Assembly: GCA_963776275.1 (NCBI GenBank)
Contig: CAVZMI010000021.1
Coordinates: forward strand, 256,001 to 320,000
Direction of reading: 5' to 3'
DNA length: 64,000 bases
Origin: Ignavibacteriota bacterium
Lineage (GTDB): Bacteria > Bacteroidota > Ignavibacteria > UBA10030 > CAVZMI01
Shown here: one piece after another, positions 1 to 64,000 of the stretch
Layout of the letters: every line of letters begins with the position of its first letter
How positions within the stretch are numbered: position 1 is the first letter of the stretch
Made by a program: the position numbers and the translations under genes
The notes under the pieces: generated by a model
Database searches by the model: none
What the model was told of the DNA's origin: nothing
Seen by the model: the letters and a program-made list of their open reading frames with translations, nothing else

Positions 1-267
1 CGTCCTTACCTATGAAAAGATAATTATCCTGAATTTTATTTACAGACTTCGGGTAGATCTTTATATCTACACCTGTTATAGATGCTAAGGTGCAGAATGC
101 ATTATTGGGATCCGGATCGCTCACACAAAGGTCCAGTAGATCTTTCACGGCTGGTGTCATGGGCTTGGTTTTCCTTATTTAGTAATGGAACAATTCAGTA
201 TATTGCGTTAATTGGATCCGAAAACTTCAAAACACTTTGCCATTTAAGCTTTTCTATAACAGGCCGC

Positions 268-293
268 TCCCCACGGGTCGTAGACCTACGGGA
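268..293. repeat. REP-like imperfect palindrome (ACGGGTCGTAGACC core)
   Basis: The 14-mer ACGGGTCGTAGACC at 273-286 recurs exactly at 48398-48411; forms a GGTC-GTA-GACC hairpin. Confidence 0.6.
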
Positions 294-334
294 TTAAAGA
301 GAGTTCAATCTCTTTTCGGGTTCCGATCCACCGT

Positions 335-2329
335 CTACCGAATCAACGATTTCGCATTCTCCAATAGCCACTGAAAGAGATTCCTTCCGGCTTTGCTGTT
401 CTCATACTCGGCCGGCAGCCTGCGTGTATCCATATATTCATTATAGAGCCAGGGATCGCCTATGGCGAATACCAGTCCTTTACCGAGGCGGGCAGCAGCC
501 ATCAGGACAAGTCCGTTCTCTGTGAGAACCGGTTCGGCAGGTTTCTCGATTCGCAGCGAACTGACCTCCTTTATAAATATCTGTTTCACATTCTTGAAAA
601 TCGGATGCGTCGGCAGATTATCACTCTTTCCCATCGAATAATCATTATTCACTACCGCGTGATACTTGTCTTCAGCAAAATGAATTCCGAACCGTTCCGC
701 CAGCCGGTTAAAATGCTCGAACTCCGCATTTCCTTTATCATTCCCCATCAACACCAATACACCACCCGACTCGACCCAGGGGACCATCACGTCGATTGAT
801 TCTTCGGTAATATAATTTGGTTTTTCGGTTTCTGCAGGAGTATCCGGATCGACAATAATATAGACGCTGTAATTTTTCAGGTCGTTCTCGGTCGGTGCAC
901 GACGTACTGCGACAATATCGGCACCTAGTTTACTGATGATGGCGCCAAGTTGAGAAAATCCGGAATCTGTTGTGTCCTCCCACACGTAATGAAACTGAAC
1001 TCTATTTAAATCGACAATTCTCCACTCACAATTGAAGAAATAATCAAGGGCAACTATTTTTCCCGATCCGATCAGAGTGTCCATGCTGTACTTCTGGATT
1101 TGATTCGAACCTTTGGTCATATCCATTGTTTGGGTCTGTTCCAATTCGATTGCCGCAAGCAGAAACGGACCGTATCCCTTGAAGTCATCCGTGCGCTGTG
1201 GTTCGCCGAGGTAGTACGCCACACTCCCATCGCGATACGGATTGCCGCCCAATCCGCCGACGCTGCATATATGTTCCAGATGTACAATCCCTGAGGAGTC
1301 GATGGAGACCAGATGATCGATTATTCCTTCAAACGTCGTCTTTGCCCACCCCAGAAATTCATAGGGCAAATATCCGCGGTTCGCTCCCTTCGCATATACA
1401 TATGCAAACATCGATGAGACTGATGCTTCCAGATAATTTCCTTTTTCGTCGGGTTTATCCACCACCTGATACCAGAGTCTCGATTTTCCATCAAGTTGTC
1501 TGAGCATACTGGCAGCAAGGTTATTTAATATTTTTAAAAGCTCTTTTCGCTTCGGATGTTGTACGGGAAAATAATCCAGAACATCCACCAATCCCATTGC
1601 ATACCAGCCGAGCGGTCGTCCCCATAGGTTCGGCGAGCAGCCGGTCTGCGGATTTGCCCAGCGCTGTTGTTTGCTCTCATCCCAGCCATGAAAATACAAG
1701 CCCGTGCGTTCGTCATAACAATGTTGTGCGATGAGCAGAAATTGTTTTGCGATGTCATCAAATGCAGCGGTGTCTTTGAACATTACAGAGTAGAGCGTGT
1801 AAAACGGTTCTGCCATATATAATCCATCCGTCCACATCTGGTACGGATAGATTTTTTTATGCCAGAAACCGCCGTCATTTGTGCGGGGTTGTTCTGCAAG
1901 TTGACGCCTCAGTATTTCGGCAGCTTTTTTATACTTTGCATCGTGAGTGATATCGTACATTCTTAGAACAGCTTTACCGGGCGCGATGTTGTCAAGCTGA
2001 TATTCTCCAAAGTTATAAGTAAGAATGGCCCCATTACTGATAATATAATGATCAAGATTTTTTTTGATGTAGTATATATACTGACTGTCGCCGCTATGCC
2101 GCCACATTTGATACATTGCTTCAAGCATCAGACCCTGCTCATAATTCCATTTTTGGGATTTAGCTTCAGTGGGATAGATAATGGAATCGGGGTGCATGGC
2201 CAGAAAGCTCTGGGCGATACGCGCCGACCAGGGAATGACTGTCTCTTTCGACGTTCGTTGAGCAGACCCGGCGCAGCCTGATAAAACCAGGAGAAAAGCC
2301 ATATATTTCAATAATCGCTGCATTATCAC
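335..2329 (-). CDS. GH105 unsaturated rhamnogalacturonyl hydrolase lipoprotein with C-terminal DUF4350-like domain
   Basis: Lipobox LSGC; GH105/YteR motifs WNYEQG, YQLDNI, GGFWHK, QMWTDGLYM, HGWDES; extra ~250 aa C-terminal domain (YIIVDPDTP, LAERFGIHF, GDPWLYNEY). Confidence 0.9.
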   Translation of the reverse strand: MIMQRLLKYMAFLLVLSGCAGSAQRTSKETVIPWSARIAQSFLAMHPDSIIYPTEAKSQKWNYEQGLMLEAMYQMWRHSGDSQYIYYIKKNLDHYIISNGAILTYNFGEYQLDNIAPGKAVLRMYDITHDAKYKKAAEILRRQLAEQPRTNDGGFWHKKIYPYQMWTDGLYMAEPFYTLYSVMFKDTAAFDDIAKQFLLIAQHCYDERTGLYFHGWDESKQQRWANPQTGCSPNLWGRPLGWYAMGLVDVLDYFPVQHPKRKELLKILNNLAASMLRQLDGKSRLWYQVVDKPDEKGNYLEASVSSMFAYVYAKGANRGYLPYEFLGWAKTTFEGIIDHLVSIDSSGIVHLEHICSVGGLGGNPYRDGSVAYYLGEPQRTDDFKGYGPFLLAAIELEQTQTMDMTKGSNQIQKYSMDTLIGSGKIVALDYFFNCEWRIVDLNRVQFHYVWEDTTDSGFSQLGAIISKLGADIVAVRRAPTENDLKNYSVYIIVDPDTPAETEKPNYITEESIDVMVPWVESGGVLVLMGNDKGNAEFEHFNRLAERFGIHFAEDKYHAVVNNDYSMGKSDNLPTHPIFKNVKQIFIKEVSSLRIEKPAEPVLTENGLVLMAAARLGKGLVFAIGDPWLYNEYMDTRRLPAEYENSKAGRNLFQWLLENAKSLIR

Positions 2330-2332
2330 CCC

Positions 2333-3727
2333 TTACTTACTGTTGATTTTCACATCGATTAAATCGAGATTCTTTACATTCTCAATCACGTTCGGTTCTG
2401 CAACATTATTAAACGTACAACTTTCAATATGGATATTTTCCGCCGGTGACCGGCTATACGCGCGTATCCATACTCCAAATTTACTTTTTTCGCTTTCAAT
2501 ATTTTTAACTTCAATATTCCTCACGATGGGTGTAAAACTCCCACTGTCTCCCTCTTCATAATAAAAATCGATTTTCACTACAGCTTCGGAAACCTCTCCG
2601 ACTTTTATATTTCTCATGAAAACATTTTCGACCACTCCGCCGCGCATTGCATTTGTTTTTATACGTAATACCCGGTCCAGGTTCGGACTATCCATCGTAT
2701 CGTCCTCCGCATACACATTTCTCACGCCGCCCGACATTTCACTGCCGATCACAACGCCTCCGTGGCCATCTTTCATCCTGCAACCCTGAACGATGATATT
2801 CTCACACGGCATATTCACGCGTCTGCCGTCGGCATTTCTTCCGGATTTGATCGCGATACAATCGTCACCGTTGTTAAAAAAACAATTCTTGATTAAAACA
2901 TCCGTACATGATTCAGGGTCACAGCCGTCGTTGTTGGGGCCGAGTCCTTCAACTGTCACCCCAATAATTGATACATTCTGACACAACACGGGATTGATGA
3001 ACCACATTGGAGAATTTTTTAAAGTGACACCCTCGAGCAGTACATTCCTGCATTTGTACGGTACGAAGTAATTCGGACGCAGGAAGAATCCTTCGCCGAA
3101 CACCCGTTCTGCAACGGGCACTCCGCTCTCACCCATATCGAACAATTTTTCCCTTGCATCGTACTGATCCGGTTTGCCCGGTTCCCAACCGTATTCCTTT
3201 TTTCCCTTCCAGCTCCACCAGTTATCGTTTGCTCCCTGACCATCAAGGACACCCTCACCGGTGACTGCAATATTTTCCTGTTCATAGGAATAGATAAGCG
3301 GTGAGTAATTCATACACTCAACGCCTTCCCAACGTGTAAACACGACAGGGAGATATTTTTTCGGGTCAACACTGAACCGGATTGTTGCATTTTTCGAGAT
3401 ATATAAATTGACATTGCTTTTCAGGTGGATGGCTCCGGTAAGAAAAGTCCCTTTTGGCACGACGACTCTGCCGCCGCCCGATGCATTGCATTTCTCTATG
3501 GCTTTTCTGAATGCCCTGCTGCAATCGGTTTTTCCATTGCCGACAGCCCCGAATTTTGTCACGATAAAGTCCTTATCGGGGAATGCAGGTGGGAAGATAC
3601 GTTTTAAAATTGAGGGTACGGCGTCCCAGCCCTGTGGATCGGATGGATTTTGCTGCGCGAACACAACTGATGCTGTAATAAAACAGAGCAATGAAATATA
3701 GAGCAGATTTGAATGGCCGACATTCAT
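2333..3727 (-). CDS. GH28 polygalacturonase (exo-type)
   Basis: Signal peptide; GH28 motifs NNDG, GDDCIAIKSG, GHGGVVIGSE, RIKT. Confidence 0.93.
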   Translation of the reverse strand: MNVGHSNLLYISLLCFITASVVFAQQNPSDPQGWDAVPSILKRIFPPAFPDKDFIVTKFGAVGNGKTDCSRAFRKAIEKCNASGGGRVVVPKGTFLTGAIHLKSNVNLYISKNATIRFSVDPKKYLPVVFTRWEGVECMNYSPLIYSYEQENIAVTGEGVLDGQGANDNWWSWKGKKEYGWEPGKPDQYDAREKLFDMGESGVPVAERVFGEGFFLRPNYFVPYKCRNVLLEGVTLKNSPMWFINPVLCQNVSIIGVTVEGLGPNNDGCDPESCTDVLIKNCFFNNGDDCIAIKSGRNADGRRVNMPCENIIVQGCRMKDGHGGVVIGSEMSGGVRNVYAEDDTMDSPNLDRVLRIKTNAMRGGVVENVFMRNIKVGEVSEAVVKIDFYYEEGDSGSFTPIVRNIEVKNIESEKSKFGVWIRAYSRSPAENIHIESCTFNNVAEPNVIENVKNLDLIDVKINSK

Positions 3728-3789
3728 GGTTGCCAGTTTCTTTTATTTCTTACTCCGTGGATTTATGTATTGATGTAGCATTTGGTCTC

Positions 3790-3809
3790 CCCACGACTTA
3801 CGTCGTGGG
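3790..3809. repeat. Perfect hairpin CCCACGAC-TTAC-GTCGTGGG (REP/IS200-IS605 end-like palindrome or terminator)
   Basis: 8-bp perfect inverted repeat in the PL9-GH28 intergenic region. Confidence 0.55.
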
Positions 3810-3886
3810 TTACATTCTATCTTCATTGCATTACTTAAGCTTTAAATCTTGCACTACTCCGTGGTTCTTTCTGATAAAGAGGGTTG

Positions 3887-6338
3887 CTATCTAATCAGCA
3901 CCATTTTCTTTATCTGCTGCTCGCCACCGCTTTCAAGAACGCTGAAATAGATACCTGACGGCAGGGATGCTGCATCAAATCGCACGAAAATTATTTTCCC
4001 CGGTTCAGCCTGACCCGAGAAAAGCGTCCTGATTTCCTGTCCGAGAATGTTCATTACTTTTAGTTTCGCAGTTCCTTCTTTCGCCACAGTGAAGCGGATG
4101 ATTGTGGTCGGATTGAACGGATTGGGATAATTCTGTAATAGTTGGAAATTAAAAATCTCTTGCCCATTCCCCACGGTGATGCCGTTCGGCACGGATGATT
4201 CAAAGCAACCTAAATCGGGCGCAGAACCGTTATATGCCAATCCGACATCCGTTCCCTGATCGATAAGCGAACTGCCCGTAGCAAGATGCAAGAAGTTGAC
4301 GTTCCGGAAGACTGCCATCGGCTTTTCTTGAACCGCGGACACCGGCTGTATCGAGAGTGATGAAATCTTCAGCGGTCACATTGAAAGGACTTAACCAACT
4401 GTTCGTTTGTTGTATCGCATAAGTACCAATAAGAGCTTGACCACCGAACGTAATGCAATTAATTACGGTCAAAGTGCTCCCATCTTTCAAACTGCCCGTG
4501 ATATTGTAATCTGTACCATTCCTATAGGCAGTACAGTTGAATAGAGTCATCGAACCCCTGTTATTGTTTTGATCAAAACCTTTCACTCGGTTATCAAATG
4601 AAAGGCAATTTTTCAGAATCATATTATGACGCAAATTTTGTATATTACTGCTATCACCACCGCCCATTTTGAATCCATTTCCATTTCCAGAGCTTCCACT
4701 CCCATTTTTAAGAAAACCGTTGTTAAAGCACCAACTGTTTTCAATTACTGTTGTTACATTATCGGATGGCCGTAAATATCCATCCCAACCGTCGTCCGAA
4801 TTCTGCCACGATCTGCAGCCGTAAAAGTAATTTCCCATACCGACATCAAGCTTCGGTGCAAAACCGTCGGCATTTTTTTGACCTGCATCTGCATTATAAT
4901 ATGAATCACAATTGATGATCCGGTTGTTCGATGCCCCGTTGCTGAGTTGAAGTCCCGTGTCGTAGTTTTCATAGAACGCACAAAATTCTATTATATTATT
5001 CGAGCCACTGAGAATCATACCGTTATCACCGGCTCTGTAAATATCCAAACCCTTGATGTGCCAGTAACTACCTGAAAGATCAACGCCCCTGTTACTGCTG
5101 CCCACTGCCATCGAAGAAAAATCCAGAACAGGACGTTCACCGGGGTAGGCGAACAGATAATACCTGCTGATACTTGTACCGTTTTTCGAGATTCCGATTT
5201 TTGCGCTCAGCATATAGCGGCCGCCGCGGACAAAGATCGAATCGCCGGGCTGGGCAAACGATATTGCCCTTGGAATTGTCTTGAAAGGTAATTCATATGA
5301 ACCCGGATTTGTATCGAGTCCGTCCGGTGATACATAAAAACCGAGCACGACGTCCGGTGCCACGCCTTCACCTGTGACCGTAACATTCTGTGCTGCAACT
5401 CCACCACCTGCATTCGTGATGATCCTGTTGTACTCGAGAATCGAGTCCGGTGCAAACTTCACATAGATTACAGTGCTGCTGAGAGTACCACCTGCATACT
5501 GAACATTAATAGAGACCGCATATCCCGATCCGCTTGTGGTTGATACTTCAAATCCTGCCGGAGCTGTTACTGTGATACTATCGGATTCCGGTGTCAGGTT
5601 GGTGCCCGAGAGCGAGTAGGACATTTCTTTCGATGCGCCTACGTGAACACTACCGAACGAAAGAGTGTCAGGGAAAATACTTATCGTCGGTGTTCCCGGT
5701 GCAACCGTGGTTCCGGAAATGACCACGTCGGTAAGACAAACATACTTCGTGGGACTTGGAGTAGAATTATACCATGGATAAATTCTTAGATAAAATTTCT
5801 GACCATCAACGACTGTCACACCCGGAGTATATGAAAGTGCCATCATTGCAACCGTCCGTATATCCGGTAATGTCAGAGAAGTGGGATTTAATTGGGTCCG
5901 TGTAATAAATGTAGAGTCGGTGGAGTAGTAGATGTTTGCAAATAGATGTCCGTTAGTTCCAAAGCAGCCAATATTAAGAACGATGGATTGGACGGTAAAA
6001 ATATAGCCTGGGGTGGGAAACACCGAGTATTGTATATATCGTGTACTATTCTCTGTGGTTTCTTCAGGCCAATATAGACTATTGCGCCAGATTCTCTCTG
6101 CAGCACCGACCGGCGAACCACTGGTACTGTCACCACCGATGAAGTCCCTGACAGACATCGTGTCCGACAGGATCTGAGGAGATGCCGTAATATTGCCAGA
6201 AATTATTGCTGTCGTATCCACAGTCAAGGCCCAGGTCGCTGACGCTGACTGTGTGTAGGCATTCAGTGTTAATACAAGGAAAGTGACCGGAACCTGAATG
6301 CAGAAGATTAACAACAAACGCTTCGACAAGATAACCAT
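3887..6338 (-). CDS. PL9 pectate lyase with N-terminal accessory and Ig-like domains and T9SS CTD (frame break near 4303)
   Basis: PL9 motifs NADGFAPKL, NSDDGWDGY, GNGNGFKMGG; ORFs 4230-6338 and 3887-4342 join (RKADGSLP|NVNFLHLA...APDLGCFE); C-terminal LLQNYPNPFNP. Confidence 0.88.
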
Positions 6339-6420
6339 CCCCTTACCTCACGATACAATGAAAAAAACCTCACCACGTTTTACAGTGGAGATTTTTAAGA
6401 TTGAAAACGGATGGATAGTG

Positions 6421-7875
6421 TTATACCGTATACGCCGATGAAGCTGTTTCGCCGCCGCGGCCTGTCCAGTTCGTATGGAAGAACTCGCCGCGCGGTTTAT
6501 CAACTCGTTCGTACATATGTGCCCCGAAGTAATCACGCTGGGCCTGTAGTAAATTCGCCGGCAGGCGCGAGTTTCGGAATCCATCATAGTAATTGAGTGC
6601 CGTTGCGGACGCCGGCACCCAGATTCCGTTCAACACTGCGGTTGAAATTACACGCCGCCATGCATCTTGTGACGCCTCGATTTTTTCTTTAAAGAATGGA
6701 TCGAGGAGGAGATTACTCAATGCCGTATTTTTGTCGAATGCTTCTTTTATCTTGCCCAGAAAAACGGAGCGAATGATGCATCCGCCGCGCCACAGGAGAG
6801 CAATGCCGCCATAATTCAAAGTCCATTTGTACTCTTCTGCTGCCGCGCGCATCAATGTAAAACCCTGTGCGTAGGAAACGAGTTTCGATGCATAGAGCGC
6901 TTTTTCGAGATCAGCGAGAAAGGCTTGTTTGTCGCCGTTGAACTTCGTTTTTGGACCGCTTAATACTTGTGAGGCTTTCACGCGCTCTTCTTTCATTGCG
7001 GAGAGACAGCGCGCATAGACAGCTTCACTGATCATTGTCAGTGGAACACCGAGATCCAGCGACGCGACGCTCGTCCATTTGCCGGTTCCTTTTTGACCGG
7101 CGGTGTCTAGAATTTTATCGACCAGCGGTTTTCCATCTGTATCTTTGAATGCAAGAATGTCACGCGTAATTTCGATGAGGTAGCTGTTGAGATCGCCTGT
7201 ATTCCATTTTTTAAATACTTCGTGCATTTCACCGGCGTTCATACCGAGCAATTCGTTCATGATTTGATATGCTTCGCAGATGAGCTGCATATCGCCGTAC
7301 TCGATTCCGTTATGAACCATTTTTACGAAATGTCCGGCACCGTCGCTGCCGACCCAATCGCAGCAGGGCGTTCCGTCGGCGACTTTTGCAGCGATGGACT
7401 GGAAAATCGGTTTGACGTGCGGCCAGGCACCCGGCGATCCTCCGGGCATTACCGATGGTCCGCGCAGCGCGCCTTCTTCTCCACCCGATACTCCCGTGCC
7501 GATAAATTGCATTCCTTTGCTCTCAAGATACTTTGTGCGGCGGATCGAATCGGGATAATGCGAGTTTCCGCCGTCGATGATAATATCTTCCTTTTCAAGA
7601 AGCGGAATTAGCTTTTCGATGAAATCATCGACTGCTTTCCCGGCTTTCACCATCAGCATAATCTTATGTGGGGTTTTAAGCGAGGCAACAAATTCTTTGA
7701 GCGAATGTGTGCCAATAATATTTTTCCCTTTTGCACGTCCCTGCACGAAGTTATCGACTTTTTCCACTGTCCGGTTGAATACTGCAACGGTGAACCCGTG
7801 ACTTTCCATGTTCAGCACAAGGTTCTCTCCCATCACTGCTAATCCTACCAATCCGATATCGGCTTTCTGTTCCAT
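6421..7875 (-). CDS. gnd: 6-phosphogluconate dehydrogenase, decarboxylating
   Basis: GLVGLAVMGENL, IIDGGNS, GHFVKMVHNGIEYGDMQ, QAQRDYFGAH. Confidence 0.97.
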   Translation of the reverse strand: MEQKADIGLVGLAVMGENLVLNMESHGFTVAVFNRTVEKVDNFVQGRAKGKNIIGTHSLKEFVASLKTPHKIMLMVKAGKAVDDFIEKLIPLLEKEDIIIDGGNSHYPDSIRRTKYLESKGMQFIGTGVSGGEEGALRGPSVMPGGSPGAWPHVKPIFQSIAAKVADGTPCCDWVGSDGAGHFVKMVHNGIEYGDMQLICEAYQIMNELLGMNAGEMHEVFKKWNTGDLNSYLIEITRDILAFKDTDGKPLVDKILDTAGQKGTGKWTSVASLDLGVPLTMISEAVYARCLSAMKEERVKASQVLSGPKTKFNGDKQAFLADLEKALYASKLVSYAQGFTLMRAAAEEYKWTLNYGGIALLWRGGCIIRSVFLGKIKEAFDKNTALSNLLLDPFFKEKIEASQDAWRRVISTAVLNGIWVPASATALNYYDGFRNSRLPANLLQAQRDYFGAHMYERVDKPRGEFFHTNWTGRGGETASSAYTV

Positions 7876-7948
7876 TCTTATTTTCCCTATGTTAGGTTGT
7901 TGATGGTGTATTCTATGTTCTTCCATTAATGAATTAGCTGCACGATGG

Positions 7949-9220
7949 TCATTGAAAACGTTCCTTATGCGCCCACAATCCCAGAGCGGGATTTGAGATG
8001 TAGAAGATTTTCTCGCCGTTAGGCATTGTGTTGAATCCTTCGGTAAGTTTTTCGGGAGTATATTTCCTCATCATCAGGGACAAATCGGCATACTTAAAGT
8101 TGACGCTTTCGATTTCTTGTTTTGAGATATTAGCGGTGCAATACGTGATCGAAAAACGTCCTTCGGATGAACCGTGGATCAGATGTGCGGCCGCGCTTAA
8201 ATTGTTTTTCAGGTCGTCGGCATCGTTCACATACTGTAATGTTTTCGGTGTACCGACATAGCCATATTTTCGAATGAGAGCATCGATTTGCCTATCTTCA
8301 CCAAACTCTTTCAATCCCGGAGCCAATACGATTAGTTCTCCGCCGTCAGCTATCGCCATCCGTGTGCGATAGATGCTTTTATTACCCAGCCATGTGCTTT
8401 TATATTCCGAAGGATCGAGATAGACCACAACCTTCTTCAACGGTTCCTTGACCATCTGGAAGTTCACTTTCAGCGAGAGAGCCGCCGGACGATCGAAACA
8501 TTCCAGGTCGTCACCAACATACAGACCGCGTACTTTAAGCCGACCGTCACCGCCGCGTGAAACTACAGTGTGAACGTAAATGATCGGCAGATTTCTTATA
8601 AAATGATCTGATGCATAATTAAAAACAGTGCGTACCGGATTTTCGGCACGCCCCATGATTCGCTCCATACCGTACACGGCTCCAAGAAAGTGACTTTTAT
8701 TGATCCCTTCCGGCCCGCCTGTCCCGACAAGGACGTTCTTATTGTAACTGGCCATGCCGATCACTTCGTGAGGTACGACCTGACCGAGCGATATTATCAG
8801 GTCAAAATTACCCTCAACCAATAATTTATTGACCTGTGCTTTCCATCCGTAATTCAATTTTCCTTCCGACATCTGAAAAATAAATTCGGACGGGACTTCA
8901 CCGAGCGTTACAACGTCATTGCGCCAATCATGAACCCGAAAGAGATTGAGCGGCATACTGCCGAACATATTTTGAATCTCCTGTTCGGTCATGGGAGCGT
9001 GGGTTCCCAGAGCGGGCAGAACATCAGTGAGCTTCTCTTTGTAGTACTCCCCTATAAGCCGTGTGAGCACACCGGCATGCGAATGGAAGCGGGTGAAATC
9101 AGGAGGAATAGCCAATACTTTTTTCTTCACACCCAACTTTGCCAGCGCTTCAAATAATCCTGTTCTCAGGTCATTTTCCTCAAGAACATCGTTTTCAGAA
9201 CCCCTGCTGAAAAGTAGCAT
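7949..9220 (-). CDS. LarA/DUF2088-family 2-hydroxyacid racemase/epimerase (candidate mannonate-gluconate epimerase)
   Basis: PPDFTR, ALGTH.PM, HDWRND, VVPHEVIG motifs of the LarA superfamily; lies between sugar kinases and gnd. Confidence 0.8.
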   Translation of the reverse strand: MLLFSRGSENDVLEENDLRTGLFEALAKLGVKKKVLAIPPDFTRFHSHAGVLTRLIGEYYKEKLTDVLPALGTHAPMTEQEIQNMFGSMPLNLFRVHDWRNDVVTLGEVPSEFIFQMSEGKLNYGWKAQVNKLLVEGNFDLIISLGQVVPHEVIGMASYNKNVLVGTGGPEGINKSHFLGAVYGMERIMGRAENPVRTVFNYASDHFIRNLPIIYVHTVVSRGGDGRLKVRGLYVGDDLECFDRPAALSLKVNFQMVKEPLKKVVVYLDPSEYKSTWLGNKSIYRTRMAIADGGELIVLAPGLKEFGEDRQIDALIRKYGYVGTPKTLQYVNDADDLKNNLSAAAHLIHGSSEGRFSITYCTANISKQEIESVNFKYADLSLMMRKYTPEKLTEGFNTMPNGEKIFYISNPALGLWAHKERFQ

Positions 9221-9241
9221 CTATTTTTTCTCTACGCGTAA

Positions 9242-10328
9242 TTATCTTTTAATTCTGGCGGAGCCGCCGTTCATCACATCCTTGACTTCATCCAGCCTGA
9301 TGATGCTTGTGTCTCCGCGTGTACTCTGAAGTAGCGCTCCGTGGGCTGCGCCCATCTCCACACATTCCTGCAATGTCATATCATTCAACAATCCGTAGAT
9401 CAATCCGCTGCAGAACCCGTCGCCTCCGCCGATGCGGTCTTCGATCTCAAGATTTTCGTACCTCTTTGATTCATAAAAGATACCGTCGTAATACATGATC
9501 GCCGACCAATTGTTGATCAACCCGCTTTTCACTTCACGCAAAGTAGTACCGACAATTTGGATATTGGGATATGTGGTAGTGACTCTTTTCACCATTTTTA
9601 TATATGCTTCCACCGGTAAGGTGGTCAGAGTCTCATTCGGTCCCTTCCACCTCAAATCCGAGTACTTTCTGGAAATCTTCTTCATTACCAATCAGAACAT
9701 CAATATAAGGGATAAGGTTCTTTGTCACCTCGATAGCTTTTTCAGTGGACCAGAGTCTTCTCCTAAAATTCAGATCATAACTCACAATGATCCCGGTTTC
9801 ATGTGCTGCTCTCATCGCTTCCTTTACTACTTCTGTACAGCTATCACTCAACGCCGTAAAAATTCCTCCCGTATGAAACCAACGTGTCTTTTTCACAGCA
9901 AAAATCCTTTTCCAATCGACTTCCCCCGGCTTCATATGAGAAACGGCCGTATGGCCGCGATCATAGATCATTGCGCTGGCACGTAAACCGATCCCCACTT
10001 CGGTGAAGTTCAGACCGATCCGATCATCCCTGCCTACACCGTCAAAGGGAACCCAGATCACCTCACTGATGTCCATGCCACTGGCTTGTGCATGATTCCG
10101 GATGAAATGTCCGAGCGGATTCTCGACAAGGCGGGATATCCAACCGGTACGCAAGCCAAAACGGGAAAGTGCATGTGCAACATTGTATTCTCCGCCACCG
10201 GCATATATTTCTAATATTGTTGTTGACTCGATGCGCTGGTGACCCGGCGGACTCAATCGAATCATGCATTCACCGAGTGACAGCAAATCAAATCCACATT
10301 CAGATGCCGGATGTATCTTCAACGCCAT
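9242..10328 (-). CDS. PfkB-family sugar-acid kinase, KdgK-like (frame break near 9636)
   Basis: GGGEYNVA, SYDLNFR, GNEEDFQ, DRIGGGDGF; ORFs 9633-10409 and 9242-9691 join at VEGT|ETLT. Confidence 0.85.
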
Positions 10329-10409
10329 TATTGTATCCCTTTCACTTAACAAAAAAAATTCTATTGTTCTCCGGAACTTTTTTCTAAATATTCTTTGTTG
10401 TGCCTGCAA

Positions 10410-11507
10410 TTACCTTTGTATTCGTGCCGAACCACCCTTGGCAAACGACCGCACCTGTTCCAAAGTCACCATTGTTGTGTCTCCGGGAGTTGTCGTGAGC
10501 AACGCGCCGTGTGCCCAACCAAGTTTTACGGCTTCGTCCGGTGTTTCGCCTGTCAATAAACCATAGAAAAATCCGCTTGCGAATCCATCGCCACCGCCTA
10601 CGCGGTCGAGCACATCCAGATCACATGTGGGCGAGATGTATGTCTTGCCGTCAATCCAGGCAACTGCACCCCAGCTATGCCGGTTCGTTGAATGTACTTC
10701 GCGCAATGTTGTGGCAACGACTTTCACCTGAGGATGTTTCGCAACAACTTTGTCGATCATAGCAAGGAACACGCTCGGATCAAGTTTCGATTTCGCAGCG
10801 ACTTCCGGACCGGGAATGCCAAGGCCTTTCTGCAGATCCTCTTCATTGCCGACTAAAACATCGGCGTTTTCCACAATGCGTGCAACCACCTCAACCGCTT
10901 TTTTCTGTCCACCCCAGATATTCCACAGCTTCTCACGGAAATTGAGATCAAAGCTTATAACTGCACCTGCTTTCTTTGCCGCCTTCATTCCCTCGATGAT
11001 AAGCTCACCGGTTGTTTCCGAGAGCGCCGCGAAGATGCCGCCGCTGTGAAACCATCGAACACCGCCGGAGAAGATTGCGTTCCAGTCGAAGTCACCGGGT
11101 TTTAATTGTGCCCCGCCTTCGTTCGACCTGTTATAGAACACTACCGGAGGACGAATACCCTGTCCCCGGTCACTGTATACTGTTGCCATATTAGGGCCGT
11201 TTACTCCGTTGTGCTTGAAATGTTTGTAAAACGGTTTCACTCCCATCGCCCTCACTCTCTCGGCAATCAAATCGCCGATCGGGTAATCGACCATTGCCGT
11301 GACGATGCCGGTATTCATACGAAAGCAATCGGCCAGGTTTGCGGCCACGTTGAACTCACCGCCGCTGACATGAATCTGACACTGGGTCGCTTTCCTGAAA
11401 GGAACTAAGCCCGGATCCAAACGATGCACCAGTGCACCCAATGAAACAAAATCCAATGCACCATCCGGACGGATTTTCAGACCGTTGCTCATCTTGTGCT
11501 CCTTCAT
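10410..11507 (-). CDS. kdgK: PfkB-family sugar-acid kinase, KdgK-like paralog
   Basis: GGEFNVA, SFDLNFR, DRVGGGDGFASG; hexuronate operon context. Which paralog is the true KdgK is uncertain. Confidence 0.75.
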   Translation of the reverse strand: MKEHKMSNGLKIRPDGALDFVSLGALVHRLDPGLVPFRKATQCQIHVSGGEFNVAANLADCFRMNTGIVTAMVDYPIGDLIAERVRAMGVKPFYKHFKHNGVNGPNMATVYSDRGQGIRPPVVFYNRSNEGGAQLKPGDFDWNAIFSGGVRWFHSGGIFAALSETTGELIIEGMKAAKKAGAVISFDLNFREKLWNIWGGQKKAVEVVARIVENADVLVGNEEDLQKGLGIPGPEVAAKSKLDPSVFLAMIDKVVAKHPQVKVVATTLREVHSTNRHSWGAVAWIDGKTYISPTCDLDVLDRVGGGDGFASGFFYGLLTGETPDEAVKLGWAHGALLTTTPGDTTMVTLEQVRSFAKGGSARIQR

Positions 11508-11542
11508 TTCACATTTATGCTATAAATGAATTCATCCTTTTT

Positions 11543-12376
11543 TTATACACCCGAATAGGCCGAGAATCCGCCATCAACCGGTAACACGATTCCCGTGACG
11601 AACTGTGAAGCCGGCGACAGGAGCCACAACATGGCGCCCAACAAATCCTCCGGTGTGCCGAAGCGTGCCATCGGTGTGTGATCTAGAATTTTTTTACCGC
11701 GGGCCGTCAATTCGCCTGTTACTTTGTCGGTCAAGAGAAACCGGTTTTGCTCGGTCAGGAAAAAACCCGGAGCAATTGCATTCACACGGATGTTCGGCGA
11801 ATATTCCTGCGCCATATGAACAGCCAGCCATTGCGTGAAGTTACTCACAGCTGCCTTCGCTGCCGAGTATGCCGGTATGCGGGTCAATGGACGGAAAGCA
11901 TTCATCGATGAGATATTCAGAATAACTCCTTCTTTTTGCTCCGCCATTTTCTTCCCGAATATCTGACTCGGTAGAATAGCACCGATCAAGTTCAAATTCG
12001 AGACAAACTGCAGAGCTTCGACCGGAATGTCGAAGAAGCTTTGATCTGCATTCGTTGTCGCTTTAGTATTATTCCCCCCTGCACCATTGATGAGGTAATC
12101 AATCCGTCCATATGTCGAAAATACTATGTTCGCCGCCTCCTGGACTTTCACTCTATCGAGCACATCGATGAAGAGAACAAGGTGTTTTCCTTTCGTCACG
12201 CCGAACGATTGAAGCACTTTCTCACCGAGCGTGATATCGCGGTCGAGTATGACGACATTTGCATTGCATCCAGCAAGAGCTTTTGCCATTTCGCCGCACA
12301 GCACACCGCCGCCGCCGGTGATTGCTACTGTTTTTCCTGTAAAATCAAACGCCTTGGTTACATCCTGTAAGTTCAT
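11543..12376 (-). CDS. uxuB: SDR-family D-mannonate oxidoreductase (fructuronate reductase)
   Basis: ITGGGGVLC, LINGAGGN, SSMNAFRPLTRIPAYSAAK, GGFSAYSGV typical of SDR-type UxuB. Confidence 0.88.
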   Translation of the reverse strand: MNLQDVTKAFDFTGKTVAITGGGGVLCGEMAKALAGCNANVVILDRDITLGEKVLQSFGVTKGKHLVLFIDVLDRVKVQEAANIVFSTYGRIDYLINGAGGNNTKATTNADQSFFDIPVEALQFVSNLNLIGAILPSQIFGKKMAEQKEGVILNISSMNAFRPLTRIPAYSAAKAAVSNFTQWLAVHMAQEYSPNIRVNAIAPGFFLTEQNRFLLTDKVTGELTARGKKILDHTPMARFGTPEDLLGAMLWLLSPASQFVTGIVLPVDGGFSAYSGV

Positions 12377-12395
12377 ATTAATCCTCGCTTTGAAA

Positions 12396-13712
12396 TTACA
12401 ATTCAACTCGCTTCATTTTCGGCGCTAATGCATTGAAGATCACCCATGTAATTATATATATTGATCCGCAAAAAACAAACAATATATAATAGCCAGTATC
12501 GATGGAGCCCGCCTCCTTATAATAGTCAAGCAGCATTCCTGCAATTTTAGAAATCAATATACCTCCAATACCACCCGCCATACCTCCAATGCCTGTTACC
12601 GAAGCAACTGCTTTCTTTGGAAACATATCTGATGTTGTCGTAAGAAGATTTGCTGCCCATGCTTGATGAGCTGACGCTGCAAGTCCTACAATAAGGATCG
12701 CATACCAGTGATTATATTGTCCCAATGCTTGAGCAGCAATCACCGGCAGCACACACAATGCAAAAATGAGCATAGCGATTTTGCGTGCCTTAAATACCTC
12801 TAATCCTTTCTTAATCAAGTTGCTTGAGAGCCAACCGCCAAAAATACTGCCAAAGGTTGTCATCGTATATACGACGGCAATCGGAAGAGCAAGATCTGTT
12901 TTCGAAATACCGTATTGCTTATTAAGAAATGAAGGCAGCCAGAACAAATAGAACCACCAGGGCGGATCTGTTAAAAATTTACCCATAATAAATGCCCAAG
13001 TTTGACGAAATGTCAACAATTTGAACCAACTGACTTTTTCGTTTTGTTTTTCTTTTGTTTCGGTCTCATCTATATCGCTGTGGATGTATGTATATTCCTC
13101 TTTACTTAATCTGTGATGTTTGCTTGGAATTTCATATATAGCAAGCCAGAAAAACAGCCACAGAAGGCCAACGGTACCGGTAAGAATAAATGCCCATTGC
13201 CAACCCCACCAGAAGGCAATCAGAGGGACTGTTAGCGGTGCAATGATTGCACCCACGTTTGTTCCAGAATTAAAAATCCCGGTTGCTAATGCTCTTTCCT
13301 TTTTAGGGAACCATTCTGCAACTGTTTTAATTGCCGCGGGGAAATTACCCGACTCACTAATTCCGAGTACACCACGAGCAAATATAAATCCGAATGTACT
13401 CCTGGCAAAGGCATGGCCAATAGCTGCAAGACTCCATATTAATAGCGATAAAGCATATCCTATTTTTGTACCAACTTTATCAATAACCCAACCTACACCA
13501 AGCATCCCAAGCGCATACGATAGCTGAAAAGCGACAACAATGTTAGCATAGTCTGATTCCGACCATTTGAATAAAGGTTCAAGATAGTCATCCTTTAAAA
13601 GACTGATGACCTGGCGATCCAGGTAGTTTACTGTTGTAGCAAAAAAGAGAAGCGCTAAAATAATCCACCGATATTCCCCGATTTTAACTTTTTTCCTATT
13701 TAAATCCGTCAT
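12396..13712 (-). CDS. exuT: MFS hexuronate transporter, paralog 2
   Basis: YRW..LLFFATT.NYLDRQ, ESGNFPAAIKTVAEWFP, FLTDP.WWFYLFWLP. Confidence 0.9.
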   Translation of the reverse strand: MTDLNRKKVKIGEYRWIILALLFFATTVNYLDRQVISLLKDDYLEPLFKWSESDYANIVVAFQLSYALGMLGVGWVIDKVGTKIGYALSLLIWSLAAIGHAFARSTFGFIFARGVLGISESGNFPAAIKTVAEWFPKKERALATGIFNSGTNVGAIIAPLTVPLIAFWWGWQWAFILTGTVGLLWLFFWLAIYEIPSKHHRLSKEEYTYIHSDIDETETKEKQNEKVSWFKLLTFRQTWAFIMGKFLTDPPWWFYLFWLPSFLNKQYGISKTDLALPIAVVYTMTTFGSIFGGWLSSNLIKKGLEVFKARKIAMLIFALCVLPVIAAQALGQYNHWYAILIVGLAASAHQAWAANLLTTTSDMFPKKAVASVTGIGGMAGGIGGILISKIAGMLLDYYKEAGSIDTGYYILFVFCGSIYIITWVIFNALAPKMKRVEL

Positions 13713-13766
13713 TATATTCTATCCATTTTATGCAAGAAGATGTTTCTATTTAAAATCGAAGTACTG

Positions 13767-15038
13767 CTATAGTTCCATTAGCTCGAGTCTTGGAGCTAAT
13801 CGTATGAAAATTAAATATGCAAGGATGTACATTGAGCCGCAGATAATAAACAGAATAAGATAACTTCCTGTAAATTCTAGAACAAATCCTGCGATCGTAG
13901 CAATCAACATTCCTCCAATGGCTCCTGCCATACCACCAATGCCCACAATGGATCCGATTGCTTTTCGCGGAAACATATCCGATGTGGTCGTAAAGAGATT
14001 CGCAGACCATCCCTGGTGTGCCGCAGTTGCCAGACTTAGTAATGCTACAGCCATCCACAATTTAGATGCCTCTGAAGCAAAGACAATTGGCATTACAGAA
14101 ATCGCACAAATAAGCATCGCCGTTTTTCGACCTTTATTGACACTCCAACCTCGTTTAATTAAGAACGATGAAAGCCATCCCCCACCGACACTGCCTACAT
14201 CTGCCATCACATAAATCACGATAAGTGGCAATCCAATTTTGTCTAAAGTTAATCCATAGCTTTTATTGAGATACTTCGGCACCCAATAGAGATAGAACCA
14301 CCAGATCGGATCCGTCATAAATTTTGCAATCGCGAAAGCCCAGACTTGCCGGTGTCTCAGCAATCTCGACCAAGGGATCTTTTCTTGTTGATCGGGTGGA
14401 TCACTTTGTATATATGCTCGTTCCTCTGCTTTAAGCCGCTTATGTTGTTCAGGCCTTTCATAGAGCAACACCCAGAACACGATCCACATGAATCCGATGG
14501 AACCTGTAACAATGAAGGCCATCTGCCATCCATACGTAAGGGTGATCCAGGGAACGACTAAAGGAGCGGCTACAGCACCCACATTTGAACCGGCGTTGAA
14601 TATACCTGTTGCCAATGCACGTTCTTTCCTGGGAAACCATTCGGCTACAGTCTTTATTGCGGCTGGGAAATTACCCGATTCGCCTAGCCCCAACGAGAAA
14701 CGCGCCATAGCAAATCCAACCACTGAAGATGCAAAGGAATGCGCCATAGCAGCAAAACTCCAGACTGCCATGGCTATGGAATATCCAATTTTTGTTCCAA
14801 GCTTGTCCATAAGCCGCCCCACAACAAACATACCTAAGGCGTATGCTGCTTGAAATGCAGTTACAATATTGCCATACTCAATCTCGTTCCAACCTATTGC
14901 CTTCTGCAGATCCGGAGCTAGAATACCCAGTACTTGCCGATCGATGTAGTTGATTGTGGTAGCAAAAAACAGCAGCGCACAAATTGTCCAGCGATAGTTG
15001 CCTACTTTCACTTTTACTTCATTCGTTTCTGGCACCAT
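13767..15038 (-). CDS. exuT: MFS hexuronate transporter, paralog 1
   Basis: Same ExuT motifs (NYIDRQ, AEWFPRKERALATGIFN, AAHQGWSAN). Confidence 0.9.
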   Translation of the reverse strand: MVPETNEVKVKVGNYRWTICALLFFATTINYIDRQVLGILAPDLQKAIGWNEIEYGNIVTAFQAAYALGMFVVGRLMDKLGTKIGYSIAMAVWSFAAMAHSFASSVVGFAMARFSLGLGESGNFPAAIKTVAEWFPRKERALATGIFNAGSNVGAVAAPLVVPWITLTYGWQMAFIVTGSIGFMWIVFWVLLYERPEQHKRLKAEERAYIQSDPPDQQEKIPWSRLLRHRQVWAFAIAKFMTDPIWWFYLYWVPKYLNKSYGLTLDKIGLPLIVIYVMADVGSVGGGWLSSFLIKRGWSVNKGRKTAMLICAISVMPIVFASEASKLWMAVALLSLATAAHQGWSANLFTTTSDMFPRKAIGSIVGIGGMAGAIGGMLIATIAGFVLEFTGSYLILFIICGSMYILAYLIFIRLAPRLELMEL

Positions 15039-15216
15039 TGAGTCCTTTTAATAAATCGTTATATCTGTTGCCTATGAATATCCATTACTGATTAACCGTA
15101 TCGTATAACAGGGACGCAAGTTCAATGCGATTAGTGTTGTTTCAAGAGTAACCGATCCGTCTCCCCCATAATCCCCGATAGTGTTAAATACTCTTTCCCA
15201 TTACGTATTTCATTGG

Positions 15217-16627
15217 CTACTTAAAATCAAAAAACCTCTTTGCATTGTAGTAGCAGATATCCTGAACAATGCCGCCGATAAGTTTCATGTCGTTTGGAAT
15301 CAGACCTTTTTCAATTTCGTTCCCCAAGATGTTGCACAATAACCTCCGGAAGTATTCGTGCCGGGGAAATGAAAGAAAGCTTCGTGAATCTGTCAGCATT
15401 CCCACAAATTGACTCAGAATTCCCAGGTTGGAGAGAGCCTCGATTTGCTTTTTTATGCCGTCGAGCTGGTCCAGGAACCACCAGCTCGAACCGTATTGCA
15501 GCTTGCCCGGGATGCTGCCGTCCTGAAAATTCCCGATCATTGTCGCTATCAACTCATTATCGCGAGGATTGAGATTATATATAATCGTTTTGGCCAGCCG
15601 TCTCTGTGAATCGAGCCTGTCAAGCAATTTTGCCAGTGGTCGTGCAATCTCAAAATCGCCGATCGAATCGAAACCGGTGTCAGACCCAGCTCCGGCATCA
15701 TTCGCGAATTGTTGTTACGAAGGGCACCGAGATGAAACTGCTGCACCCATCCTTTCTCATAATCCATCACTCCGAATTCAAATAACATGGCTGACTTGAA
15801 TTTCAATATATCTTTTATATCCAGGCTTTTCCGTTTTTTTAATCTTCTAAAAATATACTTGATCTCCGATTCTGTATAGTCTTCTGCATATGCTGTTTCT
15901 ATTCCATGATCAGACAAACGGCAGCCGTGTGCGTGGAAATAATCGTGCCTCTGACGAATGGCCGAGATGAATGTGTCAAAATCTTTGATATCAATTCCCG
16001 ATACATTTTGCAGTATTTGAAGATAGGAAAGAAAGGTATCTACGTTCTCAACCGCCATCGCTTTATCTGCACGAAATGCTGGTATCATCTGAGTAAATCT
16101 GTTTTTACTTTTCGCATATACTTCGTGATATTCGAGCGAATCTGCCGGATCATCGGTTGTACAGACAACCTCCACATTCATTCTCTTAAGAATTCCCTGT
16201 GTGGAAAATCCCGGCATCGCCAGTTTTTTATTGCATGTATTCCAAATGACCTTTGCCGTCTTTTCATTCAGGAGTATATTTGTTATTCCGAAAGGACGCC
16301 GTAGTTCCAGATGAGTCCAGTGGAAAAGCGGATTACGAATTGTTTTCGGCACTGTACGCGCCCACATTTCGAATTTTTCCCAGTCGCTTGCATTGCCCGT
16401 TATAAAACGCTCATCGATGCCGCAGTGCGCATCGCCCGCCATTTGTAATGATCTCCGTACAACCAGATCTGCGTCAGGTTGGCGAACTGCCTGTTCTCGG
16501 CAATTTCCTTTGGTGAAAGATGGCAGTGATAATCGATGATCGGCAAAAATTCTGCATATTCATGATAGAGCCTGGATGCGGTTTTTGTTTCAAGTAAAAA
16601 GTCTTCGTGGATGAATTTCTTTTTCAT
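15217..16627 (-). CDS. uxaC: Uronate isomerase (frame breaks near 16421 and 15684)
   Basis: [38 protein letters not shown](P)[35 protein letters not shown] across three ORF pieces. Confidence 0.93.
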
Positions 16628-16723
16628 TTTCTCTCCTTCAATGGAAGTTCATTCATCGAATACCGTTTGCATTATTAAACATCTCTTTTTCAACCCTCAT
16701 CGCGGTTCTATCCAATAATCTGT

Positions 16724-17966
16724 TTATTTTTCAATAGCCAGCGTTATATTCAAGGGAGATCCGACTCGTTGTGAAAATTCTTTCAGATAATTATTCCAAT
16801 CTTCGGAATTGTTGAAGTCGCCGCTGCGCGTCCAGCCGGCTCCTGCATAATATGTTGCGGTCTTACCCGGCTCAACAGCACCGAGGATCAGCATGTGTAC
16901 ATTGTCTTCCTTGATGCCGCTAAATGTCTCCTTCGTCATCACGATACCGGTGCCGAGCGAACCATTCTCGATTTTCTCGTCGGTCTGTCCCCAAAGGCTT
17001 ATCCAGTGATTCTCTTTATCCGTGTAACCCATGACGCCTTTTCGTTTTACAATGCCGGCTGTAAACGGGAGCACACCTTGTAAGGAATCACACCGGTAGG
17101 TTACTTCGATCTTACTAAGGTTGGTTCCTGCGTTAAGTGTGATACGCTTGACCTCCGAAATATTTTTTCCATCAAAGTGGACCGGTTTATATACTACCTC
17201 GAACATTGCCCGGATTGGACCCGTTGCAAGAATTTTATACGTCACAAATACACCCGGCTGATAGAGAGAATCATCTTTATAGAGCGCGCAGCTTCCTGCA
17301 CCGAGTGATCCTCCGACGGCGAAGAAGTCGGCACCTTCACCGTGATCTTCATGATAAGAAATCCTGCTGCTGTCGGCTGCTTCATCGCCTCTGTACCATT
17401 TTTCGATTATGGGATAACGAACGCGCTTTGTCCAGACATCAATTCCATTATTTAGTTCCTTTGCAAACGCAGGTCCATAGATACGATGTGCAATCCGGTC
17501 ATTCTCCCATGCTATATCTTCGCGAGGAATCATAAAGCGCACGTCGGTGAGCGATTCGGCAGTCTTCGGCCCTTTGTTCCATGTTTCTATAATGAACTGC
17601 CTCGTTTCTTTAGCCTTGAAGTCGGAACAAAAAATCAACTCCTCCGGTGTACCGTCATGATCTTTATAAATTACCTGGGTGACGAGCTCGTTGTCTGTTT
17701 TTGCATCAATGACACGTGTCCGAGTGGGATCCAAAGTTGAGATTTTTTGCCTGAGATCGGTCCGACTGGAGAACGACCATTTCGCTTGAACGGTTCAGAT
17801 TCAATAAATTTGAGACTGTTACAAGGATCCGTGGATCTTTAGCAGAAGCGTAATCGATGATTACACAGATGAACAGTATTAATGCGGTTATTTTCTTCGT
17901 CCGGATGAAAAAAGCCGAGATAACAGCCGTAGCTGCCTTTTTTTTAGAATATATTGCTTCTTTCAT
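16724..17966 (-). CDS. DUF4861-family exported protein associated with pectin loci (frame break near 17764)
   Basis: DIAWENDRIAHRIYGP, GIDVWTKR, YHEDHGEGADFF, YYAGAGW; signal peptide in ORF 17706-17966. Confidence 0.8.
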
Positions 17967-17977
17967 TCCTTTTCCTT

Positions 17978-18811
17978 CTAATGTAAATCACTCATCGAGA
18001 CGCCATCCATATCATCAAATACCTGATTTTCGCCGCCCATCGCCCAGATGAAGCTGTAATTGCATGTTCCGACTCCGGAGTGGATTGACCAGCTCGGATT
18101 CAGTACCGCCTGTTCATTGCGCATTACCAGGTGACGTGTTTCACCCGGCTGTCCCATAAGATGGAGTACTATTCCACCGGGAGGCATATTATAGTACATA
18201 TATACTTCTGAACGTCTCTGATGCGTGTGTGACGGCATTGTGTTCCAGACACTGCCTTCCTCCAATTCCGTCAATCCCATGACTAACTGACAGCTTTGAA
18301 TGCCATTTGCAAGAATTAATCTGTTGATGGTTCGTTTGTTTGCGTCATGCTGGCTTCCAAGTTTCAATTGATCTGCATCGGCAAAGCGGGCATGAGTCGT
18401 CGGATATTCTTTATGAGCAGGATAACTGACAAAATAATACTTAGCAGGTTTCGCCGCATTTTTACTTCTGAACTCAATATCCTTTGTACCGCGTCCGATA
18501 TAGAGTGCGTCTTTGTTCGACATTGTGAGGATTTTACTATCGACACCGATGGTTCCTTCATCTCCTATATTGATGATGCCAATCTCGCGCCTTTCGGCAA
18601 AAAAATCTGCCGCCATTTCTTTCTTTGTCGCCATCAATTTCAGAGTCTTTTCTACCGGCACGGCAGATCCTGTGATTGACCGATCTACGTCGGAGTATGT
18701 CATATGAATATCATCAATCGCGAACAGATTATCAATGAGAAACATTCTCCGAAGCGCCTCTGTCGTCATTGTTTTGAATCCTTCCGGATCAGTACCGAAC
18801 CTTATATTCAT
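17978..18811 (-). CDS. kduI: 5-dehydro-4-deoxy-D-glucuronate isomerase
   Basis: RREIGIINIG, CQLVMGLT, WNTMPSHTHQRRSEVY, SWSIHSG, WAMGGEN. Confidence 0.96.
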   Translation of the reverse strand: MNIRFGTDPEGFKTMTTEALRRMFLIDNLFAIDDIHMTYSDVDRSITGSAVPVEKTLKLMATKKEMAADFFAERREIGIINIGDEGTIGVDSKILTMSNKDALYIGRGTKDIEFRSKNAAKPAKYYFVSYPAHKEYPTTHARFADADQLKLGSQHDANKRTINRLILANGIQSCQLVMGLTELEEGSVWNTMPSHTHQRRSEVYMYYNMPPGGIVLHLMGQPGETRHLVMRNEQAVLNPSWSIHSGVGTCNYSFIWAMGGENQVFDDMDGVSMSDLH

Positions 18812-18882
18812 CCTTCGATCCTTTCTTCTAATCTTTCTATCAACAATTCATAATTTGATGCTTTAGATTTCCACATTTGTTA

Positions 18883-19842
18883 TCAAACCTGTACAAGATG
18901 AATAGCAAATCCACCGATTTCGAGATCGAGATACACGGTGGAAAGTTTTCCGTTCTTTTCGCTCTTTGTTTCCGGCTTGATTCCGATTCCCTTCAGTGAC
19001 AGATAGGCAATTGCGCGCTCAATAAAATTGGTGGTAATAGCGATATGACCGTGAGTACCGAGATAATGCCGCTTCAGTACTTCAAACTGAGTTCCAACGA
19101 AGATCGAACCGTTTGTGTCCTGAGGTACGATCTGAAATATCTTTTCTATCTGGTGCGCAATGTTCAGCGCTTCATCGGGAGAAGGCGAGTTCATCCCGAT
19201 ATGTCTGAGTTCGAATCCCAGTATTGTAGTGACTGCCTGCCGCGATAGAGCCGCGATCTTTTCAAACTGACCTGCTTCGATCATCTCAGGATTCACCATC
19301 CAGCTTCCGGCGCATGCAAGGACTCCTGGGAATCGAAGATAGGAGAGGAGCATCGACTGGTCAATGCCGCCGGTGGGAATAAACTGCAGATTCCTGAATG
19401 GCGCTGCAATTGCTTTCAGGTACTGCAGACCACCGCACGCTTCTGCCGGGAAAAATTTTACAGCATCGAGACCATATTCAAGCGCATTCTGAATCTCTGT
19501 CGGGGTTGCAACGCCGGGTAAAACAGGAATTGCATTGGATATACAATACTCGACGACTTTCGGGTTAAATCCCGGCGACACAATGAAACGTGCCCCGGCA
19601 TCGATCGCTGTCCGAACCTGATCAATCGAGATAATGGTCCCTGCACCAACAAGCATCTGCGGCGAATTTGCCGTAATCCGTTCGATCACACGTGCAGCGG
19701 CCTGAGTCCGGAATGTAACTTCAAAAGAGGTCAACCCGCACTCAAGCAGTGTCTGTCCAAGCATCGCTGCTTTCTTTTCATCTTCGACGATTGCGACAGG
19801 AAGAATTCCCTGCAATCCAATCTTTTTCAGAATATCGTCCAT
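18883..19842 (-). CDS. eda: KDPG/KHG aldolase with ~110 aa C-terminal extension
   Basis: EVTFRT, VGAGT, FIVSPG, VKFFPAE, FIPTGGI; extra C-terminal domain (GFELRHIGMN...GHIAI.TN...GGFAIHLVQ). Confidence 0.92.
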   Translation of the reverse strand: MDDILKKIGLQGILPVAIVEDEKKAAMLGQTLLECGLTSFEVTFRTQAAARVIERITANSPQMLVGAGTIISIDQVRTAIDAGARFIVSPGFNPKVVEYCISNAIPVLPGVATPTEIQNALEYGLDAVKFFPAEACGGLQYLKAIAAPFRNLQFIPTGGIDQSMLLSYLRFPGVLACAGSWMVNPEMIEAGQFEKIAALSRQAVTTILGFELRHIGMNSPSPDEALNIAHQIEKIFQIVPQDTNGSIFVGTQFEVLKRHYLGTHGHIAITTNFIERAIAYLSLKGIGIKPETKSEKNGKLSTVYLDLEIGGFAIHLVQV

Positions 19843-19867
19843 TGAATTTTTATTTTTCAGTCATATA

Positions 19868-20620
19868 TCATCGTGCCATCCAGCCGCCATCGACAACGAG
19901 CACGTGGCCGTTCACATAATCGGAAGCCTGTGAGGCCAGGAATATGACCGCACCCTGCAAATCATCCGGAGTACCCCATCGACCTGCCGGAATACGATCA
20001 AGAATTGCTTTTGAACGAACGGCATCTTCTCGAAGCGCCTTCGTATTGTTCGTGGCCATATAACCGGGCGCAATTGCATTTATGTTAATGCCGTACTGGG
20101 CCCATTCGTTCGAGAGCGCTTTTGTAATCTGTGCAACTGCTCCTTTGCTTGCAGAATATGACGGCACTATGATGCCTCCTTGAAATGCCAGCAACGATGC
20201 GATATTAATTATTTTCCCGGATTTTCGTTTCATCATATCACGAGCAACTGCCTGGGAGAAGAAGAATACGGTTTTCGAATTGATCGCCATGACATCATCC
20301 CAGTCTTTCTCGGAAAAATCTATTGCCGGTGTCCGGCGGATTATACCTGCATTATTCACGAGGATATCCACTTTCCCGAACGTCCGGATTGTCTCATCAA
20401 CAATTGATTGAATTGGTTTGGTGGACATGAGATCAGCCTCGATGATAATGGTTTTCCGGCCAATTGCCTTGATTTCTTCGGCAGTTTCAGCACTGGAAAC
20501 GTAATCGACCAGAACGAGATCTACGCCGGCTTCGGCCAATCCCAGCGACATGCCTTTGCCAAGTCCCGTACTCGCACCGGTAACGATAGCCGTTTTACCT
20601 GAAAGATCAAACAGCTTCAT
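19868..20620 (-). CDS. kduD: 2-dehydro-3-deoxy-D-gluconate 5-dehydrogenase
   Basis: LVNNAGIIRR, FQGGI.VPSYSASK, RIPAGRWG, VDGGWMAR. Confidence 0.95.
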   Translation of the reverse strand: MKLFDLSGKTAIVTGASTGLGKGMSLGLAEAGVDLVLVDYVSSAETAEEIKAIGRKTIIIEADLMSTKPIQSIVDETIRTFGKVDILVNNAGIIRRTPAIDFSEKDWDDVMAINSKTVFFFSQAVARDMMKRKSGKIINIASLLAFQGGIIVPSYSASKGAVAQITKALSNEWAQYGININAIAPGYMATNNTKALREDAVRSKAILDRIPAGRWGTPDDLQGAVIFLASQASDYVNGHVLVVDGGWMAR

Positions 20621-20662
20621 AGTACTCCCTCTGTCTTTCTATCCGACTTCTTTATTACAAAA

Positions 20663-20701
20663 GAAGCATCCAGTCCACAAAAAATTGAAACTGGATGCTT
20701 C
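20663..20701 (-). terminator. Rho-independent terminator-like hairpin upstream of kduD
   Basis: 12-bp stem GAAGCATCCAGT/ACTGGATGCTTC followed on the minus strand by TTTTG. Confidence 0.6.
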
Positions 20702-20871
20702 GAATTGGATATTGATAAAAGTTCGAGATCCAATCAATCCTCTCGAAAAATTATAATATAGAAAAATAGTGCACAAATGTACAGGCTCTGTGAGTCCTGA
20801 CCGTCTCTCTCCTTTCGGAGGAGTGTCTCACTCAATCAAGCCATCATCATATTAACCTATTGAACCCTCGT

Positions 20872-21012
20872 GTGGAGTAGAGTAACAGCGCAGCGAGGTT
20901 AGGTCAAGCATAATCTGTTTTTGCCTCTTTCGGTTGGCAGTGCCTCAGTATCTCGACCGGGTCCTGTTTCCAACCATATGTCGATTTCTCGCTCCATGCA
21001 TTCAGAGCTTTT
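20872..21012 (-). mobile_element. Degenerate group II intron 3' fragment (eroded domain V plus long domain VI), no RT ORF
   Basis: Minus strand reads GCGAGAAATCGACATATGGTT-GGAAACAGGACCCGGTCGAGATACTGAGGCACTGCCAACCGAAAGAGGCAAAAACAGATTATGCTTGACCTAA...GCGC...CTCTACTCCAC, resembling bacterial group II intron ends with an extended DVI and terminal AC. Confidence 0.65.
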
Positions 21013-21017
21013 TCATG

Positions 21018-21059
21018 TCCGGGATATTGGAGGTGAGCGCCTCAACCTCCGCACCCGGA
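21018..21059 (-). terminator. GC-rich stem-loop downstream of the TBDR-T9SS protein pair
   Basis: TCCGGG...GGAGGT-GAG/CTC-ACCTCC...CCCGGA nested inverted repeat ~30 nt after the stop codon; no clear U-tract. Confidence 0.45.
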
Positions 21060-21086
21060 TAGAAAAGGAATAGCTTCCCTCGGCGC

Positions 21087-23237
21087 TCATTTCACGAGCA
21101 ATAATTTATTCACCTTACTGAATTTTTGGTTTCCCATCTGATCATACGCTCTGAATTTCGCGAAGTATATCCCGCCTGCCATCGAGGAAGCGTTCCATCG
21201 TACCGTGTAATATCCGGCTTCAACATTCCCATCCACGAGTACCGAAATTTCTCGCCCGACAACATCATAAATGATCAGCGATACCCGAGAAGTAATCGGA
21301 AGAGCAAACCTGATCTCTGTCGAGGGATTAAAGGGGTTGGGATAGTTCTGTTGAAGAGCAAATTCCTTCGGGATTTGTGTCTTATCACGATCAATCCCGA
21401 CCACAGGGCTTCCCTTCCCACTAACAGTAAGCGTATCCGGTGAACTCGATGCGTTATGCGAGAAAACGATGGAGCCGGATTGGGTAGACGTATCCTGAGG
21501 TGAAAACGTTACGATGAGATAGGCACTTCCCGACGGACTCAGTGTCATCGTTGCAGGTGTAAAAGTAAAACGGGCATTTGTGGATGAGATTGCCGTAACC
21601 TGCAGGGGCTGGTTTCCAAGATTGGAGACAAGAACACTGTCTTTCTTTGTAGAACCGACTGATACCGTCAAGAAATTGATTGCTTTACTTGAGAGAGAAA
21701 ACACCGGTGCTGGTAGAACCTGCTGGGTGAATTGCCACCGCGGATCTCCCACTACCTTGCCGTCACTGCTGGTGATAATATCATAGCTGGCATATGAGCA
21801 ATTGAGATTATCCATATACCATTCTGCTGTTCGCCGGTTATAATCGTATACCCAAACATTGTTTGCCACATCATGTATAAAATTCGTAGCGGGGACATTA
21901 CTGGTGCCGTCTTTCTTTTTCCCGGCACCGGCTCCTACATTATTGATCGTGTTGCCGCCCGTCCCGGGTCCAAACGGAGTAAAGTACCACCGGATCATTT
22001 TTGTCATCAACGGCGGAACTTGCGTAACTGAAACAGTCACCTTTTTAAAAGGATCATCTATACCACCACCTGACGCTAACAACTGTCTCCATATGTCAGA
22101 CGTTATAATAGGCTCTTGATAATAGAGCCATTCTGTTGGTAAATGAAGATACGGCGAATTTAGATTACGTATTGACTGGCCAGAATCTGAAATCATATAG
22201 TAGTTATTCGAAATATCCCAAGGAGTAATATGAGTTGTCTTATTAGAACGTGCAACTATCCAGCTGATTTGATATCCGCCATGTGGATCCATATCTGGGC
22301 TGTCGGTAAACTCACTCGCACGAATTGCATCGGTGTCGGGACCCATTGCAAAATTATCAATGAACAAGTTATTCTTGATCTCGAACGGACCATTACCGAG
22401 CGAATCGATGAGACCCAACGATATCATTCCACAATAACTCAATCCATTGACACACGTATTATGATTGAATTTAAAACTATGTATTGGTAAGGTGGAGAGA
22501 TAATGCCTGATGACACGATCTTGCCAGTTAACAAACGTATTATTTTCCACGATTATTGTATCGACCTCGGAATTCCGAAAATCGAAGCCTCGACCGGCAC
22601 CCAGATTGGAATTACCGATAAATCCCATATCCGCTATTACCGAATTCGTAACTTTAACAGTCCCGGCATGAACAGGCCCACTTGCTCCTATTTGCATAAT
22701 TTGACCACTGACAGTTTTTAATAAACAACTGTCAACATAAATACTGCCATTGCCGGTATTTAGAATTTCAATCATATTTCCCTGATTTTTATCGAGAGTT
22801 CCGGCTTGGCTCTCGTCGATTCCACATATCGAAAGATGCTTAAATTTGATCGTGCCATTAGGTTGAATCAATCTTGCGAATCGTCCCGGAGGTGTGCCGG
22901 ACACAGGATAACCATATATCTGCGGCATGAAATCTCCCGTACCAAGTGCGGGGATGGCATAATTTCCATCTTCCGCTCGAATCTCCAATTTTCTGCCCGC
23001 ACGAATATCAATTGAACCATCGTATGGATAATATCCATTCTTCGCCAATACATAGACGCGGGTATTGTTTTGCCAACCTGTTAGTCCATTTCCTGCAGTA
23101 TCAGCGATAATAAGCCGATTAATGAACAGGCCTGTTCCATATAGATCAGGAATAAAACATGTATCTACCTGAGCATATGTCGTAAGTGGAATGAGCAAAA
23201 ACAGAACCACCCAAAAACAAGATACAAAGTTTTTCAT
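21087..23237 (-). CDS. T9SS-secreted protein: probable parallel beta-helix, Ig-like domain and CTD; candidate glycan-binding partner of the TBDR
   Basis: Signal peptide; beta-helix-like repeats (VENNTFVN, FNHNTCVN, IKNNLFID), VGDPRW, Ig-like domain, LQQNYPNPFNP CTD. Confidence 0.75.
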   Translation of the reverse strand: MKNFVSCFWVVLFLLIPLTTYAQVDTCFIPDLYGTGLFINRLIIADTAGNGLTGWQNNTRVYVLAKNGYYPYDGSIDIRAGRKLEIRAEDGNYAIPALGTGDFMPQIYGYPVSGTPPGRFARLIQPNGTIKFKHLSICGIDESQAGTLDKNQGNMIEILNTGNGSIYVDSCLLKTVSGQIMQIGASGPVHAGTVKVTNSVIADMGFIGNSNLGAGRGFDFRNSEVDTIIVENNTFVNWQDRVIRHYLSTLPIHSFKFNHNTCVNGLSYCGMISLGLIDSLGNGPFEIKNNLFIDNFAMGPDTDAIRASEFTDSPDMDPHGGYQISWIVARSNKTTHITPWDISNNYYMISDSGQSIRNLNSPYLHLPTEWLYYQEPIITSDIWRQLLASGGGIDDPFKKVTVSVTQVPPLMTKMIRWYFTPFGPGTGGNTINNVGAGAGKKKDGTSNVPATNFIHDVANNVWVYDYNRRTAEWYMDNLNCSYASYDIITSSDGKVVGDPRWQFTQQVLPAPVFSLSSKAINFLTVSVGSTKKDSVLVSNLGNQPLQVTAISSTNARFTFTPATMTLSPSGSAYLIVTFSPQDTSTQSGSIVFSHNASSSPDTLTVSGKGSPVVGIDRDKTQIPKEFALQQNYPNPFNPSTEIRFALPITSRVSLIIYDVVGREISVLVDGNVEAGYYTVRWNASSMAGGIYFAKFRAYDQMGNQKFSKVNKLLLVK

Positions 23238-23289
23238 AACGCACTCCTTTCAATAAATGTTTTATTATTGGTTAATTAAACTATTTTAT

Positions 23290-26200
23290 TTACAGTAATA
23301 CTCGTACCGCCAGATCAACCGAGGTACCGTATAATTCCGCAGTTCGGGGGAGGTATCCCCAGTCAAAAACATTGTTTAGCCGCGATCTCGTCTCCTCCTT
23401 GTTGAATATATTATTGACGTTGAGAAATAGCGCAATATTTGATGTGACCTGCTGTTTCAGCGCAAGATCCCACTTGGTGAATTCATCAACGATACCATCG
23501 GATGTTCCGAAGGCCGAGTATTGACTTGTATACCTTCCCTGATAATAAACCGATAACCTTGCCGAGAAGTCTCCAATATCATACCCCAGAGCCACATTAC
23601 CATAAATCTCCGGTTGATTTTCTGAATTCCTTGTCACTAATACAGGCTCACTATTTTGTAAATAATTATATTTCTCCGGTTTATAACGAGGTGTCCCCGG
23701 TGTTCCTGACGGGGGAGTATAAGTGGTATCTTCAACAGTTCTACCAATTATAATATTTGTCTGAGAGCGTGTTATTGAAAAGTTATAAGACAACACGACG
23801 TTTCTAAGCCAAGAGACGGGGAGAAAACCGAAATTCATCTGGTGTTCAACCTCGATTCCCCATGCGTATGAAGGATCTGGTGAATTATACGCTAAATTTA
23901 CACTGTACACGGGGCTAGTATGCAGAAGGCTTGCAAAGGTTGGATTCTGTTCCCATGATGACATATTTAAATCATCGAGTAGTCGATCTAACCGGCCGTA
24001 CAATCCTGCCTTTTCACTTGTAGTCCATCCCTTATATCCTACCGCGGTATTGGGACCCCCGGAGGGCCAGCTTATCAGGACATTATTTGTTTGGTGAAAA
24101 AGATCATCGATGATTTTGTAAAATCCCGAAACTGAAAATAGCCCTATTGTATTGCTATAGATCTGTGTGTTTACTTCAAAGTTCCATGCTTTGGCATCCT
24201 TTAACTGTGGATTTCCAGCTGAAAAGACAGCGTTACCCGAGCCGGGAGCAAACTGCGGCAGACGCATATCAAAAGCCGGACGCGCCAAAGCTCTGTACGC
24301 GGCAAAACGAACGGTCAGATAATCTGTCGGCCTCACTGAAAGCTGTGCGCTAGGCAGCCAGATTGTCTCCGCATAGTGAGCTGTCGTATCGATGACCTGT
24401 CCATTAAGAGTCACAACCGCACCAGTACCTCCAACTGCTCCGTCCGAATATTTCGCCTTATAGTCATTCGATTCTTTTTCAACCCTTAATCCGAAAATGA
24501 ACGTTGTCATCTGTCCGATATCGAGTGTATTCATTATATAGGCACTCGAGATATTTTCGGTGATGTAATAATCACTAAGAACGGAATTACCGTTGGGGCC
24601 CCAATCTTGGGCAACGGCTGCTTTTCCGTTTTTATTAAGATCCCACCATTCTTTCATTGCATCGACGTTAATAAGTGGTGATATATGATAGAGTCCCATG
24701 ACATTACGTGAGACCACGGGCTGATCGAGGTACCATATTAGTGGAACGGCACTGTGCGCGATACCTTCAAAGCGTGTTCCTGTAAGATCGATTGGTGATC
24801 CATCGACATTTACCAGAGGATATTGTTTATAGTTATTCCATACCATATCTCCGGTGTTATACCATCTCGTTTTCGCCTTGTACTTTCCACCGATTTTGAA
24901 CTCATTTGACACAAAATTCCCGAGATTAAATATTTTGGAGACATTCAACTGGAGGGTTTGCTCCTTATCAAAGTTTTCCCTTCGCATATAATTTGTACTA
25001 TCGAGTTCCACTGCCGAAAAATTATTATTGGCAAAAGGTATGATATTGATCTCAGGATGATCCTTGCATCTCTGGAAAGATCCCGCTGAGTCTGCGATAA
25101 AAGCCATACGATAATCAAAGGGATTCTTAATTCTTGATTGTGCATATGCCGCGTTCCAATCAACCGTTAATCCCAGAACATGATTCGTACCCTGCAACGA
25201 ACCGTTCAATGTACTTATTCGCTGCTCTGTATACTGATAAAGATATTCAGCCGTTCCTGATCCTGCCGGATATTCTCGTTCATTAAGAGTGATATTTCTC
25301 CCTGTTTCACTGTACAAACCGGTTAACTTTACAGATCCACTGTCCGGTGTATTCAAATCAAAAATTACCTGGCCGCCATTTCGGTTACGAAGTTCATCGG
25401 TAAAACGGACATCAAAACTACTAAGGCTATAATCGTTACCGAAAATAGTAGAGTTGCCTTCGCGCATTGGGAATCGAATATTATACAAAGAATCTGTATT
25501 ATTTGAGGGAGTATAACCATAGGCGTCATTTTCTCTGCTCCGGATTTTGCTTTCTGCATTTCCCTGAAGTTGAATACCGAGCAGATCATTGAAAAAACGT
25601 TCTCCATATCGGAACGAAAGATCATATTGCTTGGATGATTTCATCAGAACATTGTAATCACCCTTGATATCAAAGCGAAGCAGCCGCTCAGAAGGTGCTT
25701 TTCTTGTCACCAAGTTCACCGAACCGGCAATTGCATCCGCATCCTGATCGGCTGTAAGTGTCTTGTGGAGTTCCACACCCGCCAGAGCACCCTGCGAGAG
25801 CATACTCAGGTCGACGTCCCGTGTACTTGGATCGGTGGGCGGAACTTTAACTCCGTCAACCGTAATATTGCTGAACTGCGAGCTCAATCCTCGCAGTACA
25901 ATATTTGTCGCCTCACCACCACTCCGGATAATCGAGACCCCCGGCAGACGCCCGATTGCCTCTGCGGCATTTGCATCCGGCAATTCCTGAATTTTTTCCT
26001 CTGAGACGACATTCATAATTGTCTTTGACGTAATCTGCTGGTTCATTGCTGCCAATTGACCGCGAAGTTGAGCGGTTACTATGACTTCTACTCCCATTAT
26101 GATTGCGGGTTGTAACTGAACGTTCAACACGACGGTTTTTTTCTCTGAAAAATTTATTTCAATCTCCTTCGGTTCATATCCCACACAGGATACTTTAACT

Positions 26201-26418
26201 TTAAAAGATTTTTGTGGGATTCCATTGATTACATATACGCCTTCAATATCCGTTGCACAACCCAGTGATGAACCCAGTAAAACAACATTGGCTCCCACAA
26301 TTATTCCACGAGTTGTTGAATCCGTTACAGAACCACGTAACGTACTCTGACTGAAAGCAACTACCGGGATGAAGAGCAGAACAAATGCAAGTCTTCTTAC
26401 ACGGGAAAAAGTTTTCAT
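23290..26418 (-). CDS. TonB-dependent receptor with N-terminal carboxypeptidase-regulatory-like domain
   Basis: N-terminal GSVTDSTT...GANVVL domain; plug IQELPDANAAEAIGRLPGVS, DQDADAIAGSVNL; barrel motifs ALARPAF, GNPQLK, LFLNVNNIFN. Confidence 0.92.
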   Translation of the reverse strand: MKTFSRVRRLAFVLLFIPVVAFSQSTLRGSVTDSTTRGIIVGANVVLLGSSLGCATDIEGVYVINGIPQKSFKVKVSCVGYEPKEIEINFSEKKTVVLNVQLQPAIIMGVEVIVTAQLRGQLAAMNQQITSKTIMNVVSEEKIQELPDANAAEAIGRLPGVSIIRSGGEATNIVLRGLSSQFSNITVDGVKVPPTDPSTRDVDLSMLSQGALAGVELHKTLTADQDADAIAGSVNLVTRKAPSERLLRFDIKGDYNVLMKSSKQYDLSFRYGERFFNDLLGIQLQGNAESKIRSRENDAYGYTPSNNTDSLYNIRFPMREGNSTIFGNDYSLSSFDVRFTDELRNRNGGQVIFDLNTPDSGSVKLTGLYSETGRNITLNEREYPAGSGTAEYLYQYTEQRISTLNGSLQGTNHVLGLTVDWNAAYAQSRIKNPFDYRMAFIADSAGSFQRCKDHPEINIIPFANNNFSAVELDSTNYMRRENFDKEQTLQLNVSKIFNLGNFVSNEFKIGGKYKAKTRWYNTGDMVWNNYKQYPLVNVDGSPIDLTGTRFEGIAHSAVPLIWYLDQPVVSRNVMGLYHISPLINVDAMKEWWDLNKNGKAAVAQDWGPNGNSVLSDYYITENISSAYIMNTLDIGQMTTFIFGLRVEKESNDYKAKYSDGAVGGTGAVVTLNGQVIDTTAHYAETIWLPSAQLSVRPTDYLTVRFAAYRALARPAFDMRLPQFAPGSGNAVFSAGNPQLKDAKAWNFEVNTQIYSNTIGLFSVSGFYKIIDDLFHQTNNVLISWPSGGPNTAVGYKGWTTSEKAGLYGRLDRLLDDLNMSSWEQNPTFASLLHTSPVYSVNLAYNSPDPSYAWGIEVEHQMNFGFLPVSWLRNVVLSYNFSITRSQTNIIIGRTVEDTTYTPPSGTPGTPRYKPEKYNYLQNSEPVLVTRNSENQPEIYGNVALGYDIGDFSARLSVYYQGRYTSQYSAFGTSDGIVDEFTKWDLALKQQVTSNIALFLNVNNIFNKEETRSRLNNVFDWGYLPRTAELYGTSVDLAVRVLL

Positions 26419-26552
26419 AATAGTAGTACTCCTTGCACTAGATTTAATTATATATTTACAACTCTTGGATAGATCAAGGATATAATACGACCTCTTACTG
26501 CTCCTTTTTCTATGAGTAAAGATTAATATAATTTAGAGAAAGGAAAAATTAT

Positions 26553-27324
26553 TTATTTCAATGAGTGCTTTAGACTTTTATTAGCCGATCCGGTGCTTCG
26601 TTGTTTTTCCAGCATCTGTTCCGTATGCTGCTCGGCAATTTCAAGATGCCGTATCATTGCAGCGCGAGCACTCTCTGCATCTCGATGCAAGATGGCTGTG
26701 AGAATTTTTTCATGCCATTCAACCGCCGAACGCTTTGCATCTGCAACAGTCTGATACACCGATGATTTGATTTGCGGAACAAGTCTATGTATCGGTTCCA
26801 GTATTAAAGGGATCAAAGAATTTTCCGCTGCTTTTGCAATATCCAGATGAAATTGCATATCAAGCCTTGAGAGTTCCACGTAATCACCGAGACTCTGGGC
26901 CAGATCATAATGATCTTTCTTTAATTTTTCAGCATCCTCTTCCGTGTGATGAAGTGCCGCTGATGCCGCTATCGGAGGTTCAATAATTTGCCGGGCATGG
27001 ACGACATCGAAAACATAATTTCGGTCAAGCTGCATTTCAAGATAAAGATGAATCGGATCTGTAACCGTCTCGGCAGATAAATTCTGGACAAAAATTCCTT
27101 TCCCTTTCATTATAACGACAAGACCACGAGCACTTAACATACGGAGCGCTTCACCGAACCGCAGTGCGGCTTACATCAAATTGCTGGCACAACTCTAATT
27201 CTGATGGAAGTCTTACTCCCGGCAAGAGTATCTTTGCACGGATGGCTTCCTCGATTTTAGATTCGACAACCTTACTTAAAAGGTATCTTTTGCCGACAGG
27301 CGTGAATATGTTGTCACTTGTCAT
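26553..27324 (-). CDS. GntR/FadR-family transcriptional regulator (frame break near 27154)
   Basis: Upstream frame from ATG 27324 gives the HTH LPSELELCQQFDVSRTAVR, continuing as EALRMLSARGLV; FCD domain DMQFHLDIAKAAEN. Confidence 0.9.
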
Positions 27325-27347
27325 ATGTATGATATGTTATATCTTAT

Positions 27348-27376
27348 AATATATTAAACACTACCTATTCTGTCAA
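27348..27376 (-). promoter_or_regulatory. sigma70-type promoter for the GntR gene and pectin locus
   Basis: TTGACA-17 nt-TATATT on the minus strand, 24 nt upstream of the ATG. Confidence 0.7.
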
Positions 27377-27700
27377 TAGAAATCTTAACTTTTTAAAAAA
27401 AAGTTAAAAAACCTCACAGATTATGCCAAAATCCAGATTTTAAGCTCTATCTTATACAAATCCTTTGTTTTCGGGGTTTCCTTATATATAGTGTGTCGGT
27501 AGGTAATTATCCCGGTTACCATACTTCTACAGAATAAAAGAGGCTCTTATATGTACACCTGGGTATGGTCACCTCATTTCCCCGGTGAAAGAAATCCCTT
27601 CGGGAAGTTAATGCTCGAATATAACCGACACGCTTCATGAATGCTGAAGCATGTCCGTAATGATTGGATTCAATATCCTAGATAGCTTCTTACCACTATT

Positions 27701-28255
27701 TCAAACTATTTTGATTACATGAATACATCTCTCTCCACCGCGTAAGATCGACTCTTCAATTTCTACATCGACAGATTTTCCCAGTATGGTTTCGAATACT
27801 TCTTTATTGTATCCTCTTGAACAATTGCAGAAATCTTTCGGAGTTATCGACCCGTCGACAAACGGACAGAAGCACGATTCCGCTTTTTTGCCGACTATCC
27901 TGATCATTTTTTTCTCTTTATCATATTCAGTACTTTCAGCCCATAGTCTTTTCATTTCTTCCAGATAACCTTCAGGGTTATCCTTAAATTTCTTCAACAT
28001 ATCCGCATTCTCTTTTGCACACGCGCGGCCTAAGTCTTCGATAATCTTTTTCTTCTTTTCCTGATCTACCGTCGAGTCAAGATTCTCTATGAGCTTGGCA
28101 AATCGTCTGCGGATAAAATCAAACCTCCAGTCCGATTCCTTTTTCTGGGTCCCATCAGAACCGGCAAACAGATTTCCACTGGCTAAAATTGATAATCCTG
28201 CACATGAGCACATTCCTAACGCACAGGCAGAGGTAAGAAATTCTTTTCTTTTCAT
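27701..28255 (-). CDS. Cys-rich DUF6144/V4R-like protein with Tat-like leader
   Basis: MKRKEFL leader; LGRACA, CFCP, FCNCSRG, ESILRGGERC motifs. Confidence 0.65.
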   Translation of the reverse strand: MKRKEFLTSACALGMCSCAGLSILASGNLFAGSDGTQKKESDWRFDFIRRRFAKLIENLDSTVDQEKKKKIIEDLGRACAKENADMLKKFKDNPEGYLEEMKRLWAESTEYDKEKKMIRIVGKKAESCFCPFVDGSITPKDFCNCSRGYNKEVFETILGKSVDVEIEESILRGGERCIHVIKIV

Positions 28256-28424
28256 ATGACGGGCTCCTTGTCTGTAATAATTATTATAAACATCTGCGGC
28301 CGGGACGTCGAGATAATCCCAACCGGTGAAAAAATCTTTGTATGCGTACGCTTCATCAAGTATTAATTGACGCGGTGTATTTGTATACCGGTCCCGGAAT
28401 AAATTATTTTACCGGGTCGAAGTG

Positions 28425-29825
28425 CTATTGTACATAATTCATCGATTTGCTTTTAAGCCTTTTGATGCAATTAATAAGTGCTCGAGAAGTATGGTAGTTT
28501 CCCTTCCATATAGATCCCTTGGAGGAATATCTATTTTCGGGTACGATGTCCACACCACCCCAGTACCAACCTCCATATTCGTCATCAATAAGATACTTTT
28601 TACAATACTCCCACTGGATGCAGAATTTTTTGTAATATTCTTGTTTGTCATGTGGGAATAGATCCGACATCATCAGTAAAGAGTTCAGAGCTTCTACCTG
28701 TGCCCACCATTCTTTTGTGTTTCTTACGATCGACGCCTTATAATCATTGCCGGAATAAAATCCTCCGTCATAGATCCCTCCGCGATTCTGATCCCAACCA
28801 TTAGCCAGCACATGATCAACCATCTTCTTTGCAATGCTTAGCGTCGTAGTATCGTTCTTCAGCCCCAGTGTTTCCGAAGCTTCCAGAATCAAATAGGCTG
28901 TTTCCACATCATGGCCGAATGAAACATAATCAAATGGATGATTTTTCTCTCTTACGACAAAACTTGAATCCCGATAGGAAAAAGGAATCCAATCGGAACT
29001 GAAATACAGCAGCATGTATCCTTTATCGGTCGTAAAGGTATCACATATTATTTGCAGCATTGAATTAAGACGTTCTTTCAATTCCTGAACCGGCCATACC
29101 TTATAGAGTTCGGTAAAGCATTCAAGAAGATGAATCATAGAATTGTAGTCTTTAGGAGGAACACCTTCATATCCTTCTGTAAACGGAATTCCTTCTCGCG
29201 ACAAAAACTGAAAATAACCTCCATGCTTTGCATCATAGCTGTGCTCTTCAAGCCAATGAAAAGCCTCTTGGGCTAATCGCAATGCAGAAGTATCGCCGGA
29301 GATCTTAGAATATGCGGCTAATCCATAGATCGCAAAAGCGTTCCCGTATGCTCTTTTTATAATTTGTCCGTTCTCAGTAAGTGGTTCTCCATATCTATTG
29401 ACGAGATCGTAAAAGCCCCCATATTCTTGATCCCACATTTTGTGCTTAAGAAATTCGACACCATATCCGGCTATGCCACGAAGGACGTTGTCCTTTTGAT
29501 AGAACATTGCCGCATTCGCCGTTGACCACACATGGCGGGCCTGAGTCACAATCATCTTTTTCTGTTGGCCATCCAATTCCCATTTATAATTTATGTCGCT
29601 AAAAAAACCGCCGTATGAAGTATCGAGAGATAAAGGATACCACAAAGCTAACTCGGATTTGAGTACTTGCTCCATCTCAATGGCAATTGTATCACCGTCC
29701 ATCTTTAAAACAGGAAGCTGTTTCTCGGTCTTTACAACATCCTCCGTCGAGCACGAACAGAAAAAGAAAAATATAAAAAACGTCGTGATAAACGTAAGTG
29801 TCCTTTTTCTTTCAGAGGCATTCAT
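28425..29825 (-). CDS. Cellobiose/mannobiose 2-epimerase (AGE family) with lipoprotein signal
   Basis: KMIVTQARHVW, AYGNAFAIYGLA, NSMIHLLE, SFGHDVETAYL, WWAQVEA, WKGNYHTSRA; N-terminal hydrophobic stretch ending FCSC. Confidence 0.88.
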   Translation of the reverse strand: MNASERKRTLTFITTFFIFFFFCSCSTEDVVKTEKQLPVLKMDGDTIAIEMEQVLKSELALWYPLSLDTSYGGFFSDINYKWELDGQQKKMIVTQARHVWSTANAAMFYQKDNVLRGIAGYGVEFLKHKMWDQEYGGFYDLVNRYGEPLTENGQIIKRAYGNAFAIYGLAAYSKISGDTSALRLAQEAFHWLEEHSYDAKHGGYFQFLSREGIPFTEGYEGVPPKDYNSMIHLLECFTELYKVWPVQELKERLNSMLQIICDTFTTDKGYMLLYFSSDWIPFSYRDSSFVVREKNHPFDYVSFGHDVETAYLILEASETLGLKNDTTTLSIAKKMVDHVLANGWDQNRGGIYDGGFYSGNDYKASIVRNTKEWWAQVEALNSLLMMSDLFPHDKQEYYKKFCIQWEYCKKYLIDDEYGGWYWGGVDIVPENRYSSKGSIWKGNYHTSRALINCIKRLKSKSMNYVQ

Positions 29826-29872
29826 AGCTATAATATAGTAAAGACCTGGTCTATGATGACATGATACAGGCT

Positions 29873-29903
29873 GGCCGGCAATAGTCTATATCACTTGCCG
29901 GCC
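29873..29903 (-). terminator. Stem-loop downstream of the GH5 gene
   Basis: GGCCGGCAA/TTGCCGGCC 9-bp inverted repeat. Confidence 0.45.
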
Positions 29904-29940
29904 GTGCCGTGTCGATCAATTTTATCTTTATGGTCTGATA

Positions 29941-32375
29941 TTATTTAAGAAGTATCATTTTTTTGTTCGATGTGAAATCACCGGCTTCAAGGCGATATAA
30001 ATATACACCCGAAGCCATTGCACTGGCATTGAACTTGACAGTATAGAATCCCGCATCCAAATATTTATCAACAAGTGAGGCCACTTTTTCGCCCAGGATA
30101 TTATAAACCGTCAACTTTACATTGGAAGCCTTAATCAATGAGAAGTTAATGCTTGTCGTCGGGTTGAAGGGGTTCGGATAATTCTGGGATAAAGAATACG
30201 AGGTAGGCAATCCTCCATTCGCGATTTCAATATCTGTGGCTACAGGAAGTCCATATATGGAAATCTCTGCTATGGAATACGCTCCGCTCTTCGGTGCCAG
30301 CAGCGTGAATTTCACATATCTTCCCGTTCCTGTCAATTTGCTCAAGGTCTCTGTCCCGCCTTTGCCACTGGTGACAGTCCTGATTGTTGACCACTGACTC
30401 AGATCGTTTGATACTTTAACCATGTACTGAGTGGCATAGGCATTATTTGCCCAATGGATAATTATAGTGTTTATTGAATATGTTCTCTCTAAATCGAGTT
30501 GAACCCATTGTTGAATAGGCGCAACCTCTGCCTGCCATCTCGTAACGCTGTCTCCATCCACGATATTCTGCGGTTGGCTAAGATTATACGCTACAGTATC
30601 ATTCGAAGAAACCGTTACAACCGCACCACCGGCTCTGTTAACCTGGTCCGGTGGAGAAACCGGAATCGTTATTGTTATTGAATCCCGTTCATCGCCCTGT
30701 GTTACCAAGGAATAAGTATGGTGCTCCGAATCTGGATAGATAACCAATGTATCGATGACAGGAACGGCGTTGCCATTCAGAGTTACTGTAGAACCCTTGA
30801 CCACCTGCCAAATCAAATCTGCATTTTCTCCAATTCCAACCTGACTCGGAACAGCCTTGAATATCATAATCCTTCCGCTTGGAAGAACCGTAACAGTTAT
30901 ACTTGCAGTGTCATTCACGTCTCCGTAAGTAGTGAGCGTATATGTCGTAGTGACCAGGGGAGCGATTTTAATGCTGTCATTTTCCGAGACGCTATTCCCG
31001 TCCAGTTTTACATCAGAACCTAGTTGGACATCCCATACGATCTGAGTACTGTCGGTCTTTTGAATCGTACTCGGATTTGCATAGAATGCGTAGATGTTGC
31101 CTGTTCCCGGGTTAATAATAACATCTCTTTTGTGATTGTCGAACATATATTTCAATGATGTCCATGTGTCCGCCGCCGAACTGACTCCTCCAAAGTCAGT
31201 CCACGACCAGACGAGTGCGCCGGCGTACCCTGTATTATATAACGTTGGAATCAAATTGAGACTGCTTACGCCATCTTTGGCCTGCATGTGGAACTCGCCG
31301 ATGACTACCGGCTTATCCAATCCCCATGTGGAACAGGGATGAGTAAACGGAGAAAGCACAGTACTCAGGGGCGACATTATATAGTGTACGCAGTAAAAAT
31401 CCAGCGTTCCGAGACTATCATTACCTGCCGCTATCAATTCACTATTACTGTAGTAATTCTTATTTGCCAGAGGTTCGATTCTGGCAAGATAATTCAGGTA
31501 ATCTTCCACCGTAAGATTCAGCCTATGCAGCTTATTGAACTCGCTTACAAATTGCGCCTGCTGGCTGGTAGACCAATTAGCGAATCTGTCATGTGATGTC
31601 GTCGGTTCCTTCGCAAGGACATTGACATTTGTAAGAGTCTGAAAACTATTTGCTCCGGATGTCACAAGTGCTGTCGGGTCAGTCCTATGAATCGCCCCGG
31701 CCATGAGATTGACGCTCCTCTGAATACTTGCCATCGGGACGTGGTCACGCCCACCCCAGCCAAACTCGTTTGTAATGCCTTCCGGTTCATTGAAAATTTC
31801 CCAGGCAACAATCGCAGGATGACCTGCAACTGCACTTACCATGGGAATCAATGCGTTTCTGATATAGGCATTTGTATAGGCGGTGTCTGTCAGCAGTCTG
31901 GCGTTGCGATGCAGTTTTGCCGTATCCGTACCAAATTCAGATTGATTTAGCATGTCGTGTGACCACAGGCTAAGGATTAATCCGACATTATTCGCCTGCG
32001 CCAGATCAAGAATCTGGGTTAGGTTTTGAATCGCAACCGGACCGGGGCCGGTGACAAATCCATTTGCATCGAAGAACGGTGTTTGCGTACCGTTTATGTG
32101 TAACCATAGACGCAGTACATTCCCGCCATTTTCATGCACGGTTTCGAAAATAGTGGTGAAGGTTGCAATATCAACGGGCCAGCCAGGTCCCTGGCAAAAT
32201 TTCCACCACTCGACCAGGCGATATTGATCCCGCTGATGAAGATATTCCTCCCCGCGTACGGAATCCTCGATTGCGAATAACTAAATTGCAGAGTCCCAAT
32301 CAACGATATCAACATTAAACAACCAATAATAATACATCGGACATTTCCAAAACCGGATTTCCCAAAGGATTTCAT
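29941..32375 (-). CDS. GH5 endo-beta-mannanase-like enzyme with two Ig-like repeats, CBM32 and T9SS CTD (frame break near 32177)
   Basis: FISGINIAW, GGNVLRLWLH, WEIFNEPEG (acid/base), DKPVVIGEF (nucleophile), GALVWSW; F5/8C-type domain; NYPNPFNP. Confidence 0.82.
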
Positions 32376-32490
32376 ACTACCTCCCAAGTGCTAAATAGCA
32401 GAAACATGCTTTTGATTTTTCATATGCCAATTCACAGGCGAATCAATCTTACCTATTACTTTGTAGTGTACAAAGTACACAGCAAAAAAT

Positions 32491-32528
32491 CAACAAGGCA
32501 GGATCAAAACAGATCCTGCCTTTCGTTG
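32491..32528 (-). terminator. Rho-independent terminator after the GH5_7 gene
   Basis: AAGGCAGGATC/GATCCTGCCTT 11-bp stem followed by a T-tract on the minus strand. Confidence 0.7.
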
Positions 32529-32551
32529 AATTTTCAGAGATTCAACCGGAA

Positions 32552-34092
32552 CTATTTTACAACGAGCATCTTCTTCGTATCTTTATAGTGTCCTGCGACT
32601 AACCGATAAAAGTATACTCCTGTCGATAACCCGCCGGCATCAAAAACCGCGAAATGAGAACCGGCAGATTGCTGTTCATTCACAAGGGTTACAATACGCT
32701 GCCCCAGAATATCGTATACGTTGAGTTGTACGACCGCGTTCTCCTTTAAATCATAATTTATCGTCGTGACCGGATTAAACGGATTGGGGAAATTTTGATA
32801 TAAGATGAAACGATCGACTACATTCGGCTCAACGATCCTATCCGAATCTCTCAGCAAAGCCATAAGCGTAGAATGTTCTTTTAAAGTTTTGTTCGTTGTA
32901 GAATCGGTATCGTACACGGAATTAAGTCCCTGTGCTTCCATCGGGGGATCGCACATGAATGGATCTCCCGTACGCCATTTATAATCGACGTTGGGCGAAC
33001 GGGCTTCTCCGCCCCAGCCCCAGAAATTTGTCCCGGCAATTGGCGATCCTGCTGCGGCGCTGTCGTAGATCATTTGCAGCAGAGCGGTGAAGTACTGATC
33101 ACGCATAGTTGTTGTACTGCCGGCATCGTATTTCTGAAGATCTCTCGGCAGGCCGAATTCCTCCATGGCCAACGGTTTGTTCAACCTACGTGCATATCCG
33201 AAATGCTTTTGCATGTAGTCTTTTGCTTTTGCTAATGCAGAAGAATATGTTCCGGCACTGTTAGCAGGGTTGTACCAGCCCCAGTTTAAAGCCCAGAGAT
33301 GGATAGTAGCATAATCGATGGATGCGCTCTGATGTGCTTTTATAAAAATAGTCGAATCCCCATTACAGCCCATTGTCCCTTCATTTCCCGTTGTGACGAG
33401 ATGATTGGAATCGAGAGAATGAATGTACTGTGCAGTTGAGTCTATCCACTGATAGAAATATGCAGTGCTTCCCCACGGGCGTGGTTCATTCGCCAGTTCC
33501 CAAGTCATGATGGCGGGATCTTCGTAGTAATGCAATCCTGTTACTGTGCTCTGCCTGCCGATTAAATCGCTAATATATTTTCGAAAAGCACTCTTCGCAT
33601 TAGCGTTTTGATAGAAAGATGGGTATCCACCGCCAAACCAGGCATTATACTGGTTCATTCCGCCGGACAGGTCCAGAAATTGTTCAGAAATATAACCGCG
33701 TGCATATCTCTTTTATTCATTTCGGATAGTAAGAAATCTAATCCAATGAGAAGAGAATCATTATAGACACCGGGCGATATTTGAATAGCAGGCTGTACAG
33801 CATCCGGATACGAAGAGGATTCGGAAGCGCCGAGAATCCTGAGATTGTCGATCCCGTTGGCTTTCAACCGGTCAAGTTCCCTGATAAGCCGTTCTCTATT
33901 TCCCGTTTGTCCTGTTGAGCCCAGGTAACAGCCGTACCAGAAATTTGTACCGATATAGTAATATGGTTTCCCGTCGAGGAAAAATTGTGTGCCTCTGACC
34001 TGGACATACGTCGGCTGGGACCAGGTGTGTGCCGTAAAAAGAACACAGTGAACTACAAGCAGCACGCACCAGCCTGAGCGGGTGATTTTCAT
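32552..34092 (-). CDS. GH5_7 beta-mannanase/mannosidase with T9SS CTD (frame break near 33668)
   Basis: YYIGTNFWYG, LNNFWT(W)SGGMNQY, WELANEPR, HLVTTGNEG, MEEFGLPRD, DPPMEAQGLNSVY. Confidence 0.88.
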
Positions 34093-34117
34093 GATTTTAT
34101 TCTATAATTGATCGATA

Positions 34118-35359
34118 CTATTTTTTAATTAAACGGAGCATCAGAACATCATGTGTTCCGACTTCTGAAACAAGGTTCTTTTTTGTCGTTCCAATATTTT
34201 TCTTTGTCCATAGATCACGAATCAAATACGTCGCTTCATTTGTGTTCAATATTTTCTTTGAAACTTCGTCTGTAATAATATTTTTCGGCCAATCAAAATT
34301 GACCTTCTGTTTTTTTACGGAACGATTGAGGAAACAGACTGCCCAATCACCTTTCATTAGCGGTTTTACCCATACCTCGAGACTGTCATGTGTCTTCACC
34401 ATTGCAACCGAGTCGGTCGAACCGATATAGCAGAAACCCTGAATACCAAGCGAATCCTGATCGATGGCAATAACCTCGTGGTTCATCTGTATCTCTTTTG
34501 TCTCCGGTGTCATCGATCTCAAATCATTTCCCGTCATCAGAGGCGCCGCCAGGAGACACCACAACGAGAAATGTGCACGGTCTTCGCTGATGGTCATTCC
34601 CCGACCGACTTCCAACATATCCGGATCGTTCCAGTGATCGGGCCCTGCATATTTTCGGATATCTTTTCGCATTTCGACAATCTTCATGACGCCCCACTGC
34701 GACCATGTACCGTGGTTCAACTCGCAATCGAAACAATCCGTTATATCCCCGGTCGTGCGCCAGAGGTGACCGACATCTTTGCCCCATTCCCACGGATTAC
34801 TATTTCCCCATTCGCACAGACTGAATACAATTGGTCTCTTTGCAGCAAATAACGCATCACGCATAGTCGTATAGGCGCCAACGGCACTTAACCCTTCCGT
34901 ATTACACCAATCATATTTGAGATAATCGACACCCCACGCCGCATACGATATCGCATCCTGGTATTCATGCCCGCGGCTGGACGGATATCCGGCACAGCTT
35001 TTATTACCCGCGCATGAATGAATGCCAAATTTTAATCCCTTGGAATGAATATAATCGGCCAGGGCTTTCATTCCAGAGGGAAACCGCTTTGGGTCCGGAT
35101 GAATAAATCCCAGGCTATCCCGTCCACCCTCCCAGCAATCGTCGAGAACAATGTACGTATATCCGGCTTCTTTCATGCCGTTTGTTACTATAATATCCGC
35201 CATTCCGCGGATCAGCGTTTCATCGACATTGCACGCAAAAGTATTCCAGCTGTTCCACCCCATCGGAGGTGTGAGAGCCAAGCCGTTAAATTTTTGAGCG
35301 TTAAGAGAGCCGCACGTCAGTATGATCGTAATGAGTGCCGACCTGAAAAAATATTTCAT
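34118..35359 (-). CDS. GH27 alpha-galactosidase
   Basis: LALTPPMGWNSWN, LDDCW, DYLKYDWC, SLCEWG, WRTTGDI, WNDPDML. Confidence 0.95.
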   Translation of the reverse strand: MKYFFRSALITIILTCGSLNAQKFNGLALTPPMGWNSWNTFACNVDETLIRGMADIIVTNGMKEAGYTYIVLDDCWEGGRDSLGFIHPDPKRFPSGMKALADYIHSKGLKFGIHSCAGNKSCAGYPSSRGHEYQDAISYAAWGVDYLKYDWCNTEGLSAVGAYTTMRDALFAAKRPIVFSLCEWGNSNPWEWGKDVGHLWRTTGDITDCFDCELNHGTWSQWGVMKIVEMRKDIRKYAGPDHWNDPDMLEVGRGMTISEDRAHFSLWCLLAAPLMTGNDLRSMTPETKEIQMNHEVIAIDQDSLGIQGFCYIGSTDSVAMVKTHDSLEVWVKPLMKGDWAVCFLNRSVKKQKVNFDWPKNIITDEVSKKILNTNEATYLIRDLWTKKNIGTTKKNLVSEVGTHDVLMLRLIKK

Positions 35360-35462
35360 AAAAATCCTCCCTTTATTTAGATGTTGAGTACAAATTTGCA
35401 TAATATTTCAAAGTGGAGCAAGGATTAAGTCATTCAAGACCAAGAAAAAGATTTTATCGCTA

Positions 35463-38036
35463 TCAATAACTATCCACAAGGCTGATAATTTTCAATGATT
35501 GTTCGAAATCTATCCGACTCAGCCCCGTCGAAACTGTAATTATTTTCTTCACTCCGGGCAGCAGGTCAAAATAGTTGTCCGAATAAAATCCCTTATCGTC
35601 TTTACATGCCAGGTATACATTCTTTGCAAGTGTGTTTGTCATTAGTTCAACCGCATATCCGGAGGGAGTGTCCCGAATCATGGTAATAAATTCCGGTTTT
35701 TTGAGTTCCAAATCTTTTGGAGATTCAAAATATGTGTTTTTCTCTGCAAGAATTTCTTCTCCTTTTTTCAAGCGAGACACAAGTACTAAACCGGATTCGT
35801 TTTCTTCCCCTATCAGCGATTGCTTTTCTATACTTGCGGCGACGTACGAGGTGTCGGGTTTCACGCTCACCGGAATCGACTGCTGAAACACAACCGTTCC
35901 ATCGAATTTCATGAGGGAAATATCCAGTATGGCGTCAACGGTTTTCAGATTATCGGATACGATGAAAAATTCAATGCTATCTTCCGACACGACCGGTGAA
36001 ACTATTATTGGTGCATATGATTCCTTTGCGGCATAGTGCAGCGCTTTCCAACGCCCATAATAATCAATACTTGACCATGAGGCGACGGGCCAGCAATCAT
36101 CAATTTGCCAGTACAAGCTACCCATGCAATATGGCATCGCACGACGATGCGCTTCCATGGCCACTTTCACTCCTTCAGCCTGCAGCACCTGGCTTACATA
36201 TACAAATGAAGAAAAATCCTTCGGCTCGCGATACCAACAATCCATATATCGCTGGATCAGTCGATTTCCATATTCTCTGTCATTTCTTTCATCGGCCATA
36301 CAGCGCTGGTGCGAAAGCATCACCTCGGAATGGAGCTGCCGGTCGTCCGGTTCTGCGTATTTTTCAATAGTCGACAATTCCGGATACGATTGAAATCCGT
36401 ATTCGCTCACAAACCTGGCCAGATTCGATGTAAAGCTTTCGAACGGTTCCTTCCCATGCCACACTCCCCAATAATGAATATCTCCATCACCGTTTGTAAT
36501 ATTTTTAAATCCGGCGCTCGGACTCGTGGGGTGATAATACCTGACCGAATCTGCTTCATGCAATGCCGAAGGAATCACCTTGTAGAAAAGTTTCTCCGCG
36601 TTTCGCTCAAAGACGCTCTGTGTCTTTTTATCGTACATTTCTTTCCATCCCCATTGATTCCACCCAATTTCATTCTCGTTATTGCCACAATACAATGCCA
36701 CGCATGCATGATTGCGAATTCGAACGATATTGTCGACGATTTCATTCCGGACATTTGCCAAGAATTCATCATCGCCCGGATACATTGCGCAGGCAAACAT
36801 CATTTCCTGCCAGACGAGAATTCCATAACGATCACAGAGATCGTAGAACTGATCATTCTCATAGATCCCGCCTCCCCATACGCGCAGCATATTCATATGC
36901 GCTTCCGCTGCAGATCGAATAATATGTTCACAGCGTTCTTTTGTCACACGATTTTGAAAATTATCCTGAGGAATATAATTCGCCCCCTTCATGAACACAG
37001 GAATCCCGTTCAATCTGATGTACATACTTGTTCCACCCGAATCTTTCTCCCTGACAACCTCCACCGACCGAGTGCCAAGTCTTGTCGTATACTCCTCCCG
37101 ATTTCCGGAATTGTTTTCCACAACGGCACAATATGTATAGAGATATTGTTCACCCAATCCATTTGTCCACCAGAGCCTCGGATTATCCAGATGACCTTTC
37201 ACATCGGCTTTATTAATACCCGGCAGGAGATCAATAATATCTGTTGACAGCTTCCGACCGTCCATGTAGATCGAGAGAGTGACTTGTTGTTTTTTATCAG
37301 AGAAGAGATTAACAACTGAAACAATATTAGCGCCGGCGGCAGTAACATTTTTTTGTTGAATGTGGATTGTTTTTATCTTAAAACTGCTCCAGGCTTCGAT
37401 GGACATGGGACGCCAGATGCCGCAGGTGATCAACCGGGGACCCCAGTCCCATCCATAATGAAACTGCGCCTTTCGGGAATACATGGCGATTTTCACATCC
37501 GCCTGATCGTTGTTTGAAAAAGCCTGAAGCTCAAACGGGGCAGATTTGTATTTTGGTAAATTTTCATCGAAGACATTCCTGAAACGGATGGTGATGCGAT
37601 TCCCCTGAATGCGCAGAATACTTTTACAGTTTACACGCCAGGTCCGGAACATATTATCCGTTTTCAGGATAAGCGAATCGTTCAGAGTCACTTCTGCATA
37701 GGTATCCAATCCTTCGAATACGAGCTCAACAACTTCTTTCTTCAGAATTTCAGCCGGTATATTAAACACCGTTTCATAGATCCAATTTTTCTCGCCGATC
37801 CACTGCAGTGAGTGCTCGTTTACGCCAAAGAATGGGTCGGGGATCAGCCCATTCTTCAGCAGATCGGTATGGACGCAACCCGGTACTTCGGCCGGATACC
37901 ATTGTCCGGTTCCTTCCTGTTTAAATTTCCATTGATCGTAAATCTCTACCTTCATAGGATATTCAGCGGCTGTTATAACAGAGTATTCTGCAATCATTAG
38001 GATAACAATACATACACAGATAATAATGGTTCTCAT
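35463..38036 (-). CDS. GH2 beta-mannosidase
   Basis: VPGCVHTDL, RKAQFHYGWDWGP, NMLRVWGGGIYE, CGNNENE, FVSEYGFQS, WQIDDCWP. Confidence 0.95.
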   Translation of the reverse strand: MRTIIICVCIVILMIAEYSVITAAEYPMKVEIYDQWKFKQEGTGQWYPAEVPGCVHTDLLKNGLIPDPFFGVNEHSLQWIGEKNWIYETVFNIPAEILKKEVVELVFEGLDTYAEVTLNDSLILKTDNMFRTWRVNCKSILRIQGNRITIRFRNVFDENLPKYKSAPFELQAFSNNDQADVKIAMYSRKAQFHYGWDWGPRLITCGIWRPMSIEAWSSFKIKTIHIQQKNVTAAGANIVSVVNLFSDKKQQVTLSIYMDGRKLSTDIIDLLPGINKADVKGHLDNPRLWWTNGLGEQYLYTYCAVVENNSGNREEYTTRLGTRSVEVVREKDSGGTSMYIRLNGIPVFMKGANYIPQDNFQNRVTKERCEHIIRSAAEAHMNMLRVWGGGIYENDQFYDLCDRYGILVWQEMMFACAMYPGDDEFLANVRNEIVDNIVRIRNHACVALYCGNNENEIGWNQWGWKEMYDKKTQSVFERNAEKLFYKVIPSALHEADSVRYYHPTSPSAGFKNITNGDGDIHYWGVWHGKEPFESFTSNLARFVSEYGFQSYPELSTIEKYAEPDDRQLHSEVMLSHQRCMADERNDREYGNRLIQRYMDCWYREPKDFSSFVYVSQVLQAEGVKVAMEAHRRAMPYCMGSLYWQIDDCWPVASWSSIDYYGRWKALHYAAKESYAPIIVSPVVSEDSIEFFIVSDNLKTVDAILDISLMKFDGTVVFQQSIPVSVKPDTSYVAASIEKQSLIGEENESGLVLVSRLKKGEEILAEKNTYFESPKDLELKKPEFITMIRDTPSGYAVELMTNTLAKNVYLACKDDKGFYSDNYFDLLPGVKKIITVSTGLSRIDFEQSLKIISLVDSY

Positions 38037-38315
38037 GGCATTCGATGAAATTGTGAATATTTAAGTGTAATTTATCAATTTCCATGTTCTTTACACTTCA
38101 TAAAATGATACGTCATCTCTGATTGGAGTACCGCGAAAAAAATTAAAGTAGCAAGGTTTTTATTAAGTACAAAGTGATTCTGTGAGATTTCTTGTCTTCA
38201 AGATACAATCAAAGATTTCTTGATTCAAGAGCTTATCACTGAGTTTATATTGGATGACGTTGTGAATGCAAGCGATATATTATAAAACGGCAGCTTTAGA
38301 ATGTGAAATAAAACC

Positions 38316-38344
38316 TTGCAAATTTAGAGAGTCTATATTACCTT
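38316..38344 (+). promoter_or_regulatory. Candidate sigma70 promoter for the esterase/arabinose cluster
   Basis: TTGCAA-17 nt-TACCTT in the divergent AT-rich intergenic region. Confidence 0.4.
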
Positions 38345-38416
38345 ACCTTTCAATTTTATCGACACGTCATCGAAAAGCGTAGAGCTTTCGTTATTTTTCG
38401 TCATAGAAAATCAATC

Positions 38417-39262
38417 ATGCCAGGAAATTTATCCCTTCTACTTAAATCGTTTCTTGCACTTGGAATCGCTGCAACTGCTTGTTCACAGAATGTCGCGGAT
38501 TCCATTAAAACGAGTGATCGGCTGCAGCAACTTCCTATTCAAACGATCATACTGACCACATTTTTCTCGAAATTCGTTTCAGACAGCATTCGTCTCGATA
38601 TTAGTCTGCCGGCGAGCTATAACCAGGATACTACGAAAATCTATCCGGTTATCTATTTGACCGATGGATACTGGCGTCGGGATGCACATGAGATCATTCA
38701 TAATATGAGTCAGGAAAAAGAATTACCGGAAGTAATCATTGTCGGCATCGGTTATCCTGATGGGTACGACTTCAATACTATCCGTGTACGCGATCTCATA
38801 GAAAATGCCGATATGCTTCTAATGTGTATTAAAGAGGAAGTCATCCCTTATGTTGAAAAAACTTATCGCGCTGATAATCTGAAAAGAACACTCTGGGGCT
38901 CTTCGCTGGGCGGATACTTTATCATTTATGCATTCACCGAACATGTAAAAGCAGGCAAGCTTTTTACCAATTACATCGGTGCCAGCGTCGTATTAAATCC
39001 CCGGTTTGAACATGTCGATCTCCTCAAGAATGAGCAGCTGCTCTGGGAAACAACCAAGGAACTTCCCGTGAACCTTTATCTGACTGTCGGAGAACTGGAA
39101 GATCGCTCAATGATAAAATCATATACTCAAATTGCAGATGCAATCTATTCTCACGATTACAAAAAATTAAGATTTGAGTACGAAATTATTCCAGAGAAAG
39201 ATCATATAACACTATGGAAGCCATCGTTGCTGGAAGGACTCAGAAAGTTCTTAAATGACTAA
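38417..39262 (+). CDS. Alpha/beta-hydrolase (putative esterase family), exported
   Basis: YPVIYLTDG, IIVGIGY, nucleophile elbow GSSLGG, C-terminal His; signal peptide ending AATAC. Confidence 0.8.
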   Translation: MPGNLSLLLKSFLALGIAATACSQNVADSIKTSDRLQQLPIQTIILTTFFSKFVSDSIRLDISLPASYNQDTTKIYPVIYLTDGYWRRDAHEIIHNMSQEKELPEVIIVGIGYPDGYDFNTIRVRDLIENADMLLMCIKEEVIPYVEKTYRADNLKRTLWGSSLGGYFIIYAFTEHVKAGKLFTNYIGASVVLNPRFEHVDLLKNEQLLWETTKELPVNLYLTVGELEDRSMIKSYTQIADAIYSHDYKKLRFEYEIIPEKDHITLWKPSLLEGLRKFLND

Positions 39263-39286
39263 ATATTATCAAATAGCGAGCGTACA

Positions 39287-41275
39287 ATGAAAAAGAATAT
39301 TATTTTCTTCACATTGATATTCTGTTGTGTGTTGAGCTTAAAGGCTCAAGTTCATGAGTGCAAATTGATCGTCGATGCTTCTGACTTGAGGTTCAAAATC
39401 AATAAAAACATTTACGGGCATTTTTCGGAACATCTCGGCAATTGCATTTATGGCGGTTTTTGGGTCGGGGAGAATTCAAAAATTCCGAATACTCTCGGCA
39501 TCAGAAATGACGTTGTTGAGGCATTAAGACGAGCTAAGTTTCCGGTACTGCGATGGCCCGGCGGATGTTTTGCAGATGAGTATCACTGGAAAGACGGCAT
39601 CGGTCACGAGACAAGCGCCCTACAATGATCAACACCAATTGGGGCGGCGTAACGGAGGATAATAGCTTCGGCACACATGAGTTTATGGAACTGTGCAGAC
39701 AACTGGGATGCGAACCATATATAACGGGGAACATCGGGAGCGGGACAGTCCAAGAACTCGCGCAATGGGTCGAATATGTCAATTCCAATAATGTGAGCCC
39801 TATGACGGATTTACGCAGGAAGAACGGAAGGGATAAATCGTGGGGAGTAAAATACTGGGGGATGGGGAATGAAGCCTGGGGCTGCGGCGGCAATATGAGA
39901 CCGGAATTCTATGCTGACCAGGTCCGAAAATACGGAACATACTGCCGCGACTATGGGAATAACAGAGTGTTCAAAATTGCCTGCGGTTCCTCCGACAACG
40001 ATTATCAATGGACAGAGATGCTGATGAAAAATGCCGACGGGTATATGAATGGATTATCTTTGCACCATTACTCGTTCAATGACAGAAAAATCGCAACGGA
40101 CTTCGATGAGTCCGGATGGTTCGATGTCCTGCAAAAGACTCTGATGATGGATGAATATATAACAAAGCACAGTGCTATTATGGACAAATATGATCCAAAT
40201 AAGAAGGTGGCACTGATTATCGACGAATGGGGCACTTGGTACGGTATTGAACCCGGAACCAATCCCGCTTTTCTATATCAGCAGAATACGATGCGCGATG
40301 CAGTAACCACCGCATGCAACCTGAATATCTTTAATAATCATTGTGACCGTGTCCGGATGGCAAACTTAGCGCAAACTATCAACGTGCTTCAGGCGATGAT
40401 TCTTACAAAAGACGATAAGATTATTCTCACTCCTACATATCACATTTTCGATATGTTTAAGGTTCATCAGAATGCCATGCGGGTTCAGACGACAATTGAG
40501 TCCCCGGATTATGTCCTCGATGAAAAAAAACTTCCGGCTGTCAATTGTTCCGCTTCCATTGATGATGCCGGTAAACTCCATATCTCTCTGTGCAACATTG
40601 ACCCTAAATCTCACCAGCGAATCTCCTGTGAATTATTAAGGTTTAATGCGACCGGTGGATCAGGACAGATCCTCACCTCAAAAGAAATGAACGCACATAA
40701 CTCTTTTGACCGACCGGATATTGTTGTACCCGGAAAATTTTCAGATTTCAAATTAAGCGGCAAAGGTCTTGAAATTATTCTTCCGCCGATGTCGGTTGTT
40801 GTACTTGAGCTGGAAGGAGAATATGAAATGCCTCCTGCTCTTGAAATCAAGAATCCCAAGCCGGGAATCAATTACACATATTACGAAGGCAGATGGGAAA
40901 AACTTCCAAACTTCGATTTACTTTCTCCGAAGCGTTCAGGCACAATCGAACAATTCTTAATTCCTAAAGAAAATTCCGATGAGAATTTTGCGGCCCTATA
41001 CGACGGTTATATTAATATTCCTTCTGACGGCCTATATACCTTCTATGTAATTTCAGATGACGGAGCCGATTTATTGATTGATAAAAACTTGATCGTTGAC
41101 AATGATGGCCAACATGCACCGCAGGAGCAATCAGGAACAGTCGTTTTAAAGGCCGGTTTCCATGAAATCAAGGTCTCATTTTTCCAGGGACCCGGCGGTA
41201 AGGCGCTCGACACAAGCATCGAAGGTGCCTGATATGACAAAACAGATTATTCCGGCAAACATGCTATTCCATTAA
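39287..41275 (+). CDS. GH51 alpha-L-arabinofuranosidase with C-terminal PA14 domain (frame breaks near 39605 and 41227)
   Basis: [46 protein letters not shown]; PA14 motif [11 protein letters not shown]...DNDGQH. Confidence 0.92.
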
Positions 41276-41549
41276 CCTACGTGAATCTCTTAACGGTAAA
41301 TATGAAAATAAAAAAAACTTTAAAGTTCGCCGCATTTGTTTTTACGATTTAACACATTAGTGGAAATGTAATTATAAAGTGCTTATATTAAGATTTATTC
41401 GACATATTTTGCACGCAACTTACCCTTCATAATTACCATTATCTTTGGATAAGAGCTTTTTACCGTGAAAAATGAGCACCTTAGCAGATATTAACAGTGT
41501 TTGAATTCCTGTGGGACAACATATATTAATATTCTTGAAGGGACCGATA

Positions 41550-42689
41550 ATGAAAAAACGAATTTTTTATTCTGCTGTTGCAATAGCAGTTCTCACAATC
41601 CTATCATGTACTCACAATAAAAACGGAAAATCTATGACCGAGACAACTCTCTATGGGAAACTACCGGATGGCCGTGAGGTGCATCAATATACGCTGACGA
41701 ACAGCGCCGGCAGTAAGGTAAAAATCATTAATTTTGGGGCGACAGTAACATCACTGGAGGTCCCAGATCGCAACGGAAAACTCGAGGATGTTGTCCTTGG
41801 TTATGATTCACTCCAGGGTTATATAAGCTGTAAGTCATACCTGGGTGTCATCGTCGGGCGATATGGGAATCGCATTGCAAAAGGTCGGATCCAGTTGGAT
41901 GGAAAGACATATCAGCTAACGATGAATGATGGAGAGAATCACCTTCATGGAGGGAAACTTGGATTCGAAAAAAGACTCTGGGATGCAAAGGTTGTGAAAG
42001 AAAGCAACGATCCTTCTCTCGAACTTACCTACGTCGACCCTGAGGGTGAAGAAGGTTATCCGGGGAAAGTCACAATAACAGTAACGTATATATGGACGGA
42101 GAAAAACGAACTGCGTATCGAGTACAGAGGAACAACAGACAAAACAACCATACTCAATCCCACACATCATTCATATTTTAATTTATCAGGTTCGCCTGCG
42201 AATCCAATCTTGGACCACCTCCTGACAATTGAAGCCGATTCCATCACTCCGGTGGATAAGGGACTCATCACAACCGGTAAATATACGAACGTGGCAAATA
42301 CACCGATGGATTTTCGTGTCCCTACAGCAATCGGCGCGCACATTAATGATCAATATGAGCAGCTGATATTTGGAAAAGGATATGATCACAATTGGGTTCT
42401 GAGAAATTTCAATGGCAAAGTCCGCAAGGCTGCGGAACTCTATGATCCAAAGAGCGGGCGTCTCATGACCATGTACACCGATCAGCCAGGACTCCAATTC
42501 TATTCCGGCAATTTCCTTGATGGAACAATCAAGGGGAAAAAAGGAATCGCATATCAACATAGGACCGGTCTTTGCCTTGAATCTCAATGTTATCCCGATT
42601 CGCCGAATAAGCCGGAATTTCCTTCGGTTGTCCTGAAGCCGGGCGGCGTCTATCGTCAAACGACTATCTACCAATTCTCGACAAAATAA
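41550..42689 (+). CDS. galM: Aldose 1-epimerase, lipoprotein signal
   Basis: GRYGNRI, NHLHGG, THHSYFNL, GYDHNW, QFYSGNFL, CLESQ. Confidence 0.94.
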   Translation: MKKRIFYSAVAIAVLTILSCTHNKNGKSMTETTLYGKLPDGREVHQYTLTNSAGSKVKIINFGATVTSLEVPDRNGKLEDVVLGYDSLQGYISCKSYLGVIVGRYGNRIAKGRIQLDGKTYQLTMNDGENHLHGGKLGFEKRLWDAKVVKESNDPSLELTYVDPEGEEGYPGKVTITVTYIWTEKNELRIEYRGTTDKTTILNPTHHSYFNLSGSPANPILDHLLTIEADSITPVDKGLITTGKYTNVANTPMDFRVPTAIGAHINDQYEQLIFGKGYDHNWVLRNFNGKVRKAAELYDPKSGRLMTMYTDQPGLQFYSGNFLDGTIKGKKGIAYQHRTGLCLESQCYPDSPNKPEFPSVVLKPGGVYRQTTIYQFSTK

Positions 42690-42714
42690 ATCAATACCAA
42701 AGGAGACATTTCTC

Positions 42715-44473
42715 ATGGCTATACTACACCCTATTGACTGGATAGTTATTGCCGGTTACTTCGGACTTATTATCGGCATCGTCGTTTGGGTCATGCGAAA
42801 ACAGAAAAAAACATCCGACGGATATTTTCTAGCCGGTCGTGAATTAGGATGGTTCATCATAGGCGCATCAATTTTCGCCTCAAATATTGGATCCGAGCAT
42901 CTGGTCGGGCTGGCGGGATCAGGAGCCACGGATGGTGTCGCAATGGCACATTACGAGCTTCATGCCTGGTGTTTACTGGTGCTGGCGTGGGTGATGGTCC
43001 CGTTCTATATGCGCTCGAAGGTATTTACAATGCCTGAGTTTCTCGAAAGGCGTTTTTCTCCGACAGCACGGACAGTGCTTTCTCTTATTTCGCTGGTAGC
43101 ATATATTCTTACAAAAATCGCCGTGGGGATTTTTGCGGGAGGTGTTGTGTTTTCTGTGCTTCTTCCCGACCTGAACCTTTGGGGGATGGATAGTTTCTGG
43201 ATAGGATCGGTTCTCGTAGTCGTCATTACCGGTCTCTATACGATTGTCGGGGGGATGAAAGCCGTTGCCTATACTGAAGCAATCCAGACAATTATTTTGG
43301 TCATTGGATCCGCGCTCGTAACCGTGTTCGGTCTCCATGCACTTGGCGGATGGTGCCGTGCTTCGTGCAATCGTCTCCAATCCGAGCGGCTATTCCGAAA
43401 TGTTTAACCTCTGGAAACCTATCGTCCCGGCCGGGGTAGAAAGCACATGGGCTCCTGTGAAAGAGGCCGGAAAAATGGCGTGGTATTTCAATAGTAATTA
43501 TCCATGGATTGGAATGCTCGTTTGTGCCCCTGTCATCGGATTATGGTACTGGTGTACCGATCAATACATCGTCCAAAGGGCCTTAACGGCACCGAATGAG
43601 ACACAGGCGAGGCGTGGTTCGATCACAGCTGCCTTTTTTAAATTGCTTCCCGTATTTATTTTCATTATTCCTGGAATAATATGCTATGCATTGGCAACAC
43701 ACATGCCTAAGGCATATCCACAGTTGACGGAAATTTTGATCGATCGTGATCATGCGCAGAGTGCGTTCCCTCTTATGGTTGCTTATGTTTTACCGATCGG
43801 TATACGCGGTATTGTTGTCGCAGGACTTCTCGCCGCATTGATGAGTTCACTGGCTGGTGCGTTCAATGCTTCTGCAACATTGTTCACAATTGATTTCTAT
43901 CGACGCATGCGTCCCGGGATTTCTCAGGAAAGACTTGTGTGGGTCGGTAGGGTTGCTACGGCTGTGATGGTTGTCATCGGCCTTCTCTGGATTCCAGTTA
44001 TACGAGGTGGACGAGGTTTGTATGATTATCTCCAGGGCGTTCAAGCATATCTGGCACCACCGATATTTGTCGTCTTCTTCCTGGGTGTGTTCTATAAGCG
44101 ATTGAATGCAAAAGGATGCCTCTGGGCTCTTACCACAGGTTTTACGTTAGGAATCATACGTCTCGCAATTGATACTCCGGTTAAACTCATGACAGGATTT
44201 CAATATGATACAGGATCATTTTTATGGATCGTGAATCATATCTTCTTCCAATACTATAGTATGATCATTCTGGCCGTATCGGCGATTGTGATGATTGTCG
44301 TCAGTTATATGACCGAGAAGCCGGACTATGTAAAGATCAGCGGATTGACCTATGCGACCAGAACAGAAACGGACAAGCAAGTCACGAGGGCGAGCTGGAC
44401 TAAATCCGATGTCGTGTTATCGTGTGTCGTCCTGGTGCTCATCCTCTGCGCCTATATCTATTTTACGGGTTGA
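42715..44473 (+). CDS. Sodium:solute symporter, probable arabinose transporter (frame break near 43354)
   Basis: YFLAGR, SIFASNIGSEHLVGLAG, WYWCTDQYIVQR, AALMSSL. Confidence 0.9.
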
Positions 44474-44495
44474 TCGAATTGGAGAGTAATCAGCA

Positions 44496-46196
44496 TTGGG
44501 TAAATACGTTATCGGTTTAGATTTCGGCACAAACTCCTGCCGTTCAGTTGTCGTCGATGTTGCCGACGGAAAGGAATTGGCGAGTCATGTCTTTCCCTAT
44601 CCTTCCGGAAAAGACGGGGTAATCGTGGATTCTACAAATCCGAATCTGGCCCGGCAGAATCCTGCCGATTATATCAAAGGGATAGAAGCTGCTATAAAAG
44701 GGGCAATTAAAAAAGCAAAGTCCGTCAAGAAAAAATTCTCCGCCGCCGATATCATCGGCATCGGAGTCGATACGACCGGCAGCAGTCCTTTACCCGTTGA
44801 TGCTCAAGGGAAGCCCTTATGTTTTGACAGGAAGTTCAGGAAAAATCCTGCCGCGATGGTATGGCTTTGGAAAGATCACACAGGTTATGCCGAAGCCGAA
44901 CAGATCACGGAATTGGCTTCGAAAATCCGCCCGCAATATCTTTCCAAAATCGGCGGCACATATTCTTCGGAATGGTGGTGGAGTAAAATTCTTCACTGCA
45001 AGAATATTGCACCGGATGTGTTCGATACAGCACACAGCTGGGTAGAAATCTGCGATTGGATTCCTGCCGTTCTGGTGGGAGAATTATCTCCCTCTATAAT
45101 TAAGCGCAGCATCTGCGCGGCGGGTCACAAGGCAATGTTCAATTCATCGTGGCAGGGTTTGCCGGATGAAGAATATCTCGAAGAACTTTCACCAGGGCTC
45201 GGTCCGCTTCGGGCACGACTCTATAACGAAGCTTACACAGCCGATAACCTTGCCGGATATTTATCGAAGGAGTGGGCAATTAAATTAGGACTTTCCACTT
45301 CGGTTGCAGTCGCCGTTGGCGCGTTTGATGCCCATATGGGCGCTGTCGGCGCCGGAATTTCCATCGGGACGCTGGTGAAGATCGTTGGGACGAGTACCTG
45401 CGACATCATGATTCATCCGCATAAAGAAAAGCTGAACGATATTCCCGGTGTCTGCGGGATCGTCGATGGCTCGGTGATGGATGGCTATTTCGGCATCGAG
45501 GCCGGTCAATCCGGTGTCGGCGATATTTTTCTTTGGTTCGTCAATAACCTTGTTTCTGCGAGATTTGGCAAAACGCAGGATGAAAAATTCAAGAATCTTG
45601 AAAAAGCGGCTGCTAAGTTACTTCCGGGTGAAAGCGGACTCCTCGCACTCGATTGGAATAACGGCAACCGGACTATTCTTGTCGATGTCCGCCTCACAGG
45701 ATTACTGCTCGGTCAGACATTGCATACCGGACCGCACGAAATCTACCGTGCATTGATCGAAGCAACAGGTTTTGGCGCACTGGCAATTATTGACCGTATA
45801 GAAGAATACGGTGTTAAAGTAAAAGAAGTAATCAATTGCGGCGGATTGGCTTCGAAGAATACATTGATGATGCAAATCTACGCCGACATTACCGGCCGTC
45901 CGATGAAAATATCACGCAGCGATCAGACTCCGGCGCTTGGTGCCGGTATCTTCGCAGCTGTTGCAGCAGGAAAGAAAGCCGGTGGTTACGATTCCGTCGA
46001 AGAAGCGCGGAATGCAATGACCGGTACAGGAAAACAATATCTGCCGATCAAAGAGAACCACGAGACCTACAAAAAGCTCTACAAGCTTTATCGGCAGCTC
46101 TATGACGGGTTTGGAACGAAAGAGTGGAACGGCGGAATGTATAACATAATGAAGAACCTTTTAGTATTACGTGATGAGGTAAGAAAAACAAAATGA
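44496..46196 (+). CDS. araB: Ribulokinase
   Basis: [48 protein letters not shown]. Confidence 0.94.
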
Positions 46197-46887
46197 GGCT
46201 CGAACAACTACTGGAAGAAGTCCTGCAGGCCAATCTCCAGTTAGTGAATGCCGGTCTGGTAACACTCACATGGGGCAATGTCAGCGGTATACATCGTGCG
46301 GAAGGACTGGTTGTCATAAAACCAAGCGGTGTTGGATATGATTCTATCACTGCCGCCGATATGGTTATTGTGGATTTGGAAGGAAAGGTTGTCGAGGGCA
46401 AGCTTCGTCCATCTTCGGATACGCCAACACATTTGAAACTATACAAGGCGTTTCCTGCAATTGGAGGAATCACTCACACACATAGTGTTTATGCAACAAT
46501 GTTTGCACAGGCGTGCCTTGAAATCCCGTGCCTCGGAACAACACACGCGGATCATTTCGCGGGCCGGTCCCTGTCACCCGATTCCTCACGGAAGATGAAG
46601 TTCAAGGCGGCTATGAATCCAACACGGGAACAGTAATTATCGAGCGATTCGCACACCTGGATCCAATGAGCAATCCGGCTGTCCTGGTTGCCGGCCATGC
46701 TCCGTTCTCATGGGGAAAAAATGCTACCGACTCGGTGAAGAACAGCATCGCACTGGAATGTGTCGCGCAGATGGCGATCGGAACACTTCAATTGAATCCG
46801 AACACGGCCTCACTTCCCAAATATATTCTTGAAAAGCATCATCAACGAAAACACGGGCCTGATGCGTATTACGGCCAAAAGAAATAA
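46193..46887 (+). CDS. araD: L-ribulose-5-phosphate 4-epimerase (frame break near 46564)
   Basis: [43 protein letters not shown]. Confidence 0.94.
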
Positions 46888-46902
46888 ATCGGAGAATTAT
46901 TA

Positions 46903-48381
46903 ATGAAAAATATTCCTGCCATTAACCTTGGTATCGCTGCCGTTAGCCGCGATTGTTTTCCCATTGAACTTTCCCGAAAGCGCCGCCAAAATGTTATTAC
47001 GGCATGCAAAGGACTCAATGTACCTGTTATCGAGCTTGAGACAATTATTGAAAACGAGCGCGATGTTCTAAAAGCACTGGAAGAAATACGACGAAAGAAA
47101 ATTAATGCCCTGGCATTGTACCTTGGCAATTTCGGACCGGAAGGGCCGACAACGCTGCTGGCCGAGAAATTCGGCGGACCGGTGATGGTCGTCGCCGCTG
47201 CCGAAGATACCGGAAAGGATCTGATTAATGGCCGCGGTGATGCATATTGCGGATTATTAAGCGCATCGTACAATATAGGCCTGCGCCGTCTGAATCCCTA
47301 CATCCCGGAAAATCCCGTTGGGGATCCGAAGGATATAGCTTTAATGCTTTCGGAATTTATTCCAGTTGCGCGAATTGTCAACGGCGTTAAAAATCTCAAA
47401 ATTATATCCTTCGGACCGCGTCCGTTCGATTTCCTAACGTGCCACGCCCCCATCCAACCGCTGTATGATCTAGGTGCTGAAATAATGGAAAACAGCGAGC
47501 TTGATCTGCTGGATATCGTGCAGGCTGAAAAGGGAAATCCGGAAATCAAGCGCATAGCAAAAGAAATGAATGATGAATTAGGACAGGGGAATACCTATCC
47601 CGACCTTATCGAGAAACTTGCCCAGTACGAGTATGCACTTGAAAAATTCATGAATGCAAATATCGGCGCCTCGAAATACGCCGCCTTTGCGAACAAATGC
47701 TGGCCCGCATTCGAAAAATATTTTGGACATGTGCCATGCTACCTGAACTCGCGTCTGGCTGCAAAAGGAATTCCCGTCGCATGTGAAGCCGATATTTACG
47801 GAGCGTTAAGTGAATATATGTCCGTGTGTGCTACGGAAGTTCCTCCCGCCATCCTGGATATTAATAATACCGTTCCAAAAGATATGTATGAAGAAAATAA
47901 ACAGACAATCGGGAATTACTCCTTGACCGATCTGTGGATGGGATTTCATTGCGGGAATACTTCAGCAGGATGTCTTGTCCAACCAATCATGCAATATCAA
48001 CTCATCATGCACCGGCTGATGGAACCGGAACAAAAACCAAATATCACAAGAGGAACACTCGAAGGACAGATCAAAGCCGGTCCGATTTCAATCTTCCGGA
48101 TTCAGGCAACATCCGACGCCGCGATACGTGCCTATGTTGCAGACGGAGAAGTATTAAATATCAATCCGAAGTCCTTCGGCTCTATCGGTGTGTTTGCTAT
48201 TGATGAGATGGGACGCTTCTACCGTCACGTACTAATTGAGAAACGCTTCCCGCATCACACCGCTGTCGCATTCAAACATGCCGGTAAGGCGCTTTTTGCT
48301 GCATGCAAGATGCTTGGTGTAAGCGATGTATTTTTCAATTATCCTAAGGGTGTATTCTATCCATCAGAAAACCCCTTTTAA
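46903..48381 (+). CDS. L-fucose/L-arabinose isomerase (FucI-like) family protein
   Basis: LGNFGPE, RGDAYCG, CEADIYGAL, FHCGN, FPHH motifs; no similarity to the canonical AraA N-terminus. Confidence 0.8.
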   Translation: MKNIPAINLGIAAVSRDCFPIELSRKRRQNVITACKGLNVPVIELETIIENERDVLKALEEIRRKKINALALYLGNFGPEGPTTLLAEKFGGPVMVVAAAEDTGKDLINGRGDAYCGLLSASYNIGLRRLNPYIPENPVGDPKDIALMLSEFIPVARIVNGVKNLKIISFGPRPFDFLTCHAPIQPLYDLGAEIMENSELDLLDIVQAEKGNPEIKRIAKEMNDELGQGNTYPDLIEKLAQYEYALEKFMNANIGASKYAAFANKCWPAFEKYFGHVPCYLNSRLAAKGIPVACEADIYGALSEYMSVCATEVPPAILDINNTVPKDMYEENKQTIGNYSLTDLWMGFHCGNTSAGCLVQPIMQYQLIMHRLMEPEQKPNITRGTLEGQIKAGPISIFRIQATSDAAIRAYVADGEVLNINPKSFGSIGVFAIDEMGRFYRHVLIEKRFPHHTAVAFKHAGKALFAACKMLGVSDVFFNYPKGVFYPSENPF

Positions 48382-48498
48382 ATTGTGACCTGTCCCTACG
48401 GGTCGTAGACCGTCGGCCTGTCCACCGTAGTGAAACGAAGGCGGAAGTCCCGATTCTTAATCCTGAGATTGTCGAAGGATATCGGGACGTAGGCGGAG
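48381..48498. repeat. Nested REP-like palindrome cluster, copy 1
   Basis: AATTGTGACCTGTCC, CTGTCCACCGTAGTGAAACGAAGGCGGA, and GTCCCGAT...ATCGGGAC enclosing TCCTGAGATTGTCGAAGGA; shares units with 55092-55207 and 273-286. Confidence 0.75.
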
Positions 48499-48614
48499 TT
48501 ATGAATTGAGAGCTAGACCTGTGAAGAGTTCTGGCTTTTTTATAATTCTGAAAAAAACACAGCAGCCCCCCTTATTACTACCATACATCATTGGATTGTT
48601 TTCGTTTATTTCTC

Positions 48615-48643
48615 TTGACATTGCCTGCTGTACAACCTAAATT
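48615..48643 (+). promoter_or_regulatory. sigma70-type promoter for the polyamine operon
   Basis: TTGACA-17 nt-TAAATT. Confidence 0.7.
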
Positions 48644-48735
48644 TATGGCTATTAAATTGGTCTTTATGTTAATATTCGATTGCGTAGAAAGGTAAGATCA
48701 TGGAGCACGGTAAAACAGAACCCGGAGGGTATAAG

Positions 48736-49926
48736 ATGAAAGATCATTCGGGAAAAGAGAAATATCTCGCCGGAAAACGTGTCCTCCCCCAGCCTATTTC
48801 GAAGGAGAGCGATATAGCAGCCGTGATAGACAACATGGATGCTTATAATGGAGGAAGACTTCGTGCCGCCTGTCAATTATTGCGCGATAAATATTCACAG
48901 GAGGATGTTACAATCGGAGTAAGCCTTGCCGGTGCCTTAACCCCGGCCGGCCTGGGACCGTCTACCATCATTCCGCTTATGAATCATGGATTCGTGGATT
49001 GGATGACCGCCACGGGTGCCAATATGTACCATGATCTGCATTTTGCTTTCAACATGCCGCTGTTCCGCGGCAGTCATAATGTCGACGACGCCGATCTTCG
49101 CGATAAAGGCGTTACCAGAATTTACGACATTCTATTCGATTATGAAGATGTACTGATGGAGACGGACCGGAGACTTCGCAGAATCATGCTGCGGCCGGAA
49201 TTCCAGAAAGAAATGGGAACCCGTGAATTCTACCATCATCTGGGCAAAGTGATCAATGAATATGAGCAAAAAAATAGTCTGGGCGAAGTCAGCGTCATAG
49301 CGGCGGCGTATCGTAACGGCATACCGATCTTCACATCGTCGCCCGGCGATTCCACAATAGGTATGAATGTGGCCGGATTAGAACTCCTGGCCGAGGCATC
49401 CGAATTACTGGATAAATTCAGACTAAAAATAAATCCGAGCATCAACGTCAACGATTCAACTGCCATCATCCTGAATGCCAAGAAATATGAAAACGGAAAA
49501 ACCGGTGTTATACTGATCGGAGGCGGCAGTCCTAAGAACTTCATGCTTCAGACCGAGCCGCAGATACAGGAAGTCCTGATGATTCCCGAAGCAGGTCAGG
49601 ATTACGACATCAATATTACAGATGCCCGGCCCGATACGGGCGGACTTTCGGGCGCACCGCCCAGCGAAGCGGCCAGCTGGGGAAAAATCGATCCAACGAA
49701 ATTGGATGAAACCGTAACAGCGTACATCGATGTCACGGTGGGATTCCCGCTGATGGTCGCCTACGTACTGCAAACCACAAAACCCAAGAAGTTGAAACGG
49801 CTGTACGATCGTGGGGAAGAATTAAGGAAGAAACTGATTAAATCGTATCTCGAGAACAATAAAGAAGTCGAAGAACTAAAGTCGCTTATTATGAAGCTAA
49901 TCGTACCATACAAAAACGAGGTCTGA
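48736..49926 (+). CDS. Deoxyhypusine-synthase-like protein (probable homospermidine synthase)
   Basis: SLAGALTPAGL, TGANMYHDLH, SSPGDSTIG, GGGSPKNF, DTGGLSGAPPSEAASWGK. Confidence 0.9.
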   Translation: MKDHSGKEKYLAGKRVLPQPISKESDIAAVIDNMDAYNGGRLRAACQLLRDKYSQEDVTIGVSLAGALTPAGLGPSTIIPLMNHGFVDWMTATGANMYHDLHFAFNMPLFRGSHNVDDADLRDKGVTRIYDILFDYEDVLMETDRRLRRIMLRPEFQKEMGTREFYHHLGKVINEYEQKNSLGEVSVIAAAYRNGIPIFTSSPGDSTIGMNVAGLELLAEASELLDKFRLKINPSINVNDSTAIILNAKKYENGKTGVILIGGGSPKNFMLQTEPQIQEVLMIPEAGQDYDINITDARPDTGGLSGAPPSEAASWGKIDPTKLDETVTAYIDVTVGFPLMVAYVLQTTKPKKLKRLYDRGEELRKKLIKSYLENNKEVEELKSLIMKLIVPYKNEV

Positions 49927-49928
49927 TT

Positions 49929-50153
49929 ATGAGTCGAAAAGTAAGTGTTGTTATCGAAAAGGATGAAAATGGATATTATGCCTATTCCCCAGAGTTAGAG
50001 GGGTGTCAATCACAGGGAGATTCTTTTGAAGAGGCATTAAATAATATCCGGGAAGCCATCGAACTTTATCTCGAAACATTGACAGATCAGGAACTTGATG
50101 AACTCCTCAGTCAAGAGATAGTAACAACATCTCTCGAGGTAAAAGTTGTCTAA
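49929..50153 (+). CDS. hicB: HicB-family antitoxin (short, no HTH)
   Basis: VIEKDENGYYAYSPELEGCQSQGDSFEEALNNIREAIELYLE. Confidence 0.9.
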   Translation: MSRKVSVVIEKDENGYYAYSPELEGCQSQGDSFEEALNNIREAIELYLETLTDQELDELLSQEIVTTSLEVKVV

Positions 50154-50355
50154 ACAACCACGGTTGACAGCGTTGGAGGCTGAAGCGTTACTTCTAAAAG
50201 CGGGTTTTTTCCTTCTCCGCTCGAGAGGGAGTCACCGAATTTATCGAAAAAACAATCGCCGTATTGTTGTCCCTTTTCACGGTGAGAAAGCACTCCATCC
50301 AAAAATAGTCAAACAAATTCTTGATGCCTCTCAAAAAATTGATGATGGGAAATAA
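50146..50355 (+). CDS. hicA: HicA-family mRNA interferase toxin
   Basis: LLKAGF..LRSRGSH, IVVPFH, LHPKIVKQIL; overlaps hicB. Confidence 0.88.
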   Translation: MSKQPRLTALEAEALLLKAGFFLLRSRGSHRIYRKNNRRIVVPFHGEKALHPKIVKQILDASQKIDDGK

Positions 50356-50361
50356 TCTTTC

Positions 50362-51501
50362 ATGAACGAAGATCTTCTGGAACTTGTCGAGCAGCACGGC
50401 ACACCGCTCTGCATACTCGATCACAACAAAATTCGTGAGAACTACAGGACGTTCAAAAAGCACCTGCCGCGGGTTCAGTGTTACTACGCAGTGAAAGCCA
50501 ATTCCACGCAGCAGATCATCGAGACATTATTTAAAGAAGGATCGAGTTTCGATGTGGCTTCATACAACGAATTTATGCAGGTATATAAATACATCAGGAA
50601 TTTCGAGAAGAAGGAAAAAAAATATTTTATATGGGACAAAATAATATTTTCCAATACAATAAAAGATAAAGCGACACTACGCAAGATAAAGGAATACAAA
50701 CCGCTTGTTACTTACGACAATATTGACGAGCTGAAAAAAATTAAAGAACACTGTGAAACCGCAGGACTCGTACTGCGGCTGAAGGTTCCCGATACCGGAT
50801 CACAGGTTGAGATGAGTTCGAAATTCGGTGCAGAACCGTCCGATGCCCAGAAACTGATCCAGGAAGCGTTCAACATCGGATTGAAGGTTGAAGGCATAAG
50901 CTTTCATGTCGGCAGTCAGTGTACCAATTTCGATAATTTCACCGAGGCGCTGGCTATTACATCGGTAATTTTTCACAACGCACGTAAAAAGGGATTCAAT
51001 GTGAATCTGATCGATATCGGTGGAGGATTCCCGGTTCCGTATGACCCGCAGGTCCCTGAGTTTGAAAAACTAGCGGCAATATTGAATTCAGAGTTTAAAC
51101 GGCTCTTCCCGGATGATATTGAAATACTGGCTGAACCCGGAAGGTTTATCGTTGCTACTGCTGCCACACTTGTGTCGGAAATCATCGGTAAAGCTCGCCG
51201 TGAAGGGAAAATATTTTACCATATCAACGACGGCGTGTACCACACATTTTCCGGTGTTGTGTACGATCACTGGATTCCCAATTTCAACGCGTTCAAAGAA
51301 GGCGAGCATGAAGTGTGTGCAGTGGTGGGACCGACTTGTGACAGCTTCGACAAGATAACTCTCTCGGCCGATCTGCCCGCGAACCTGGAACTGGGCGATT
51401 ATCTGTACACCGAGAACATCGGAGCATACGGAACCGCATCGTCGACCAAATTCAACGGTTTCGACGGGGCGAAGATCATCCATAGCAATTTTGACATATA
51501 G
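50362..51501 (+). CDS. Fold-type III PLP ornithine/lysine decarboxylase
   Basis: YYAVKAN, FDVAS, SKFGA, SFHVGSQC, DIGGGFP, AEPGRF, GPTCDSFD, GAYG...FNGF. Confidence 0.92.
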   Translation: MNEDLLELVEQHGTPLCILDHNKIRENYRTFKKHLPRVQCYYAVKANSTQQIIETLFKEGSSFDVASYNEFMQVYKYIRNFEKKEKKYFIWDKIIFSNTIKDKATLRKIKEYKPLVTYDNIDELKKIKEHCETAGLVLRLKVPDTGSQVEMSSKFGAEPSDAQKLIQEAFNIGLKVEGISFHVGSQCTNFDNFTEALAITSVIFHNARKKGFNVNLIDIGGGFPVPYDPQVPEFEKLAAILNSEFKRLFPDDIEILAEPGRFIVATAATLVSEIIGKARREGKIFYHINDGVYHTFSGVVYDHWIPNFNAFKEGEHEVCAVVGPTCDSFDKITLSADLPANLELGDYLYTENIGAYGTASSTKFNGFDGAKIIHSNFDI

Positions 51502-51599
51502 TAACAACCCCAGCTACCAACTTCATACGGGGTTTGCACAACGATACCATTTCAAGCAATCGAAATTATCTAATTCCTTTCAATGATGGATTATCGCAC

Positions 51600-53864
51600 T
51601 CATTGTTTGGAGGAATTAATATATTCATTAAAATATTTGCATTCATTTATTGCTTTGAGATAGAATTTCGTGCTTGCATAATTGTTCTTCAATAGTGAAA
51701 AGAAGGTACGGAATTTTGCATTCTTAATTTTCCCATCTCCATCGCTTTGGGTATTGGTAACATAATATTTATTCTGTTCGCATTTCGCCGCCATAAAACA
51801 ACACTCGGCGGCAAGCTCAACATCCCCCGACGCTTGCGCAATGGACATTCCTTGCCGGTAATGGTATTGTGCTCTTGAACAATCAAGATATATTGGAATT
51901 TCCCCTGTTTCTATAAATATCTCATAATCCCTTCCATACCACATATTATCACAGTCATGATAATAAAGCACTACTTCTGCCGAGTTTCCAAAATAGGTAG
52001 TGTTATAGTATACATTTCCCAACAGGTAATGATATTGTGCCGCGTTATCTGGATCAGATTTTAATTTTTCTTCATACCCAAGGATAGTGGATACCAGAGT
52101 TAATTTACTATATGGTTTTTCGGTTCCCATTCTAAAGTCACAATCTCTGCAATCCTTTATTCGTATGGAAAAAGGATCTACTGAATTTATTCTCAAATTA
52201 TAACTTGTCGACTTTTTGTATTCATCGATCGCCTCCTGAAGTTTATGCTGACTAAAGAGAATCGTCCCTTTAAGTTCTCTTAATTCTTCAGGATGCGCAT
52301 CCGATCGGGATATAATGTATTTTTCAAATTGTGTACTATTATGTTTGTTTTCCCAAGCAAGTAATTCTTCAACTTTTTCGATATTAAAAGATGGACGAAA
52401 ATCCGAAATTGAATGATTACACCAAAACGCTTTAATTGTATCGCCTTCCTGAGGTGCAAGTTCTCTGAAAGCATCAACTGTATACTGTACCAATTGGTTA
52501 TGCTCTGTGCTTAGCACACATGCAAAAAGACTATCTTCGGCATATTTTGTTAGGCGAGTTGTTGCAGCAACATCAATAGCGAGTTCAATGAGAGGTAACT
52601 GTCTCTGTATGATAGAGTCTTTCGATTCTTTCAACCCTGATAAAATACTTCTTGCTTCATCATAGTTTTCTGTAAGGAAATTCAAATATCCCGAGGCAAG
52701 AGTCCATAACTCCGGATTCAATATCCTATTTTCTTTGACACAGCGGGATACAAAATTCTTCAGCATATTCATGTGTTTCGTGACTGAGGAGTCAAATGGA
52801 ATATCTTCCCCCCATCTACAATTTCCATATGGATCAACTTTGAATTTACGATCTTCATATTTATTGATTTCCCGGACGAGGAGCAGATTGAGTTTTTCCG
52901 ATGAAGGATCGAGAACATATATATTCTCCATCTCTTCAAGAATATTGTTGATCGGTTCCAATCCGCGTAGGAAGTAGAGTGTTGCTTTTTCCCGGGAAGT
53001 CTTGCATAACTTAAATGTCGCCGTCCAAATACTGTCATTTGATATATTAAAACTCCGATATATAATATCTCTTCGAGCAGGATTTAAATCGAAAAGTGTA
53101 GCAAAATAATGAGCCGCCTCCGCTTTTCTGCCAAGCTTTGCCAATGCTCCTGCTTTTTGTTCCAGCACCCAGTATTGAATGACACTATTAACCTCCAATG
53201 GCGTGATATATTTATCATACAATTCGATGCACTTCTTATATTCCTTTGCATAATGAGCCAAACGGACTATTTGATATCCATATCGTAATTTGATAAATTC
53301 AGATTTACTATCATGATATAGCTCTTCTCCTTTCGTTATCAAGAGATTCATTGTATCCCTGTACTGTGAATAATGCTCATCTACCTCCCACGAATTAAAA
53401 TCGACAGCAGGCTCGCATTCTTTAGCAAAACAAATATATGTAAGAAATTCTTTATCATTATTCTTGTAGAAAAAATCTTTCCAAAATATCAATTTAGATG
53501 ATGGTTCTCTCTCTGATGGATTCTTAATAAGACTGTCCAATTGCTTTAGATCGTTAAGACTAAGTGAATAAATCAATATTTCTATTTCCTTTTTCCCCAA
53601 CTTGCTATTAAAATATTTGCCCCATTCATCAATGTTATCTTTGCGCCCGTCCAAGCATTCATCCCAACTGTTATCGTACAAAGGATTCCATGTAAAATAC
53701 AACGGCCGTAATCCTGCCGTTCCTGTCAATTCGGGATTAAAGAGAAAAGCCGGCCGTGATTCAACATCATCGCAATCGAATGAACAAAGGTTCATAATCG
53801 TGGGCAGTAACCGTATGAATGCAAGACTAGTTAAAAGCAGTAACGATCCTATGAAGATCTTCAT
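51600..53864 (-). CDS. Large exported helical-repeat (TPR-like) hypothetical protein
   Basis: ~754 aa ORF with N-terminal hydrophobic segment; helical repeats (LRYGYQIVRLAHY, LLVREINKYE, YLLGNVYYNTTYFGN); C-terminal T.FY...INEC.YF. Confidence 0.7.
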   Translation of the reverse strand: MKIFIGSLLLLTSLAFIRLLPTIMNLCSFDCDDVESRPAFLFNPELTGTAGLRPLYFTWNPLYDNSWDECLDGRKDNIDEWGKYFNSKLGKKEIEILIYSLSLNDLKQLDSLIKNPSEREPSSKLIFWKDFFYKNNDKEFLTYICFAKECEPAVDFNSWEVDEHYSQYRDTMNLLITKGEELYHDSKSEFIKLRYGYQIVRLAHYAKEYKKCIELYDKYITPLEVNSVIQYWVLEQKAGALAKLGRKAEAAHYFATLFDLNPARRDIIYRSFNISNDSIWTATFKLCKTSREKATLYFLRGLEPINNILEEMENIYVLDPSSEKLNLLLVREINKYEDRKFKVDPYGNCRWGEDIPFDSSVTKHMNMLKNFVSRCVKENRILNPELWTLASGYLNFLTENYDEARSILSGLKESKDSIIQRQLPLIELAIDVAATTRLTKYAEDSLFACVLSTEHNQLVQYTVDAFRELAPQEGDTIKAFWCNHSISDFRPSFNIEKVEELLAWENKHNSTQFEKYIISRSDAHPEELRELKGTILFSQHKLQEAIDEYKKSTSYNLRINSVDPFSIRIKDCRDCDFRMGTEKPYSKLTLVSTILGYEEKLKSDPDNAAQYHYLLGNVYYNTTYFGNSAEVVLYYHDCDNMWYGRDYEIFIETGEIPIYLDCSRAQYHYRQGMSIAQASGDVELAAECCFMAAKCEQNKYYVTNTQSDGDGKIKNAKFRTFFSLLKNNYASTKFYLKAINECKYFNEYINSSKQ

Positions 53865-54927
53865 AACTATACCTCTTTGATATGGTGGATTCAAGATGGT
53901 AATAAATGATGGAAGAATTTGGAGAAGGTAAATTATTCTTACGCAACAGATCCACTGATTCCAATAATTGTTTTACAGTGACTCGATCCAGCTTCAATAC
54001 ATCACCCTTATATAGGTAATGACTACAAGCATAATGACTTTTCATTACGTGATAAGTGTTATGTGTATCTGTCATGTATTTTGTTGAATCAGACAGTAAC
54101 TCTTCATTAAAGTCGTTGATCAAAGAGACGACCTCTCCCAATCGGAAGACAACACACCATTGAAATACCGGCAACGCAATATCGAGAGGAACCGGATATG
54201 GACTGGATGCTTCAATATATTGCCGCCCAACGTCAAGATCAAGAATAGCACTTCCATCGGTAGAGTTTTTAATATCTCCCATATTATAAAACATTAAAAC
54301 ACCACGGTCGGCAGGAGGCACTCCTGTTTGTTCTGGTTGCGCTAATTGATGAAGTCGTAGTGTTACAGAAAGTTTAATATTATCTTTGTCCAGAATATTT
54401 TTTAAGGTTCGCAGAAGCATGAAATAGTTATCTTTACTCTTGGTTGTCCAATCGCAATCTATTTGAATTTCCTTAATGTTTCTAATTTTTAGATCCTTGG
54501 TGATTGAATAGACCTTACGCAGAATGTTCCCCACCAAGATGGGGACAGAGTGTCTTTCAATATGCACCATTGTTCTATTCGTTATAAAAACGGTAGGTAT
54601 TATCTCGATAGAATTCGGAACAGAAGATTGTACAATAAGGGGTGCAACTGGTTCAGGAGCTTTAGAATGAGGATTCCAATCGATATCGAAATATCGAACA
54701 TACAATTTACAAATATAAAGAGAATCTATAATGGATGTTTCCTTCTCACCTAGGAAAAAATTGGTTTGCCAATAATAGAACGCCGGAGTGATTCTATTCT
54801 GTTCTTCCTTCTTTTTACAGCCACCAACGGTAAAAAAAAATAATAAAAGAAAGATATAGTATCGATGTCGAGGACGGTGTCTCGTGGTAATCTCCTTGGA
54901 GTATATTATACGAAAACATACTAACAT
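53827..54927 (-). CDS. Hypothetical lipoprotein with GH18-like/DUF3142-like TIM-barrel motifs
   Basis: Lipobox VGGC; AFYYWQT, LYVRYFDI, EIQIDCDWT, LSVTLRLHQ, PPADRGVLMFYN, LDIALPVF.W. Confidence 0.65.
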   Translation of the reverse strand: MLVCFRIIYSKEITTRHRPRHRYYIFLLLFFFTVGGCKKKEEQNRITPAFYYWQTNFFLGEKETSIIDSLYICKLYVRYFDIDWNPHSKAPEPVAPLIVQSSVPNSIEIIPTVFITNRTMVHIERHSVPILVGNILRKVYSITKDLKIRNIKEIQIDCDWTTKSKDNYFMLLRTLKNILDKDNIKLSVTLRLHQLAQPEQTGVPPADRGVLMFYNMGDIKNSTDGSAILDLDVGRQYIEASSPYPVPLDIALPVFQWCVVFRLGEVVSLINDFNEELLSDSTKYMTDTHNTYHVMKSHYACSHYLYKGDVLKLDRVTVKQLLESVDLLRKNNLPSPNSSIIYYHLESTISKRYSYEDLHRIVTAFN

Positions 54928-55091
54928 ATAAATCTAATTTCAACAAGAATTATAGCCTTCGGGTACAAGCCAGTTGCCGAGATTGATACCGCGTAAAAGA
55001 ATTTCCTGACCATCCCTATCGACTATCACTGTACCGGAGGCTCGCAGTCCTGAAAAGTGTGATTGCGCGAAAATCATCCACAGCAATTTTG

Positions 55092-55207
55092 AATTGTGAC
55101 CTGTCCGCCGTAGTGAAACAAAGGCGGAGTTTTTACCTGTCCGCCAAAGTTCGTTTTGTGAACGCAGGCGGAAGTAGAACGAAGGCGGGATCCCGACAAC
55201 TTCGGGA
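55092..55207. repeat. Nested REP-like palindrome cluster, copy 2
   Basis: AATTGTGACCTGTCCGCCGTAGTGAAACAAAGGCGGA, a second CCTGTCCGCC...AGGCGGA unit and TCCCGA/TCGGGA hairpin. Confidence 0.75.
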
Positions 55208-55314
55208 GCAAGCGGAATGATGGGTGTAATTTAAAAGGACATCTGGATATACAACCTTGAACGTCAGACTTCCGCCTAAAAAAATGAAAGACAGTAAAGT
55301 CCGTGGCTATTTTT

Positions 55315-58300
55315 CTATTTCATAAGCACCATCGGCTTACTTGATCGGTGTCCCCCTGATTCCAACACTGCCAGATAAATTCCGCTGGGAAGTCTTGACG
55401 CTAGAAAATTCTCCTCATATACTCTTCCGGCTTCGGCAATTCCATTGAAAAGAACGGCAATTTCCTGTCCCAGGATGTTGAAAACCTTCAATGTTGCATA
55501 CCCTTTCTCGGCCAGTGTAAAGTCTATCGTTGTGTTGGGATTAAAAGGATTAGGATAATTATTGTAAAGAACGAACCTCTCGGGCAGTTCATTAGTAGCT
55601 ATTATATTTGAAGTTGCTCCATAAATTTCAATTTCATAGAGAGAGTATCCCCATGGCGAAGCTCGTTGTATCCCCAGCATCCGTACAAAATGTGTCTGTG
55701 CTCCGACGGATATTTTATCCGTTCCACCATCACCATTCATAAAATGTACAACATCCATCCATCCCGACATATCATCGGAAATCTGGAGATAATACTCTTT
55801 TGCGTACGTCCCCCCCCAATGTAATACAACGTTATCGATATACACCTTCGCACCGAGATCGACGATAATGAATTGCGGATCGCTATATGTGGATGACCAT
55901 TGTGTATCCATATTACCATCAACGGCATTGGCACCTTCAAGTCCGGTTCGCCTGAAAGATGATACTGTCACCGGTTTATGTAAAGCAAGATTATGCGGCG
56001 GCTCAGGATACACTGTAAATTGCGCAGAGAGAATTGTTAGTCTCCACGCATTCATCCACTGCATTATCAGGATCAACGGTTGCTTCAACCTCGTACGTAC
56101 CGATTTCAGCCAACGTCCATGTATTGACGCTTTGAGGACCATGGCTGCCGCTGATCAGAACCATTCCACATGCAGGTATCGGTCATGCGATTTCGTCTGA
56201 CCAACTTACGATCTGACCGTTAACATTGAATGTCATCTTGAATGCCTGACCTGCCGGTGTCGGTGCGCTTCCCTGATTTTTCACTGTCGCATAGAAAGCA
56301 ACTTGTTGCCCGGGTAGTGGATACGGCGGCACCATTCTTATATTCGTGATAAGTAGATCAGGTTTCCGCGGATTGTTTCGCACATCGAAGTGATCCGAGA
56401 GAGGTAGATTATCGGACGAGCCTCCGATACGTACTGTATACTGTCCTGTCTCGACCTCATACGTATCGCTTATTTCATTATAATAATATAACTCATCCGC
56501 AGTCAGTGTAAGTTCTACCGTTGTGGTCTGCCCGGGATTGATATTCACCCGTTTAAAGCCTTTAAGCTCCTTCACAGCCATCGGTACAGACGTTTCAGGT
56601 TTGCTTAAATAAAGCTGAACTACTTCATCCCCACTCCGAGCGCCTGTATTTGTTACATCCACCTCTACTGTCACCGGTTCTCCGGGTGCTACAGATGCCG
56701 GGGATATCCTCAGATTGCTGTATGAAAATGTTGTATAGCTGAGTCCGTACCCAAAAGCAAACTGCGGCACATATCCCATCTTGTCGTACCACCGGTATCC
56801 GCAGCCGTAGTCATCATTCAGGTCATCATTCCATGCAGGAAGCTGTGCGTCATTTATTGGCATTGTAACCGGCATTTTACCACCAGGATTATAATCGCCA
56901 AAGAGTACATCGGCGAGCGCATTGCCCCCTTCCTGTCCGGGATAGAACGCATAAATTAATCCTTCGATCGAATTGATACAGCGATTGAGACTGCAGACTC
57001 CGCCGCTGAAAATAGTAACGACAAGATTGGGATTGACGGCTGCGAGTGCATTAATGAGATCCTGTTGCTTGCCTGGCAGGCTTGTCGAGCCGCCAGAACG
57101 GTCAGCTCCTTCTCCTTCCTGACTCGGATCAAGTCCGCCGCAGAAAACGACAACATCCGCACTCTGTGCATAACTCACAGCAACAGCAAATCCGGTTGTA
57201 TCGGCACTATTTATATCGCATCCCTTTGTATAGAGCACCTTCTCTGCCCCGATTTTATTTTCTGTCCCTTGTCGTGGGCTGATACTATAATACGGAGTGA
57301 CATACGCACTTCCAGTCCCATCGATTTGAGCAACAGCAGCACTTGGTCCGACGAGTGCAACCTTGGTAATAGATTTGTTCAGCGGTAAGATATTATTCTG
57401 GTTCTTGAGAAGAACCAGTGACTTCTGTCCGGCTTCGAGACACAACTGTTGATGTGCCGCGCAGTTGACATCGTCAGCATTGCCCGGCGGTTGATAATCA
57501 AGCATACCGGCAAAGATTTTCGTTCGCAGCACACGACGGACAGCGTTATCGATCACTGAGTCTGGAACTGCACCGCTGCTCACGAGTCCGGGTAGATCGT
57601 TCCCATATTTATCTGAGCCCATACAAATATCGCAGCCGGCTTTGATAGCTAAATCTGAATGAACGATGGAACCCCAGTCGGAAACTACATAGAACGGAAA
57701 TCCCCATTGTGTGCGCAGAATAGAAGTCAGTAGAGTGGGATTCTCAGCACAATATTGGCCGTTAATAAGATTATAAGCATTCATCACGCACATCGCGCCG
57801 CCTTGTTGAACCGCCGTACGGAAGGCAAGCCCTGCCGGTTCGTTGAGTACACGCCGTGCCGCAATGATATTGTTTGTTGTCCGGCCATTCTCACGGTGGT
57901 TGGCATTATAATGCTTGACCGTCGCGATGCACGGTGTCGATTGGATACCTTTAACAACTGCCGTCGTGGTTCGTGCGCAGAGGTAAGGATCTTCACCTCC
58001 TGTTTCCGGACTTCGTCCGTTCCGCGGATCGCGATCGATATCGAGGCATGGTCCGAGGGCCTGGTGTTTTCCTTTACCACGGAATTCCTTCCCCATAGCC
58101 ACACCGATTTGCTGGGCGAGGTCGATATCCCACATCGAAGCCATTCCGATACCAACGGGGAAGCTTGTCGCCATTCCGTCACGGACACCATGCGGCCCAT
58201 CCGCCATGATAAAACCGGGGATTCCAAGGCGGGCGTTATTTGGTGTATTAAATGCACCTTCCTGATGGAGCTGCAGTAACTTTTCCTGCATCGGCATCTG

Positions 58301-58414
58301 GTCGAGCAGTGTGTCGATTCTTGCTTCAACCGTCTGTGCGGCGGTTTGCATAAAAGCAAGTCCGAGAAAAACTGGAATAATCAATACTCTGATTAAGGTA
58401 TAATATATATTCAT
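55315..58414 (-). CDS. GH3 beta-glucosidase with Fn3, CARDB, CBM32 and T9SS CTD (in-frame TGA at 56183-56185, frame break near 56030)
   Basis: DGPHGVR, RDPRNGR..E..GEDP, KHY, VVSDWG, FGYGLSYTTF; reading through TGA gives the rest of CARDB (ATVDPDNAVDECVETNN), then an F5/8C domain and NYPNPFNP. Confidence 0.9.
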
Positions 58415-58739
58415 TCTTCTCTCCGCATATACATTTGTTATCTTATAATATTATACAAAATTATGAAGAAAAAAATCTATGTTGAGCCAGACTTACCATA
58501 ATAATATCCCTCCAGAAACGTTATATAAATCTATATATAGACCGATATCAACCTGCAAATTCCTGGGATCAGACGGTAGAACGACATGGTATATGATATT
58601 TTCCTGTCGGATGATGAAGATGGAATTCGCCTATAAAATGACGGGAGTCCATCTTGTATGAGTACGGAGGCAAAGTGAAAAAGTTATGGTTGACATGGAT
58701 AGGAAAATACACCGTATTAAGGTTTCGGAATAGTGATAG

Positions 58740-58771
58740 AAAACCCACAGCGGTTTAGCTGTGGGTTTTTT
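58740..58771. terminator. Bidirectional rho-independent terminator ending the pilin-like operon
   Basis: AAAACCCACAGC-GGTTTA-GCTGTGGGTTTT perfect stem flanked by A/T tracts. Confidence 0.8.
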
Positions 58772-58813
58772 GTCGCGGCCTCTCTTCCGCCTTGATAAGT
58801 TGTTCGAAGCGAT

Positions 58814-59152
58814 CTATTCAGAAACCGTGAATACGAGAGTACGATTCACGGGGGTAGTATTCTCTGAAATTTGTTGATTTTTTTTGCGGTCGCTTGATTC
58901 AATTCCTGTACTGAGATTTTCTATTGTTGAAGACACTTTACTCGTCGTTACGACATTATCGATTCCAGATTGAACGTTCATTGCAATGCCAGTTCCTGCA
59001 GGTGATGTTGTATCGAGAGATGCGGTCACTTTCGGCGCCGATATTTTTACGCTAAAAGTAATTACCTGACAAGCATGGCTTGTGGTCTGTGCATTGATTA
59101 CATCTATCATAGAGACAAGCACCATAACTCCTATCACAAATCGCCAAAACAT
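58814..59152 (-). CDS. Small exported protein, internally reduced pilin-like paralog
   Basis: Signal peptide; N-terminal QVITFSVK and C-terminal RTLVFTVSE match the termini of the neighbouring subunit (QIIVEVK, RIVTLTVTD). Confidence 0.6.
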   Translation of the reverse strand: MFWRFVIGVMVLVSMIDVINAQTTSHACQVITFSVKISAPKVTASLDTTSPAGTGIAMNVQSGIDNVVTTSKVSSTIENLSTGIESSDRKKNQQISENTTPVNRTLVFTVSE

Positions 59153-59165
59153 GGTCGTTTTCCCC

Positions 59166-59659
59166 TTAATCTGTCACTGTCAACGTTACTATTCGTGTTT
59201 CATTCTCAATTTCACCGGCACTTGCATTTGCAGCAAAAGTATAGTCGATCGTTTGATTCCTGTCGATTCCTCTTGTAACACCGGAAACAGCGGTCACAGG
59301 TGCAACTGCATCCGATATATCAACGACGCCGGCGCTGTTCCATTTCGAACTCTTGAGGTTAATCATCAATTTCGTCCCTTTTGGCATAGGATCATTAATA
59401 GAAGCGACGATTTTCATGTTATCAAGATTTGTAAGTACATTATATGTCGTGCTATTATCGTTCGATTGGGCGAATTCGGACCCTGCGGCGGGTCTTGAAT
59501 GAGGAATGAATGCGGATTCCCTGTTACATTGATTGAAGTAATCGGTTTTACCTCAACAATGATCTGCTGCTGTACGCTGGTATTATTGTGCTGAGCGTAG
59601 CAAACTCCTGCCACTAAGAAGAATAACCCCAACATCACTATCGCTCGCCGCGTTTCCAT
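59166..59659 (-). CDS. Exported all-beta fimbrial/pilin-like subunit, ~164 aa (frame break near 59485)
   Basis: ORFs 59414-59659 and 59166-59417 join via AGSEFAQSNDNSTTYNVLTNLDNMKIVAS; ends IDYTFAA...RIVTLTVTD. Confidence 0.7.
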
Positions 59660-59746
59660 TGCTTTATGCCCTCATGAAAAAAGAATCAATGATAGAAAAC
59701 AGCCTTCATTCTATATACCGCCTCAACACCATACAACGTGACAAAG

Positions 59747-59762
59747 TTCAAATAGGATGCCA
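59747..59762 (-). promoter_or_regulatory. Candidate sigma54 (-24/-12) promoter for the pilin-like genes
   Basis: Minus strand TGGCAT-CCTAT-TTGAA versus consensus TGGCAC-N5-TTGCW; palindrome TGTAG-TTT-CTACA ~110 bp upstream (59871-59883). Confidence 0.55.
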
Positions 59763-59902
59763 TCAGGATTCCGGCAAAGTTTATTGAGGGCAGCCCTGTA
59801 AACTATTTATTGATAAAGGGTTACGGGATGTGACGAGATGGTTATGTAAATAGGGAAAAAGTGGAAATGATGTAGTTTCTACAAATTGTATAAGGACAGC
59901 GC

Positions 59903-62900
59903 TTATTTCTTGCTTAGAATCATTTTTTCAATTGCCTCGGCTTCTTCACGGATTTTTAGCGAACCAACATAAACGCGGTATCGTAAACCAATTCCGGGTA
60001 CACGGACTCTTTTAAGGAATGCAGGTTTTCCTATCAATAACTTCGCCTCTCTGATACCGGCGAGTGCTCTTCTCCTCGATCTCCATGAAGACGCCTGGAC
60101 GACATAGCCGCCGCGTTTCTTATTATAACTGATAAGCGAAGGAGCCTGTGTCGGTGAAATTTGTTGAGGACGGCTTGGTTTGATTTTCTGTGTTCCTTTC
60201 TTCTCCTCGATAACTTTCTCTTCTTGAATGATGCGGATAGCGCGGTGACGTGGAAATATTTTGAATATTGCTTCCTTTCGTTCGCCAGGACGAAGCTCGA
60301 TCTCGTATGAATCCTTTTCCAAATAATGATTCTCCGGAAGCTGACCTTCGAGAAGTGTGAGTACCCACCGCCCCGGGCGGATATCCGTGAATGTCCATCG
60401 GCCCTGATTATCGCTTATGCGGCGGATTATTTCTGTTCCGTTCGAGAGTTGAAGAATAATGTCAGGCTGACCGCGGAGTTCGATAATTTCCGGGGTAAGA
60501 CTGTCTGCCTTCATTCTTTCACTGAGTCCGTAAAGAATGACAGAACCGGTAACAGAGCAGCTTCGGACTACACCAAGCGCGAATTCCGAAACTCCTCCTC
60601 CAGAGAGCAGAATTTCCATTGGCAGCGGTTTCGTTGTAACACGGCCATATCCGATACTCATCCTGTCAACCTGGAGATAATACGTTCCCGGCGGAAGACC
60701 TGGAAAACGGAAATTCCCATCATCATCTGTGAGCGCAGTCGCATCACCAATGTTCAGAAGCGCTTTCCCGACCCCCTTATTTTTCTCGACATCGACGACA
60801 CGGCCGCCGATTTCCCCCAATGATCCACTTCGACCAATCGGGATAAGAATCGGTACCGAGTACCCAGCAATAAAGGCCCGTGTCCGGCCATCGACAGCAG
60901 GCGAAACAGTACTCTGGCGACCATGGAATGAAATTATGTGTCCGAATGAAAATGTATGTTCAATGGCGAAATCAATAATTGTATATGTCTGCGTTGATGA
61001 TGAGATTGCCCTGCTTCCATAAACATTGAGAGTAAAGCGTGTCTTATCGCTTAGCTGACTCAGGAGAAACAAACTAGCTGATTGCTGTTTCTGTTCTTCG
61101 TCTGTCTCGACATTGACCTGTTTATCGTATTCGACAGTGAAATTGAGATTGTGACTATCCAGAATGCGAAAACCGGCATTCGCATAATACCGTGAGTACG
61201 GTTCGTTTTTCCCCATAAGCCTGTCTTCGACCCAGCCGATATCGGCATTAACCGAGATATTCAGCCATGAAAAATTATATCCGCTGCTGAACTGATACAT
61301 ATGATCAACCTGACTGTATTTTGAAACCGGAAGTAGATCCTCTCGTTTTGTGACCCTGTAACGAACAGAAACGAGATCGGAATAACCCAATCCAGCCTCA
61401 TAATATCGATCACGTGGAGCAATATACTGTAGAGTATCAAGATTGATATTTCGCCGTTCGTCCCTGAGGTAACCCTCAATATGGAAGAGTTTCCACGGGT
61501 AGAAAGTAATGCTGGCAGCAGTCGATCGTATATCCCGGTAATATCCGCTGTAAAGTGGACCCGCATTAATATAACGGAGATCCATATTCACAAATGACGA
61601 TTGGACATTGAATTGTCCTGCAAATGCATGATCGTTCCCCTGGGGATTTGAGCTTAATCCATATTCCACATCTACGCCTGTACTTTGGAACGGCTGGTAC
61701 AATGTCCGGAAGGAATAGATTGTGCTTTTCACCGATTCTTTTTTCTGCAGCGTATTGATGCTTATATTCAAATTATTCAGAATCCGAGCTCCGAGAAAGC
61801 CTCCGTATTGTTCAAGAGCAGGTGAATAGAATCGGGTTTTGTTATAGAATCCTCCCACCGTGATCGGTGAAATAACAATTCTTCCACCTCCTCCAAATCC
61901 ATATCTCGAAAATTCCGTCAATTGCGTGAGTGTATAAATTTGATCGCCGGCATAGAGATCAAGCTTTTCGCTCTTATAGCCGGCTCTATATTCATCCCGA
62001 TAACCAAGGACGGATTGCTCAATCGTCTGTGGAGTGCGAATAAGCAAACTGAGGATATCTTTGCCTCCATCAGAAAGGGGTGCTGAGCTTGTCAATTCAA
62101 ATTGAGTCCGATATGCCTCATCGCTCCCTGTCGGATGGATAGTAATCAACAGCGGATACCGATATATCGTGCTGCTCACATAATCAATTCTGGGTATGAT
62201 ATCCGAGACTGCCGAAGCGTGTGCAACTATAGTCGTATCAGTAACACTCGATGCATATAATTCAAGAAGGGCACGCGTCTTTACAGAAATTGAATGGCTT
62301 GTTGGGGCAATAGCTTTAATGTGACGGGTCTCGTTCGGCTTTAGTCGTATCAACGTACTGTCAACGAAGGCCGAATCGACACCGACTACTTTCGTGTGCA
62401 ATCGTATCCGGGTCAGCTCATTCCCTTTATTCACCAGGGTGAATTGCGTAATCAAGGTGTCGCCGGCGATAACATATCGCGATGCGTCTGTGAATTGAAG
62501 TTCGAGACTCCGTATAGGAAGTATTGTAATTGGAACCGACGCTTCGACTCCGAGATAGATGGCAGTCAATGATTTCAACCGATATCGGAAAGGATATTGA
62601 CCGGCTGCCGCTTCCAGCGGGATCGAGAAACTCACCAGCAGAATATCTCTCTGCATCGGCGCGAGTTCAACTCTAGTTCTTCGCATTAACGCATGCCAGC
62701 CAGCCGGGAGAAATGCTTCACCCTCGAGACGTTGTGATTGCGAAGTATTGTTTAAAATTAAAAAGCTTACAGTAATGACTTTTCCCGGTGTTGTCTCGAT
62801 CGGTGCCGTGTTCGAAGGTTGAATGATAATACCTTGCGCCCAACATAAAGTCGGCACCGCTACGGAAATCATCACCAACGTCATAATATAAAAAATCCGG

Positions 62901-62941
62901 CTTCTGTGAACCGGATAAAATATGCTCTGTAATCTTTCCAC
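59903..62941 (-). CDS. Large outer-membrane usher-like protein: N-terminal Ig domains, beta-barrel-like core, two prealbumin-like domains, C-terminal SPOR domain
   Basis: Signal peptide; two NEW3/Ig-like repeats; ~450 aa of amphipathic beta-strands; TDDDGNFRFPGLPPGTY and SDNQGRWTFTDIRPGRW; YVVQASSW...YRVYVG....EEA (SPOR). Confidence 0.65.
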   Translation of the reverse strand: MERLQSIFYPVHRSRIFYIMTLVMISVAVPTLCWAQGIIIQPSNTAPIETTPGKVITVSFLILNNTSQSQRLEGEAFLPAGWHALMRRTRVELAPMQRDILLVSFSIPLEAAAGQYPFRYRLKSLTAIYLGVEASVPITILPIRSLELQFTDASRYVIAGDTLITQFTLVNKGNELTRIRLHTKVVGVDSAFVDSTLIRLKPNETRHIKAIAPTSHSISVKTRALLELYASSVTDTTIVAHASAVSDIIPRIDYVSSTIYRYPLLITIHPTGSDEAYRTQFELTSSAPLSDGGKDILSLLIRTPQTIEQSVLGYRDEYRAGYKSEKLDLYAGDQIYTLTQLTEFSRYGFGGGGRIVISPITVGGFYNKTRFYSPALEQYGGFLGARILNNLNISINTLQKKESVKSTIYSFRTLYQPFQSTGVDVEYGLSSNPQGNDHAFAGQFNVQSSFVNMDLRYINAGPLYSGYYRDIRSTAASITFYPWKLFHIEGYLRDERRNINLDTLQYIAPRDRYYEAGLGYSDLVSVRYRVTKREDLLPVSKYSQVDHMYQFSSGYNFSWLNISVNADIGWVEDRLMGKNEPYSRYYANAGFRILDSHNLNFTVEYDKQVNVETDEEQKQQSASLFLLSQLSDKTRFTLNVYGSRAISSSTQTYTIIDFAIEHTFSFGHIISFHGRQSTVSPAVDGRTRAFIAGYSVPILIPIGRSGSLGEIGGRVVDVEKNKGVGKALLNIGDATALTDDDGNFRFPGLPPGTYYLQVDRMSIGYGRVTTKPLPMEILLSGGGVSEFALGVVRSCSVTGSVILYGLSERMKADSLTPEIIELRGQPDIILQLSNGTEIIRRISDNQGRWTFTDIRPGRWVLTLLEGQLPENHYLEKDSYEIELRPGERKEAIFKIFPRHRAIRIIQEEKVIEEKKGTQKIKPSRPQQISPTQAPSLISYNKKRGGYVVQASSWRSRRRALAGIREAKLLIGKPAFLKRVRVPGIGLRYRVYVGSLKIREEAEAIEKMILSKK

Positions 62942-62950
62942 TTTGTTAGT

Positions 62951-63772
62951 TTAGAACTTCAATGTATGCTGGGCTCCAAAGATATCAGCTCCACCGCCGT
63001 CGACAACAACCATCGCCTTATATGTACCTGACGGGATTTTGCTGAGATCAATCATTTGCCGCACCGATGTACCGGGATACATCCGGTATTTTGTCCCCAA
63101 AAATTTCCCGATAGACATTCCTTGTGCATCAAACAATTCGACATACATATCGGGCCGGAATCCGATATCACCGATGTTCTCAATATCAACCTGGAGATAA
63201 CGCTCACCCGGTTTAGGCGAGACAATTTTCGTTTCAAGAAATTTTATATCTTTTACACCCGTCTGCGCAATATGGGTGGCAATTTGGATCCCATATCTGA
63301 TCGTCTGCCGGATCCCCATTTGTGTCTTTCGTGGATCTACCGGAGCCGAAGATTCACCCGAGCCTTTCGGGATCGCTTCGACCATTATCATGCTCCAGTA
63401 TGTTCCGATTAGTTTTTTCGTCTCACTGTTTTGAGGAACCATGAGGGTATAACTGACCGACATTGTTCTCTGCGGTGGTACTGTCACATACGATGGACTG
63501 AATGTGATCCATTTTGCATTCGAGCGGGCTTGCAAGCCGGGTTCACCATAATTATTGGTTCCATCATACCGGAAGGTGTAATCGGTCTGATAAATTTTTG
63601 CTTCCTGCGGTTCATTACTGTCATTCTTGATAAGTATTGAACCTTCATATTTCGCACCCGGTTGGGCTTCACGGTCATGACTGAGATCGCCGATGATGGA
63701 AATTTGTGCGACGCAGATTTGAATTACAAGGATGTAAAGCAATAAAAATACGAAAATGATTCGTTTTCTCAT
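62951..63772 (-). CDS. Periplasmic two-Ig-domain protein, PapD/DUF916-like chaperone candidate
   Basis: Signal peptide; ILIKNDSNEPQEAKIYQTDY, RSNAKWITFSP, GTYWSMIMVE, IENIGD, RMYPGTS, GTYKAMVVVDGG. Confidence 0.65.
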   Translation of the reverse strand: MRKRIIFVFLLLYILVIQICVAQISIIGDLSHDREAQPGAKYEGSILIKNDSNEPQEAKIYQTDYTFRYDGTNNYGEPGLQARSNAKWITFSPSYVTVPPQRTMSVSYTLMVPQNSETKKLIGTYWSMIMVEAIPKGSGESSAPVDPRKTQMGIRQTIRYGIQIATHIAQTGVKDIKFLETKIVSPKPGERYLQVDIENIGDIGFRPDMYVELFDAQGMSIGKFLGTKYRMYPGTSVRQMIDLSKIPSGTYKAMVVVDGGGADIFGAQHTLKF

Positions 63773-63783
63773 ACGACATCCTT

Positions 63784-64000
63784 CTAAGGTGTTAGTGTAT
63801 ATGTAATCCGGTGACGATCATTCCCAAGCTCGATGCTATTTCCCTTGCTGTATAAAGTCGAGGCAGTGTAATTGATCGTTGCTGTAGCGTTCGTACCACT
63901 CCTTGTTATACCTGTGATAAAATCATGAGCGTTTGTATCGGTAAAAGTGACTGTGCCTGCCGCAACGCCTCTAGTGACATTCGACGCATATACTGATAGA
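63784..64000 (-). CDS. C-terminal part of another pilin-like subunit (runs off the window end)
   Basis: Own translation: LSVYASNVTRGVAAGTVTFTDTNAHDFITGITRSGTNATATINYTAST...DRHRITYTLTP*, aligning with the 59166-59659 C-terminus (SAGVVDISD..AVSGVTRG..TIDYTFAA..RIVTLTVTD). Confidence 0.7.
   Translation of the reverse strand, partial: LSVYASNVTRGVAAGTVTFTDTNAHDFITGITRSGTNATATINYTASTLYSKGNSIELGNDRHRITYTLTP

Follow-up and report, generated by a model that had tools for sequence, protein, structure and literature searches.

A candidate chaperone-usher-like pilus operon with a WxLIP-related chaperone in an Ignavibacteria bacterium

Organization and conservation of the operon

An uncultured Ignavibacteria bacterium carries, without previous annotation, an operon on the minus strand in which genes for small secreted paralogs accompany those for a two-Ig protein of 273 aa and a protein of 1012 aa. 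The operon ends in a terminator and extends past the end of the window (the whole stretch of 64,000 nucleotides that was analysed). Its features are listed below in window positions; positions outside the window are window-equivalent, that is, the genome C21 coordinate minus 256000.

58740..58769, minus strand: intrinsic terminator hairpin closing the operon (12-bp stem, 6-nt loop, U tract)
58814..59152, minus strand: pF, short pilin-like paralog (112 aa); a signal peptide precedes an alternating strand at the N-terminus, and the C-terminus reads LVFTVSE
59166..59659, minus strand: pE, pA-like pilin gene with a broken frame, 81 aa (59414-59659) plus 83 aa (59166-59417)
59903..62941, minus strand: predicted usher-like outer-membrane protein, ORF of 1012 aa, likely start M20 (993 aa)
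62951..63772, minus strand: predicted two-Ig chaperone of 273 aa, soluble and periplasmic; it has a signal peptide and lacks a membrane helix at the C-terminus
63784..64000 in the window, remainder to 64245, minus strand: pD, pilin-like paralog of 153 aa, C-terminal 71 aa in the window
64254-64757, beyond the window end, minus strand: pC, pilin-like paralog, ORF of 167 aa
64813-65343, beyond the window end, minus strand: pB, pilin-like paralog, ORF of 176 aa
65410-65943, beyond the window end, minus strand: pA, first gene and best conserved, ORF of 177 aa, likely start M13
65981-65995, beyond the window end, minus strand: sigma-54-type -24/-12 element, motif TGGCAC-N5-TTGA
66283-67089, beyond the window end, plus strand: histidine kinase (HisKA and HATPase_c)
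67257-68636, beyond the window end, plus strand: NtrC-type sigma-54 activator (Response_reg, Sigma54_activat at 1e-68, and HTH_8)

All parts named in a first-pass annotation of this DNA (a partial pilin-like gene, the 273 aa and 1012 aa proteins and two small genes) are present and co-oriented on the minus strand. Its account of the operon is confirmed, with amendments: pE is split by a frame change, and three more paralogs lie upstream of pD, whose portion in the window is a 3'-partial ORF (63784-63999) ending in ITYTLTP. The frame change in pE amounts to one base near 59480. Contigs from two other runs (X1 and X2) contain one additional base behind 59480, where the coding strand has a run of G, and the orthologue at locus L072 is intact, with 164 aa and identities of 92% and 98% to the two halves. 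The terminator, which had been called strong, was confirmed as a 12-bp hairpin followed by a U tract, with an MFE of -26.4 kcal/mol (86 nt folded; z -3.6) that was equalled by 1 of 200 shuffles; it is absent from the list of the consensus scan.

At the promoter element of pA, TTGC of the strict sigma-54 -12 box is replaced by TTGA. The motif TGGCAC-N5-TTGA occurs close to 33 of 60 genes of the pA type; its background rate is 0.033 per 400 nt. The genome has rpoN, and the pair of histidine kinase and NtrC-type regulator, which diverges from the operon, adjoins the operon at two further loci (L032 and L033).

Co-occurrence of the genes, on which the first-pass annotation had made its reading depend, is strongly conserved. 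In all 62 loci where the sequence continues for 3 kb or more downstream, the chaperone is directly followed by the large protein, and a pilin-like gene directly precedes the chaperone in 71 of the 73 loci with at least 700 nt upstream. In 33 of 36 same-phylum loci, an ORF of at least 914 aa comes after the chaperone (before it in one locus); 16 of those 33 large neighbours are homologues by iterated profile, and two further loci were also matched. Sampling of 401 genomes of Bacteroidota, the host phylum, showed the system in 77 of them, and the family comprises 1,647 clusters at 50% identity (E <= 1e-3). The record labels of the loci span several diderm phyla, although these labels are titles of MAG records, some of which are probably mis-binned.

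Small pilin-like subunits

The small proteins are indeed paralogs, with 18-41% identity to pA in the alignment; the upper value belongs to the C-terminal part of pE, which ends in VTLTVTD. The alternating hydrophobic C-terminal strand that had been noticed in pD, pE and pF (ITYTLTP, VTLTVTD and LVFTVSE) recurs in 224 of the 246 pilin-like ORFs taken from related loci, and the alternating strand after the signal peptide, described before for pE and pF, is found additionally in pA to pD. We presume that pA is the major subunit. Short last genes (111-152 aa) that match pilin profiles are present in relatives, for example at L072, L073, L074, L075, L076, L086 and L118, and pF may act as a terminator, an anchor or a tip subunit.

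The pA family contains 257 proteins at E <= 1e-3 (alignment A3). Among the matches listed, no Pfam domain was found in any of 120 pA-family proteins, the pilins of the window match no Pfam family, and the pA profile has no match in the PDB by sequence. In pA to pD, the region where the signal peptide is cleaved contains no cysteine and no lipobox, and FimA-type Pfam families gave no match among the subunits in the Pfam scans. Membership in DUF4402 (PF14352) was considered for the pilins and rejected, because the genome has no match to the family model. This domain is matched by 5 of 128 pilin-like proteins, all in two distant loci (L045 and L066), and in the hhalign comparison of these with the pA family, the alignment was limited to the signal peptide and the first strand.

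A soluble two-domain chaperone related to WxLIP

The soluble 273 aa protein shares remote homology with the WxL-interacting protein (WxLIP/ElrE). A profile of 72 chaperone homologues matches PDB 9i25_C and 9i1y (E 1.2e-6 and ~1e-6) over positions 38-265 of 269, and the match to 9i25_C spans both domains of the E. faecium WxLIP; the same search reached no PapD-family chain at E <= 10. Among the 72 members, 13 match WxLIP_PGBD and 4 match WxLIP_HBD at E < 0.01. One distant member scores above the WxLIP_PGBD cut-off (28.4 vs 27.3 bits), and one distant member has a faint PapD_N match (E 0.024). The chaperone of the window itself scores 15.6 bits on WxLIP_PGBD (PF06030; cut-off 27.3) and has no match to WxLIP_HBD (PF11797).

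Its AF2 model (pLDDT 95.4) ends in a beta-strand at residues 264-272, and the sole helix is the signal peptide. Having no membrane anchor, the protein would float free in the periplasm. The top Foldseek match of the model is 9i25_C (E 1e-12), followed by a long run of chaperone-usher chaperones. By VIA, Z is 16.8 and 15.9 to WxLIP and 12.6-10.4 to CfaA, YadV, FimC, CsuC, Caf1M and PapD, with both domains spanned in each case; the lead of WxLIP over the best classical chaperone amounts to 4 Z units. The predicted fold thus agrees with the earlier proposal of a pilus chaperone. What changes is the kind of chaperone, since the nearest relative is the Gram-positive WxLIP/ElrE and not PapD.

Modelled chaperone-pilin complex and a link to cryo-EM fibrils

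Donor-strand complementation between subunit and chaperone, which the first-pass annotation had put forward, is favoured by the predicted complex of the chaperone with pA. The ipSAE values were 0.84, 0.85 and 0.83, against 0.00 for the best of three controls; for comparison, 116 of 157 complexes of solved structure attain the mark applied here, as do 2 of 215 mismatched pairs. The runs share at least 85% of contacts, with partner pLDDT of at least 88. Chaperone-subunit complexes of Fim, Caf and Csu and that of 9i25 have already been solved, and the score of the present model may partly reflect likeness to those structures.

In the model, the predicted donor strand is formed by chaperone residues 150-163, of which 154-161 are in register with pilin residues 169-175, so that the strands run parallel. 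It sits between pilin residues 166-177 on one side and 47-54 and 56-63, which also line the site, on the other. This placement next to the pilin's C-terminal strand is as expected from an open acceptor groove. The N-terminal strand of the pilin (residues 36-46) lies outside the modelled chaperone site. For ElrE, the same parallel topology is described in the preprint for strand 141-152 (bioRxiv 10.64898/2026.10.17.759780). From the complex model and from the relatives we infer that the pilins probably have an incomplete Ig fold and undergo donor-strand exchange.

A further link was found for distant pilins of the same phylum. Their profile (A7) matches the protomers of the TLP-2 and TLP-1 fibrils (E 2.8e-5 and 1.5e-4) over the N-terminal 63-80 residues; the match was not reproduced by the pA profile, a broad profile (A5) or a single A7 member. 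By hhalign, A7 and the pA family are related at 95.9% (E 5e-9, 143 columns). TLP-1a/b are fibrils imaged by CryoSeek in pond water (PDB 9ikj and 9ikk), whose source organism and assembly genes were, as described there, unknown to the authors; their cryo-EM structures are reported to involve N-terminal donor-strand exchange into a cleft of beta2a, beta2b and beta7, and the best fold match given is a protein of Flavobacteriales, which belong to the same phylum as the window host (PMC11494351). The position between beta2a/2b and the last strand corresponds to that of the modelled chaperone strand between pilin residues 47-54/56-63 and 166-177. In contrast, TLP protomers have ~236 aa and mature pA ~140 aa, and the match belongs to A7 and its N-terminal part, the pilin family of the window itself having none.

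An usher-like outer-membrane protein

The AF2 model of the 1012 aa protein has a mean pLDDT of 88.5, rising to 94-98 over residues 260-705. After the signal peptide, it consists of two Ig-like domains (~38-250), a 26-strand beta-barrel (259-704), beta-sandwiches at 709-806 and 819-897 and, beyond a disordered linker, a SPOR domain (937-1011); Pfam matches are CarboxypepD_reg (8e-11) and SPOR (6e-4). FimD ushers occupy Foldseek ranks 1-9 (E 1e-13), and FimD and PapC are the best full-length matches, although global TM-scores to ushers are low (0.24-0.38). When the barrel was compared by VIA, the best match was MtrB (Z 22.2, 411 residues aligned) and not an usher, PapC and FimD following at 17.5 and 17.3. 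A transmembrane barrel in the large protein, on which the earlier reading also depended, is thus favoured by the predicted strands and by both structural comparisons.

Ushers have a 24-strand barrel plus a plug. No plug-sized insertion was found in the modelled barrel, in which the longest connection has 13 residues, and 26 strands together with no such insertion leave gating unexplained. The first-pass annotation had also noted that no PapC/FimD signature can be recognised; indeed, the genome (96.4% complete) has no match to Usher (PF00577) or PapD_N (PF00345) at E <= 1.

A proposed assembly pathway and its alternatives

We propose, with a probability of about 0.7, that the operon specifies a diderm pilus of chaperone-usher-like type, whose components are akin to those of the Gram-positive WxL (Elr) pilus. 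This is supported, at the level of sequences and structural models, by the homology and predicted fold of the chaperone, the predicted fold and domain order of the barrel protein, the modelled chaperone-pilin interface, the gene order and the promoter motif, and it agrees with the divergent chaperone-usher-like fibre system suggested by the first-pass annotation. No publication describing this operon family as a pilus system was found.

Transcription would start from the sigma-54 promoter under the control of the neighbouring two-component system. pA to pF would leave the cytoplasm through Sec as open-grooved subunits, and the chaperone would cap each of them in the periplasm, its 150-163 strand running, as modelled, in parallel with the subunit's C-terminal strand. 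The complexes would then be handed to the 1012 aa outer-membrane protein, whose 26-strand barrel would be the secretion pore, whose periplasmic Ig and beta-sandwich domains may be docking sites, and whose SPOR domain may tether it to peptidoglycan. There, the incoming subunit would displace the chaperone strand with its own free N-terminal strand (donor-strand exchange) and the fibre would elongate outward, with pA as the major subunit and pB to pF in minor, adaptor, tip or terminator roles. That the subunits polymerise, that they pass through the barrel and which role each of them has are points that we infer.

Without any polymer being formed, the chaperone-like protein and the barrel could instead export or display the small proteins as monomers or as a surface coat, or could make up an MtrB-like sheath-type complex in the outer membrane. 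The closeness of the barrel to MtrB would fit this, and so many paralogs could be alternative surface proteins. However, no cytochrome or other Pfam family is present among the small proteins, their C-terminal strand is conserved, their conserved N-terminal alternating strand is left free of the chaperone interface in the model, a profile of distant pilins is linked to cryo-EM fibrils, and the chaperone has a homologue that was shown to prime polymerisation, which makes this explanation unlikely. It is quite improbable, too, that the system is a very divergent classical member of the PapD/PapC lineage, in which likeness to WxLIP would be due to the shared two-Ig fold only. Classical chaperones do fill the structural list below WxLIP over both domains, the large protein has its best full-length matches in FimD and PapC, and a faint PapD_N match exists in one distant chaperone; but sequence profiles reach WxLIP at E 1e-6 and no PapD-family chain, the 4 Z units point the same way, the genome is devoid of PapD_N and Usher matches, and the barrel model differs from the plugged 24-strand form.

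A 2023 model of WxLIP, in which binding to peptidoglycan and to the host was proposed (PMC10599100), and the SPOR domain of the adjacent large protein would suit a two-Ig protein that is a wall- or ligand-binding adaptor holding the small proteins at peptidoglycan. Such a role is highly improbable for a protein that has no anchor and would be free in the periplasm, and whose modelled interface is strand complementation; moreover, the 2026 preprint is presented as a revision of the 2023 model by cryo-EM and reconstitution (bioRxiv 10.64898/2026.10.17.759780).

Returning to the chaperone-usher-like pilus, a wider and more tentative idea, to which we give somewhat less than even odds, is that it represents a third ancient chaperone-usher lineage of many diderm phyla sharing ancestry with the WxL chaperone. 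WxL pili would then be the monoderm, usher-less form, diderms would have their own 26-strand pore, and the family could account for the source of TLP-type fibrils, so far missing, and for their assembly apparatus. Donor-strand pili have until now been studied as two separate worlds, the proteobacterial chaperone-usher pili and the Gram-positive WxL pili, which a soluble WxLIP-type chaperone working with an usher-like outer-membrane pore would unite. If true, there would also be an unrecognised adhesive fibre in Ignavibacteria and many other environmental diderms, a new pore architecture for comparison with ushers, and a testable origin for fibrils that have been imaged by cryo-EM and not yet assigned to any organism.

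Comparison with known pilus systems

Type V (FimA/Mfa) pili of Bacteroidota are made of lipoprotein pilins that are processed by a protease and joined by strand exchange, with no chaperone or usher. The host phylum and the predicted strand-exchange assembly are common to both, whereas the subunits here have ordinary signal peptides without a lipobox cysteine. Identity with type V pili was rejected, as there is no FimA/Mfa-type Pfam match and no cleavage-region cysteine in pA to pD. Pam pili of CPR, compared here by description only, are reported to consist of Ig-like pilins joined by donor-strand exchange, with putative chaperone-usher-like chaperones in the operon, and to be exclusive to CPR (PMC13278184); their hosts, in contrast, are monoderm-like.

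Classical chaperone-usher pili (Fim, Pap, CFA/I, Caf and Csu) resemble the present system in the two-Ig chaperone fold, in the parallel strand complementation seen in the model, in an outer-membrane protein whose large barrel stands between N-terminal periplasmic domains and a pair of beta-sandwiches at the C-terminus, and in the gene order of major subunit, chaperone, pore and minor subunits. They differ in that no PapD_N, Usher or fimbrial Pfam signature is found here, the predicted barrel has 26 strands without a plug-sized insertion, the protein bears a pair of Ig domains at the N-terminus and a SPOR domain at the C-terminus, and the subunits belong to no known family. Membership in the classical group was rejected, as the operon has neither a PF00345/PF02753 chaperone nor a PF00577 usher with a plugged 24-strand barrel.

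The Elr/WxL pilus is known from Enterococcus faecalis and from WxL-WxLIP clusters of Bacillota (PDB 9i25 and 9i1y). The pathway was described in October 2026 and is, by the authors' account, confined to Bacillota, on a screen of 4,698 genera at Pfam gathering thresholds; in the preprint, a WxL chaperone is defined by both WxLIP_PGBD (PF06030) and WxLIP_HBD (PF11797) above the Pfam cut-offs, and 96.7% of WxLIPs are stated to have a C-terminal membrane helix (bioRxiv 10.64898/2026.10.17.759780). By Pfam, membership of the present system was rejected, since the chaperone reaches 15.6 bits instead of 27.3 on PGBD, has no HBD and accompanies subunits without a WxL domain (PF13731), of which no match was found at E <= 1 in the genome or in the pilin scans. 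A membrane-tethered chaperone of the WxL type was rejected as well, because the C-terminal helix is absent and the model ends in a strand. The nearest named Atlas cluster (score 0.90) has PF13731 in 20% of its members. The likeness lies in the two-domain chaperone, which is homologous by profile and has WxLIP as its best structural match, in a predicted chaperone strand at the equivalent place and running in parallel with the subunit's C-terminal strand, and in a core of chaperone and pilins with several small paralogous subunits that bear an N-terminal strand. Unlike the mostly membrane-tethered WxLIPs, however, the chaperone here is soluble; the system has no LPxTG anchor or sortase logic, its hosts belong to diderm phyla, and a large predicted outer-membrane barrel protein is always present.

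Gene Organization of the Operon

The first-pass annotation described a co-oriented operon of small paralogs, a 273 aa two-Ig protein, a 1012 aa protein and a terminator. This layout was confirmed, with all genes on the minus strand:

63784-63999, minus: 3′ end of pD, a pilin-like gene (ORF partial in the window; full protein of 153 aa past the window end)
62951-63772, minus: chaperone, 273 aa ORF
59903-62941, minus: usher-like protein, 1012 aa ORF
59414-59659, minus: pE, N-terminal ORF of 81 aa, one of two frames of a single gene
59166-59417, minus: pE, C-terminal ORF of 83 aa, second frame of the same gene
58814-59152, minus: pF, 112 aa ORF
downstream of pF, minus: terminator hairpin, 12-bp stem and U tract

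The operon extends past the window end, where pC (167 aa), pB (176 aa) and pA (177 aa) lie upstream of pD. The hairpin, which is absent from the output of a consensus terminator scan, has an MFE of -26.4 kcal/mol and a z of -3.6 in RNA folding. The small proteins pA to pF are paralogous (18-41% identity to pA in the alignment). Alternating strands at the C-terminus and, for two of the proteins, just after the signal peptide had been pointed out as a shared feature, and both are found in all six, each beginning with a signal peptide. Searches of the window's small proteins against Pfam and NCBIfam returned chance-level matches only, and no family was assigned.

The N-terminal ORF of pE holds the signal peptide and the first strands, and its C-terminal ORF shares 41% identity with pA over the C-terminal half of the latter. 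Among contigs from other public sequencing runs, X1 (covering the entire stretch and showing 53 differences over 1,101 bases) and X2 (covering 150 bases) both have an additional base just after window position 59480, within a run of G on the coding strand; X3 and X4 cover small parts of the stretch only. The pE orthologue in the related locus L072 is an intact protein of 164 aa, with identities of 92% and 98% to the separate halves. Thus, judging from these sequences, the break in pE is either an error in the assembly or a homopolymer slip particular to this strain, and the gene is retained in relatives.

On the same strand (55315-58414), an ORF of 743 aa encodes a GH3 beta-glucosidase whose end is a partial CARDB domain. 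After about 40 nt it is followed by an ORF of 275 aa, which encodes an F5/8 type C domain and a T9SS sorting tail and lacks an evident signal peptide. The two ORFs may be a single secreted enzyme broken by a frame change.

Upstream of pA is the motif TGGCAC-N5-TTGA, and beyond it lie a divergent histidine kinase and an NtrC-type sigma-54 activator; the genome carries rpoN. The same pair of genes adjoins the operon in two related loci (L032 and L033). With -12 relaxed, TGGCAY-N5-TTGN occurs within -250 to +150 of 33 of the 60 pA-type genes, against a background rate of 0.033 for each 400-nt window (72 matches in 865,078 nt). The strict sigma-54 form (TTGC) is rarer, at 10 of 57 loci.

The Predicted Chaperone and its Modelled Complex with a Pilin

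Despite its very high conservation, the chaperone has no Pfam family above threshold. It matches 489 proteins (90% clusters) at E ≤ 1e-3, and the 120 listed are all at least 58% identical and, wherever a name is given, called "hypothetical protein". Counted as 50%-identity representatives, the family has 1,647, 919, and 434 members at E ≤ 1e-3, 1e-10, and 1e-30, respectively. When a profile of 72 members (A2) was compared with PDB sequences, the sole kind of match was WxLIP of Enterococcus faecium (9i25_C, 9i1y), the chaperone of the Gram-positive WxL (Elr) pilus, with E 1.2e-6 over profile positions 38-265 of 269. Among these 72 members, WxLIP_PGBD is matched by 13 and WxLIP_HBD by 4 at E < 0.01, and one distant homologue from the same phylum exceeds the PGBD cut-off and also has a faint PapD_N match.

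The AF2 model of the chaperone (pLDDT 95.4, pTM 0.87) is confident; it consists of a signal helix followed by two beta-sandwich domains and lacks a helix at the C-terminus. In Foldseek, 9i25_C ranks at the top (E 1e-12), followed by CfaA, YadV, CsuC, Caf1M, CupB2, FimC, EcpB, and PapD. VIA-align scored WxLIP at Z 16.8 (over 227 aligned residues) and 15.9, and the classical chaperones at 12.6 to 10.4, both domains being spanned in each. The interpretation as a chaperone-usher-like fibre system is supported, and its lineage has to be corrected: by profile, Foldseek and VIA-align, the chaperone is WxLIP-like, not PapD-like.

In two loci of the same phylum (L036:9588-10586 and L037:9718-10620), a close homologue of the chaperone (E 3.5e-87 in L036) lies next to a sigma-54 activator, with bacteriochlorophyll-type genes nearby. 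It is solitary there, with no pilin-like or large barrel gene within about 9 kb.

A subunit-chaperone multimer model, as suggested in the first-pass annotation, was obtained by folding the mature forms of the two proteins together: the chaperone as residues 23-273 with alignment A2, and pA as residues 36-177 with alignment A3. By its own controls the model supports binding, with ipSAE of 0.84, 0.85, and 0.83 against 0.00 for the best of three controls. Of 157 solved complexes, 116 pass the mark applied to this score, as do 2 of 215 mismatched pairs; with the custom alignments used here, these counts are only approximate. At least 85% of the contacts agree among the runs, and the partner pLDDT is at least 88. 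In the model, chaperone residues 154-161 are paired in register with pilin residues 169-175, so that the strands are parallel, and the opposite wall of the site is formed by pilin residues 47-54 and 56-63. In the A2 profile alignment, these chaperone residues 154-161 line up with the hairpin strand of WxLIP. The conserved N-terminal strand of pA (first eleven mature residues) is placed outside the modelled site. The model is best taken as a likeness, not as binding; since like complexes have already been solved, the pass may partly reflect memorization of such structures by the predictor.

A Predicted Outer-Membrane Pore

In Pfam, the 1012 aa protein matches CarboxypepD_reg (8e-11), SPOR (6e-4), a weak NEW3-type Ig domain and nothing else. 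Its Atlas neighbours, of about 900 aa and with the same domains, come from Bacteroidota, Synergistota, and Gemmatimonadota. A word-indexed homologue search found 7 proteins only, and a 60-row alignment was built from the loci instead. The AF2 model (mean pLDDT 88.5, and 94-98 over residues 260-705) runs from two Ig-like domains (about 38-250) through 26 consecutive long strands (259-704) to two beta-sandwiches, a disordered linker and SPOR. The longest connection in the 26-strand barrel is at most 13 residues, and the model has no plug insertion.

Foldseek placed FimD usher chains at ranks 1-9 (E 1e-13 to 5e-11, 766-939 columns) and PapC at ranks 13, 15, and 31, followed by MtrB, LptD, BtuB, and AlgE; the TM-scores to ushers are low (0.24-0.38). 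For the barrel, VIA gave Z 22.2 for MtrB (411 aligned), 17.5 for PapC, and 17.3 for the FimD pore. The profile of the large protein found no barrel protein among PDB sequences, its matches (NOMO2, SdrD, sialidase) being limited to the regions of the C-terminal beta-sandwich and the N-terminal Ig domains. The protein lacks an Usher sequence signature, and the whole genome has no WxL, DUF4402, PapD_N, or Usher match at E ≤ 1, in agreement with the earlier remark that no PapC/FimD signature is recognizable. The barrel that had been suspected in this beta-rich protein is thus predicted by the model: a large outer-membrane barrel flanked by periplasmic beta-sandwich domains in an usher-like order. 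The SPOR domain is consistent with a periplasmic C-terminus.

Four distant loci of the same phylum (L041:13421-14857, L043:5545-6981, L061, and L064) encode a protein of about 478 aa after the usher-like gene. This candidate tip adhesin has no Pfam family and ends in an alternating C-terminal strand like that of the pilins; a counterpart is absent from the operon in the window.

Conservation and Distribution

Of 401 genomes sampled in the phylum, 77 match the chaperone profile, in 40 of 180 genera. In the 36 same-phylum loci compared, the chaperone is flanked by small secreted proteins with a C-terminal strand, and an ORF of at least 914 aa follows it (precedes it in one locus) in 33; the exceptions are L036 with its solitary chaperone, L040 with a 728 aa neighbour, and L060 with broken genes. 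An iterated profile confirms 16 of the 33 large neighbours as homologues, and two further loci outside this set also match.

When species-representative genomes were scanned, 492 stretches proved to encode relatives, of which the best 80 were kept.

Taxon labels, from record titles, of the best 80 of 492 loci
Ignavibacteria-type: 31 loci
Other Bacteroidota (including Rhodothermales): 21 loci
Deltaproteobacteria / Desulfobacterota-type: 9 loci
Planctomycetota: 6 loci
Bacteriovoracaceae: 2 loci
Gemmatimonadota: 2 loci
Verrucomicrobiota: 1 locus
Ca. Thiodiazotropha: 1 locus
Unclassified or odd (one Synechococcus, one Clostridia; probably mis-binned): 7 loci

The survey of gene neighbourhoods proposed earlier found the gene set conserved: among these best 80 of 492, the large protein lies directly 3′ of the chaperone in 62 of 62 loci with at least 3 kb downstream, and a pilin-like gene directly 5′ in 71 of 73 loci with at least 700 nt upstream. 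L111 and L129 carry the complete gene set on MAG contigs labelled Synechococcus sp. and Clostridia; these contigs are probably mis-binned and do not point to real hosts. Locus L121 bears the label Ignavibacterium album, and loci such as L039-L043 belong to isolates of the same phylum whose genomes are complete.

Relation to Known Fibres

The pA family is highly conserved (257 members at E ≤ 1e-3). In its nearest named-family Atlas cluster (score 0.90), 20% of members carry a WxL domain, which is taken as a lead only. Neither the pA sequence nor its profile gave a meaningful match among PDB sequences. A profile of pilin-like proteins from distant same-phylum loci (A7), which is related to the pA family (hhalign 95.9%, E 5e-9, 143 columns), matches the protomers of TLP-2 (9ikk, E 2.8e-5) and TLP-1 (9ikj, E 1.5e-4) along the N-terminal 63-80 residues. 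The sequence link to TLP is weak, and the match is absent with the pA profile, the broad pilin profile A5, and a single A7 member.

Other fibre families were weighed as well. DUF4402 is matched by 5 of 128 pilin-like proteins, all from two distant loci, and was not assigned to the window's pilins; the hhalign links between DUF4402-type neighbours and other pilins draw mostly on the signal peptide and the initial strands. The DUF4402-type profile A6 gave one chance-level row against PDB (E 0.081), and no mention of DUF4402 was found in the literature searched. The chaperone homologues in L045, L066 and similar loci (L046-L050, L067-L070) are the most distant (E 1e-13 to 1e-22). There, four small paralogs are followed by the chaperone and a protein of 956-1491 aa. 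Since two of four scanned small paralogs in L045 and two of three in L066 match DUF4402, this family may supply the subunits of a sister system. Type V pili were considered and set aside. So was a porin-cytochrome conduit, no cytochrome family being present among the operon proteins, and so were TasA and archaeal bundling pili, for which only weak matches to DUF7283 (E 0.084) and DUF7137 (24.1 bits against a 27-bit cut-off) were returned.

No published description of this diderm system was found in the literature searched. Most likely, pilins would undergo chaperone-guided donor-strand complementation in the periplasm, and donor-strand exchange would then occur at the 26-strand outer-membrane pore; we infer polymerization, secretion through the barrel and the roles of individual subunits. 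An October 2026 preprint reports the WxL system as Bacillota-only, from a screen with Pfam gathering thresholds (10.64898/2026.10.17.759780); the proteins here do not reach these thresholds. According to the same preprint, strand 141-152 of ElrE (WxLIP) complements WxL pilins, parallel to the pilin C-terminal strand, and the pilin ElrD then polymerizes via N-terminal donor-strand exchange (10.64898/2026.10.17.759780). TLP-1a/b are 8-nm fibrils imaged from pond water, whose source organism the authors were unable to name and whose best fold match is a Flavobacteriales protein (PMC11494351). The N-terminal strand of TLP completes another protomer's Ig-like domain, in a cleft of beta2a, beta2b, and beta7 (PMC11494351), and the geometry of this cleft agrees with that of the site filled by the chaperone strand in the chaperone-pA model.
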